The notes below the pieces were generated by a model. That model saw only the letters and a program-made list of their open reading frames with translations. It searched no databases and was not told the DNA's origin. Below are positions 1-64,000 of a stretch of 64,000 nt of DNA, piece after piece. How positions within the stretch are numbered: position 1 is the stretch's first letter; each line of letters begins with the position of its first letter. A program made the position numbers and the translations under genes. Origin of the DNA: Eledone cirrhosa (Eukaryota); NCBI GenBank assembly GCA_964016885.1, contig OZ024740.1:224874001-224938000 (forward strand). The letters run 5' to 3'.

Positions 1-787
1 CATTTTACATACATTTGCACTGTACCATTATCATGAATTGAGGTTTTGTAGGTCCAGTAGATAAGTTGCATACTGATGTTACATATTGTATTATTGAGGA
101 AAAGATTATACACAATTCCACCATTCATACACACATGACCACACACACAAATACAATACACACATACACTCACATACACAAAATATGAAAATATTTTTCA
201 GACAACAAACTTGTTAACAATTCCACCAGTGTAACCCTTCCACCAGCCCTACCTACTGTTCTTATTTCAATTCACTTTAGTTCCTCGTTAATGAATGGTG
301 GCTGTTAGTGACAAAAAAACTAGAGACAGTGACACCAGCTCTGGGTAAAAAGAAAAATGTTCACACACACACATACATACACAAATAAATAACATAAAAA
401 AACACCCACAAAAAAAAAACGCGAAAAACACATCAAAACCAATAAAAGATCAAGACACCTACACATGAATTTTGAGGTCAAACTACTGATTATTTTTATA
501 TTGACTTTCTGATTTTGTGAAATATAATTCCTTTGAAGGATAATTTAGTGAACTTCAAATATGAGGAATGAAATTTCAGCATTGCTTGCTTCAACAGTCA
601 ATGGCTGATCAACAATGTATTGTGAAAGAGTAATATGCAAGTGTTGCCAGTATGTTGCGGAAATATGCAAGAGCTTTCACTAAATAGTAGAATTAGCTAA
701 TGATATTCTTTGTGCAATGAACTGTCTAACTGTCTAACTGTTAAGCCTATTAACAGTGAAACTGCTTACTCTTACAAACAGTGCTGC

Positions 788-877
788 CAGCACCATCACC
801 ACCACCACAGCAAACACTCCCACTATCTCTCACCACCACAACCACTGTTGCTGCTGTTCTAGCCACCACCACCACCC
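788..877. repeat. (CAC/ACC)n-rich low-complexity tract
   Basis: Repeated caccac/accacc units; explains the Thr/Pro-rich ORF 781..1104. Confidence 0.7.
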
Positions 878-1219
878 CCTTTTCATCCTATTATAAATCA
901 ATTATATATAATTTTTTTAATATTTTCCTGTTACAAATAATATCTTGCAGCCATCATCAAAATGGTTACCTAGGCTGGCTTAGTTATGTAGTGTGCATGC
1001 TTTTAAACAGTTGCAGATTTGTGTTATGGAGTGAACGTATTCATTCACGCATATATTTATACATGTGCATACATAAACACACATACACACATACATTAGC
1101 ATAGACAAGCATATTCTTTCTGTATTTCTCTATCACTCTTTCTTTCTTTCTAATTTTCTGCTACTTTCATTGAATTTCTATAGCTCACTTATTTCTCTCT
1201 CATAAATTAAATTATACAT

Positions 1220-1227
<8 letters not shown>

Positions 1228-1268
<41 letters not shown>
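1228..1268. repeat. (TA)n microsatellite
   Basis: Direct reading of TA dinucleotide run. Confidence 0.95.
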
Positions 1269-1272
<4 letters not shown>

Positions 1273-1282
1273 ATATAAATGG

Positions 1283-1425
1283 AAGTGTAGGAGCAGACAT
1301 GGTAGTGAGGTGCTGATATGGCTATGTGGTTGAGGGTATCTCTTTACAACACTGGACAAGTGCTTCCTACTGTAATCTCAAGCCAACATTGAGAATGAAT
1401 TTGGTAGATGGAATCTGTGAGGATA
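1283..1425 (+). mobile_element. Degenerate tRNA-related SINE (octopus OK-like)
   Basis: 'ggacaagtgcttcctactgtaatctcaagccaac...gaatttggtagatggaatctg' ending in a TA tract; related pieces near 37150-37290 (+), 36230-36370 (-), 39060-39205 (-). Family name from recall, not a search. Confidence 0.5.
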
Positions 1426-1439
1426 TATATATATATATC

Positions 1440-1772
1440 AAAGGCGATGGCACAGGACCGAGACCTCTGGCGTTAAACAGTAATACAGAAGATCCAATTT
1501 CCCATGGGTGCAAGCCGAAGCTGAATCATATAGACAATATGCCTGCACCCCTCCCACTGCAAAGTGATCATGTAGGTGCCACGGTAAAAAAAAGCACCCA
1601 GTATTCACTCTAAATGAGGTTGGTGTTAGGAAGGGCATCCAGCTGTAGAAATCAAGCCAAAATCAGTTCCCATATGAGCAAGACAAAGTCACCCAACCTG
1701 GCATTGCCCACAACAGAACAACCCATCTAACCCATGCAAGCATGGAAGAATGGACATAAAACAATGATGATA
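1440..1772 (+). mobile_element. Non-autonomous retroposon with RTE-type 3' tail
   Basis: Contains 'gaggttggtgttaggaagggcatccagctgtagaaa' and ends 'aacccatgcaagcatggaagaatggacataaaacaatgatga', the same tail type as the LINE ending at 44150; flanked by TA tracts. Confidence 0.75.
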
Positions 1773-1799
1773 TATATATATATATCATTGGGAGCATAT

Positions 1800-2828
1800 A
1801 ATGGGTTCAAATTAGCACCATTTATCCGAACACAAATACTTGGTCATTCATATAGAGTCATCAGGGTAACAAGAAGCTGACCATTGATCCCATACTCCTG
1901 CAGAATCTTCTAGAGCAGGTCTCAAGGAATGCAGTGATATGCCTTTTTGAGGTCTACAAAACATGAATATACTTCTTGGAAATACTCCCATGGTTTCTCG
2001 AAGACCTGCTGCAGTGTGAATATTTGGTATGCTGTGCTGCATCCAGGGCAAAAACTGCACTGTTTATCAGTTATATTCGGCTCAATAATCGCCCTACTTC
2101 ACTTTGCCAGACACAGCATAGAATTTACAGGTGAGGCTTAACAAGGAGATCCCTCTGTAATAATCTCTCTTGTCTCCCTTTTCAAAAATTGGGATTATCA
2201 CTCCCAATTGCCATTGCTTATGTACCAGAGATCCAGGCCACCCAGCACACACGAGTCAACAAGAGAATACCTTCTCTATTTAAGGCTTTTAACATCTCAG
2301 ACCAGATTTCATCTTCCCAAGGGGCCTTGTTGCATTTGAGCTCTTTAACTGTTCTTGTGACTTTAGTCTCTGAGAGATTAGTCACTGCTCCCAGATGCTC
2401 TTCCTATACATCAGAATATGCTGTTGCGATCTCGTTTAGGAGATCAGAAAATTATTCTCTCCACCTCTGAAAGACGCATCTCTCTGGAGAGAGGAGAACC
2501 TCAAGGTATTCCTGATAGCATGTGTGGAAGAGGAATACTTATTACAAAGTCGGTAGATGGTCTGTCAGAACACTTTATTTGTTGATCTGAAGTCAGATTC
2601 CAGCTTAACCCCAAAATCTTCCTATGTCTTAACTTTGGATGCCTATACAATCTCTGCTGTGACTATTCAAGCCTGCCTGTACTGCCAATGCAAGAAGGAA
2701 ATCTTTCCAATACAAGATTTGTAGGCTTCCTTCTTGGCTTAGATGTCATCTTTGACCCCTCGATTGAAACAAGGAGTTCTGTTGCTATCTGGCACCACAC
2801 CAAGTCTCTTTCGCAAGCAACATTTAAA
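1800..2828 (-). mobile_element. RTE-clade LINE (family B), inverted 5' segment: linker and N-terminal RT region, frameshifted
   Basis: Minus-strand translation gives KAPWEDEIWSEMLKAL, YRGISLLSL, QIFTLQQVFEKPWEY, CFVDLKKAY, LQEYGINGQLL, RINGANLNP: RT domains 0-3 of non-LTR elements. Confidence 0.9.
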
Positions 2829-3654
2829 CATTCACTGTGGGAGTTGGACTCTGCCAAGGGTGCATAGTCTCACCTGCCCTGTTCATTATTTTCATGAACA
2901 GGATTGACATGCACACTCGGGTTGGGAGTGGTATCACAACTGGCAGGTGTAAAATCAGACAGCTGGAATTTGCAGATGACACTGTGTTAGTTAACTCATC
3001 AGAAGGTGATCTCCGATTTGCACTTGATAGGTTTGATGCTGAACACAACATGGCTGGAATGAAAATCAGTGCTGCAAAAACTGAGACACTCACCCTCTCA
3101 AGAAAGCCTGCAAAGTGCACTCTATAGGTGAATGGAGTTCCACTGAAGCAGATGGAGAAGCTCAAGTATTTAGGGGCTATGTTCACAAGTGATGGAAGGC
3201 AGGAGCCTGAATTAAGTGCAAAAATTGCAGAAGCTGTTGCGATAATGGTCATAAATCTTAGGTAATGAGTGAAAGAATACGATTGCAAATACAAGTAGCT
3301 GAAATGGGATTCCTCTGAAAAGAATATTGCATAATGTTAGTGATAGAGTGCCTAGCTCGGAGATCAGAGACTCATTCCAGATAGAGCCACTACTTCTCTG
3401 AATTGAGAAATCACAGTTCTGATACTATGAGTATGTGTTTAGAAAGCCTCGAAAAAGAATAGCTGAACTGATTTTCCTGGAAAAACAAACTGACAGGAGA
3501 CCCAGGGGTTGACCACGTGTAAGATGGTTTGATAACATACATGAGTTTAGCTGGTCTTGCTTGGAGATTATTGCTTCTGACAGGACCCACTGGAAAGAGC
3601 ATTTGGGGCCTCTGCCTCAATAACCCACTCAGGAATAAGTGGGCAAAGAAGAAG
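2829..3654 (+). mobile_element. RTE-clade LINE (family B), 3' segment: C-terminal RT and 3' end
   Basis: ORF 2837..3127 has GLCQGCIVSPALF, LEFADD, GMKISAAKT; then KLKYLG and a 3' end 'caggaataagtgggcaaagaagaag' shared with copies ending near 30706 and 50607. Confidence 0.92.
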
Positions 3655-4759
3655 TATAATTTTCTGTTTGTAATCTAAACTGGCATGGGTTGGACTCAGG
3701 TTGCATCTTAAAATGCATAATATACTCTATAAATTTATGTGTGTTAGGAAGCCCATCCAGTCATAGAAATCATGACAAAATTTAACATATGAGTTTGATG
3801 TGTTGCTTAGACCCATCTAAGAACAGAATAACTGTAAAGAAGGTCTACTGTAGACTAGGACGACTCATCCGTCTTGTGTGAGGAACAAAAGTGCGAGTAA
3901 AATGAAGATAAAGATAATGAAGGTGATGATGATATTTATGATAATAATGAGTGTATCTTTACTTAAGATGGTGGAGTGTAATTTGAAGAATATTTGGCAA
4001 TTACTTTTAGCCTTTGGATGTCTATATAGACATGTAAAGGCTTCCTTTTTTGTCTCAGCTCCAACATATTTTATTTTGTTGATAATGTTCTGAGTCTGAT
4101 ACTGTTGAAAATCAGATCCTTGACATTTATCATAATCACTGTTTATTAGAAGGACATGTGTAAAATCCCATTGTATAAATGTTCTTATTTCTATTTTGAT
4201 GTGTTTCATTACATTAAAGATTTTAAATATGTCTTGGATTATCTTCCATAGTTTAGTTTATTGAAAGCTTAACACACATGCTCCTCATTTAAGTCTGTTA
4301 AAACATAGCACTCAAACATAACCTTGTGATAAACAGACTAATAATTTAGATGTGCATGAATAGTAAATTAGAAAAGTCAGTAAAACATTGGCCTTTCATT
4401 ATTCTGTAATATCTCTTTATAATCTGAGTTGAAATCCTATTGAGATCAACTTTAGCTTTCATCCATTGAGGTTTGATAAAATAAAGAATTAATCAACTAT
4501 TGAGGTTGATTTGATAGACTATCCTTATCAACTCAAATTGATAGTCATGTGTCTATGCACACTAAGACTATCTAATAACATTTTGAATAGATTTTCCATG
4601 CTGTTTTTCTTAACCTTCAAAATCTGGGTAGTTTTCTTTGGCTCCATTCTGTATAAATAATATGAAATGTTGTCATTATCCCCATCATCTTTATCTTAAT
4701 CATTATCCTTGTTATGTACTGCAAACCATTCTTCCACACTCCACTATTATTATTATTAT

Positions 4760-4968
4760 TGGCAGTATCGGTATATCATTGGATACAATGTTTTGGGGCA
4801 TAGAGTTACAGCCCTTTATGTTCTGAGTTCAAATCTTGCCGAGGTCAGCTTTGCCTTCCACCCTTATGGGGTCGATAAAATAAAGTACCAGTAACATACT
4901 AGGTCAATGTAATCGATTTTCCCATCCCCTAAAAATCGTTGGCCTTGTGCCTAAATCAGAAAACATTA
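4760..4968 (+). mobile_element. SINE with Nin/Deu-like core (octopus OR-like), full copy
   Basis: 'ggcagtatcggta...gagttcaaatcttgccgaggtcagctttgccttccacccttatggggtcgataaaataaagtaccag...ggccttgtgcctaaatcagaaa'; B-box-like GAGTTCAAATC; many related copies in window. Confidence 0.85.
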
Positions 4969-5146
4969 ATTGGCAGTATCGGTAGAGGGTCAGACGCCAT
5001 GCTTTCTAGCATAGTTACGTCCCTTTACAGTCTGAGTTCAAACCCCGCCGAGGTTAACTTTGCCTTTCATCCTTACGGGGTCGACAAAATAAAGTACCAG
5101 TAATGTACTGGGTAATTGCTGGCCTTGTGCCTAAAGTAGAAACAAT
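4969..5146 (+). mobile_element. Second tandem SINE of the same family (short variant)
   Basis: Same head and core as 4760-4968 but with a shorter segment between 'gtactggg' and 'taattgctggccttgtgcc'. Confidence 0.85.
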
Positions 5147-5850
5147 TATTATTATTGTTGTTGTTGTTATTTGATTCTGACCTCTTCAGATGTGCCTAAA
5201 CTTACACCAAGAAGGAAATAATGTTCATACCAGATGTTAGTTTACACACAGTTTTCTTTGACATGATATCCAGCAGTAACCAAGCGATTGTCAGTGCTGT
5301 ATGCACAATTAGTTCTGTTCATTGTATTTGTGACTATCATGATTTTGGCATAGATTTAATCGATAGATGCTCTTCCTATCACCAAACACTTTACACAATT
5401 GACTGGATGTATTTCATATGCTATCAACAGTAGCATAGTTGTCTATTAGGGCAAAATGATCCCTCAACAGTGTTGTCAGTTTTTAATCAGAGTTACTGTT
5501 CTCCAAGACAAGTTGCCTTCACAGCACTGTGTAGAGTCTATACCTTCTCTGTGCAGAATTGCATTCAGGACAACTGTTCTTCCTGTTGGATCATCTTCAA
5601 TATGACTGAAGTGCCATGCCTCAAAGCACTCTAGTTAGGAACACATAAGTAATCATGTAGAAGTTTCCTTGCTCTTATGCATTTTCAGGATAATTGGAGT
5701 AATTGGAGAACTGGTGACTAATCATACTTGGCAAGATAATTTGAGTAACTAGTGTAATGGCAGCTGGTCATACATTTCAAGGAAGATGGGGTAGAGTGGG
5801 AGCCATCACTAAGCAGCTGAGCAGATGTGTTTGTTAGTTGGAGTAGCGTG

Positions 5851-6228
5851 TCTAATTTAAACAGATAAATAAATCATTATTGCCTTAATTTAATTTCGTG
5901 TCCCTGTGATGCTATCCATATATTTATGTGGTATCAAAATGAAGATTGTATATACAAACACATTTTAACTGACCTAGCAACCATATTGGCCAAATATGTA
6001 TTTCATATCTCAGGGGATTTTGTGAAGCATATAGAAGAGAAAAATCTAGAGGAGGAATAGAAATAGCTAAAAAGCTAAGAGATAAGAAAGTGGCTATGAA
6101 AGAAAGAGTAAGTTAGTTAAATAGTTAAAGAGATAACAAAGTCTAGTTTAAATAGATAAATGCATAAATAATTACTGTCCTTAACTTAATTTAATTTCAT
6201 ATCTCAGTGATCCTATCTGTAAATAATT
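5851..6228 (+). repeat. Diverged ~80-bp direct repeat pair (about 5851-5925 and 6142-6228)
   Basis: 'tctaatttaaacagataaat...cttaatttaatttcgtgtccctgtgatgctatc' vs 'tctagtttaaatagataaat...cttaatttaatttcatatctcagtgatcctatc'. Confidence 0.65.
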
Positions 6229-9200
6229 ATGATGTCATCAATTATCACAGTGAACATTGTAGATACATTATATGATAATTATACATTACAATTTTAGAAG
6301 ACAATGATCAGGAGTTACATATGGTTCCACATTCTACCGAGTAGATTGTATCATGACACCAGCACTAGATAGGTTGTCATAACTTTGAAATAATTAAAGG
6401 GTACTCTCAGCCCTTTTCTGGCAAGATTTCTATGGCTAGATGAATTTCATATCACCAATCACATGTACTGGATGTGTTTATTGTGTGGATCCAAACCTAG
6501 AGAGGTTCTTATGTTGTTATGTTCTTGACACATTTACTATGTGATAATTGTATGCTACTGTTTGAAAAGGGAATTTTGTGTTTATTCAATCACAGGGGAT
6601 AATTTGAACCTTAATATTCATGTATCACTGACTTTCATGGATTACATTTACTTTCCTTCTTTTCACATTATATTTTTTATCAGAATATTTCCAGAATATT
6701 TTCTCATATATACTTCAATGTTTTTCTGCTATTACTATTTCTGCTCTTGTTGTTTGGCCCCAAGTCAACTCAAACTGAGTTAACTAATGCTAAAAGGCAT
6801 TTAAGACATTACGATGCAATCTTCAGTTTTTAGTAATTATGTACTACAGACGACTTTATCCAATTTTTCCTTTCTTGTGGCAGTAATAATATTTCTAGGA
6901 GGTTGAACATTCCTGTAGAAAATGTTTCAGCAAATTTTCTTACTTTCATACTTATTGCTTTAAATTCCAGCTTAACATGTTTTATCTATTCTTCATTGTT
7001 TTTATAATGAGACTAGCGCCACCTTTGACCGGGGAACAAAACTAATTGAAGTTACTTCTGCATGGCCCGAATATAAGGAAGCATTCTGGCGCCTTTCTCT
7101 CTCTTGCAGCTTGACCATGCTAAAGTAAACACCACTTCTTCTTTTGCTCCACAAGCACAAACAATATGTAACAACAAAACATTAGTACGGGCCTGGCAGG
7201 CCTGGCCAACGCCTCAGCCAGTCGACCGTACCTTCTCTTGCAATCTTAATTGGTTTATTTAATTTATTTGGCATGCCAGCTTAATCCACCTCAAAACCTT
7301 TGTTAATAAATAATATAAAAACATGCTAAAGTCTTGGTGATATATCTATTATATCTTATTGCTAAAATGGTGACTATACATTATTGCTAAAGTAGTATTG
7401 GATGATATAGTAGTGCTGCATTTTATTCTACTAAATTCATAGAATGTTTTGTATTCAGCAGTGCAAACTAAGAAAAGAAATACACTATTTTATCATATGC
7501 TACTCTGATATATAATGGCAGGTGTCTGTATCAATCCATCATACATATTTAAAGTTAGGTGGACCAAACTATGAAGAGTTATATATCTAAGCCATAAACA
7601 TGCTGCAACATCACTAACACTGCAGTCCAATCAACACCATATTGATTGTAGCACATGCAATTTGTGTGACTTGTATTAATGATCACAAAAGTTTTGAGGC
7701 AACAGTGTCAATCGGTCAGATCAATAAAGTAGGATATAAATTTTTTTCCTGAGATGTAATGAGCGCAGTTTAAATATGAAGGTAGTTCTTGAAATATTTA
7801 TATATTATAATGAATATGCATTTGCAAATAGGTTTTGTAACATTTTCTCTGGTGCCAAACTTATCACTTCAGCTTATTACACAGTGTGGCCACCCTCAAT
7901 ACAAAGGAGGAATACAAATGATCAAATATCAAGCAGATTCCTTTTTGCACTAGTTGTTAAAACATCCAGGGTTACTGGTCTCTGGACAGCTGTTTTCCTC
8001 AGTCAAATCAGGATGGAAGCATTGCACCTGAGGAGGTGGAATGGCTAATGAAGAACATATAAATTTACTTGTCTGTTGGGTGTTGAGTACCCAACACTGT
8101 TTCATAATCTATATTTTTTAAATATTACTTTTGTGTTTTATGAATTCTAAATAGAGATTTTTTCATGCTTTTTAAAGTGACTTGTTGTTTGCACACAGTC
8201 AAATTATTGATATGCATTATATGGATTTGGTTGTATTTTGTAATAATGTTGTTGTCAATCGCAGTGGCCGTTTTAGATATCCTGCTGATTTCAAGTGTAT
8301 TTTGAAACAATAACTTCCTTGTTAATTATGCAGTTTAGATTACTGTTTAAAGCTGGCCTTTTTTTTAGCTTTCATGAAGTATAATATCTATATTAGAGAG
8401 GTTTGTTTGTAAATTCAGATAACTTAGAAAGATACCTCTCAATATTTCAAAACATTTTTATTACCATATGTCTAATGAAGACACTGCCTATGGTTTATAA
8501 ATCATTTTAAAGATAATCAAGAATTTGGTGGGACTTGGTAATATTACTAAGTTGCCCATTATGAAGCTGATTTTGAGAACATCTGAAAGGTTTTTGCATA
8601 GAATTATGATAGAAAGTTTCTAGATAGATATAAACATTTTAAAATTAATTGTTTTCTTCGATAAAACAAAGGGCAGTTTCAAACAGTTTGGTATTAAAAG
8701 TGTTAAGATGTTCTAAGATTTTTTTTAGGCATCATGAAATTTAATGGCTATTGGAGTATTTTATTTATAAAGTCAGATAACTGAGAATGAAACCTTTCAA
8801 TATTTTAAGCCATTTTATAGATTTATTCTATAGATTTTCATAGATTTTGTGATAGAATTTAAATATGTCGCAATTAAATCGCTATACCAACAGAAGTGTT
8901 GGCAGTACTCACTTTATCTCTATTAGCTAAATTTTGTTTTGTTATTGTTGTGTTGGTGTACTTGTCAACCATAGCAGTTATAGTTCTAACAAAATTCCAC
9001 TTGGCTAACAGAATTGTAATTTATTTTCTTTCGATATTCCCAGGTTGTGTGAAAGGCTTTTTGCATTTATCAATAAAACTAGTCAGCTACTGTAGAGGAA
9101 TGACAAGGTAATTGGGGCAAGGCAATTATAGGGGGAAATATTGATTAAGTTTTGATGAATAATCTCTCCTAGGCTTGTGCATGTGCTGTTAATAGTGTCA

Positions 9201-9387
9201 TGATTTTATAAGCACATACATTTGTATGTCTAGATTCTAGTGCATCCACATATACCGTTGTTAGATTATATCAAAATGGAGTTTCAGTTTATTCAAATAT
9301 CTATGTATGGACAGTTTATTAATGATACTGCCTATTGTATATTTTACTCCATCTGTTTTCTAGTTTATTTGTTTCATACTTTTTACT

Positions 9388-9600
9388 GTTTAGTCAAGGA
9401 GGGGTGGGCAGTTTCCATGACCCTTTGGAGCGGGGCTCTGAACCTGGTGAGAAAGGGAAATGTATCCTCAAACAGTAGATATGACTATAATGAGGAAAGG
9501 AAGAAACTATTCTCAGATTAGAAACCTTGTCTGAAAGCTTACAACAGAGTAGACTCTGCTTCATGTACCCAAAGTGAAATGGTGGTAGCAAAACTGGATA
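9388..9600 (+). mobile_element. Unclassified interspersed repeat
   Basis: 'tttagtcaaggagg...gcagt...gcttacaacagagtagactc...ggtggtag' matches the reverse complement of 48190-48350; weaker relatives at 13100-13272, 25490-25580, 28305-28420, 53260-53430. Confidence 0.55.
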
Positions 9601-10601
9601 AGGAATTAAATTTCCCATCTAAGTGGATGGTGAACTTTAAAATTAGATTACAAAGAGCCAGAACGTATACTGTAAAGCATTTTGTCTGATATTCCATTAA
9701 ATCCTCCAGTTCATATAAAACTTTTAATGACTGAGTAACTACTGTATTGGACTACCTCCTCCTAGGGCAGGGATCCAAACCCACTGATGGTGTTTTTATG
9801 ATATTACTGTGGGTGTAATTTATTTTAGATTTCCTCAATTCAGTGTTACTGATAAGGAAAGGGGCTGTGTTGATTGATAAGGAGCTGAACAAATTACTAT
9901 GTTTCCTAAAATTCATGAATGCTATTTTAATATTCTTATTTTATATAACTCAATTTTGTCATTTCACTAATAAAGAGGGGATGGATTAAATATCACAAAT
10001 ATTTGGTATTTGCTAGTCTATGAATACCTGCCACAGTTGATCTAGCAGCTGAATATTTAGAATTGTTCAGCCTCAAGCTAGAGTTAATTAACTGTCCTGG
10101 TTTGCTTTACTTTCCATTAGATTTAGATAGTTCTAGTTAAGAGCTATGTGTGATAGCTGATGTGAAACAGAATAGTTCATGTTAAACACATCCTACATAG
10201 GGCATCCCCCACCTTGTGGATATTTTACATGGCCATATAATAATGATATACCTCATTATTATTCATGATTACCATCATCTATAGTATTAATGTCTAACAT
10301 TAGTGCAATGTTACACATTTTTAGGGAGATCATATTCAGTGTAGATGGCCTAATGAGTAAGCAGACAATTGTAACTTCATTTCCCAGACTGAGTAGCGTT
10401 TTGTGTCCCTCAAACCATTTAAATGAAAATGTGTACCATGAGTAATTGAAGGTTGACCTTGCAACAAACTGGTGTTCCACTCAAAGAAGAATAGAATTAT
10501 GAAAGATTTAACATCACATGAACTGAAATAGGTCCCAGTCTAATGAGCTTCTAGCCTAAAAAATACTTTAGCATTAGTCTTTTAATATATTTTGTACCAT
10601 T

Positions 10602-10815
10602 AGTTTACTCAGCTGTAGAAATGAGTTGCAATGTCACTGACGCCAAGTTGTATCAACCATTGCCTTTCCCTTGGATAACACTGGTGGTGGAGAGAGTGGA
10701 GGCTGGTATGCATGGGTGACTACTGCTTTTCCACAAATAACCTTGTATTGGAGGGGAAATTTCTAGGTGCATATCTCATGGTGCAAATCCTATGACCGAA
10801 GGTGGTCTTTACCCA
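10602..10815 (+). mobile_element. 5'-truncated tRNA-derived SINE body
   Basis: 'gtttactcagctgtagaaatgag...gcctttcccttggataaca...ggtatgcatgg...ttctaggtgc...gaccgaagg' matches the body of the minus-strand copy at 14285-14626. Confidence 0.75.
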
Positions 10816-13800
10816 AGTCCTTATTTTAAAAGATTCAGTAACCAATCAGATGCATTTTTGTTTATGATTTACTTGAAATATCTGTAGGAAGAAGCAGTAA
10901 CAATGGCCTTCAAGAAGTAGGCACCATGGTTAGTATAGTGCATGGAAGGTTAGACCAAACATGGGTGATGAAAGGAAGAAAGGCAAGTGAGTAGAGTGTG
11001 CCTGAATGAGGGTGGCATGAGTCCAATAAACTCCCAAGAAGAGATTCCATTGTAGTAATGGCAGAAGAGATTGAAAGAAGCAACAGCATGTCTGTGGAAT
11101 ACAGATTAGATGGTTTTAGCTGAATGGATTATTTTTTTCAGGAAAAGGTATGTGATATTGTTGTGAGCAACAACATCACTGCCCCAGATGTGGGTCACAC
11201 TTCGTACTCGAAACAATGTCAAAAGCTGAAGTAAGTTTATCAACATTTTACAATAAACATGAAACTTTTCTGCTATAAACCTGTATGTGTATATACTGAG
11301 CTCTCATATAACTGTATTTCATCAAACATCATTCTACAGTTAGTACTTAACTTATCAATATAAGACAATTATAGATTATTCAATACTAGATTTTTCGACC
11401 CTGGGTTGATGGAAGGCTAGGTTGACCTTGGAATATGGCCATTAACATCTACAATATTGTTAAAGTAAACTGGTAGCAAAACAATATTGATAGCTTGGTT
11501 TTGATTCGTTGTCCGATCAATTTTACTCACTTTGCAAATGCCTGGTGGAAAAGCATATAAATGTCAGAACTTTTTATTTAACTATACATCTAATGTTCCT
11601 CTTAATGACCTTACAGCTTGGGAGAGAGCATAAATGTCACAACTTTTTATATTCTGCTTCTCATAACTCTACAGTTAAGAAATAGATTTTACAATGGCTA
11701 GCATTGGTCACAGAGAATATATGTAGGTTTTCAATAGAATATTATTTGATTCATAGATTCATATATGAAACCACTTGTTCTCTCAATGTCTCAATTTCTA
11801 ATTGTTCTTCCATGCTTGTATGGATTGGATAAAGGTTGGAATGAGATTATTCAATTTCCTGAGGTACAAGACACACCCCTGCATGTGACACCAGTCCATC
11901 CCTAGGCTAACGTCCAGCTGCTGTTGTTACACATTTTAAGTTGATTAAAGTAGGGCAACATGAAATGAGCTGCTTCACAACATGTTACCCCATCTTAGAA
12001 TTGATCCCATGAACACAAATGATGAAGATAATCCCTTAACAATTTGCCCTGCATCTTCACCCTCATTTCTTAAATAACAACATTCCTGTAATTCCTAATT
12101 CTTCAGTCACGTCAATTCTCCCTGATGGCTGTGTGGCAATAAAATGTACCCAGTTAAGATTGTGAAATGGTTTACACAAGAAAGGGCATCTAGTCATAAA
12201 AACCATGCCAAATTAGAATAAAGAAGACACAACATCCTCTCTTAGTTTGGTGGTCACATGATAAAATGCAGCCAGTATACATTATAAAGTTGTTGACATT
12301 AGGAAGTGCATCAAGTTGTAGATATCTTACCAAAATAGGATATATTGAGCATGGCATAGTCCACTAACCTATCTAGGAGAACAGTAACTCCTATTAAGTA
12401 CTGACAAATTCAACTCATACCAACATAGAAACACAGATGTAAAATATGATGATGATGATGATGATAATGATGTTGATGATATATTGAAAAAGTTTTATTT
12501 TGCCACAAAAACAATTAGCATCAATAAAATATTTATGCATCGAGTAATTGATTATTTGCTTAAATATGTTCTAGGACTGACTGAAATACATACTTTGTTG
12601 TTAATATGGTGTTAGCTATATAGCTATGGTAAAGGGTGTGTAGTTAACATAGTTCTGTGATGTGGTTTTTAGAATGTATATATGTCTGTAAGGTTTTATT
12701 GCAGTTATTATGGAAAAAGAAACAATACAGGTAGTAGTTAGAAAAAAAGTGGGGTTGGAGAGATAGCATTGATTTACAATGAGATGCAAATGGTATATAA
12801 ACCTATTGAAAACATTGTAACAGTCAAAGAGTGCAAACAGTTGAATGAGGTAGAAGGGTCTGTACATTTATATTCTCAATCGATCAGATGTTTTTCTTAT
12901 AAATTGTGTGAATATGTCAATTATCAAAGGAGATACAGCAGAAGTGTGTGATATCTAGAGGGAATAAAAAGTATCAGTGATTGAAAAAAAAAACATTTCA
13001 TGAGTGTCAAAAATTAATCAAGGTTTTTCATTAAATTGTAATTTTTCAGAATTTTAACATCTTTAGAGTTGAAAATCTGATTTTAATATCTATATCTACA
13101 CTTTCTCAGGTGGTAGGTATAATCCATTTCCTGGTTTAACACCATTACCTGACCCTTGGGCGTCTTCAGCAGACTTCAATCTAGAGTTTGAAAGTAGATC
13201 TTCCTCCAACCTTCCCACTAGTCTTTGAGTCACTGAAAAGGACTGTGCTCACTGTTTTTCCTTCCTTGATAAAACAGTAAAACATAAACATTACATATTG
13301 ATCAATTTCATTTCCAATTGTATTCAGCTGCCCTATTGTATCAGGTGTAGATAGTAGCTGATGAGATTCCCAATGAGAACAATTATTTCCAAACTAAGTA
13401 CACAGAACTCAATCTTATAATCTTATTATCAACTTATTTGAGCTATTTAATCATTTAATCAATATATTACATCATGCAGAAGAGAAAGTTAAATTTCCTT
13501 ATGGAAATTTTGACAATTGTAAGGTCTCCAAGGAAGATTACACTTGATGGAAAATAGAGATGTGATGAATCCCTTCACTTTATAATATGTATAAGATTGT
13601 CCTTTTTTACAATGTTGATCATTACCAGATTTACATAACTTCATTGAATGATAAAATAAACGACCTAATTGAAAGTAAGTTTAAATGCCTCATAGAAACT
13701 GCTAATACAAGCAAAGTAGAATAGTGGATTAGAAAGAGTGTGTGTGTAAGATGTAGTTATCATCTTAGGATATGCAGATATGGAATGATAGTGAGATAAA

Positions 13801-14284
13801 AAAAACATGAGAATAAAGTGATTTAGAAGAAATGTCCAAACCATGCCAGTACAAAAACTTAAATATCAAAATCTCTATGGTTATTCATAGTGTGAAGATG
13901 AAAATGGTAATGGTAGCTCGAGTACATAGTTGTTCCAATCAGCTATAATATAATTATTATAAATCTATCTCTATGTTATTAGTTTCAATAAAATGCTTGT
14001 CCAAATGGTTACAACATCCTTTTCAAAATCATAAAGGTCAAGCTTTCATCCCACTTCATATCATCTTTAACAAATGCTCTCTTGCATAAGTCTTAGGACA
14101 ACTCAAGTCTTCAGAATAAAACTGCATAGCTCAGAGACTGTGTGGTGTGTTAGAATGTATAAGGTGATAAATAAAAAAGGGGTAGGGTGTAACAAACTGG
14201 GTAGTAGATGGAGACTCAACAGGGGTATACTGAGCAAAATATCCCCATTGCCTTTTTACACAGGTGTGTCTCCTGAAGCACAGT

Positions 14285-14626
14285 CATCATAGGCTTTCTT
14301 CGATCATTAATGACCATGGTTTTGCACCTAGAAAGTTCTTCTCTGAGGCACAAGCCTAGAAAGGTGTGTTTATGTAAGACCTGCAGTTGCTCATGCATAC
14401 CAGTCTCCCTTCTCCACACCACAGATGTTGTCCAAAGGAAAGGAAATTGCTGACATAGCTTCACACCAGTGATGTCAAAACTCATTTAAAAGCTGAGTGA
14501 ACTGGTGTAACATGACATTAAGTGTCTTGCTCAAGGAAACAAGGCATCACCCAGTCCGGGAATCAAACTCACAACCTCACAATTGCAAGTCCAACGCTGT
14601 AACCACTAAGATATATGCTTTCACAT
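14285..14626 (-). mobile_element. tRNA-derived SINE, near full length
   Basis: Minus strand: 'cttagtggttacagcg' (A box), 'gagtttgattccc' (B box), 'ccttgagcaagacacttaat', then body shared with 10602-10815. Confidence 0.8.
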
Positions 14627-14804
14627 GAACGCTAATAATTATGGTGCGTTGTTTTATTTGTATTTTAGATGCTGGAATGAGTTAGATGAGGTGTCACATT
14701 CTGTGATTTTACTGGTTAGATGACCGCTTCTGACTCATACATTTCATTTTGACATGGTTTCTACAGCTGAATGTCCATCCTAATGCCAACTGTCCTTCCT
14801 AACA

Positions 14805-14805
<1 letters not shown>

Positions 14806-14871
<66 letters not shown>

Positions 14872-14908
14872 TGTGTGTGTGGGTGTGTGTTGTGCGTGTA
14901 TGTGTGTA
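14806..14908. repeat. (TA)n(GT)n compound microsatellite
   Basis: Direct reading. Confidence 0.95.
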
Positions 14909-15160
14909 TCCTTGGTTCAATTGGGGATAACCACAGTAAGTAAGTTACTCAATACATAGTAGAGTATAAACTAGATTCAATATAAAAATGGCTTCTACAA
15001 GACTAGAACTGTTTCATTCGAAGGAAATCACCAGGGAAGCCCTGTACTTTATAAAAGAAACAGTTGATAGTAAAGTATGTTTTACAGAAAGGTAATCATA
15101 TAATATCAATTATTACTTCAATAAAATAAACAATAAAAAAACACATGTTAAAAGAAAATA

Positions 15161-15320
15161 TGAGAGGGTGAAGGAGAGAGAGAAAAAGCTAGAGAGAGGG
15201 ACAGGGAGGGGCAGAGATAAAAGAGATAAGAAGAAGAGAGTGGTGAGAAAGGAGATATAGAAAGGTAGGAGAGAGGAGAGTGATAGAGACTGCCAGACAG
15301 ATTGATAGGCAGGACAGATG
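15161..15320. repeat. GA-rich purine tract
   Basis: Imperfect (GA)n/GACA repeats. Confidence 0.8.
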
Positions 15321-16074
15321 CATGGTCTCAATTTATAATGTCGTTAGATATTTATTTTCATTTATATTTTCAATAATTATATTTTCATATTTTCATACTT
15401 TCTATATTCATCATATCAGTTCAGAATCAGAATAGAAAATAGAGTGAAACATTAAGAAAGGAAATCAAGAAAAATTCAATGGTAAAATATGGAAAAAGAA
15501 AGAAGTGCAAGAAGTGCATAAATTTTAGTGTGCTTCTGAGTATTTAATTTCTTCCTGTTTTCACATCTTGAAAGGGATGTTTGCCTTTCATTCCACTTTA
15601 AAGGATAAAACATGCATCAGACATGTACTGGATGCAATTCAGTCAATTATATCCCCTACACTCACCTACTTTACTAATTTGTTGCTTTGTATCAATGTGT
15701 AGAAATCAATAAAATGATTGAAGCAGAGCAAGGAATTCTCTGATCAGAAAATTCCCACACAAGACAAGATTAGCAACATAGATTATATCAGCATTGAGAA
15801 ATTGATATTGTGATTTCAAATCTTGCATCAGTGAAATATTATTTTCATCCTTCCAAGGTCAATAATCAAATTATTGGTTGAGTAGAGGAGTCAATTCTAT
15901 CCATGTAGCCTTCTCTCAACTTTGAGGTCTGTTAAAAACATATTTGGAAAACAACTTAGTAGTATTGACACGTGTGTGTGTGTCAATGTATTTAACCTAT
16001 TTTAATGCATTTTAATTACCAAGAATCTCATATGGAAAAGCATCACCATCAGTTTTCCAAGGAAGCTAAATCTA

Positions 16075-16550
16075 TGTCCAAGTCCTTGGTGACTTCAATC
16101 ATTTTGTATGTGTGTGAGAATTAGATTCTCACAGCTGACATGGAATGAAGAATCCAGTCATTTGAGCACAAGTACTTCAGAAGGTTGCTACACATCCCAT
16201 ACATGCAATACAAAACAGACTTGTCAGGCAGAAAGTTAACAAATATGCTACCAAACAGGGATCACTCCTTGCGATAATGTAAAATCAGAAGCTTGCCTGG
16301 TGTGGTCATATATCCCACCGCAACTACTTGTTTAAGACCATCATTCAGGGCACAATCGAGGGAGGGCAAAGAAGGGGCAGACAAAGAGAATCCTGGTCCA
16401 ACAACAAAGACTGGACTGGTAACAACACCAAGACCCTTTTACACACACATGACAAAGAATAGAAACCAATAGCAAGGACTTACTTCAAAATCATCTAGTT
16501 TGGAACCCCAACTACTGGCTACATCAGTTGTGGGAACATGATAATGATGA
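16075..16550 (+). mobile_element. Old RTE-group LINE 3' fragment (third family)
   Basis: Degenerate translation ILYVCE..RIQSFEHKYFRRLLHIPY..KLAWCGHI..KTIIQGTIEGGQRRGRQRESW, the typical RTE C-terminus; ends in atgataatgatga. Confidence 0.8.
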
Positions 16551-16997
16551 ACTACAAGGAACCCTGTTTATTTAAACGATTTGTACCATGGCCTCTGTTG
16601 CAACAATTACTCACTTCCCAGATTCTTATGCAACAAAAATGACAATTCAAAAATTGCAAAAGAGTAGATAACTAAATTCATGTGCATATAATGTTTTTAA
16701 AAATATACATGAAATTTCGATCTGAGCTCAGATACCCAGTACTATCGTTGTGAACATCAGACTGGAAACCTTTAATGTAAGACATTTTTTTTATATATAT
16801 ATCTAAATAAATATTATTGTTCAAGTGGAAGTTTGTCTGATATTCATTGCGAGTTTTTTGCTATTTCTTTTGTATAGAGAAATACATGAATATACACAAA
16901 TATATACAAATAGCATATTCATCTCTAACAACAACAGTAAGAAATACAAGAACATTTCATTTCATTTTAATATGCACAAAGAATGATACACTCAGAT

Positions 16998-17038
<41 letters not shown>

Positions 17039-17524
17039 CAGACAGATGGACAAACAAAGAGAAAGGCAGATAAATTTATATCAGTGCAAGCTACATATAT
17101 AAAATTAGTATTTATTTTTTCTTTCATTGATTTAAAATTAAAAATAATATTTTCTGCTTGTAGAAGAAATATATACTTTTATATGTATGCACATCCATTT
17201 CTACATAAACACATACAAAATAAATTTCATGCACAACACAGATGCATACACCCATATGAACACATATAATCAAACACACACACACACACATATTGTACAA
17301 TTATATACACATATCCATAAATATGCATAGCGTTAGAAAGACAGTGTTCTGATCTGAATATTAAATCGTAGTTGTTATTGTCCAATAAAATTATTTGTTA
17401 TTAAATTGAGGAAATAGAATGGAATTATTAATTATATATATATACATATACAGTTTTAGTCCTGTAGAATCCATTTCTATATTAAATTTGTTATATATAC
17501 ATAATTAAAGGGTCTGCTTATACA

Positions 17525-18805
17525 CAGCTCCTGCATCACAATGTCAACATTTTAAGGACTTTGGGAGAGGGCTCCAACACTGATATAATCTACCTTGATT
17601 TCAGCAAGACATTTGACAGGGTTTATCACAACATTCTACTATAAAAAAACTATCGAACATTGGTGTTTCTAGAAAGTTACTGCAATGGATCAAGTGCTTC
17701 CTGACAAACAGAGCCCAACATGTTGTAGTGGAAGAAATAAAATCAAACCCAGCGAAAGTGAGTAGTGGAATTCCACAAGGCACTTCTTTTCATTATCTAT
17801 ATCAATGACATTGCAGATGTCATCAAGCATATAAGAATCTCTGCAGATGATTACAAGCTCCAGAAAGCCATCAATGGAGTGAGTTACTGGACATGCCTTC
17901 AATTAGATCTACTTGCTTTTCCAATGGGTGAAAAAAAGAAAATATACTGCTGAACGAGGATAAATTTTAATTTATCCATTTTGGAAAAAAGGATGCACTG
18001 AAACACACATATTCCCTTACTTTAGGTGAAACACGGCAGGCAAGAACATCAGAGCATTGTGAGTGATTGTTGAGAACAACATAAGCTGGGCCACTCATAT
18101 AAACAGCAAAGTTGACATAGCCTGCAAAATGTGTTCCTGGATTTTCAGAATTTTTGAGTTAAGAGATATCCGCACTATTACATTACTCTTTTCCACATAT
18201 GTCTAACACATCTTGAATAATGTTGTCCACTCTGGTCTCCCCACAAGAAACAAACTATCATGGAAATTGCAGCACCTCGAAGGTCAATCACAAAAAATAT
18301 ATATGACATGACACGCCTTGACTATTGGGGTCGTTAGAAAGGCTCAAACTTTATTCTCCCCAATACCACCATGAATGCTACATTATTTGCATGATGTAGA
18401 AAATATTCCCTCAGCATTGCCCAAAACATGTTGGCATCATCATTAAAGTAAACCTAAGGCTTGGCTCCCATGCTATCCACCCACAACAAAAATCAAACTC
18501 GCATATTATAACAGCATTATAGCACAATTATTTCACCTCAACTGGTCCAGCTCTCATTAACATTACACCAAAACAGAAATAGATCCCACAAAATAGAAAT
18601 AGATCCCACAAAATTCAAACATTTTTTGGAGAAATTCCTAAAAAAATCACAGATAGACCTCCTACACCAGAGATGTCTCCGTAAGAAAATAACTCGCTAC
18701 TGAAGTGGACCATATATCCAAATCCTGATTTCAAAGACTTCGTCAGGTGGTACTATTAAGTTAGATATGGCCTGGGCCTATATTGGCCAAAACCTATCAA
18801 AATTA
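17525..18805 (+). mobile_element. CR1-group LINE, 5'-truncated RT and 3' end, many stops
   Basis: DIIYLDFSKTFDRVYH, WIKCFLTNRAQHVVV, VSSGIPQG, FIIYINDI, SADD(YK), CPLWSPH motifs; 3' end runs into a TA/CA tract. Confidence 0.88.
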
Positions 18806-18843
18806 TATGTATATTATATATATATAAATTTGTATATATGTAT

Positions 18844-18907
<64 letters not shown>

Positions 18908-18960
18908 ACACACACACATATATATATATATATGTAAAAATATGTATACACACATCTATA
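18806..18960. repeat. (TA)n/(CA)n compound microsatellite
   Basis: Direct reading. Confidence 0.9.
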
Positions 18961-19501
18961 TGTTAATTTCAACAATGTCAGTATTCTGTGTGTCATAATT
19001 CTCGATGATCATTGGTTCATAGGCTTCAAACGACTCCGCCCACCTCAACGACACCAAACTTAAATTGATATGCATAATGCCAATGAGGGAGTGAGAGGGG
19101 AGAGAGAGGCAAAGTGAACGCTGTGTTTGGATACACTATGTATATGTGTCAGTGTAGAGACATGTGTGTATGTGATGTGTGTGGAAATAAGAGGGAAAGG
19201 AAAGCAATAACTATTAACATGTGTGCATGTGTATGTACGTGCGCGTATGTTTATGTGTGTGTACGTGTGTGCAGCATTCCACAGAAAGTAAAAACTGTCA
19301 ACATGTGTGAGTGTGTGCGTGTGTGTAAGTTTGCGTGCGTGTGCGCGTTTCCATGTGTGTATGTGTGTGTATGTGCTCCATCCCACAATCGCCACGCAGT
19401 TTATCTATCTGTGTGCCTGTCTGTCAGTCTAACATACACAGAGTTGTGAAGGGAGTAATTAGGTCCTGTTTTACATTGACGGAAATCTTTTATATTAATT
19501 A

Positions 19502-19856
19502 TCTATATCTACATATAATATAAAAGATTGGAACTTCCGTCATCCTTTTGAGAAACGTGGAACAACCACGTCTATGCATTGATACATGTTTTACAGTCAG
19601 GCAGAAGATGAACCATCTCCTGGAGGTCACTATTCAAGGTGGGAGCACCTAGAATTGTTCATATACTATGCACAAACGGTACAACGAAGAATCTGGTATA
19701 TCTGGAAGATTTTTTTCTACTGTTTTTTTGTATCACACAAGCACCACGGACTCGCCTCATACTGTAACCAGACAAACATCCAATACAGTCATTTTCTCTT
19801 TTACCTGTCTTCTCTTAATGCCTGTTTACCCGGGCGAAGCTGGGTACGTCAGCTAG
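19502..19856 (+). mobile_element. Non-autonomous Helitron
   Basis: 5' a|TCTATATCTACATATAATATAAAAG; 3' GC-rich hairpin 'acccgggcgaagctgggt' 7 nt before CTAG|t; sits between A and T with no TSD, as expected for Helitrons. Confidence 0.75.
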
Positions 19857-19868
19857 TATATATATAAT

Positions 19869-19899
<31 letters not shown>

Positions 19900-20287
19900 C
19901 AAAAACATATATTATATATATATATACATATTATATATCTGCAGAAGCATACGTTTGTTGGTGATGGTATATATATATATATATATAAATATGATCTATT
20001 ATAAATAAATGTTATGGGAAGAAAATTCAAGAACTTTACTCATAAATATGAGGTTTTTTCCATGTTATTAGAATTATTGAATTAAAAACAACATTGTGTC
20101 AGGAATTCAAATTCATGGGAGCTAAAACAAAAACATGCACAAACCTCAATCTATAAGAACATTTTGAATAATTATTCTGTCAAACTATATTCCAATATTC
20201 AAACGTATATAAATTTCTCAAACATAAGCCTACCCTGTCAATAAAAAAAGAAAAGACATTTCATCATAAACTAAAACTAAAATTCTT

Positions 20288-20454
20288 TATGTACACACAC
20301 ATATATATATATAACAAACAAACAGTTTATATATATATAAATATATGTATGTATGTATATATATATATATTTATATATATATATACAAATATGCATAAAT
20401 ATATATATATAAGTATAATGTATATATATGTATATATATGCGTATATATGTATA
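20288..20454. repeat. Degenerate (TA)n tract
   Basis: Direct reading. Confidence 0.9.
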
Positions 20455-22613
20455 TCATCATCATCATCATCGTCGTTTAACGTCTATCTTCCACGCTAGC
20501 ATGGGTTTAGACGGGAATTGTCCCACGTGAGGCAAGATTGGTTGTCTTGCTCGTATAGGACTGTCTGGCAAGTTTTCTACGGCTGGATGCCCTTCCTAAC
20601 ACCAACCACGTTTACAGTGTGGACTTGGAGGTTTTTACCGTGTTACCTACACGGCCACATTACAGCGTGGACTGTGTGTTTTTTTGTCGTGACACCTACA
20701 CGATCTTATTTATTTAGGACTGGATGTTGTGGCACCAACATAATTTTAGGTGTAGATGGGGTTGGGGGTAAGGTTCCTGGGATGGGGGGGGGGTAAGGAG
20801 GTGCCTACTAACTGTAGGTTTCGCTTTGTACTTAGGCAAGGAGGGTCTTCTGTATTACTGTGTAGCGCCAAAGATCTCGGTCCAGTGACATTGTCTTGGA
20901 GAGGTGTAAGTGTGTAAGGTCGGAATTTATCAAATTGTTCCAGGTTTTTATGGGTCTTCCTACTCCGTAGCTTCCGTCTATTTTAATCGCCCTGCACTTT
21001 TTTATACAGCTGTCGACTTTCATGAGCGTCATATGACCATACCAACGTAGTCTTCTCTCGAGTAAACAGCATCTGATCCCTCTTATTCCTAATTTCTCAC
21101 TTAGTTCGTTTATGCTTTGCCGTTCACGTATCTTACTATTACACATCCAACGGAGCATGCAAGCTCGTTCCTCTCCAGTCTGCGCAGATCCTCTGCACAC
21201 AATGCCCATGTCTCACTGCCATGTAACATTGCTGTTCGTATGCAGGCATCATACAGTCTGCCTTTCATTTTTAGGGAGAAAACTTTAGCGGCCAATAGTG
21301 GTATAAGCTCTCTGAACTTTTTCCATCCCGTTCTGACTCTAGCTATTGTACTTTCAGAGCACCCACCACCACTGCTTATTTTGTCACCCAGGTAACAGAA
21401 GGTGTCTACTATTTCTATAGAACCATCTGGACAGTAGAAAGAGCTAGTATCCTGTGGGCACTTGCTACTACATATTGCACCTGAGCACCGGCCACATATA
21501 AAATCTATGTTCTTGGTTAGTTTACCTGTGATCCCACTACATATTTTATGCACCCATACTTTGGATTTGGGACATCAAATGGAGTTTCTGCCTCCTCCTT
21601 TCCTACACACTGAGCATGGCCATTTCTCAGCGGGGACCAGTGCCCTATTTTCCTTCCTACATACTAGAACTTTAGTCTTAGCGAAGTTAATTTTAAGGCT
21701 TTTGATTCTAGGCTATGCTTCCAAGTTTGGAATTTCTTCTCTAGTTCAGCCATTGATTCAGCTATGAGCGTTAGATCATCTGCATATAAAAGTTTCCATG
21801 GGCAGCCGGTCTTGAACTCCTCTGTTATAGCCTGAAGGGCAATAATAAATAGGAGGGGGATAAGGACAGAGCCCTGATGAAAACCGACTTTTAGGCTAAA
21901 TTCTTCACTATAATCTTTGTTAATTCTAACCTTGCTGACTGTTTCTTTATACATAGCTTGTATAGCTCTCACAAGCCAATCATCAATACCTAGTTTTCTA
22001 AGAGCCCACCAGATAATGGAGCGGGGGACTCTGTCAAAGGTTTTCTCCAAGCCAACAAAAGCTAAGTATAGGGGTTTACTTTTAGCTAGGTACTTCTCCT
22101 GTAGTTGTCGTACAAGGAAAAGAGCATCTGTGGTACCTTTACCTGACACAAACCTAAACTGCATTTCATCTAGATCAATTCGCTCTTAGATTAGTTGTGC
22201 TATAACTTTTTCTGTGACCTTCATGACCTGGTCAATTAATTTAATGCCTCTATAGTCTCCCCTGTCTAAAGCATCTCCTTTACCTTTGTAGCAGTTAATG
22301 ATGCTGCTGCTACGGCAGTCATTTGGTATAACCCCATTCTGTATGACTTGGTTTACTATCCGGGAGATCATAGTGTGTACCACTTATCCAGATGCTTTCA
22401 GCATTTCAGCAACTATCTCCGAAGGCCCAGCTGCTTTGCCTATCTTCATATCTTTGTTTGCCTTACTTATTATACTACCTTCAACTTGCACTGCTGGTCC
22501 CTCTATTGGATCGATTTGGGGCAGACAATCTTTTTCCCACTTATTCTCCTCATTTAGTAGCCTCTCATAGTGACACTTCCAAGCTACCTTATTATCAGTA
22601 TCAGTGATGGCAA
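20455..22613 (-). mobile_element. RTE-clade LINE (family A), 5'-truncated, RT + PHD-like finger + 3' UTR, disrupted
   Basis: ORF pieces 22186..22383, 21664..22164 (HQGSVL, LLYADDL), 21110..21553 (FCYLGD, MLHGSETWA), 20832..21209 (RLRWYGH); (GAT)n tail at 20455-20472; closely similar to 41990-44150. Confidence 0.95.
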
Positions 22614-22651
22614 ATATGTATATATATATATATATAAATATATATATATAA

Positions 22652-22821
22652 ACAATTCTTTATTAAACATTTTTTTATGAAGTATATAAAGTATATGAGA
22701 AAATTACCGGTTTCGATGTATTAAGATGTCAATTTGACAAGATGGATCTTAGTACATCAAAACCTGTAATTTTCTCATATAGTTTATATACCTCATAAAA
22801 AATTGTTTAAAAAAGAATTGT
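22652..22821. repeat. Fold-back palindrome (~75-bp arms) with hammerhead-like motif
   Basis: 'acaattcttt...gagaaaattaccggtttcgatgtattaagat' is reverse complementary to 'atcttagtacatcaaaacctgtaattttctc...aaagaattgt'. Confidence 0.9.
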
Positions 22822-23027
22822 CCCTCTCGTTTTACAATAACATTATCTCTTTAATAACACTATCTTTTCAATAATGTCACTTTGACGAATCACAAACGAA
22901 AAACAGACCCTTAAATATATCTCCCGTGCTATTTCCAACTTCATCTTTTCTCTATATCCACTGTTTTGTATAGAACCTCACTTCCCTTTTCTAATATATA
23001 TATATATATATATATAAGGAAAAAAGT

Positions 23028-23277
23028 TGAAATCGAAAATGCAATTTTTTAAAATTATATATTTATTTGGTTCCTTTACCGGTTTCGCAGTTCTTGTGCG
23101 TTTCAAGTGTAAAATTGAGATGGAGGGTTTGTGGTTTTTCTCACATCTGAGATGTGAAAAAACCCACAAACCCTCCAAATCAATTGTACTTTTGAAAAGC
23201 ACAAGAACTGCGAAACCGGTAAAGGAACTAGATAAATATATTTAAAAAAAAAGACTCCAGTTGCATTTTCGATTTCA
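23028..23277. repeat. Fold-back palindrome (~120-bp arms, centre 23149) with hammerhead-like motif
   Basis: Centre tcacatct-g-agatgtga; arms pair out to tgaaatcgaaaatgcaa / ttgcattttcgatttca; ORFs 22978..23202(-) and 23027..23245(+) share internal peptide because of the symmetry. Confidence 0.95.
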
Positions 23278-23338
23278 TCTTATACTTTCACTCGTGTAGG
23301 GCACCTCGTTTTCTTTCCATTTTGTAAAAAAAGCTCAC

Positions 23339-23343
<5 letters not shown>

Positions 23344-23399
<56 letters not shown>

Positions 23400-23407
23400 C
23401 ATATATA

Positions 23408-23441
<34 letters not shown>
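23344..23441. repeat. (TA)n microsatellite
   Basis: Direct reading. Confidence 0.95.
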
Positions 23442-23447
<6 letters not shown>

Positions 23448-23454
23448 AACAAAT

Positions 23455-23845
23455 ATAAATTATCGAGAATCGCATTTCGGCCTATGAAATAACGAAAAAC
23501 AACCTCCGAGATGTGTGGCAAGTGCTCAATGATTCAGATGAACCAGAGCTATAACAAACGTTAAAGCCCAAACACACTGAGACGATGGTTAAACAATCAT
23601 CTGCAAAGCCAAAAAAACGATCAAGTAATTCGGGTCAAACAAATAAAAATATATGTGATTGAAAATTTACCCGGACCCCTGGAAGGTTGGCAAAATCCAG
23701 CATTTGGGTTTCTGCGACTCCTAAATCAAGTACTGTCCGCTTACATAAATAATGTTAGGCTTCTGGTAAGATGATTGAACAAGGAAGCCACTTTTTCAAC
23801 AGGTTTTAGTTCAATACTAATACAAGGAATGACTATTACTGACCC
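23455..23845 (+). mobile_element. Unclassified ~390-bp interspersed repeat, copy 1
   Basis: Collinear blocks shared with reverse complement of 57730-58120: cgagaatcgcatttcggc, ccagagcta, aagccaaaaa, ggaccc, aaaatcca, cctaaatcaa, tactgtc, gaacaaggaa, tcaacaggt. Confidence 0.8.
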
Positions 23846-24107
23846 CACGCGGGGATCGGCAAGGGAGGCAACCCCTATATTAGTCGAATGAATTCAGTTG
23901 TGTATATTATTGCAAGAATGCAAAACATCACAAATCGAATAGAGTTCTCAACAGAAGGGTTAAAGTTATGTATATATATATATATATACATATATATAGA
24001 AATGTAATCTGAGTTTTTTGAATATTAATAATAACATTCGATTCATTTGCAATTAAACAAAGAAGCCTCTTTTTTCTTTTTCTTTTCATACATATATATA
24101 TATCCGT

Positions 24108-24339
24108 ATCTAAAGTCTGTCTTAAGCCAGAAGGCTCATTTGGCTTGTGCTTATCCCGGTTTCATGGCGTGAAGCGACTGAGAGAACAAGACTCCCCCCT
24201 GGACAGGACGCCAGTCCATCGCAGGTGAAATAAAGTGCCTTGCTCAAGGAAACAACACATCACCCGGCCCGAGAATTGAACTCACAACCTTTTGATTGCA
24301 AGCCTAATGCTCTAACCACTAAGCCATGAGCCTTCACAT
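24108..24339 (-). mobile_element. tRNA-derived SINE, well preserved
   Basis: Minus strand: TGGCTTAGTGG (A box), GAGTTCAATTC (B box), ccttgagcaaggcacttta, tail 'cctgcgatggactggcgtcctgtccaggggg...gaaaccgggataagc'. Confidence 0.88.
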
Positions 24340-24658
24340 ATACACGTATATACGTAGATATATATGCATACGTATATATTTATATGTATATATATATGCG
24401 TATATATGTATATATTTATATGTATATATATACGTATATATTTATATGTATATATACATATGTATATATTTATATGTACATATATATGTATATATATATA
24501 TATGTATATATATGTATATATATATATGTATATATTTGTATGTATATATATGTGTATATATATATGTGTATATATTATATGTATACATATATACTTATAT
24601 ATATATATGTATATATTATATGTATGTATATAATCTATATATATATGAAGATATATAT
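24340..24658. repeat. Long degenerate (TA)n/TATG tract
   Basis: Direct reading; source of the Tyr/Ile ORFs 24326..24715. Confidence 0.95.
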
Positions 24659-25581
24659 GTGTTTGTATGTAAAATGGAAAATATTGGGGAAAATATTTTA
24701 AGGAGAGCTGTTTAAGTTAGTATTTTCATTGTTGCTTATATATTTTTGGGCTTAAAAAAAAGGAAAGGAAAATTATATCATTGATAATTCAAATTGAAAT
24801 TGTCAATTTTCCAAACTAAATACCATCTCTAAAAATATCTATATAAATGTTATAAAACAAACTCTGTCAAGTTCTTTACTGATTAAAGTGTTTAAAAGCA
24901 ATAAAACATTTATTTCATTGTCATTGCTTCATGTCTTCTAAAAATTGTTTTAAAAATTTCTTCCCTAGTTTTAATTTATATAATATATTTCAAAATTTTA
25001 CTTTTATATAATTTTTGCACTGAGCTTAATGTAGTTTAATTATACTAAAAGATTTATTTGGATGAAATAAAAATGAAATTTTAATTCATCATCTATCAGT
25101 TAATCTATAATGGAAAATATTTTATTCATTAGTTTAACTGATAACTAAGTTTGTATTAATATTTTTAAAATAGTGCATTCCACTATTTATCGTCATTTTT
25201 TAATTAGTGATTTTCAGTAAATTTACTATCATAATTGGACTTTTCTTTCAGTTATTTTCATTTTATCACTATGCTTAGTCTATAAGTGTTTTATTTACAT
25301 GACCTATTTTCAGGACCTCTAAGATATTGATGGACATTATCATCTGACTAGAGACCTGATATTATTTAGTGCCTGTCAAATTGTTGCCGAGGAAGTTAAA
25401 CTAGAAAGATAGTGATAGTACTCAATAACTTTCAGATAGAGGGCTTAGCATATATTCAGATATTTTTTACTCTTTAATCAAAGAAATATAAGCAGTGCCC
25501 ATGATTCTGAAACCTGGTTTAAATGCTTGCAACATGGTAGACACCATTAAAGACACTGAAAGGCAATGTAATGGTGAGAAA

Positions 25582-25670
25582 TTGCCTTTCATCCTTACAG
25601 GGTCGATAAAATAAAGTACCAGTAATACACTGGGATAATTGCTGGCCTTGTGCCGAAAGTAGAAACAATT
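25582..25670 (+). mobile_element. OR-like SINE 3' half
   Basis: 'ttgcctttcatccttacagggtcgataaaataaagtaccagtaatacactgggataattgctggccttgtgcc'. Confidence 0.85.
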
Positions 25671-27557
25671 ATAATCTATATTACAAGTACTACAACTGAC
25701 TTTAAAATATAAATTAATTTGGATGAAAAAGCATTTGAATTTATTATTTACAATTTTTTAAGAAATTAGCAAAATCTTCAGACAGAGTAATATTTGGGCC
25801 ATACTTAACAAACATTGTTAATTCTTGTTAAACCTCTCCAATCTCATTGGAGTTCATGAAACTTTCAGAGACAACATTCTGTTCAATTCATGTGTATGTC
25901 ACGGTTAAGCTAATACAAAATATGTTTATTCTATAAAGTGGTTAGCAATCAAGCAGAGATGGAATGGTTGAGGAAACCCTTTATTCCAGCTAAAGACAAA
26001 ACAACCGCCCTGCTACACATAATACAAGGAATTGCATCCAGTACACTCAGTAAAATAGTTACTGTTATGAAGAGTGCCCACCTATAGAAAACATGACAAC
26101 AAAAGAATATAAAATCAAAATGTGGTCCTGTAAACTATATAGAATGGCAATAACTCCTAATAAGAACTGGCTGAAACCAGGGCAACTTGTACCATTCATC
26201 CATTCATGTAAATTGATGATAATGGTTATGTGTTTCACAAAAGAATGTTCTGTAACCGAATAGCAAATGGGAATAGGCGTTTGTTAGTTAGTGATACATT
26301 AAGGAAGGGTTACTTTGATTCTTTAAAATAAGTAATAGCCAATGACAGAAGATGAAACTCAAGGTTGTTACATTGAGATTGTTTGTGGTTTGAATTTTCA
26401 CACTCATTGGAAGATTTGATCAAAGGTATATTTTGCTAACAGGAAATTAATCATTTCTCATTTCTTATGGGGACTCAATAGTGAAGTTGAATCCGTTAAA
26501 CATATTGAGTTTTAAGGGTCAAATAAACATGAAAACGAAAAGAAAAATCAGGCAAATTATCTGAACACAGCTAGGAATATCTGCTGCATCAGTTATTTTA
26601 CTTGGTGGTTCAACTTCTTTAATCATGATACACTTATTTGGTGGATGAGGTCTGTACAGCAACTGACACAAAATGGAATCTGTTTGTTAATAACTGATAA
26701 CAGAGTATCTGCGTGAGAGTGGAAAACCTACTTATTTATGAGTTGTTCACAATTCATTAAGAGTACATTGCTTTACAGGGGAACTATATATCCCTGTAAA
26801 CAAATGAAGACACAAAGGTTTGATATCTCTAATTTTCTCCAGAAGCTAACCTAAGTTCTTCACACAAACTCTGCATGTGTTAATAGATATCAGCAGCAAC
26901 ATAAAATTCCCAATATGAACTGGAGAATGTTATTTGTTAAAAGTTGGATCAATAAGAGCAAAATGAGATTTAGTGCCAAAGGGGTTAAGCATTTCTACAT
27001 TAAATACGACCTGAGTTTTTCCAGATCAGGAAATAAGACAAGGTGCCACGAGAATTCTTATCTGTAACAAAGAAATTGAAGATTTTGATTGCAAATCTCA
27101 ATAGAAAGCTTATCTTTTACCCTAAATAGAACACACACACATAGATACTATCTTTTCCGACTGGGTGTGCATGTGTATGTATATATATGTATATATATAT
27201 GATTTATATTTGGTTAAATATCTGTATTTGTTTGGACACACATATACACAGTATCAAGTATTCACATTTAAATGTGGATATATCATTTCTAGACATGATT
27301 AATATGCTGATGAAATGAGACACCTGAAACTTCAGTTATAGACACAGAATTTGGTACCCCCACATACACACATACATTGATATGTGTACATATACACAAA
27401 CTGTATATATATATATTCATTTTATTAAGGCTAAATAATGTGTCTTGTTACTCTGGAGCTTTGCCTGATACATACTGTACATATATACATATGTGTGAAT
27501 ATATATACAAATATGTATATATATATATATATATGTAAAAATATATATATATATATG

Positions 27558-27686
27558 TTGCTCACTGTAAATGAGGTTGGTGTTAGGAAGGGCATCCAGC
27601 TGTAGAAATCAAGCCAGAATCAGTCCCCGTCCCACTCTTGCAAGCAGGGAAAAGCGGACATAAAATGATGATGGTGATGATGATGT
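27558..27686 (+). mobile_element. Short bipartite RTE-tailed retroposon
   Basis: 'cactgtaaatgaggttggtgttaggaagggcatccagctgtagaaa' joined to 'ccgtcccactcttgcaagcagggaaaagcggacataaaatgatgatg', the tail of the LINE at 58158-58551. Confidence 0.85.
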
Positions 27687-28649
27687 TTATCTATACATAT
27701 ACCCAATGTTGATACTTTTTATTCACAGCCTGCTGTTCAAATCATAATTTTGTTTAATTTTTGTTTGATTTTACACAATATTTTCCTTTACTTGTTTATA
27801 TTTTATTGATCTCTGAGTCCATAAACACGTTATATTTTATTGGTGTCAATTATTTTGACTTTATGAAAATTAATCTCTGTACTTTTGTAAATAAACAACA
27901 AACAACTGCTGCTCCTGTAGGAATTTGTTAAACTAAAATTTCTTGCAATAGGAAAACTATGTTTGTTTTAATTCCTAATTGACGTTTTTGTTTGCTTTTT
28001 TCATAATAGCATGAATTAGATAGTTTTTGCAAATTTTGATATTGTATTACAATATCTAAATTGTGATTCTTTTGAATGAAAACTTTTGATTCCAAACTGC
28101 TTGAATCTCCCTTTGGTTCTACATTACAAAATTATTTGTTTTAAAGTGTTTAAAATTATCAAAAGATTTCTATCATAATTTTCTCTAAGAATATTCATAT
28201 TTCTACCACCAACATAATAAGAAAGTTATACAAATAAATCATATCAAATTTTTGATTATTTTCAAAATCATACACAGTGTCTTTCATTAGAAATATAATA
28301 AGAAAACAGTTAAGAGTGAAGCGAGAGAAGGACAGTGCTCACTACTCTCTTGAGGGTCCTCACTTACCTGAATGCTTGCAACTCTATGGGTCTACTAAAG
28401 GCCAACAATGGCCCGGTAGTAATATTCATGATCTTCAATTCAAATTCTGAGTTCAATTTTGCTTTCCAAACAAAGCAAAATTAGAGTACCAGCTAAGTAC
28501 AGGGGCTCATATAATTAACTATATCCTCCTCTAAAATGTAAGAACTTCTGCTTATATTAGAAATCCATATTGAATCATCTTCATACAAATACTTCATCTG
28601 GAGAGTATGGGTATCAAGGTTCTATAAGCAAGTTTTCTATCAAGTAATA

Positions 28650-28833
28650 ATAGTTTCTACTTTTGGCACAAGGCCAGCAATCACCCAGTACATTACTGGT
28701 ACATTATTTTATCGAACTCGTAAGGATGAAAGGCAAAGTTAACCTCGGCGGGATTTGAACTCAGATCATAAAGGGATGTAACTATGCTGGAAAGCATGTC
28801 TGACCCTCTACCGATACTGCCAATTCACCGCCC
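28650..28833 (-). mobile_element. OR-like SINE, full short variant
   Basis: Reverse complement of the 4969-5146 type; flanked by the direct repeat 'ctatcaagtaataat' (28636-28650 and 28833-28847), a candidate TSD. Confidence 0.88.
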
Positions 28834-28847
28834 TATCAAGTAATAAT

Positions 28848-29005
28848 GGTTTCTGATTTAGGCACAGGGTCAACAATTTGGTGGCAGAGGAAAGTCAATT
28901 AAACCAATTCCAATGTGTTACTTGTACTTTATTTTGCACACCTCACCTCATCGGGATTTGAGCTCAGAATGTAAACAGACATAATTCTCTGCCTGCCAAT
29001 ACTGC
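28848..29005 (-). mobile_element. Older OR-like SINE
   Basis: 'gtttctgatttaggcacagg...gtactttatttt...cctcatcgggatttgagctcagaatgtaaa'. Confidence 0.7.
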
Positions 29006-29604
29006 AAATCCACTGACCTTCTATGAAGTGATAAATAATAATATGGTTGACTTCAGAAGCATTAAGAAAATTTGAAATATGTGCTCCCCAACACAAATGA
29101 TTATAATAATAGTTGTCCACTCTAAAAAATAGTTGAGAAAATTAGATAAAGAATCCTTAGATATAGACAAAAGACCCTACAAAGAATCAAACCTTGCCTT
29201 GTACCAAAGAGAGGGAGGTTTCAATTTCTTAGTGGTGCTTCTGTCTACTTTTTCCCATCACTAGGGGTACATTCTTTGATGTTCTCAACTATTATGATGA
29301 TTATTTGCATTTGGATGCACACATGATATTAATAACAACAACAACTACAACATTAAAAATTAATCTTAATCATGATTTTGCTCAATATTTGTCAATACAA
29401 TAATCTAAGATTTGATGGAGTATTGTTGTAATCAAAGTGACTCCAACTATGTCCATTCTATTTCCTTTCCAACTCGGACTATATTACTCAATGTGTCCTT
29501 CCCTTATAAGGCAGTAAAGTTTGATTTGTTGGGTGTTTCTATCAGATTCAATAACTGCATAAATACTTCATCCTTGTCTCATTATTATTGAGAATGGCTA
29601 GGAT

Positions 29605-29960
29605 CATCATCCTCATCATTACTGTTTAACGTCCATTTTTCCAAGCTAGCATGAGTTGACGAGTTTTCCCATTTTGAGACAAACCAGATCAGATGACCAT
29701 GTCTTGCTCATACAGAACTGTTTCTGACTTGGTTTCTACAGCTGAATGCCCTTCCTAATGTCAACCACAATTACAGTGTGGACTGGATGCTTTTTGTCGT
29801 GTCATCTACATGAACATTTTACAGTGTGAACTGGACAATTTAGTTGTGACACTTCCACGATTACTTTAGAGTGTGGGCTTAGTACTTTTTGTCATGACAC
29901 CTATACAACCTCTTTACAGTGTGGGCTGGGTGCTTTTTGTCATGACACCTACACAATCCT
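29605..29960 (-). mobile_element. RTE-tailed non-autonomous element with internal ~40-bp tandem array
   Basis: Tail 'tttaacgtccatttttccaagctagcatg', motif 'cagctgaatgcccttcctaatgtcaacc', then repeated 'ttacagtgtgg.ctgg.tgctttttgtc.tgacacctaca' units. Confidence 0.75.
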
Positions 29961-29984
29961 TCCAGACCCTCTTTGGGTCTCAGG

Positions 29985-30707
29985 ATATGCAATATTTGTG
30001 TGTCCATCTCACACCTCCTAGGAAAGGTTGCAGGTCTATCGCAAGTATTTACACCATGAAATGGAGCCTGCAATATATTTTTTGAGCAAGTCCCTCTGAC
30101 ATGGAAAGGTTTGGCTGGAAGGAATGGTGACCCTGATCTGAATACAAATGGAGAGACTTTATTAGACTTCTGTCTAGCAATGGTATCTCTATTATTATCA
30201 CCTTCTTCGAGCTCAGAGACATCATAAATATAAATGATATAAGGAGAATCAGGGACAGATCAATGATTAATTTTGTTATTGTCTCTGAACTCTTCAATTC
30301 TGTGCTGGATGTTTGTGTTAAGAGAGGGGCTGAGCTGTCAACTGATCATCATCTAGTTATCTGCAACTTGAAACTATCTAAAGCCAAAGAAGTCCACAAA
30401 ACAGCAGGTCCAGGGCGACCTACAAGATACATTGGGAAGTGTTCTCTGAATTGAGAGATCACAGCTCTGATACTAGAACGTCTTAGGATAAAATTGCAGG
30501 AGAGATTTTATGGGCAAAACCGAATGGCAGGAGACCCAAGATTAGACCCCGAGCAAGATGGTTGAATAACATCCATGACCTTGGCTGGTCATGCTTGGGG
30601 ATCCAGCTGGATCTGTTGGAGATGTTTGCTTCTGACAGAACCTGGAAGGAGTGTTTGAGGACTCAGCCCCCACGACCCTCTCAGGAATAAATGGGTAATA
30701 AAGAAGA
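29985..30707 (+). mobile_element. RTE LINE (family B), internally deleted: endonuclease fragment joined to 3' end
   Basis: RSMINFVIVS..VLDVCVKRGAELSTDHHLV (APE endonuclease C-terminal motifs) followed within about 130 bp by the 3' end shared with 3480-3654. Confidence 0.85.
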
Positions 30708-30763
30708 TTTACACGACCACTTTACAGTGTGGGTTCGGTGCGTTTTGTCCTGACACCTACATA

Positions 30764-31030
30764 AGGACACATCACAAGGTAGGTTTCAAAATATGATGTA
30801 CCAACCTTTTAGCCGGTAGTCCAGCATGTAATAATTTCAGTTACCTTATAATGGTTTCTAGAGGCAGAGTCATCAAAAGAATTATTGCAAAGTATTATGT
30901 CTGATGTTTTAATGACTCTACCAATTCACTGCCTCTAGACATCATTACTAGGTAACTGAAATGATTACATGCTGGACTACCAGCTAAAGGATTGGTAAAT
31001 CATCTTGAAACCAATGTTGTGATGTTTCCT
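30764..31030. mobile_element. MITE-like fold-back element (~100-bp inverted arms)
   Basis: 'aggacacatcacaa..ggtttcaa..ttagccggtagtccagcatgtaat.atttcagttacct..tctagaggcag' vs 'ctgcctctaga..aggtaactgaaatgattacatgctggactaccagctaa..ttgaaacc..ttgtgatgtttcct'. Confidence 0.85.
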
Positions 31031-32577
31031 CTGAAGGACACATCACAGCCCTGGTGTGATGTCAATTATCAAATAACCTAGCTTCCAATATATACATCAT
31101 TGGACATCTCAGCAAGGTCATTTGAGTAAGCTGTTTGATAAATGCATAAGAAAATCTTACTCTGGCTTGATGCACTAAGTACAAATTCTTATATGGGTGG
31201 GAAAAGCAGTGAAAAGTCACCTTTCTGTGTATTCTCTAAAAATAACCTGAATTCAGTAGGATCAATGAAAGTTCGTCCTAGTAAATTCAATTATATAAAT
31301 AAACAGTTTTAAAAGAAAGAAGACAAATAGAAGCTTATTGTAGATTGCAGGTATTAGGTTTCTTGTGGACAAGGTATAGATTAGTAAAAGGATAAGCATG
31401 GACAGAATCAGCAATAAGAGTTTAATGTTTAGGTTATTGATTAATATCCATATGCATAACAAAGTGTGGATTAAAGAGCCAAAGTAAATGCATAAGCTAT
31501 GAAAAATTAGTGATGGAGATATATCATGGAAATTCTAGATAAACTAATTATCTGACTACTATTTCAAAATAGAAACCAATATTCTCTTGTGCTCCCAATA
31601 TTTGGAGATGCAAATCTTAGCAAATTATTGCATTATTTATTTTCGATACACATTTTTATAAAAACATGCGATCTCCTTTATATTGTTGTAGATGTAAGTA
31701 AAGATATAAATATTCCTTATAAAATAATCTCTATGCATTAATCATCACTATTTCACAGTGTAAAAAAAAGCAAGATTTTAGGGATTGCATGTTGCTGTTC
31801 GTGTATTTGTATAAAATATTCTTTTTTTAATTTATTTCCTTCATAAGTGCATTCATATGTAGAGTAATGTGGTTTTGTAGATTACACATCTCATTGATAG
31901 CAGCAATTAATAATAATTAATACAAATGAATAATTCAGTTATTTATATATACAATAAAGAACAAACAAATTATAAAAAGAAAGGAAAGCATACATTTTGT
32001 ATATTGGAAAAAAAAAAGACTAATGGTTAACTCAGTACACTTAATGTAGATTCTGAAAAAAAAAATCAATCAAACCTTATCAGATGAAATAATGGAAGGA
32101 ATTTCATGAATGATAATCTAATAACTTAATAATTTTGTCAACTCCAATCTTGCAAATTAATATATTCATAGCAAATATTCATATTATAAATCGTTTCAAA
32201 CTATTATATTTCTTAGAGTTCTGCAAAAACAGAAAACAGACAGCATTCTTTGTCAGACCTTCAAAAATTAAAGGCCACAGTCAACTGAACGAGATTGGTG
32301 CAATCAAAGTACATTTTGAATTGTAATTTGCTATTAGTAGGGAAAATGGACTCATGCAGATGGATTCAGAGAGATCTACATTTTTGAATGAATAGTAGAC
32401 ATCGTCATTATCATGATCGTCATTTTAATGTTTTCTTTACCTGGTAGCTAGCAAGGTTTGGACTGATCTACATAGACCAAGTCAGTACTAAAATAGATTT
32501 GCTGATCTCCCAGCATGTACTAGGTACATTTATCATGTAGATCCCCAACAGTACAGCATCGGCGTGTGCAAAATGCT

Positions 32578-32862
32578 GCCCTCGATTCAGACACGACTAC
32601 CCACCAAACTTAAGCATATCACTAAGCGGAGGAAAAGATACCAACCGAGATTCCCTTAGTAATGGCGAGTGAACTGGGAGGAGCCCAACGCTGAATCTCG
32701 TCGTCTGCAAGCAGGTCGTCGAGAGCTGTGGTGCAAGGGTCGTACACGGTGGTTAATTTCGCCTGGCTAGGTTCAGAGTCCCCACAATTGGGGCTGCCCA
32801 AAGCGGGTGCCAGGCCCATTTGGAGCCATCTCAAAGTGGATGGTAAGCTCCACCCAAGGCTA
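32578..32862 (+). pseudogene. 28S: 28S rRNA 5' fragment (dispersed rRNA pseudogene)
   Basis: 'acccaccaaacttaagcatatcactaagcggaggaaaagataccaaccgagattcccttagtaatggcgagtgaa' is the conserved 5' end of eukaryotic LSU rRNA (ITS4 primer region at 32614-32633); ends with 'caaagtggatggtaagctccacccaaggcta' (conserved GGTGGTAAACTCCATCTAAGGCTA block). Mutated, no 5.8S/18S nearby. Confidence 0.93.
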
Positions 32863-33172
32863 GTGGCTGCATGAATTCTTAAAAGAAAGAAGCCAGAATA
32901 TTGCAGCCAACGTTTCTCAAAGGAAACATCAATAACAAGTGGGGTGCCTCAGAGTGTCTTGAATCTACTGTTTCTGGTGGCTCTTTCAGACATGCCCTCT
33001 GTAGTTCATACAACATCCCTCACTAGCTATGCTGATGACACAAAGGGTAACACAAGCAATCAAGTATGCAGCTGATGCTACTCTTTTACAACAAGATCTG
33101 GATGTCATATACAAATAGGCTGAGGACAACAACGTGCAATTTAATGCTGGAAAATGTTAAGCGCTATGATAT
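32863..33172 (+). mobile_element. CR1-group LINE RT fragment
   Basis: WLHEFLKERSQ..ITSGVPQ..FLVALSDMP..LTSYADDTK..LQQDLDVIYK*AEDNNVQFNAGKC across frameshifts. Confidence 0.85.
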
Positions 33173-34083
33173 CACTGTGGGTTCATCTGGGACCTATGAT
33201 AGCAGAGTATCAAGATGTTTCTTAAAAACATCCATGTCCACACAATGTAGATCTCTCAAGTTTCTTGGCAGCTTATAAAATAGTTGGGGGCTTTTGAACC
33301 CCAGGCTATTGCAATATCTGCTCCTTACTCTAGATGTGAAACATGAGACCTTTCACACTACACAGCACAGAATGAAAATAACCTAAGGGCAGCAGCAACG
33401 AACTCCCTCCTAAATCAATGGCCAGCCAATGCAGGCTGGGTATTGAAAGTGAAGCAACAAGGGTGGTGCCCAGCATGGCCTCAGCTGAATAGCTGGAACA
33501 GGTAAAATATAAAAGCATAAAAATATATGTATGTGTGTGCGTATTTATGTTTGTATGAATGTATGTGTGAATGAATGTTCTTCTGGTTTTATTATTTTAT
33601 AAATTTTGACCAATAGAGAAAGACTCAGATTCTAATATAGAAACAAGATTCCTTCATTGGAATTTAGACAACATCAAATAGCTAGATACGTATGTATGTG
33701 TGTGGGTATGTATGTGTGCAGGTTTAGGTGTTATTGTATGTGTGGATCTGTATGTTTTGAGTTAAATGTGTACATGTAATTATGTTTCTGTATGTGTGTA
33801 TATGCAGTTATTACAGGTTGAACTTCTGAAATGGTTTACATATATTTACAGGCCCATTAATGGACTGTGTTTGCAACACTCTGGTTCTGTAAAGCCCAGC
33901 TCCTCAAGATTTATGTTGAGGCTGTAGTTAACATATCCTATGCCCCAAATATCACTGGTAAAATCTAAAGGTTCTTCATTTTGCTTATCTTTAGCATTAT
34001 ATTAACTTGTGTTGGGTAGATTATTTCCACTACTCTGTATGCCTTCTTTTCTCTGTCATTTTAACATTATATCTGGTCTGATA

Positions 34084-34193
34084 TCAAATCCCGCCGAGGT
34101 TAACTTTGCCTTTCATCCTTCCGGGGTCGATAGAATAAAGTACCAGTAATGCACTGGGTAATTGCTGGCCTTGTGCCAAAAGTAGAAACAATT
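34084..34193 (+). mobile_element. OR-like SINE 3' half
   Basis: 'tcaaatcccgccgaggttaactttgcctttcatccttccggggtcgatagaataaagtaccag'; flanked by direct repeat 'attatatctggtc' (34066-34078, 34191-34203). Confidence 0.88.
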
Positions 34194-34517
34194 ATATCTG
34201 GTCAGATATATTTGCTTTTTATTGGGAATATTCTACTAGGACTCTTTCTTATGAATGTATATGCCCTCAATATCACTATACCTATTTATATAATTAATGC
34301 CTATTTTTATTTATTTGTGTAAATATACATATACGCAGTCGTGTATATGTGCATATTTGTTCCACATTATTAATCACAATTCCCACTGGATAACGAAAAT
34401 CCTTTTTACAACTCACAACATTTTTAGAAGTCTATCAACCATAACAATTTATTCTTCATCTGACTAGTTTTCTCACCTCCATGTTATGGTTTCATTATGT
34501 ATCCCTCTATCATTGGG

Positions 34518-34728
34518 TTGGCAGTATCGGTAGGGCATCAGACAACATACTTTGTGGCATATAGTTATGTCACTTTACATTCTGTATTCAAATCCCACCA
34601 AGGTTAGCTTTTCCTTTCATCCTGATACGGTTGATAAAATAAAGTTCCAGTAATGCACTGGGTCGATTTAATTGCATTTCCTCTCCCCTCCAAACCTGTT
34701 TGCTTTGTGTCTAACCCAGAAACTATTA
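34518..34728 (+). mobile_element. OR-like SINE, long variant
   Basis: 'ttggcagtatcggtagggcatc...ttcaaatcccaccaaggttagcttttcctttcatcc...gataaaataaag'. Confidence 0.8.
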
Positions 34729-35105
34729 TGCATCTCTCTATCACAGTCTTTCAATCAAACTGATAATTTTCCATATTATATTTTCAAATAATTAATTTTT
34801 TTACTATATAAATTCTTTCAGATATTTAGATATATGCTATATAGATATATAGTGTATTCCTGTAGATTCCTATGTTCTCTAACAATAAGGTAATGATGCA
34901 TTATACAACTAAACACATCTTTTCTTGCCCTCCTTTCTCAATGTCCAATTAACAGCCTATTAAGTGGACCCAGCATTATATATAAATATTTTTGCAGCAT
35001 TTACTCAGAGAAAGTTATATATACTGTTGTAATTGATTTAGTATTCACTGCCATTCAAAGATGGGAAGCATGAAACTTGGAGTAGATGTTAATAAAGTAC
35101 ATAAG

Positions 35106-35139
<34 letters not shown>

Positions 35140-35224
35140 TGGGTTGTCTAGATGTTGTAGTTGCATGTAGTTCCTGGTAGTGTTATCTAAGTGAGGATTG
35201 AGGAGAAAGCATAAAACGAAATGG

Positions 35225-35448
35225 TTGACAAGATCTTAGATCTCATTTACTTGCCAAGTGCAGTGGAACTCGTCAAATCAGACCCAGGGAAACAATGATT
35301 CCATTGGTCGTTCCATTGTTTTCTGCTGGTTGTAACTCCTGACAGAAAGGACAACATGGAATAAAGTGTCTTGCTCAAGGACATAACGTATTGCCCACTT
35401 CAGGAATCAAACTTGCAACCTCACAATTGTGAATCAAACTCTCTAACA
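35225..35448 (-). mobile_element. tRNA-headed SINE, degenerate
   Basis: Head matches 14510-14610 and 24230-24320 ('aagtgtcttgctcaaggac...ggaatcaaact..caacctcacaattg'). Confidence 0.65.
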
Positions 35449-37284
35449 ATATATATATTTATATATATATAACACCAATCACATTACAATGTGTACTGGG
35501 GGCATTTTAACATGACTATTATGTTTCTCTATCTTACAAGGTGTACTGAGTGCTTTTTGTTATAGCACCAGCTTTACCCCTTTGAAGGAAGGACTAAGTG
35601 CTTTTCATTGTGGTACTGATGCTAGGGTGCTAGGTATCCTTGGTCTGACTGGGGAGGCATTTACTAACATCTCCCTGTGGGGAGAGTGTGCCTGAGCATC
35701 AGATCAGCATTGAAGAATGTGAATGCTGTGGGACATATTGTGGGATTATCCTAGCTTTACTTGCTTATCTGTGTTGGACATGGAAAGTGTATTGGCGGAA
35801 GAGGGCAAAGATTTGTTAGGTAAAGAGTTTGGTGAGGAAGTTGAATAAGTCAAGGTTAGTCCTAGCTTTCCATGCTAGCATGGGTTGTGCAAGGAAAGCA
35901 TAAGTATATTAGTAGGCAATGACCTAATAGTTGTTCCACATCTTTCTTCTTAGAGTAAAAGGTGGGGCAAAGTGGGCAGGGGAAGGGAATCAAAAGCATT
36001 CTGGCAGTGGGGTGGGGGGAATCAAGAGTACACTGGCAGGTGGGGCTGAAGAAAACTTCAACATTGTTCCACCTCTCTGCTGGAGGTTAGTGCAGATGGA
36101 GTTATGTGAAGGACAGTGGGAGCATACTGACAGGTGATTGGCCATCCACCCTATGCTCGTTTCATCCTGCTTGCATAGGAAGGTGAGTCTTCTACAATAC
36201 AACATGTCACCAGTTATCTTAATGCTGGTTCATCTCCTTGTTTTTATCTACAAATTTCAGCCATTGCTTAGCCTGAGGTTATAATAGAAAGCACTTTTTC
36301 TAAGATGTGGTATAGTGGGTTAAAACCCAAAATGTTGACATTACTAATCAAAATCCTTTACCATATAGCCTATATGACATTTAAAAATATCTTTCCAGCC
36401 CATATTTAAATAGCTGAAATGTAAGGGTGATGCAAATATTTATTTTGACTCTGTCTATATTTTCTCTCATATTTAATCTATCAAAAATCTAATGTAGATT
36501 CTATAAAATATGAGTAAAAATTCATACCTATAATTTAAAATGTGAGCCAGCATTCTTCTTTAGTCCCTATTTTTGTAACAAATACAAATCAGCCTTCTTG
36601 TTTTCAAATGTATTATAACAAAATATAATAATGGAAAGGCAAGGCACAGAGCATCCCTCCAAAAAGAAAAAAAGAAAAAATAATAATAATATTGAGAAAT
36701 TTTTTCTTTTGTTTAGCTTCAATATATTTTGCATACTATGTTAGAATTTTGTTTAATAAAAGTGATTGATCTTGTCTGAAGTGAAACAGTTGCTTTCTGA
36801 AAGTATATAATGTATAAATTTGTGTTTTAGTTTATAAGTGTGTATATGTATTATGTGTGTAATTATATATATGTATGTATATATATGTATGTGTATATAT
36901 ATGTATATATATATGCCAGTAGCTTCAGATACACCATGACAGTGTTAGGTAAAAAAATATATACGTGTAGAAAAGGACATTTGAGAGAACACTGAAAGTG
37001 AAATATTTTATGTAAAAATGTACATAAAATAAAAACAAAAGAACATTATTTTCCTTTAACCCTTTTTTGTCAGTATAACCCTATCAAATTACAGCAATAT
37101 ATTTATATAAATATAAAATATAACTATGAATGCATACTTATAACTGTATGATTAAAATGTTTGCTTTCCAAATCCATCATCTTCGGTTCTCTTCGACTAC
37201 GTGAATTCTTGAGTAAGTGTGTTCTGACTAGATTGGGGCTGGCCAATTCCTTGTGAGTGAAATCGGTAGCTAGGAACAATACAA

Positions 37285-37287
<3 letters not shown>

Positions 37288-37347
<60 letters not shown>
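37288..37347. repeat. (TA)n microsatellite
   Basis: Direct reading. Confidence 0.95.
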
Positions 37348-37350
<3 letters not shown>

Positions 37351-40313
37351 AGACATGACAACCACCCTAGAGCTGGTGTCAAAATAAAAGGAACTTGGAT
37401 GAACACAGGAATATAAATGAGTGTAGGCACATGGTTCATCTCAGAAGTCAGTAGCTCCACTTGAAATACTGACTTGGTCTGTGAAGACCCATCCAGCCCT
37501 ATATGCTAACACAGTAGACAGATTTTAAATGATGATGATGAGGAATGTGAGGATGATTGTCTTGCTGATGATATACATAAATATGTATGTGTAGATGCTT
37601 GTGTGTGTATCTTTGTTTGGCACCATCTCTTGTCTTCTCACTGATATATGTTTATGTTCTACTTAGATATAAATCCCACAGACCAACACTTTAGACATAC
37701 AGAAATATATAAAAGAAGAGAAAAAATAGGGAGGATTGCTGTCAGGTTATGCATCTATGCTGCTGAACTTTGCCTCATAAACATCTTGACTAACCCATGT
37801 TAATGTCGAAATACTAGTATAAAACTGTTGATGATGAAGATATGTACAAAATTTTCTAAATATTACATTCATTTCAGGATAGAGAGATTAATGTTAGAAT
37901 GAACAAGGAAACAAAAATCGTAATTCAATTACATCATCGAAATCATAAGCTGTTTTCATGTTCTCATCCTTTTCTTCAGTATCATTAGCAACACTCTCAT
38001 AACTACTTTAACCTCTTCAATACATCATTTCCAATGAAAGACATTGATTACGATTTTGAAAATAATCACAAATTGGGAAGGATTTAGTAATTTAGTAATA
38101 TAACTAACTTCCTCATTCTTCAGATTGTGATTTAAGTATATTTTAACAATGAGCCTTACATAAAATTACAGCAGAAAGTTTTTAGATAAATATAAACACT
38201 TAAAACAATACAATTTATATTATAGACTCACAGCAATTTTAAGGAGGTTTAGTATCAAAATGGTTAACATCTTATTTTCTTTGCTAGGTCTGCGCTACCT
38301 CCAATCTCAGTTCCATGTCATTGTATCAATGAGGTCCAACATGCGATTTTATCTTATTTTTTCTACCCATGTTTTCTCAGCAATCCTCTACTTCCAATAT
38401 CAGCCCACAGCATAGTATTCATCAACAGCCATACACTCAAAACAACACTGTCAATTTATCTTGCATATATCAGTTGATGCCTTTAACACTTTTGGTACCA
38501 AACTGCCTCTATGATACAAAGCTGTCTGTTTTAAAGTAATTGTATTTATCAAAAAAACCATCTATCATAATTTATTATAAGAATGATTTATATTTCAAAT
38601 ACCAGCTGAATAATAAGAAAGTTAGTTATATTACTATATTTTTACAGATTCTTGATCATTTTCAAATTTATTGAAAATCCTAGGCAATATATGGATGACA
38701 TATAATGACAAGGTAATACTTAGCTGATTTTTTTGTTCCACATTCCTTCCACCTACTGTGCAGCTTAATTTTTTACATATTTGCTTATTTATGTTTAGTG
38801 TTTAATCAGAGAGATAAGAACAAAATTTATAACTCTTTTCAGGGCCTCCAGGTCTGGTGCGATTGAGAGAGGAAGTTATGTTAAAACCAAAGACCTAGCC
38901 TAAATGCTGGTAGATCTAATCATCATCCTTTTAAAATATTTTAATACTGGTATTGGTTGGATGAGACGTTTTGAAACACTCTTACTACAACCAGATAACC
39001 TTCCTGATGTCAACCCATGTTATATTTTTATGCATGGGATATACTTCAGATTTTTATTGAATTGCTAAGCCACAAGACAGAAATACCACCACATGCTTTA
39101 ACAGCTTCCATTTAACAAATTCGGTTGATGTGATACATTGGGATTGAACCTAAAACATTGTGCTTGAAAGCAAACTTCCTGACCACAGGGCCATGTCTGT
39201 GTCTATATAGTACATTAAAAATGATAAATATGACAAAAAGTCTTTTCTAATATGTGTGTAATATATTTCTTTCTCATCTGTAAAAAAATCCCAATGATTT
39301 ATAATGTTCAGCTTAAGCATGTTTTACCTGGAGGAATATTTATGTTCATTAAATGCCAAGAAAAAATTCGGATAGCACCATTAATACTGTTAGCTTGCCT
39401 ATTTGATTTTTTTTTTGTTGTTGTCTTTTTAAAATTTTTATTTTCACTGTATCCAATATTATGTATTGCATATTTGATGACTTAGGTAATGATAATACAC
39501 TCTTGCAACTATTTTTCATGTTTCCATATATATTTTTCACTTTCTTTATCAATAATTCTAATAGATTGCAATATAGAGAATAATCCTGAAATCTGTTATT
39601 ATTCTCTTCTCTCCATATTTTTAAATATTTACTTGGAAATGATATATGACTAAAGAATACTGGCAACTTGGAACTGTAGATTGTGCAATCAAACTAGAAA
39701 AGTTATAACTAAGTTAACATAGGGATTAATTTAATAGAGTTAGACGAATAAAAAATATATACAGTAAAAAATATATCTTGTTAATAAACTATTTGCAATA
39801 AGAAATGTGCTTTCACACATTTTATCTGTGAAATTGCCAAAAAAAAAAAAAAAGTAGAAATTCACTTAAGTTGGAAAGGTGCATAGTTGTGAAGAACTAA
39901 GAAGGTAATGTGGTAAATTAAAAATTATCAGGTTTTAGGTGAATATTTCTTCTAAAGAGTCAAACCTTCAACTCACATAATCAATAACATCATCTCAGCT
40001 AGAATTTGAATTGGTTTACTGTTGATCTCATATTGATATGTTCCATGTACAATACATTTAAACTTTGTTAAGTAATATTTCAAAATGTTTTCCATTTTTT
40101 AAACTGTTTGGTTGCATGAAACTATCGAAAAATTGAAGAAATAACATAAAAGATAGTTTTAAAGTAGTATAGCTGCTGCCATAGATAACTTGTTAGATTG
40201 TGCTTATCAAAGGTATTAAAGAAATACTATATTTCAGTAGGAATATAGTACTTTAATACCCATTCTTATTTCTATACAATTCCTCCATTTGTCTGACTCC
40301 CTCTCTTTCTGTC

Positions 40314-40350
<37 letters not shown>

Positions 40351-40802
40351 TTTGGCCTAAAATTCTAGGATTTTATAAAATGGCCTTCCTGCTCCCTCCT
40401 AATCTTTACCCCCCCCCCTATACATCGTATACGCGCCTGCTGGTTCCCTCTTTCAATCCCTTCCTTCTCTCACCAAATATAAAATAAACCTGTTATGGGG
40501 TACGAAACTCAGAATGTGTCAACTCTTATTAATGGCCAGACTGCTCGCTCTCCTGTGAAATGTAAAGTACAATGCCATTTTTTTATCTTCTCTCCATCTT
40601 CCCCCGGTCCATTCATCTATCCGTATCATTGCCCAGAATCCAATCTTTGCTCTTTCTCAATGCTATTCTATAATTCTGTCTGGTAGTTCTAAATAATCTT
40701 CTTGTATTTTAAAATACCATAATTATTCGCTTATTACTGTTATATGGTTGTCCAATTATGCCCAAAATTCGAGGATTTTATTTAAACCTTCTCACTAACT
40801 AG

Positions 40803-43800
40803 CCCGTAAGGAGGTTGATGTTTGCTGTATCCAAGAGACCAGGTGGAGGGGTCGGTCTGCTAGATTCATTGTGGGTAAAAAATGATGCTATAAGCTTTTT
40901 GGGTGGGAAATGACAATGGGCTGGGTGGGGAGGGAATCATGTTAGCAGAAAAATGGGTAGATAAGATAATAGACGTAAATAGAGTGAACAACAGAATAAT
41001 TAAAATAAGAATTGTCCTAAATAGAACTATTGTGACAGTAATATCTGCGTACGCACCCCAATCTGGACTGCCTGGTGTTATAAAAGACAGATTCTATGAG
41101 ACATTGATGCTCACTACCTCTCAAATAACTGACAGTGACTACATAATTATTGCTGGCAACCTAAATGGTCACATTGGACAACATTGTGATGGCTTTGACG
41201 GAATCCATGGAGGCTATGGGTTTGGTACTAGAAATGAGGAAGGCTCCAGAATCCTGGAATTCTGTGACGCAAATAACCTAACTATCTGTAACACTAACTT
41301 CAAAACACGAGACAATCACTTGATCACCTATAGATCAGGGGAACACGCCAGTCAGATAGATTATATCCTTACCAGAAGACGTGATAGAGTGTCTGTTGTA
41401 AACACTAAATCCCTCCCCCATGAAGAATGCACCTCCCAACATAGACACATAGTCAACGACCTCATAGTCAGGGCAAGACGTACTCGACAACAGAGGAGGA
41501 CTATTCTCAGGAGAAAAATATGGAAGCTAAAGGACCCCACAGCCAGTGATAAATTTAAAAGCATATTACTTGATGCTTTTGACAGTAAGGAAGAGCAATT
41601 AGAGTCGTACAATATAGAGGAACAGTGGGAATTCCTGAAAACTAACCTGCTGAAGGCGGCAGATGAAGTCTGTGGCCAGAGCAGGCCTTTAGGCAGGAGG
41701 AGAGCAATGTGGTGGTGGAACAGTAAGGTGGAGGAGTCAATCAAGGCCAAAAAGCAGGCTTGGAAAGTATGGCGGGATGGGGGAAGTAGAGAAGACTATG
41801 AAGTGGCTAGGAGGGAAGCTAGGAGACAGGTGTACTTCACAAGAAGGGAAGCAGAAGAAAGAAAGTTCAAGCATGTTCTACAACGCGAGGACAACAAACG
41901 TGAGGCGTTCAGGATTGCTAGGCAATGAGTCAAGGTAAACCGTGATATTGTCGGGGAGAAGTGTGTCCTTAATGATGGTGTACTTGCCAACACTGATACT
42001 GATAAGAAGGTAGCTTGGAAGTGTCACTACGAAAGGCTACTAAATGAGGAGAATAAATGGGAGAAAGACAGTCTCCCCCACATCGATCCAATAGAGGGAC
42101 CAGCAGTGCAAGTTGAAGGTAGTATAATAAGTAAGGCAATCAAAGATATGAAGACTGGTAAGGTGGCTGGGCCTTCGGAAATAGTTGCTGAAATGCTGAA
42201 AGCATCTGGAACGGTGGGACACACTATGGTCACCCGGATAGTAAACCAAGTCATACAGAATGGGGTCGTTCCGAAGGACTGGCGTAGCAGCATCATCATT
42301 AACTGCTACAAGGGAAAAGGAGATGCCTTAGACAGGGGAGACTATAGAGGCATTAAATTAATTGACCAGGTCATGAAGGTCACAGAAAAAGTTATAGCGC
42401 AACTAATCAGAGAGGAAATTAATCTATATGAAATGCAGTTTGGGTTTGTGTCAAGTAAAGGTACCAGAGACACTCTTTTCCTTGTACGACAACTACAGGA
42501 GAAGTACCTAGCTAAAAGTAAACCCCTGTACTTAGCATTTGTTGGCTTGGAGAAAACCTTTGACAGAGTCCTCCGCTCCATTATCTGGTGGGCTCTTAGA
42601 AACTAGGTGTTGATAAATGGCTTGTGAGAGCTATACAAGCCATGTATAAAGAAACAGTCGGCAAGGTTGAATTAACAAAGAATATAGTGAAGAGTTTAGC
42701 GTAAAAGTTGATGTTCATCAGGGCTCCGTTCTTAGCCCCCTACTATTTATTATTGCCCTTCAGGCTATAACAGAGGAGTTCAAGATTGGCTCCCCATGGG
42801 AACTCCTATATGCAGATGATCTAACGCTCATAGCTGAATCAATGGCTGAACTAGAGAAGAAATTCCAAACATGAAAGCATGGTCTAGAATCAAAAGGCCT
42901 TAAAATTAACCTGTCTAAGACTAAAGTTCTAGCTTGGAGGAAGGAAAATAGGGCACTGGTCCCATCTGGGAAATGGCCATGCTCACTGTGTAGGAAAGGA
43001 GTAGGCAGAAACTCCATTTTATGTCCCAAATGCAAAGTATGGGTGCATAAAAGATGTAGTGTGATCACAGGTAAGCTAACTCAGTATATAGATTTTATAT
43101 GTGGCCAGTGCTCAGGTGCAATAAGTAGCAGCAAGTGCCCACAGGATACTAGCTCATTCCATTGCACAGATGGTTCTATAGAAATAGTGGACACCTGTTA
43201 CCTGGGTGACAAAATCAGCAGTGGTGAATGGTCCTCTGAATGTACAGTAGCTAGAGTCAGAACGGGATGGAAAAAGTTCAGAGATCTTATACCACTATTG
43301 GCCACTAAAGGTTTCTCTCTAAAAATGAAAGGCAGGCTGTATGATGCCTGCATACGAACAACAATGTTACATGGCAGTGAGACTTGGGCATTGTGTGCAG
43401 AGGATATACGCAGACTGGAGAGGAACGAAGCTTGCATGCTCCGCTGTATGTGTAATAGTAATATACGTGAACGGCAAAGCATAAACGAACTAAGGGAGAA
43501 ATTAGGAATAAGAGGGATCAGATGTTTTTTACTCAAGAGAAGACTACGTTTGTACGGTCATATGATGCGCATGAAACACGACAGTTGTATAAAAAAAGTT
43601 GAGCGTGATAAAAATAGACGGTAGCCACAGAGTAGGCAGACCCAGAAAAACCTGGGACGACTTGATAAATTCCAACCTCACACACTTACATCTCTCCAAG
43701 ACAATGTCACTGGACTGAGATCTTTGGCACTACACAGTAATACAGAAGACCCTCGTTGCCTAAGTACAAAGCGAAACCTACAGTTAGTAGGCACCTCTAA

Positions 43801-44150
43801 CAAAAATACACCCCCGTCCCACTACCCTATCCACACCACACCTTTCAATGTAAAGTTATATTGGTACCACAACATCCAGTCCAAATAAATGAGGTCGTAT
43901 AGGTGTCACAAAAAAAACACACACACACAGCCCACGCTGTAATGTGGCCATGTAGGTAACACGGTAAAAACCTCCCAGTCCACACTGTAAACGTGGTTGG
44001 TGTTAGGAAGGGCATCCAGCCGTAGAAAACCTGCCAGACAGTCCTATACGAGCAAGACAACCAATCTTGCCTCAAGTGGGAAAATTCCCATCCAAACCCA
44101 TGCAAGTGTGGAAGATGGACGTTAAACGATGATGATGATGATGATGATGA
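40803..44150 (+). mobile_element. Near-full-length RTE-clade LINE (family A): APE endonuclease, RT, PHD-like finger, 3' UTR, (GAT)n tail; disrupted
   Basis: DVCCIQETRW at the 5' edge; ORF 40903..41928 (VISAYAPQ, IIAGNLNGHIG, SQIDYIL, SQHR); ORF 42106..42606 (YRGIKL, MQFGF); HQGSVLSP and LLYADDL near 42715-42825; ORF 43043..43624; tail 'gacgttaaacgatgatgat'. Confidence 0.97.
40903..43763 (+). pseudogene. Disrupted LINE ORF (endonuclease-reverse transcriptase polyprotein)
   Basis: Consecutive ORF pieces separated by stops (41926, 42872) and frameshifts; domain order EN-RT-C-terminal RWYGH/GRPRKTW. Confidence 0.9.
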
Positions 44151-44159
44151 TATATATAT

Positions 44160-45262
44160 ATCATCATCATCATCATTATTATGTCCTATTTGCCACACTT
44201 GCATCGGTTGGATGGGTCATTTTCAGCATGGCAGCTCCCCACATGTCATGATCCTTTGTCATCTCCTCTATGAGTCTCAGTGATTTGAGTTCTGCTCAGT
44301 TTTTTCTTGGTCTACCTCTACCACAGCTTCCTTCCACTGACATTTCATGATATTTCTTCACCCAATGATCATTTTCCATGTGCATCACATGTCCAAACCC
44401 ACACAGCCTTCTCTCCTGCATACCACCTCTTAAACCCAACTCATTCAAGTTCTGCCTTTCTTTCACACTAACATTTCACATCTAATGGAGCATGATTGCT
44501 TCCTTTCTTCTCAGTCTACACATGTCCTTTGCAGTCACAGCCCATGCAGCATCTTTCTTTGGCCACAAGTGTCTTACAGTCATCCTTTTTTACATAGGGA
44601 GAAATCTTTTGTGGTTAACAGTTGGAGTAGCTTCTAGAAATGTTTCCATCTCATACTTCTTCTAGCTATTATTGTCTCAGAACACCCTCCTCCATTGCTA
44701 ATTACGTCACCTAGGTAGCAAAATCTATCAACCAATTTTATGGGTCCTTCCTATAACTGGCTATCTTCTCCCTGGTTACCCCCATGCATTTTCTACAAAC
44801 AAAGTCTTCCTTTCCTGTTAGTTTACCTGATATCCCTCTACATCTCTTATATATCCAAGATTCACATTATATATATTGTATGAAGTTTATGCCTAATCTT
44901 TTTTTAGAAAGGCCACTTCCTTGAAGGAATCAGCGTCCTATCTTCTCTTCTATTCACTAGCACTGTAGTTTAGGCTAAGTTTACTCTCAGGCCATTTGAT
45001 TCTATATTCTGTTTCTATAGTCGGAACTTATTATCTAAATCTTTAATGGATTTGGCTATAAGGTCCAGATCATCTGCATAGAGAAGTTCCCATGGTCTTA
45101 AACTCCTCTGTTATAGAATGGAGAACTATTAGGAATGGTAATGGGCTAAAAACCGAACTTTGATGAAATCCTACTTGTACCTTGAATTCCTCACTAAACT
45201 CGTTTCCTACTCTCACTTTGCTGATAGCTCCTCTGTACATAGCTTACACTGCCCTCACCATT
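44160..45262 (-). mobile_element. Older RTE LINE 3' portion, tail-to-tail with the 40803-44150 element
   Basis: Minus strand: VQVGFHQSSVFSP, PWELLYADDL, DRFCYLGDVISNGGGCSE, GHVMHMEND, GRGRPRK; (GAT)n tail at 44160-44176. Confidence 0.88.
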
Positions 45263-46234
45263 CTTTTTTCTTTACATATATGTTATGTTATGTCAAGTTG
45301 CTCTTGAGCTCTACTAGTAATATGTAACTCAGTAAAACCTGCTGCAATTTCAGGTTGTCAGTGACTAAATTGTCAACTCCATCAAGCCTTCTTCATAAAA
45401 AGGAAGATTTTTGGACACCTTCATCATTATCATCATTGTTTAATGTCTGCTTTCTCTTATAGCAAGGTTCAGAGGGATCTACATAGACCCAATGAAACAT
45501 GGCTACTGACTTCCCAGACAGGGGAAGGGGTCTGCATCTCACTTATGTACAGTCGCACATCCTATCGAGTGTACAGAAGAGGTAGTCATGTTTTTGACAC
45601 AAATGAAGTGTTCTCACAACTTTTTTTGGCATGCTTTATATAGCTGGATGCCTTTCATATCACCAACCATTTTACTGTGTGTACTGGGTGTGTTTATCAT
45701 GTAGATCATCAACACTTAAGAGGTTGTCATACCATGACATGAATAAAGAGTCCTCTCAACCCAATTTTTATAGGTATGGTTTCTACAGCAGGGTGCTGTT
45801 CCTGTCACCAGCCACCTTACAGGATGTACTAGTTGTACCTTGTCCCAATGGACGAGCCCTCTTGGCTCTAGGTGCTAGGGGCAATAGAAGTATGACGTTA
45901 TGGCAAGTGTAGTGTGATTTGACAGGGTGAGGACTACTTAGCACTGGGATTGGTGGCACTAACCAGTGCTGAGAAAGGCATGTGTAGTGATGCAGAGAAT
46001 AGCTAAAGTACGATAGTGGAGGGGGAATGGATAAGATGCATTGAGAGGAAAAGAGTAGCTACTAGAAGATGATAGTCAGGGTATCTAAGAGTTTAAGTTG
46101 GGGGCAGCAGCTAAGAAAGGAAAGTAGGAGGGGGTGGGGCATGGATGAAATGAGAGTGTGTTGTGAGTCTGAAGATAACTGCTTGGAGTGCTTGTGGAAT
46201 TGGGGATATGAAGATAAGTCAGTCTACATTGTAT

Positions 46235-46525
46235 GCCATTTGCCACGTCTTCACCAGTACAGTGTAGCACCAGCCCTTCACTGTCATTTCTGTTGTGAGG
46301 TTTAGTTTTTAATGTCAGTCTTCACAACCTTACCTTATGTCTTCCTAGATTTTCCTGTTCATTTTTTTATGCAGCTGCTATCTTCCATATGAATGACATG
46401 TCCATACCAATGCACTCTTCTCTCTTACACTCTACATTCAATTCCTCTTGTGCCAAGATTTTCCCTCAGTTTGCTTATGCTATGTCACTCATGCACATAC
46501 CATTACACATCCACCAGAGCATAGT
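46235..46525 (-). mobile_element. Degenerate RTE 3' fragment
   Basis: Minus strand 'atgctctggtggatgtgtaat...ttggtatggacatgtcattcatatggaagat' (MLWWMCN..WYGHVIHMED). Confidence 0.7.
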
Positions 46526-48189
46526 CGAAAAACAAAACTCATCAAAGCATGAATTTAATGGATATCCAATAGGAAATATATATGCTTGTGCCTATATATA
46601 TATACCCACACATACACTCACACACTCACTCACTCACTCACACATACACACACATATATATTGTTGCCTGAATGTGTGGTTGTAATCACTGATGAAGGAG
46701 CTCTCATTGATGTAAATATATGATGGTGTATACAATACAGGGCAAACTGACATATACCTTCCTGCACTTGAAAAACCTACATCTTATATATGTATGTGTA
46801 TGTGTATGTGTATGTGTGTGTCTGTATGCAACTATCAATTAAACATAGGACAATTATTTACACAAAACCCATTTCCAGTTTTTCTCATAACACCTCATTG
46901 TTTAACAAGTCTATCAATTTGAAACAATATTTTGTGATGCAGATTTGTCCATATATTAATATAGTCTTGTTCTTGCTATCTGGGACTTAGTAAATACGAT
47001 CAATGTCTTAGAATTCCATGTTAGAGTATTGAACTCCATTTGAGACTAAATGCACAAACAGAAATGACATCTAAAAACTACGAAAGAGTTGTATGTAGAA
47101 AGAAATTTGTAAAATATTATATAAATAATCTGATAAACCTATACTTTACAATGTTTCAGTAATCATGATCTACAGCAAATATATTTGTTGCTTTGTTTAC
47201 ATGTATTAGTCATGAGGTGTTGGTATTGTATTATCTATCAAATAGTCACTGAAACTCAATGCTGTACATTAGAACAAAACACTTGCCAGTCACAATTTAT
47301 GTTGCTTGAATTTAGAAGATAAAAGTAACTTGACAGTAAATAAACTATATGGAGAAATGCTCTGCTGACTTCAAATATAAAGTGACAATCCATGAAACAC
47401 AATTTCATGTAGGAAGGAATAAACAGTATAATATAGTGAAGCTGTCTCTATTTTAAACTGTTGTCTATCTTCTGTTGAATTGGCAAATTTAACTTCAGAG
47501 CTTCAAATAAAATGTTTGTGCTATTTCAAATTACAATTTAAAAAGAATATATAAATTAAATTACATATCCTTTTCAAGTAGGCTACTATTTAGATAGTTA
47601 TCTCATATAATTCTCTATAACAATAAAAACCACTAAGTCACAGTAAACCACAGTTGCTGGGTTTCTAAAGGGCTTGTCCAGTTTTGACAGCTAAACTTCA
47701 TCCCTTTTCGCATCCCCTTTGTTTCTTTATTTCTATTCTTTTATTGCTTTCATCGTCATTCATCTGACATATCTTCTTCACCTCTTCCTTTACTTTATGT
47801 TGCTATTCCTTTGAATTCTGGCCCTTGAAATATATGTAGTCCTTAATACAGGGCCTCTGCACAAACATAACTGAAATAAATGATACTCATCAATTAAACA
47901 TGAAAAAAGATAATAAACATATGAACTTGACAAAGGTTAAAGCAATGATGTAGAATGGTCACTAGTTCGTACAGAAAGTGCTCTAAATAAGAGCAGTAAA
48001 AAGAAATGCATGAACTCATAAAATACCAAGCTGGTTAGATATAGTCAAATATTAATAAAACCAGTATATAAGGCTGCCAAGTTCAGTCCCTTGTAACTTT
48101 AAAAAGATATTGAATTTTGCTGAATTTTTTTCCCACTATTTGTTAATGTTAATGACTGTGTAAGAAATACAATTATTGCAATCCATCAC

Positions 48190-48352
48190 CTAATTTAACA
48201 CTACCACCGAGTCCTTGTAAGTCATTAGTAGAGTCCACTCTGTTGCAAGCATTTGCCAGGCTTCTGGTTTGAGGATAACTTCTTTCCTCCTACCAGTCTT
48301 GAAGTTCCTGAAAATGGCCATGAACACTGCACTTTCTTCCTTGACTAAATAA
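48190..48352 (-). mobile_element. Unclassified interspersed repeat (family of 9388-9600)
   Basis: Reverse complement similarity to 9388-9600 and similarity to 53260-53430. Confidence 0.55.
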
Positions 48353-49658
48353 TATAGAAATAATGAAATGTACTTCTTTTGCTCATGAAATACTTCAACA
48401 GCTAGGCCTTTATACATGAGGAAACATAAACATTCTATGAAAGCCAGCTCCTTGATCTTTCCTGTTGATTTGACTATTGCTCTCTCATCAAGTATAGCTA
48501 CACTTATTGAACTGACCTCAAAATATTACAGTTTACATCAATTTGAATCCTTAACTGCATTGAGTTACATAATATGTTGGCAAAGCTTCTTGGAATGAGG
48601 TTTCCTCAAAGATAATAACATGGATTAGAAGCTTATTAATAATTTTTCTATTGTAGCATATGTTAATAGAACCTTGTCTGGTTTTCCGTCTGTCAATTGG
48701 GACATACTAAACTTTAATGATTTTTTTAAATGTCTTCTTTCTTTTCTCAAACAATTTATAATTACATCCATCTACACATGCTACTATGTTGATTGGTGTA
48801 CACAAGTCATTTTTACTTTTGCACAAAACTCCTATTCACATGCATTTATATATGGAAGCATGCATGCACAACCTTCATGAATGAAGACCTATAAAATATC
48901 TTGTATTGCAAACCTGTCTACAACGTTTAGCCCAAATATATAGAAATAGGAACATCACCCAACTCAAAAAAGTATTCTAAGACATCTTTTTAAAAAATCA
49001 GTCTACAAATATATACAAAAGTCTAGGTGTTTATAAAATAGTCTTGACCTCTTACCCTACTCACTCATATACATTATATATGCCTGTCCTCTTCATACCA
49101 CCCTCACACTCATACAATGTTCTATATATTTTATCCACACTCTTTTCTGAGGAATTACATCATTTTGAAATTCTATCTCCATCCCACCAACTCAATAGCA
49201 TTAACCAACAACAATTCAAACTGAACTGTGATTGCAGTAGCATCACTCAGTTCTTCTTAATATCCAGTCAAAGGGGATATTAAAAAGGTTATAGAAATAT
49301 CTTCTCTTTCTCAGACAATCTGACACCAACATTAAAACAGACAACAAAAAGAAACAACACTAATAACAACAACATTTCATCTACAAATAAAGAAAATATG
49401 ACAAAACTTTCTTTCAGATGGCTGAAAACTTAGAAAATAGAATAGATGTCCATAACACCAGTTCTTTTCATACTGCAAACTTTATTATTGATATCTGCAT
49501 TGACACAAGCTATATTTCCAACAAAGTCTGAAGTAATGAATAAGCTGGACTAGCAGTAACAAATGCTTATATGAAGGTGTGTTGTGTAATGATAATTAAA
49601 TCTTGCAGCAACACTTGTTCATAATAATAAGAGAAATATCAGATATATACATAGGTAC

Positions 49659-50335
49659 TCATCATCATCATCATCATCAACGTTTAACGTCCGTGTTCCA
49701 CGCTTGCATGGGTTTGGACGGGGGTAGTCCCACTTGAGGCAAGAGTGATTCTCTTGCTCGCATAGGACTGTCTGGCAGGTTTTCTACAGTTGGATGCCCT
49801 TCCTAACACCAACCACATTTACAGTGTGGGTCTGGGAGGTTTTTACCGTGTTGCCTACACGGCCACATTACAGCGTGGACTGTGTGTTTTTTTGTCGTGA
49901 CACCTACACGATCTCATTTGTTTCGGCCTCGATGGCGCGGCACCAACATAACTTTACATAGAACGGGGTGGTGTGGATGGGGTGGGGGTGGGGGTGGTGG
50001 GACGTGGTGTATTTTGTTAGAGAGATGCCTACTGGCTGGAGTAGGTTTTACTATATATTTAGGTAAGGCGGGTCTTCTCTGTTACTGAGTACCGCCAAAG
50101 GTCTCGGTCCAGTGACATTGTCTTGGAGAGGTGTAAGTGTGTGATGTCGGAGTTTATCAGCTCGTCCCAGGTTTTTCTAGGTCTGCCTATTCCGTGACTA
50201 CTGTCTATCTTTATTGCCCTGCACTTTGTTATACAGCTATTGACTTTCATGCGCATCACGTGTCCATACCAACGTAGCCTTCTCTCGAGTAAACAACATC
50301 TGATCCCTCTTATCTCTAATTTTTTCCTTAGTTCG
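49659..50335 (-). mobile_element. RTE LINE (family A) 3' end
   Basis: ORF 50059..50259 (KCRAIKID..GRPRKTWDELINSD) and 3' UTR matching 20455-21110 and 43490-44150. Confidence 0.93.
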
Positions 50336-50469
50336 AAAACAAAAAAACATTATTGAAGTGTTGAGTCGTGTTAAATGGAAGCATGGACCAGAGTGGAATA
50401 AGAATTTGGAAGACATAATACCTTTGAATGAGCTGACATAACTTTCACATACATGAAAAAAAAAATCAA

Positions 50470-50607
50470 CTGGCAGATGGTTGGATAACAGCCATGAGCT
50501 CAGCTGGTCTTGTTTGATAAATGGTTGCTTCTGACACGATCTGCTGGAAGGAGTGTTTGAGGACTCTGCCCCATGACACATTCAGGAATAAGTGGGCAAA
50601 GAAGAAG
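50470..50607 (+). mobile_element. RTE LINE (family B) extreme 3' end
   Basis: 'agatggttggataac..catgagctcagctggtcttg...ttgcttctgaca...caggaataagtgggcaaagaagaag' matches 3520-3654. Confidence 0.85.
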
Positions 50608-51562
50608 TAGAAAAAGTTTCTTTGGTATGTCAATATTAAAGATTTGAATAATGGCATCATGTCATGTTGGCTAAATGGCTGATTATCAAATTAAAATATG
50701 ATCAAAGAGAAAAATAATTGAACAAAAGATAAATTAGAGGCTCTTTTAATTCGGTTTGTTTTGTTACTTAGCCCCTTAATTGATTCAATCCATGATTAAA
50801 TGGGTAGACGTCATGACACTCACATGCTTTCAGGTATAATGTATTTAGTATTATATTATCTGTTTTCCCTTTTTCTCGATGTTAGTGTCACGTGATGAAA
50901 ATTTGACTGCTTTTTCTAGTAGTTGAAGTACATATATAGTGACTAAAAGCAATTTTCATTTCAAAATAGCCGATAACAATTTGACTTCAAAGTAAAATAA
51001 TAATTTCATATTTAGGCACCCAGCCAGCAATTTAGAGGAAGATGATGTAGAAGGTAAAATGAACCCAGTACTTCACTGGTACTTTGTTTTGTTAACTTTG
51101 GAAGGATGAAGGTGGACTTTATAGGATTAATAATAATAATAATAATAATAATGATGATTTCTTTATTCACCACATTAAGGAAACATTAGGATAGCAGAGG
51201 ACGAAAACAGATGTGTGTATTGGTATGTGGGTTTTGCATGTAATCATGTTTAACAATAGTAAAAAGAACGGTAACAATAACAATTTTAACAACAGGAATT
51301 CCTCAATAGAGAGGCGATATTCGAGGGCAGAAATCCATCAAAGCACAGGTTCTCTGATCTCTAGGGCAAGTTCCCTATCCCAGTTGTCTTCTTGCAATAA
51401 TGACATTAAATAATAAGGATGATGATGATGATAAACTACACTAAAAATTCAGGGTGTGTTGATTAAAAAAACCTCAGTTCTTGACTGGAAATTTATTTTA
51501 TCAAGCCCACTGTTGCAGATAACTGTATACAATACTATAATTTAATTATATATAATACTAAT

Positions 51563-51733
51563 AATTGTTTCTACTATTGGCACAAGGCCATTACTGGTAC
51601 TTTATTTTATCGACCCCGTAAGGATGAAAGGCAAAGTTAACCTCGGCGGGATTTGAACTCAGAATGGCAAGGGCCGTAACTCTATGCGTCAAAGCAAGGC
51701 GTCCAACCCTCTACCGATACTGCCAATTCACCC
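51563..51733 (-). mobile_element. OR-like SINE
   Basis: Reverse complement of the core 'gaggttaactttgcctttcatccttacggggtcgataaaataaaagtaccag'. Confidence 0.88.
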
Positions 51734-54637
51734 AACCATATATATAATATTAATAATGTTATAATTAAACATAAGTAAATGAAAACATAAATTTAAACAT
51801 CATTTACCATATGTTTATAGGCAAAGATAATATCCAAATAAAAAATTGGCTTATTCTATGGCAATTCTTTGCTGAAGTAATTAAATAGAAACTGGTGAAA
51901 CTTAAGAACGTCTTGAATCTTCATTAATTACAAAACTTTCTTTATATTTTGTTAAATATAAAAATTTCAAAAGAATGTAAAATATTTACATATATTGTTA
52001 ACGCAATAAGAAAATTATTCATAAGAAATTAAATAAGTTTTTGATAACTTTAAGAAAAAGCACAATGTTTTAATTTAACTTTAATTATAATATAACATTT
52101 TTCATTGTGTCTATAGTAAATGAAAAGTTTAAATTGAAAGTCAAGTATATATTTTGTCATTCCTGATATCAAAAGTATTGTAGCTGATCCCTCTATGATT
52201 TTTTTTTTTTTTCCATCAAATACAACTCCTGTCAGAAGCATCACAGATGTTCCTGTGACAGGAGGTGGAATTTATCCCAGATCACAAAATGCACAAAACA
52301 GGTAGAGATACCACAAAATATCCCATCCAATGCTCTAACAATTCCTGCCAATCTTCTGTCCTTCGATATGTGCTCTATTTATTGAGCCCAAAATGTAATA
52401 TGCAAATTTGACCTCAATGGGATTTGAACTCAGAGCACAGAATCAGAACAAATACTACAAAGCATTCTGCTATAATGAGTGGTTAAATAAAGTCAGTTTC
52501 TAACCAAAGTTCAATTTGATTTAGGATTAACCATTTTGGTTACCATATTTATCCTAAAAGACACTCTGGTTCTGATTCGAAAAGCATTTTTAAAATAATT
52601 GAGAATTTCAAGAAATATAGTAATGTAACTAACTTTTTCATAAGGCTGACATATGGCGCACAGCTTAACAAAATGTGTTACATGTTATCATGAAAAGCCC
52701 ATACCAAAATATTGATGATGATGGTAATGATAAACACTAAAAGATTTTTCTCATCATAAAACCAAGGTTATTTTCAGGCAGTTTGGTATCTAACTGATTA
52801 ACCCTTTAGCATTTACATTACTCTATATATAACTATTATATTTTCATGGTAAAGGCTTTATCTTACATGATTATCTCACATAATATCGAATCTATGAGAG
52901 TTTGATATTTATTCTCGTTAATATATTTTTAAAGCAGTGAAATGGGATAGAGGAGGGAAGATGTGGAATGTTGAGTCTACATTTTAATGCAGGTATGCAA
53001 ATAATCTTTTTAGCCAGCAAATTGGCAGCCATTAGAACATTGATATTTGGTCTAGATCTCTGTGCTCAGAATCAAATCCTGTGAAGGTCAATTTTGTCTT
53101 TCATTCTTTCAAGGTTGATAAAATACATTATCTGTCCTAGGCAGTGGATAGTCAGACTTGTTAGAGCATTGGACAAAATGCCCTACTGTATTTGTTCTTT
53201 GCATTCTGTGTTCAAATTCCACTTGGATTGTAGATTTAATTCATCACTCTGGGTAAGACCACAATCTGGCCATTAGGAACTTTTGTGGAGTTCCCACCGT
53301 TGCAAGCATTTGGACCATGCTTCCAATTTCAAGATACCTTTCCTCCCTTTCTTCCTTTCTCCCTGACAACAGTCTTGGATGCCCCCCAAAAAGGTTAAGG
53401 AGCAGGGTCCTTACCACCTTCACTAAACAACAATAACAATAAATGTTTAAGGCCATTTCCATGCTAAAATGAGGTTAAGCCTTGAAGACCTCATGACAAG
53501 TTTTTCCATGTTGCTCTATTTTTTTATCCTCATTCCTAAATCTCCTTATTCGCATGTTACCCTCCATCATCTTTCACTCTCTTTCTTGGTTCCACGATCA
53601 TTTCCATAACTCCTCTCACCTAATTACTTTCATCCTTCCTCAAAATATGAGCCAGCCATATCATTCCATTTTTATTCACAACATTCATCACTGGCTCTAT
53701 TTTTATCACCTGAAATTGTTTGTTGATTTGAATATCGTCATTTTACATCTATATTTTCATGCTGGTATGGGTTAAACACACATATGAAACTAATTTAAGT
53801 ATTGCTGTAAAAAGCTTTAGGAATTCTCATCACTGATGCTTAAAGGACATCAGGCTGGTAATCCAAATTTTACCAGTACACAAGTATAAGTAGAATTTTG
53901 TGCAAGTTCACACTTGGAAAAGAGTGTACCTGTCTTAAGGAATATGAGATTTTGGGTAATTTCAAAAAAATATTACTTGTTACCTTATTTTATGCATGTT
54001 GATTTTTATCTGTTTTCATATTCTTTTTAGCTGAAGCTAAATATGTTTTCCTGCATAGAATTTAATTTTTAAGTTTTGTCTAAAATTGTACAAATAGAAA
54101 ACAATCTACTTAATTCAAGTCCCAATCCTCTTTAATTTCTCAGATTTTACAAAAAATTATTTACTGTCATTTCCTTAAAATGAAAATACATAGAATAAAA
54201 GGAAAAAGAAATATAAAAAGATATATTATTTCTGATTTTTGATCATTATCAAACACAAATTTTGTGTGAACAATATATTCCTTTATGTGCTTCTGGCTAC
54301 ACTAGCGACAAACTATTGCAACAACATTTTATTTAATATGTCTATAAGTATCATAATTCTCTCACTCACTATCCCTCTCTCTCTCTATATATATATATAT
54401 GTGTGTGTGTCAGAAATTAAGCATGATTGAACCAAAAGAAGACAGGAAGACATTTTTTTTTTTGCTATTAAAAATCACTGATACTACACCCTGAGGCTCT
54501 ATTTATTTCAATGTAATTATTAAGTAAAAATGAAGTTTTGACAAAAAAGTTATTTTAAAGATTTTACCATTCAAGGGCAAAACTAAATTTATATCTGGAT
54601 ATAGATTTTATTGATTTATCAGAAGGTATATGCATCC

Positions 54638-55105
54638 CAGAAGTTTCCAACCTGTTAGCTGTAGGTCACTAGGTAGTACTGGGGATCTGTGGGCAAAGTT
54701 CAAAATTTCAGATAGTTGCAGTGAAAATGTATAGGTACTCACATTAAGGCTGACAAAAATAAACTTTCAACATTGCAAAATCGTTTTCAAATCTAAAGGA
54801 ATATTGTAATAAATTTAAATGGCTTTTAAATCCTGATCTATGCTTAAAACTCTTTGCCACTGAATCTGAAATTTGAAACACAGTATCAAAAAATCAGCAT
54901 CAAATATGTCATTAAACGAATAAGATTTTCTTTTCATTTCTTACTGCCACTTATTTAACTGAATATTCAGTAACATACACTACTGAATTAAGAGGTGAAA
55001 CTGAGAAAACGAATTTTGTTTAGTTAATAATACCAACCTAGGATCCATAGGAAAGTTAATTGAAACAAAAGGGATCCTTAGTAAAGAATATTTTAGAAAT
55101 CACTG
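54638..55105 (+). mobile_element. hAT (Charlie/Buster-like) non-autonomous DNA transposon relic
   Basis: Ends 'cagaagtttccaacctg' and 'ttttagaaatcactg' resemble Charlie-type TIRs; internal 54830-54915 reads PDLCLKLFATESEI*NTVSKNQHQICH*, like the Buster transposase C-terminus. 8-bp TSD not preserved. Confidence 0.55.
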
Positions 55106-57359
55106 GTGTGTGTACAGTTGGAGTGTGTTTAACAAGATAACTAGCAATCTCGGCGTGGAGTGCTACAGGAAATCCCTGAATTACTGTCTGTCAAAAATGG
55201 GTATGAAACATGATGATGAATTCCGCAAATTTACATAACATTCTTAAATATTGTAACTCTACTATTACTACTATCATCAGCAACGTCACTACTACTACTA
55301 CTAACATAGTCAAAAGTATGTAATCCTACTTACAATTTGGTTTGGTTCTCAGAAAAATTTGAAAATCATGCTTGCCCAATTCATTGATGGGACTCCCTTT
55401 TCGGTAGAGGTTTCAAAAGCTTATCTTACATACATTTCTGGAGAACGATTGCTAAACCTTTTTGTCTATTGCATTCTTTTAAAATACACTGCATATGTAT
55501 TTCAGTATATTTTGAAAATAATCATAAATTTGGATGAAAATAATAAAATAACGAAAGTTTTCATTTTCATTACTAAGTGGATATTTGTCAATTTACTTCA
55601 AAATTTCCAACATAAAATTTCTAACATAAAATTATGCTGGAAGGTTTAAACATTAAGTACAAACATTTTAAATTGCAGCAATATGTAGCAAGATGGAACT
55701 AGCTGAACATTTGGAATGGCTTGGAATACACAGAGTGATTAGAATCTTAATCAGTTCATTATTGGATTTGAGATATATCAAACTGAAATAGAGGACACAA
55801 TGTGGAATTCTCTTTCCCTAACTGTGGAACAGTACAAAACATGAATCATATGCTGGGTTTCATTTTGCTGTTGATATGATTTCAGAAATAACTCAATGAA
55901 AGTCCAAAATTGTATAAAATAGGAAAGATTTGATATATTATTAGTGATAATGATGGTGGTAGTGATGTTTGGCATTTTACATGTTTTTTTTTTCTAAGCA
56001 TATTAAGTAATAAGAAACCATAAAACCTATTTAATTTCTCTTCAGTCAACCCTCTAAATTACATTTGAATGTTAACATTTTAGTCTGAAAGATTCAGTAT
56101 TATTTCTAGCCTCTGTACTTCCAGGATTATAGTAAGATAAACTTTCTCCCAACTAAAAGTTTCACTTTAATTATAGATACAATAATTTAAAATGAAAAAA
56201 ATATTATATTACAATTAAATACTTTTTGTTGTTTCCAGACAAATCTCTTCTTTTTAGTTTTAGTTACTTTCAGCAACTGAAAATTACATTCTAATTTTAT
56301 TTAATTTTTTTAATTATTTTATTAATTAAATCTCGTAATAATTTCTATGTATTTCTTTCTTTTTCTTTGTTCACAAACGTTGGCAAGATAAAAATGTTAT
56401 TATTAATGAAGCTCTTAGGCTTTCTTAGGTTTTGTTCATTTTTCATTTGATTACTTGAGGCAAAGCAATGCCTCAGTATAATTTAGTTTTCTATTTCAGT
56501 AATATTTTTGCATATAAATGTCAACTTAGTAAAACTGATGTTTCGTTTGATTTATGTTTTCATATTTCTACACATGTTTATGTATAGCATTATTGATAAT
56601 AATATTGAGCCACATATACATGCACTCATACACATGCTTTCACAAAGAAGCAGACTCATAAATACATATAACATTCAAGTGAACAAGAGTACGTATAGAT
56701 TAGTATAATAAGCAGACTATACATTATAACCATACATAGAAAAAAGCTTGCACACACACAGGCACACTTTCTCAATATTCATTCATATCCTTCAATTTTT
56801 AGTACTAAATGGATATTCTTTTCGTTTTTAAGTATCACAATTTATATACATAAACCTTTGGAATATCACGACCGGCTTATAAACATCATTATATAATATC
56901 TGTACGAAATAATATCCATTTAATGCATTTATCTGTGCAAATATATCTGAAGAGGACAATCGCTGTCTTAGCAAATACGATATTTGTAAAACTTATCTGG
57001 GTCAATAAAATAGAAACATACCATTTACTGTTTAGTAATAAAGGTTCGTGAGGTATACTTTGAATATATAACCAAAGAAAAGTGAAGGCTGCTGCTTGAG
57101 AAAACAGAAATAAATAGAGAGAAAAATCAACATTTCCTGTGAGTGAATATATATTTTTCTAAGAATTTATTGACTATATTCTCACCATTTAAATGACTCT
57201 AAGCAATCGTACTGCCATATTGTTTTTGGTAATTGTTTCACTCTCTGCAACACATCTCATTTCTAAAACATACTTTATGACTTCCATGAAACCATTTACC
57301 ATTTCTTTAGTAAAACATAGTTTATAGCTTTTCTTCATATTTGTGAGTGCATACATAAG

Positions 57360-57461
57360 TGATTATATGTATGTATACATATATGTGTGTGTGTAGCTAT
57401 GAATGTATCTGTATATGTGTAGCTATAAACATATATGTGTGTATGTGGATATATATGTATA

Positions 57462-57532
<71 letters not shown>

Positions 57533-57566
57533 GTGTGTGTATGTATTTATATATACCTATATATAT
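57360..57566. repeat. (TA)n/(TG)n compound microsatellite
   Basis: Direct reading. Confidence 0.92.
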
Positions 57567-57729
57567 TTTATGTGGTTGCGGCTCCCAAACTATGGTTTTG
57601 CTGTGAGCAGAGTATTGCGTGTCCAACTGGTCTGTTCCGCTTCATAACCTTGCTATCCAGTTCCACACTGTAAATGTGGTTTGTGTTAGGAAGGGTATCC
57701 AGCTGTCTTACACATGTGCTTTTACGAAG

Positions 57730-58120
57730 CTCAGTGTACTTCACAAATTTGGTACAGAGCAAAATACCTGTTGATAACGTGATATTCCTTGTTCGATCAT
57801 TATACCTAAAGCTTATAGTTTTAAGCAGACAGTATTATTGATTTAGGTGTCATAGAAACACTGCACTTGGATTTTACCATCTATTCCAATGGGTCCAGGT
57901 CTGTTTTTTTATCATTTATTTTGTTTTGACCTGTTTAGCTTGATTTGCTTTTTGGCTTAGGTGGTTGATGCTTTCTTGACCACTCTTTCAGTTTTGTATG
58001 GCGTTTTAACATATTGTTTAGCTCTGGTTTTTTTAACTATGGAACGCTTGCCAGCATAATTCTGACTTTTGCGTTTCGTTTCGATTTTTCTATCCGCCGA
58101 AATGCGATTCTCGCTGAATT
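57730..58120 (-). mobile_element. Unclassified ~390-bp interspersed repeat, copy 2
   Basis: Reverse complement of 23455-23845 family. Confidence 0.8.
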
Positions 58121-58157
58121 TATATTTATATATATATATAATATATATATATATATG

Positions 58158-58517
58158 AGGCAAGCATGCTCTGTTGGATGTGCAGTGTAAATGTGCGTGA
58201 ACGACCCAGCATAAATGTGTTGAGAGAGAAACTGTGTCTGAGAGGGATAGAATGTAGTGTACGGGAGAGGAGACTGAGGTGGTATGGACATGTGATGCGC
58301 ATGGAGGATGACCGATGGGTGAAGAAGTGCCAGGAATTGCCAGTTGAAGGAAGACGTGGTAGAGGTAGACCACGAAAAACATGGGCGGAGGTGGTGAGAA
58401 CAGACCTCAGATCATTGAAGCTCACGGTGGAGATGACGAGGGACCGTGACGAGTGGAGAGATGCTGTGCTGTATAAGACCCGTCCCACCCTTGCAAGCAG
58501 GGAAAAGCGAACATAAA

Positions 58518-58551
<34 letters not shown>
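58158..58551 (+). mobile_element. RTE LINE 3' end (family C), young-looking, open frame
   Basis: ORF 58166..58516 (RERRLRWYGHVMRM..GRGRPRKTW..DRDEWR) runs to the (GAT)n tail; both ends abut (TA)n. Confidence 0.95.
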
Positions 58552-58552
<1 letters not shown>

Positions 58553-59130
58553 ATATATATATATATATCTACATATGTCATCATCGTATTTACTTCCACA
58601 TTTCCATGCTGACATGTGTTGGCCAGGATGGTGAGAAACAATGATATGCAACCAGATGTTGGGTTCTATCTGTAAAAGATCCAGTCATCTTCTATGCAGT
58701 ATTACCTGCCTCTAGGCTAACTCACAGCCAAACAATGGTGTTGGCTCAATGTAAAACCCTGTTCATCACCTGGCACCCTTCTTGATGAGATATGCACATG
58801 CATCTCTGGATCCCAGCTCCTCGTGTATCTCCACATGTGTACAGCACAAGCTTGTTGCTGCACAGCTATTCTCAATGTGTTCTGAATTCACATATTTTCT
58901 TGTCACTGTGTGGAACATTTCCTTCTACACACTGCACTGAATGATGTTATTAAAGGGAACATTAAAACTATCAGCTTTCTGTCATAACAGGAATCTGTTG
59001 GCAGGGTCTGGACAGATAAACCTTTTCCTATTTGACTGTAAATCATTCATTTGGGATAGGCTCTGGTGCCAAACTTCTTATTTGGCCATACTCTCAAAAG
59101 CTGCTATTTGCTACACAGAGAAGAGAAACA

Positions 59131-59220
59131 TAATTGTTTCTACTTTTGGCACAAGGCCAGCAATTATAAGTGCATTACTGGTACTTTATCGACCCTGTAA
59201 GAATGAAAGGCAAAGTTAAA
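59131..59220 (-). mobile_element. OR-like SINE 3' half
   Basis: Core 'gtactttatcgaccctgtaagaatgaaaggcaaagttaa'; flanked by direct repeat 'aagagaaacataatt' (59121-59135, 59220-59234). Confidence 0.85.
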
Positions 59221-59470
59221 AGAGAAACATAATTAAGTGAGTCATTGATAGACAAATACTTTTTCTGCATCCTTGGCCACTGGTCTGCCACTCTCTTCTG
59301 CCAAGTTGAGGTGAAGTAATGGGAAGCACTTGGAGGTAGAGTGGTGGATGTAGCAATGATTTTGATAGAGTTTTCAAGGTGCAATGTTGAGCCAAATTAT
59401 TTAAGAGAAAAAGTGTAGAATTTGTTTAGAATTGAAATAGAAATAGAGGCTTTGTTGTAATATTTTTAAC

Positions 59471-59590
59471 TATATAATATAGTCTAATAATGGGGGATAT
59501 AAACCCACTGAATGGAAAAAGGTGGGTATCAGTACACATTCTTTTCCATTCAGTGGGTTTATATACCCAATTATTAGACAATACTATATA
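59471..59590. repeat. Fold-back palindrome (~55-bp arms)
   Basis: 'gtctaataatgggggatataaacccactgaatggaaaa' vs 'ttttccattcagtgggtttatatacccaattattagac'. Confidence 0.88.
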
Positions 59591-61313
59591 TTCAAAATAT
59601 TATGGTGAATCTTCTATTTGTATTTCGGTCACTGTGTTCCAAATATACGTCTGTAGAATTTGTTTATTTCAAGCTTGTCTAAATAGTTTACAATAAACAA
59701 AATATATCTTAAGTAATAAAAGTACAACATTTATAAGTGATATTATTTAGTTTTGCTTAATCAGGTGGGCGGACTACTCTCATAAACTGCTATTGAAAAG
59801 CAAAATGTTAACCTACTAGAGAGGAGAACGTACAGAGATGTTAGTATGCAAGCTGAAGCTTGTTTTAAAGGAAGTTATATATTAATTTGTACCTGACAAA
59901 CGTAGGCTTAATATGCAGGTCAGATTTGAACACATGCCATGCTAATATTTTTCAGTGACAAAGCTTCTTGATTATGACCAAAGATGACAGAACAAATCTG
60001 CTATAGTCTGCTAAGTAGATATGTTATTAAATACAGGTGAATGAGGTTCTAAGAGTAATTAGGGCTACATGTATATTGCAAGCAAGACTAGAATGGGCAG
60101 CATTCTTTGTGAATGATTTTGTGTACGGAGGGTTGATCATCAGGGCTGTGAATTTAATGCGCTTTTTACCAATATAATCCTTAAAGCAAGAAGATAAGTA
60201 TTTATTGTGTTAGAAACTTGTATCTAGAAATTATCTGGTTCATATTTAAGAATTTTCTGAATATCGACAGAAATTGTATCAAGCCTAGATACCTAGACAG
60301 ACACTTCTATTTGCTCTGCCACTGTCAAGACATCATACAACTTGCCACGCATTTTCACTAATGATGTTATATGGAAATAGTCTCCATGCTTTGAAAAACA
60401 ATGGTATGTCACTTTCATCCTCACACTTTCTCAGGCAAATTCCTCAGGCAAAAAGTCAGTCATTTCTGTCATATCTCTTCTCTAATTCTTTTGTCTGTAG
60501 TTCGCTCATGTTAAACATTCCCCCTCTTGAAACAAGCAAATGTATCCCTGTTGTTGTTGGTAGTGGTGTTTTGGTATAGTAATTTCTTAACTGTTTGTGT
60601 CCTTAACTGTGTCTGTCTAATTGTTATTTTTGGCATTTTGCTTTATGTTTTTGTATATTTGTTTTCATATTTTCAAAAAAATATGAAAACAAATATAAAT
60701 GTTGCTAACACTGTTGTGTTTAGTACATCCCACTGCTGTCATATTTGTAATCATTTTAGATCACCAATAAATAATAAAGTTGGCTTCAATACAAAAAATA
60801 TATACATGGTTAAAACACTGTTTAGACAAACTTTTTTCACTCTATGAAATGGGGTGGATGTTTTAATATTCCAAAATCCTTTTTCAGTCAAAAGTAGCAA
60901 ATATGCCTTTTTGTCATGAAGTAATCCTAGGAGAGAATATTTTCCAAGCAGATCTCTTGGAAATTTGACAGTTTACAGCAAATAACAACAACAACAATAA
61001 CATTAAAGATTTATAATTCAAGCAGAAGGCTAGTAATTTGGGGGAAGGGAAAGTTATTAAATTGACACAAGTATTTGAGTGGTATTTTATTTTGTAAACG
61101 CCAAAAGGGTGAAATGCAATGTTAACCATAGTGGGAATTGAAATCAGAAATATAAAGAGAAAGAACAAATTTTGCATAACCCATGCCTGATGTTCTAATG
61201 AACCTGCCAATCAACCACCCCAAAAAACATGTTATTTATTGTGTTTTATATATTAATGGTCATAAGTTTCAGTATTCACTAAATAAGACTACTGAAAAAA
61301 AATTAAACTAAAC

Positions 61314-61351
61314 CATATATACATATACATATATGTATATATATATATATG

Positions 61352-61404
<53 letters not shown>
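61314..61404. repeat. (TA)n microsatellite
   Basis: Direct reading. Confidence 0.95.
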
Positions 61405-61406
<2 letters not shown>

Positions 61407-61482
61407 CGAAGGAAATGTGGTAAGGAACCAGGTGGACCATAACGCACCAAAGTACTCAATACTTAAGGTAGTAGAGTGGGTA

Positions 61483-61611
61483 ATAGGAACGAGTAGGACC
61501 CCGACGGCTGAGCTCAAGCCGTTTCGACAGCTAATTCTGGACTCAGAATTCTGGAGTCCAGAATTAGCCGTCGAAACGGCTTGAGCTCAGCCGTCGGGGT
61601 CCTACTCGTTC

Positions 61612-61615
<4 letters not shown>
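61483..61615. repeat. Near-perfect GC-rich palindrome (~60-bp arms) with hammerhead helix III and GUC
   Basis: 'ataggaacgagtaggaccccgacggctgagctcaagccgtttcgacagctaattctggactc' mirrors 'gagtccagaattagccgtcgaaacggcttgagctcagccgtcggggtcctactcgttcctat'. Confidence 0.95.
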
Positions 61616-61653
<38 letters not shown>

Positions 61654-61655
<2 letters not shown>

Positions 61656-61963
61656 GGCCTAGTGGTTAGAGCATTAGCCTTGCAATCGCAGACTGGGTAA
61701 TGTGTTGTTTTCTTGAGCAAGACACTTTATTTCACATTGCTCCAGTTTACTCAGCTGTAGAAATGAGATGATAGGGATGGGGTCCATATCATTCCACTGC
61801 AAAGTGGTCGTGGAGGTGCCACGGCAAAAAAGCACGCAGCACTCACTGTAAATGAGGTTGGTGTTAGGAAGGGCATCCAGCTGTAGAAATCAAGCCAGAA
61901 TCAGTTACCGTCCCACCCTTGCAAACAGGGAAAAGCGGACGTAAAAATGATGATGATGATGAT
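61654..61963 (+). mobile_element. Chimeric SINE: tRNA-like head plus bipartite RTE-type tail
   Basis: A box 'tggcctagtggttagagc', 'cttgagcaagacacttta', body shared with 1555-1668, tail shared with 58480-58551. Confidence 0.85.
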
Positions 61964-62156
61964 ATATATAGATATATATGGTTTAGTTTATTTTTGTTTC
62001 AGTAGTCTTCTTTAGTGAATACTGAAACTTATGACAATTAATATGTAATAACAATGGGTGGTGGATTGGCAGGTTCATTAGAGCATATATATGAGAAATG
62101 GTGTGCTGTGTTGTTGTGAATGGGATACATAGGAATAAAATTAGTCCTTCATCAGT

Positions 62157-62165
62157 ATAAATATA

Positions 62166-62196
<31 letters not shown>

Positions 62197-62234
62197 TACA
62201 TATATATATATATATTACATATATATATATATAT

Positions 62235-62318
<84 letters not shown>

Positions 62319-62347
62319 TATAAATATATAAATATATATATATATAA
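62157..62347. repeat. Long (TA)n microsatellite
   Basis: Direct reading. Confidence 0.95.
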
Positions 62348-62531
62348 ATTACACAATAATCAAAACTATGTTCAAATCATTTTATTTCTCACAATCGTTT
62401 CTTCCAAACTTTCGTTTGGAATCCTAGGAGCAATAGCAAAGTTTGGACATATAATTAATTTCCTATTCAACTGAACAATCATATAGATACATAGATATTA
62501 ATGTTGTCATCAACAGTTTCGTATTTACAGG

Positions 62532-62640
62532 GTGGAATGGATGTGACAGAGATTACAAGAGAATTGTATAATAATTAAAGAGGCACAAGAGTGGAATGCA
62601 TGTGACAGAGATTACAAGAGAATAGTATAATAATTAAAGC
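62532..62640 (+). repeat. Tandem duplication, 2 x ~59 bp
   Basis: 'gtggaatg.atgtgacagagattacaagagaat.gtataataattaaag' occurs twice in succession. Confidence 0.9.
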
Positions 62641-64000
62641 AGTATAGAGAGTGCAAATGCATTAGGCATATACAGGACAGTTAGGTAGGAAACAAGCAAT
62701 GGTACTAGACATATTAATTACTGCATGGCAAAGGGATCACATAAAATAACATAGGTTTACAAGCATATCAAGCAGGCAAAGATGTTTGTGTATTAAAATT
62801 ATGAGTTTATGGTGAATGTATTGTGATAATTGTTTCTGTAATTTTCAAATGTGCATGTGTTGAGAGTATTATTATTATTGTTATCTTTTCCATTACATTG
62901 GTTATATTTTATTTTAGTGAATATTTATAATAAGATACAGCTATGGATTGTATATATATATATATTAATTGTATCATATCAGTTATTAAGATAGATCTAG
63001 ATTGTCAAATAGATCTAGATTGAGTAGAATGAGAGACAGAATACCTTGCAGTACTAAGTAAGTTACATCCCTTTATATTTAGAGCTAAAATGTACCTTTC
63101 ATCTTGTGGAACCTATACAGTAAAAATAATCATGTTATATTGACTATAAGATCTAAATACGTTTGAGAAATAAAAGAAAAATACATTGTGGTATTTGAAT
63201 TGAGCAAATGCATAAGAGAATAATGCATAATTGAATTGAGTAAATGCATAAGTGCAAATACATAATGAGTAAATAGCAATAAGTGCATATTAATAAATAG
63301 ATAATAATGAATAAAAGTAAGATAATAATCAAGTAATAGGATCAATTTTATTAACAACAGCTTCTGAAAACAACAATGATTATGATGATAATGACAATAA
63401 TATTAATATTGATAAAATAATGATAATCGAAGATCTAGAGATAGAAATAACCCAAATGCAGATGAGGAAAACAGGAACAATCACTAGATAATAGGTACTC
63501 TGGCAATGATAAGAAAAAACACACAGAAAGGCACTTAATCAAAATCACAGACTTACAAATATATACCGCATACAGAAAATAGCACTACTAGGCACTGCAC
63601 ACATATTACAATTGTATTTATTACTCTTAAATACAATAGAAACAACAACACCAAAATCAACACTGCACATACTTAAGGCACACAGGGCTGTGCTCAGTAA
63701 GGCAGTGACGACACACAGCAATAATAATAATAATAATAATAATTTGAGGCTTTGAGCCTTAGTTGGTAATCTTTATTAAGATGGATCACTATTCAAACCA
63801 TTCTATCTAATATGGAGCTAACTTGGTTTGCACTGTAATAATTCCAGGGTTTTGAACAATTCTAATGCATTAAGAAACCATAACAATGACCTGATGGGAC
63901 CCCATGTTGATGGACTAATTAAACATGCTACAAAGGTGCTGGTATTTTAATGATTTAAGATAACACAAGGCCAGTCGTGCTGGCATAAATTGAGTGGCAG

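What the first reader, a model, noticed from the sequence alone, without database searches (positions are those of the whole stretch)
23017..23343. Palindrome 2: sequence-unrelated fold-back carrying the same UUGANAA...GAAACCGGUA architecture on both strands
Seen: right arm TTGAAAA (23192-23198) GCA-caagaac-TGC GAAACCGGTA (23212-23221); the left arm gives TTGAAAC GCA-caagaac-TGC GAAACCGGTA on the minus strand. Outside this motif it does not resemble palindrome 1, and helix II differs (GCA/TGC vs GATG/CATC), which is what structural conservation would look like. Together with 22652 and 61483 this suggests a class of small, TA-embedded, ORF-less fold-back elements built from ribozyme-bearing termini, with a non-canonical core (C3U, G8A) shared by two families. 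Penelope origin and activity are inference.
Basis: partly seen in the sequence, partly recalled or inferred. Interest (0 to 1): 0.72.

Follow-up and report, generated by a model that had tools for sequence, protein, structure and literature searches.

The report
Penelope stub joined at RNA start
This DNA palindrome is two short back-to-back copies of the end of a very abundant Penelope-type jumping gene, likely made when both cut ends of the target DNA primed copying of an RNA that starts just after a promoter-like TATA box; its ribozyme-like motif is a published variant that was likely read through uncut.

Summary
The palindrome and both motifs are real, but this is no ORF-less class. The arms are the terminus (pseudo-LTR) of a 4.87-kb Neptune-type Penelope-like element with RT and GIY-YIG domains: 26 of 29 loci picked by the ORF carry it downstream in sense; its core has 12,656 exact hits. 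In 63 of 76 palindromic copies one arm has a 59-bp tail and the other lacks it, the known Penelope signature. The U3-A8 core and opposite-strand motif pairs were published in 2014. What adds: arms meet at one spot 30 nt after TATAAAA (1,637 palindromes; 2 just upstream, 16 at the predicted ribozyme cut), and either arm can be the longer one. Most likely two target-primed cDNAs ran off the 5' end of an uncut sense RNA and were joined. No RNA data were available. The left motif is mutated, and a read-through RNA would form one long hairpin. The scan's earlier notes reached a similar reading on other DNA of this genome.

The parts
22994..23016 (.). (TA)n target tract, shared with the tail end of the neighbouring family-1 element
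   Evidence: sequence
23011..23149 (-). Left arm: element terminus from position -1 to +152 (tail-less end; its last bases merge with the TA tract)
   Evidence: alignment to a natural tandem copy L152, 82%
23077..23106 (-). Decayed hammerhead-type motif (A9C; helix I 2.1/2.2 changed)
23149..23150 (.). Head-to-head junction at the predicted transcription start (+1 = A of CC|AGATG, 30 nt after TATAAAA in longer copies); the arms abut without overlap
   Evidence: hotspot counts
23150..23343 (+). Right arm: element terminus +1 to +211, tail included
   Evidence: 81% to L152 terminus
23189..23224 (+). Minimal type I hammerhead-type motif: helix I 3 bp (23189-91 with 23222-24), U3-A8 core 23192-98, helix II 3 bp 23199-23211, GAAA 23212-15, palindromic ACCGGT helix III, predicted cut after 23221
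   Evidence: activity not tested
23285..23343 (+). 59-bp tail between the two inferred reverse-transcription start sites (+152, +211); in tandem copies the ORF's ATG follows about 30 nt later
23345..23443 (.). (TA)n target tract
   Evidence: sequence
22652..22993 (+). Palindrome 1 with its one-sided extension: terminus of another Penelope-like family (U3-A8 motif)
   Evidence: 2 of 30 loci of its core carry a GIY-YIG ORF end upstream in sense, 49-63% to P0001; 50 exact 24-mer hits

Best explanation
The palindrome is a truncated insertion of an abundant Neptune-type Penelope-like retrotransposon, likely made by two target-primed cDNAs that each ran off the 5' end of an uncut sense RNA and were joined head to head. 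Shown: family identity, RT plus GIY-YIG ORF upstream in longer copies, 4.87-kb tandem unit, reciprocal +152/+211 ends in TA tracts, a sharp stop at +1, and very few stops at the ribozyme cut. Inferred steps: (1) a TATA/CCAAT promoter in the 3' UTR starts RNA at +1, so the motif lies in a 5' leader of about 240 nt before the next ORF; (2) the endonuclease nicks both strands of (TA)n; (3) one nick primes at +211 and the other at +152; (4) both cDNAs read through the hammerhead and stop at the RNA 5' end (this copy), or one continues into the upstream unit (long copies); (5) the cDNA 3' ends are joined blunt or through 1-4 nt of microhomology and filled in. The stub has lost promoter and ORF and is predicted to be a dead end.
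For: ORF link: 27 of 30 ORF-picked loci (26 of 29 without the query locus) carry the terminus in sense 0.45-1.5 kb after the stop; 3 of 30 loci picked only by Pfam GIY-YIG belong to this family; RVT_1 and GIY-YIG in one frame. Architecture TA-[inverted end]-ORF-UTR-end-TA and a head-to-tail tandem. Reciprocal ends in 63 of 76 palindromic copies and in all 9 two-ended long insertions among 20 long loci; Frangieh 2024 showed in vitro that the tail lies between two RT start sites and that both strands are cut and extended. Stop at +1: 1,637 palindromes centred there, 286 in the next window downstream, 2 upstream, 16 at the cut site; in the first 30 core hits (22 insertions, not picked for shape) 15 have their longest arm ending at -2 to +11, TA-flanked solo ends included. 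TATAAAA at -30 and CCAAT at -80; a YATAAAA word sits at like distance in a sister family and an older subfamily. Two primings: among 61 copies the arm reaching further 5' is tailed in 30, tail-less in 20, tied in 11; the ORF-bearing arm lacks the tail in 2 of 9 long insertions.
Against: No RNA evidence for the start site; promoter consensus positions are recalled knowledge. Many junctions fit a cis snap-back equally well. Small deletions at the hairpin tip could randomise which arm is longer in short copies. Same-template origin is not settled: arms share 19 rare variants (0.75 expected, max 4 in 300 re-pairings) and subfamily haplotype in 45 of 48, but conversion between arms could do this, and in 14 longer copies only 1 rare variant was shared against 31 single. 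The four pattern counts differ in word length and gap (11-mers with gap up to 12 at the cut site, 13-mers with gap up to 20 elsewhere) and need exact arms, so ratios are rough.
Confidence: 0.7

Rival explanations
1. Same element, but the mirror arm comes from self-priming: one cDNA (or an antisense RNA, as Arkhipova 2013 proposed) folds back on itself and is copied.
For: Several junction classes read as a 3' end pairing 2-4 nt with its own strand over 2-10 nt loops; shared rare variants between arms; L092 has a perfect short hairpin at its centre; published hypothesis (PMC3846280).
Against: A cDNA begun at +152 cannot give its copy the tail, yet the tail-less arm is the longer in 20 of 50 untied copies and in 2 of 9 long insertions; the commonest junction class and this copy have 0-1 nt loops; many insertions join arms that stop at different positions, up to kilobases apart.
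Confidence: 0.14
2. Same element and two primings, but +1 is not a transcription start: it is an RT pause or a processed RNA end.
For: No RNA data; the site reads CAG|ATG like a splice acceptor; 7 of 22 insertions pass it.
Against: Arms often include the CAG itself, which a spliced end would drop; TATA at -30 and CCAAT at -80 fit a start; read-through copies are expected from tandem transcripts.
Confidence: 0.1
3. One reading: a non-autonomous palindromic element that spreads as a unit and uses its ribozymes (retrozyme-like).
For: At least 1,637 near-identical short palindromes; the motif is on both strands; U3-A8 can be active.
Against: Continuous range of arm lengths into the ORF; the 7 junction/polarity classes seen 3 or more times mostly span several haplotypes (6 of 7); the promoter is missing from the stub; a read-through RNA folds into one -150 kcal/mol hairpin that hides both motifs; no tandem monomers.
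Confidence: 0.04
4. MITE of a DNA transposon with long TIRs and TA duplications.
For: Long inverted arms, TA flanks, high copy number.
Against: Ends are unequal by 59 bp in 63 of 76 copies; the parent encodes RT and GIY-YIG, not a transposase.
Confidence: 0.01

Closest known systems
Neptune clade of EN+ Penelope-like elements (Craig et al. 2021, PMC8557442; I read the abstract, sections 3 and 11, passages, and supplement search rows)
   Same: RT then C-terminal GIY-YIG; GxKF, DKG, CX4CxxC linker with a 24-residue spacer to the next Cys (25-27 in the two Neptune rows, 7 in the two Nematis rows of the supplement), two Cys between GIY and YIG; partial tandems, inverted 5'-truncated copy, one-sided tail, (TA)n targets.
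   Different: Tail is 59 bp (30-40 bp described); short symmetric stubs joined at one site are a main product; no tree against reference Neptune proteins was built.
Minimal hammerheads of metazoan PLEs, U3-A8 variant (Cervera & de la Pena 2014, PMC4209133; parts 1-2 of 4 read: abstract, results, discussion)
   Same: Type I motif in the pseudo-LTR, U3-A8 pair (about 1,300 hits in Schistosoma), G10.1-C11.1, palindromic helix III that needs a dimer, pairs on opposite strands 100-700 bp apart.
   Different: Helix II is 3-4 bp (7-8 in Schistosoma), helix I 3-4 contiguous bp, no extra base between 9 and 10.1; U3-A8 is the dominant form of this motif type here (20,251 against 99 C3-G8).
Poseidon PAc of Anolis (Frangieh et al. 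2024, PMC11167929; parts 1-2 of 4 read: abstract, main text, start of methods)
   Same: Two internal RT start sites bounding the tail, both target strands cut and extended, hammerhead cleavage not needed for insertion.
   Different: Here both start sites lie in the leader before the ATG and coincide with TATA/TAATA words that match the target, whereas PAc starts inside the ORF without homology; PAc's core is C3-G8.
Adineta vaga Penelope inverted structures (PMC3846280; passages only)
   Same: Inverted pLTR, optional tail, TATA and Inr-like words in the pLTR, palindromes at the junction.
   Different: That paper favours self-priming on an antisense template; the data here favour a sense template ending at the predicted start.
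Animal non-LTR retrozymes (bioRxiv 10.64898/2026.07.22.740005; parts 1-2 of 5 read)
   Same: PLE-related, type I hammerhead, ORF-less.
   Different: Retrozymes are head-to-tail tandem monomers; this is a head-to-head stub of an ORF-bearing element.

Membership tests
EN+ Penelope-like element | RT and GIY-YIG endonuclease in one ORF, in the parent element | tested here: met
   RVT_1 (E 2e-7 to 8e-6) and GIY-YIG (E 1e-6 to 9e-6) in L122 and L137; RVT_1 passes its cut-off in 1 of 3 proteins; link to terminus
EN+ Penelope-like element | Tandem/partial tandem pseudo-LTR and inverted 5'-truncated copy | tested here: met
   L152/L153 tandem, L150 partial tandem, inverted ends in 10 of 20 long loci
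EN+ Penelope-like element | Tail at one end only | tested here: met
   63 of 76 short copies; 9 of 9 two-ended long insertions
Neptune clade | CX2-5CxxC linker, GxKF, DKG, CCHH-type EN, (TA)n bias | tested here: met
Neptune clade | Placement in the Neptune clade of an RT tree | not tested
Hydra clade | DKT, CxCX5C linker, no CCHH, under 3 kb | tested here: not met
   DKG, CX4CxxC, 4.87-kb unit
Minimal type I hammerhead | Core nucleotides with a 3-8 pair, G12-A15, NUH | tested here: met
   right arm and family majority; not met in the left arm (A9C)
Minimal type I hammerhead | Helices I, II, III next to the core | tested here: inconclusive
   3 bp, 3 bp and 2 bp with a 2-nt palindromic loop; the isolated motif's MFE is another fold; no Rfam hammerhead hit
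Minimal type I hammerhead | Covariation | tested here: inconclusive
   Between families helix II and the 3-8 pair differ while pairing (no statistics); within the family single changes (155 C3-A8, 114 U3-G8) occur and double changes are 1-2, as drift predicts
Minimal type I hammerhead | Self-cleavage | not testable with these tools
   needs an assay; only 16 palindromes meet at the cut site
Non-LTR retrozyme | Head-to-tail tandem monomers each with a hammerhead, no ORF-bearing parent unit | tested here: not met
MITE | Equal TIR ends, fixed length, transposase partner | tested here: not met

The most novel reading that the evidence does not exclude
These thousands of stubs are a genomic run-off map showing that Penelope-like elements copy a capped sense RNA from both target nicks, straight through an uncut hammerhead, and that in a whole Neptune lineage the U3-A8 hammerhead has stopped cutting and is kept or decaying as a non-catalytic leader element. 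That would settle the sense-versus-antisense template question and explain how inverted pseudo-LTRs form.
Probability: 0.45. Interest if true: 0.62.

Novelty: new member of a known kind. Interest (0 to 1): 0.38.

Why it matters
As an object it is one of thousands of dead stubs of a known retrotransposon class. Its use is mechanistic: how Penelope-like elements form head-to-head ends, which RNA strand they copy and whether the hammerhead must cut are stated as open in the papers read. This family gives one predicted start base, two predicted RT start sites and a predicted lack of cleavage, each testable by 5' end mapping or an in vitro assay. It also warns that hammerhead-like motifs on both strands of a palindrome are a by-product of insertion, not an ambisense ribozyme element.

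Tried and rejected
Rfam scan of the window: only miRNA-like hairpin hits below gathering score at this locus, no hammerhead family. Fold-back at the ribozyme cut as the origin of the palindrome: 16 cases, of which 7 are centred on the native ACCGGT; rejected as the main route. Copy-level selection on the core: A/T core positions 13 of 1,088 changed against 45 of 5,201 non-core; none seen. Within-family C3-G8 relatives: of 11 picked canonical-core loci, one (L284) is a true family relative, three (L285, L288, L289) are junction or deletion chimeras, the rest are other families. A-to-G editing marks noted by an earlier agent: not seen; A>G 10 and T>C 12 of 195 substitutions, at most 3 per copy. 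No ORF of this family in the window itself. Sequence look-up in earlier findings gave nothing. Przybilski & Hammann 2007 on the 3-8 pair was not held; U3-A8 activity is taken from a passage of Perreault 2011. Literature searches listed no paper on this family or on a start-site hotspot; most subscription papers and Repbase are not covered, and supplements of the 2014 and 2024 papers were not read.

Full report
Observation. The inverted repeat (23024-23281, 82%) and both motifs are present as described; its folding energy is far below shuffles. The reported span also holds an unpaired 59-bp extension, 23285-23343. The left motif carries A9C and two changes in helix I; 119 of 122 sampled family arms have A at that place.

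Family. A DNA search gave 2,058 candidates, 40 scored. A 26-nt core has 12,656 exact hits, control 0. Among the first 100 listed hits, inverted pairs lie 89 to 3,703 bp apart, so length is not fixed. One long pair (L092) enclosed the 3' end of a GIY-YIG ORF continuous with the terminus. Searching with that ORF piece gave 30 loci; 27 carry the window's right arm downstream in sense (26 of 29 without the query locus), one has a 25-nt match and two have none within the 1.5-kb flank. Independently, 3 of 30 loci picked by Pfam GIY-YIG are this family, and 21 of those 30 have a U3-A8-type motif downstream in sense. The protein has RVT_1 and GIY-YIG, GxKF, DKG, a CX4CxxC linker and two Cys inside the GIY-YIG motif. 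By the clade descriptions and alignment rows in Craig 2021 this is Neptune-type and not Hydra; no tree was made.

Architecture. Twenty long loci, taken from the ORF hits, show TA, inverted terminus, truncated ORF, UTR, terminus, TA; L152/L153 is a head-to-tail tandem with a 4,871-bp unit. The ORF's ATG follows the tail by about 30 nt, so the terminus is also the next unit's leader. Ends fall at +152 or +211. Of 76 palindromic copies (21, 46, 9; picked for a palindromic centre, not for ends) 63 have one of each, 2 have two tails (one of these, L181, through a second partial copy next to it), 1 has none, 10 are interrupted. All 9 long insertions with both ends are reciprocal. Frangieh 2024 showed that such a tail lies between two RT start sites.

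Where the arms meet. Taking A of CC|AGATG as +1, TATAAAA lies at -30 and CCAAT at -80; that these are standard Pol II positions is my own knowledge. Exact-arm palindrome counts: 1,637 centred at +1, 286 in the next window downstream (many with one arm still reaching +4), 2 upstream, 16 at the predicted cut after +72 (word lengths and gaps differ). In the first 30 core hits, 22 insertions, 15 have their longest arm ending between -2 and +11, some as solo ends against TA. A YATAAAA word lies at like distance in a sister family and an older subfamily. The window copy is a blunt join of -1 and +1. No RNA run was listed, so the start site is inferred.

One priming or two. In 61 scored copies the further-reaching arm is tailed in 30, tail-less in 20, tied in 11; the ORF-bearing arm lacks the tail in L150 and L157. 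A single cDNA begun at +152 could not give its mirror copy the tail, which favours two primings. Arms of a copy differ by 2.8% against 5.7% between copies, share 19 rare variants (0.75 expected; 134 are single-arm) and agree in haplotype in 45 of 48. That fits one template or one source locus, but arm-to-arm conversion is not excluded: 14 longer copies (L160 left out by my script) shared 1 rare variant against 31 single. Junction classes recur across haplotypes and tail polarities, which argues against a master palindrome.

The ribozyme. The right motif fits a minimal type I hammerhead with U3-A8, G10.1-C11.1, GUA triplet and a palindromic helix III. U3-A8 in PLE motifs and opposite-strand pairs 100-700 bp apart are in Cervera & de la Pena 2014; natural U3-A8 and earlier in vitro activity are noted in Perreault 2011 (passages). 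Genome counts with GAAACCGGTH: U3-A8 20,251, C3-G8 99, C3-A8 155, U3-G8 114, controls 26, 5, 19, 11. Related families differ in helix II while keeping pairs, and some have C3-G8, which supports hammerhead ancestry; this is qualitative. Against present activity: short helices, an alternative MFE fold, full masking in a read-through hairpin, background mutation of the core, A13C in 7 motifs of a sister family and a U.U closing pair in another (one sister copy, L299, keeps GAAA), and the rarity of joins at the cut. PAc inserts without cleavage.

Neighbours. Palindrome 1 is the terminus of another PLE family. The 61483 family has reciprocal ends in TA tracts and about 99% identity among hits, but no 5' core and no PLE ORF in 20 loci.

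Earlier notes. After forming the start-site idea (note) I found that other agents had read other palindromes of this genome the same way. These are unchecked notes and not independent support; several file their families under Hydra, which does not fit this one. The label 'octopus' comes from those notes and my impression, not from a call that names the genome.

Verdict. A real feature, a new family of a known kind. The Penelope assignment is about 0.95 sure, the full mechanism about 0.7. Interest 0.38, resting on the testable start-site and read-through inference.

Noticed in passing
window 61408-61615; L254-L273: Young (about 99% identity; 1,416 candidates, 40 scored) TA-embedded family with PLE-type reciprocal ends; copies often begin at a T-run before AGTCCAG; has GAAAC-stem-GTC but no 5' hammerhead core or ORF seen. 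Possibly a non-autonomous element mobilised by a PLE.
   Followed up: partly
L069, L071, L074, L077, L084, L087, L089: Sister Neptune-type family whose motif reads GCAACCGGTA (A13C), with a homologous TATA-like word and CAGAT start; L299 of this family ends at CAGAT against TA.
   Followed up: partly
L061-L088 group (e.g. L062): Third family with TTGATAA core and a U.U pair closing helix II, about 470 bp after the GIY-YIG match.
   Followed up: partly
window 22960-22993 and 23325-23343: Tails of families 1 and 2 end in similar words (CTCACTT...TTCTAA), a candidate shared RT start motif.
   Followed up: no
L286, L287, L290, L291, L300: Older families with the same ACCGGT helix III, some with C3-G8 and one with U3-A8: material for a proper covariation test.
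   Followed up: partly
L274-L282 type: Most canonical-core hits belong to one family reading CTGATGAT...GAAACCGGTC; not examined.
   Followed up: no
L092 1042-1697 and 3173-4250: The 3' UTR holds a roughly 330-bp subrepeat whose number differs between copies and between the two arms of one insertion.
   Followed up: no
window 30764-31030, 59434-59626, 44080-44224: Three more fold-backs (76-79% arms); the third is two copies of a common repeat around a microsatellite.
   Followed up: no
window 20835-22612 and 40894-43621: Broken LINE copies with RT and endonuclease domains (RTE-type label recalled); the first is cut by the TA tract that holds palindromes 1 and 2.
   Followed up: partly
G000:C1:348863669-348911675: Six C3-A8 copies spaced about 9.6 kb apart: a tandem amplification carrying one family copy.
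   Followed up: no
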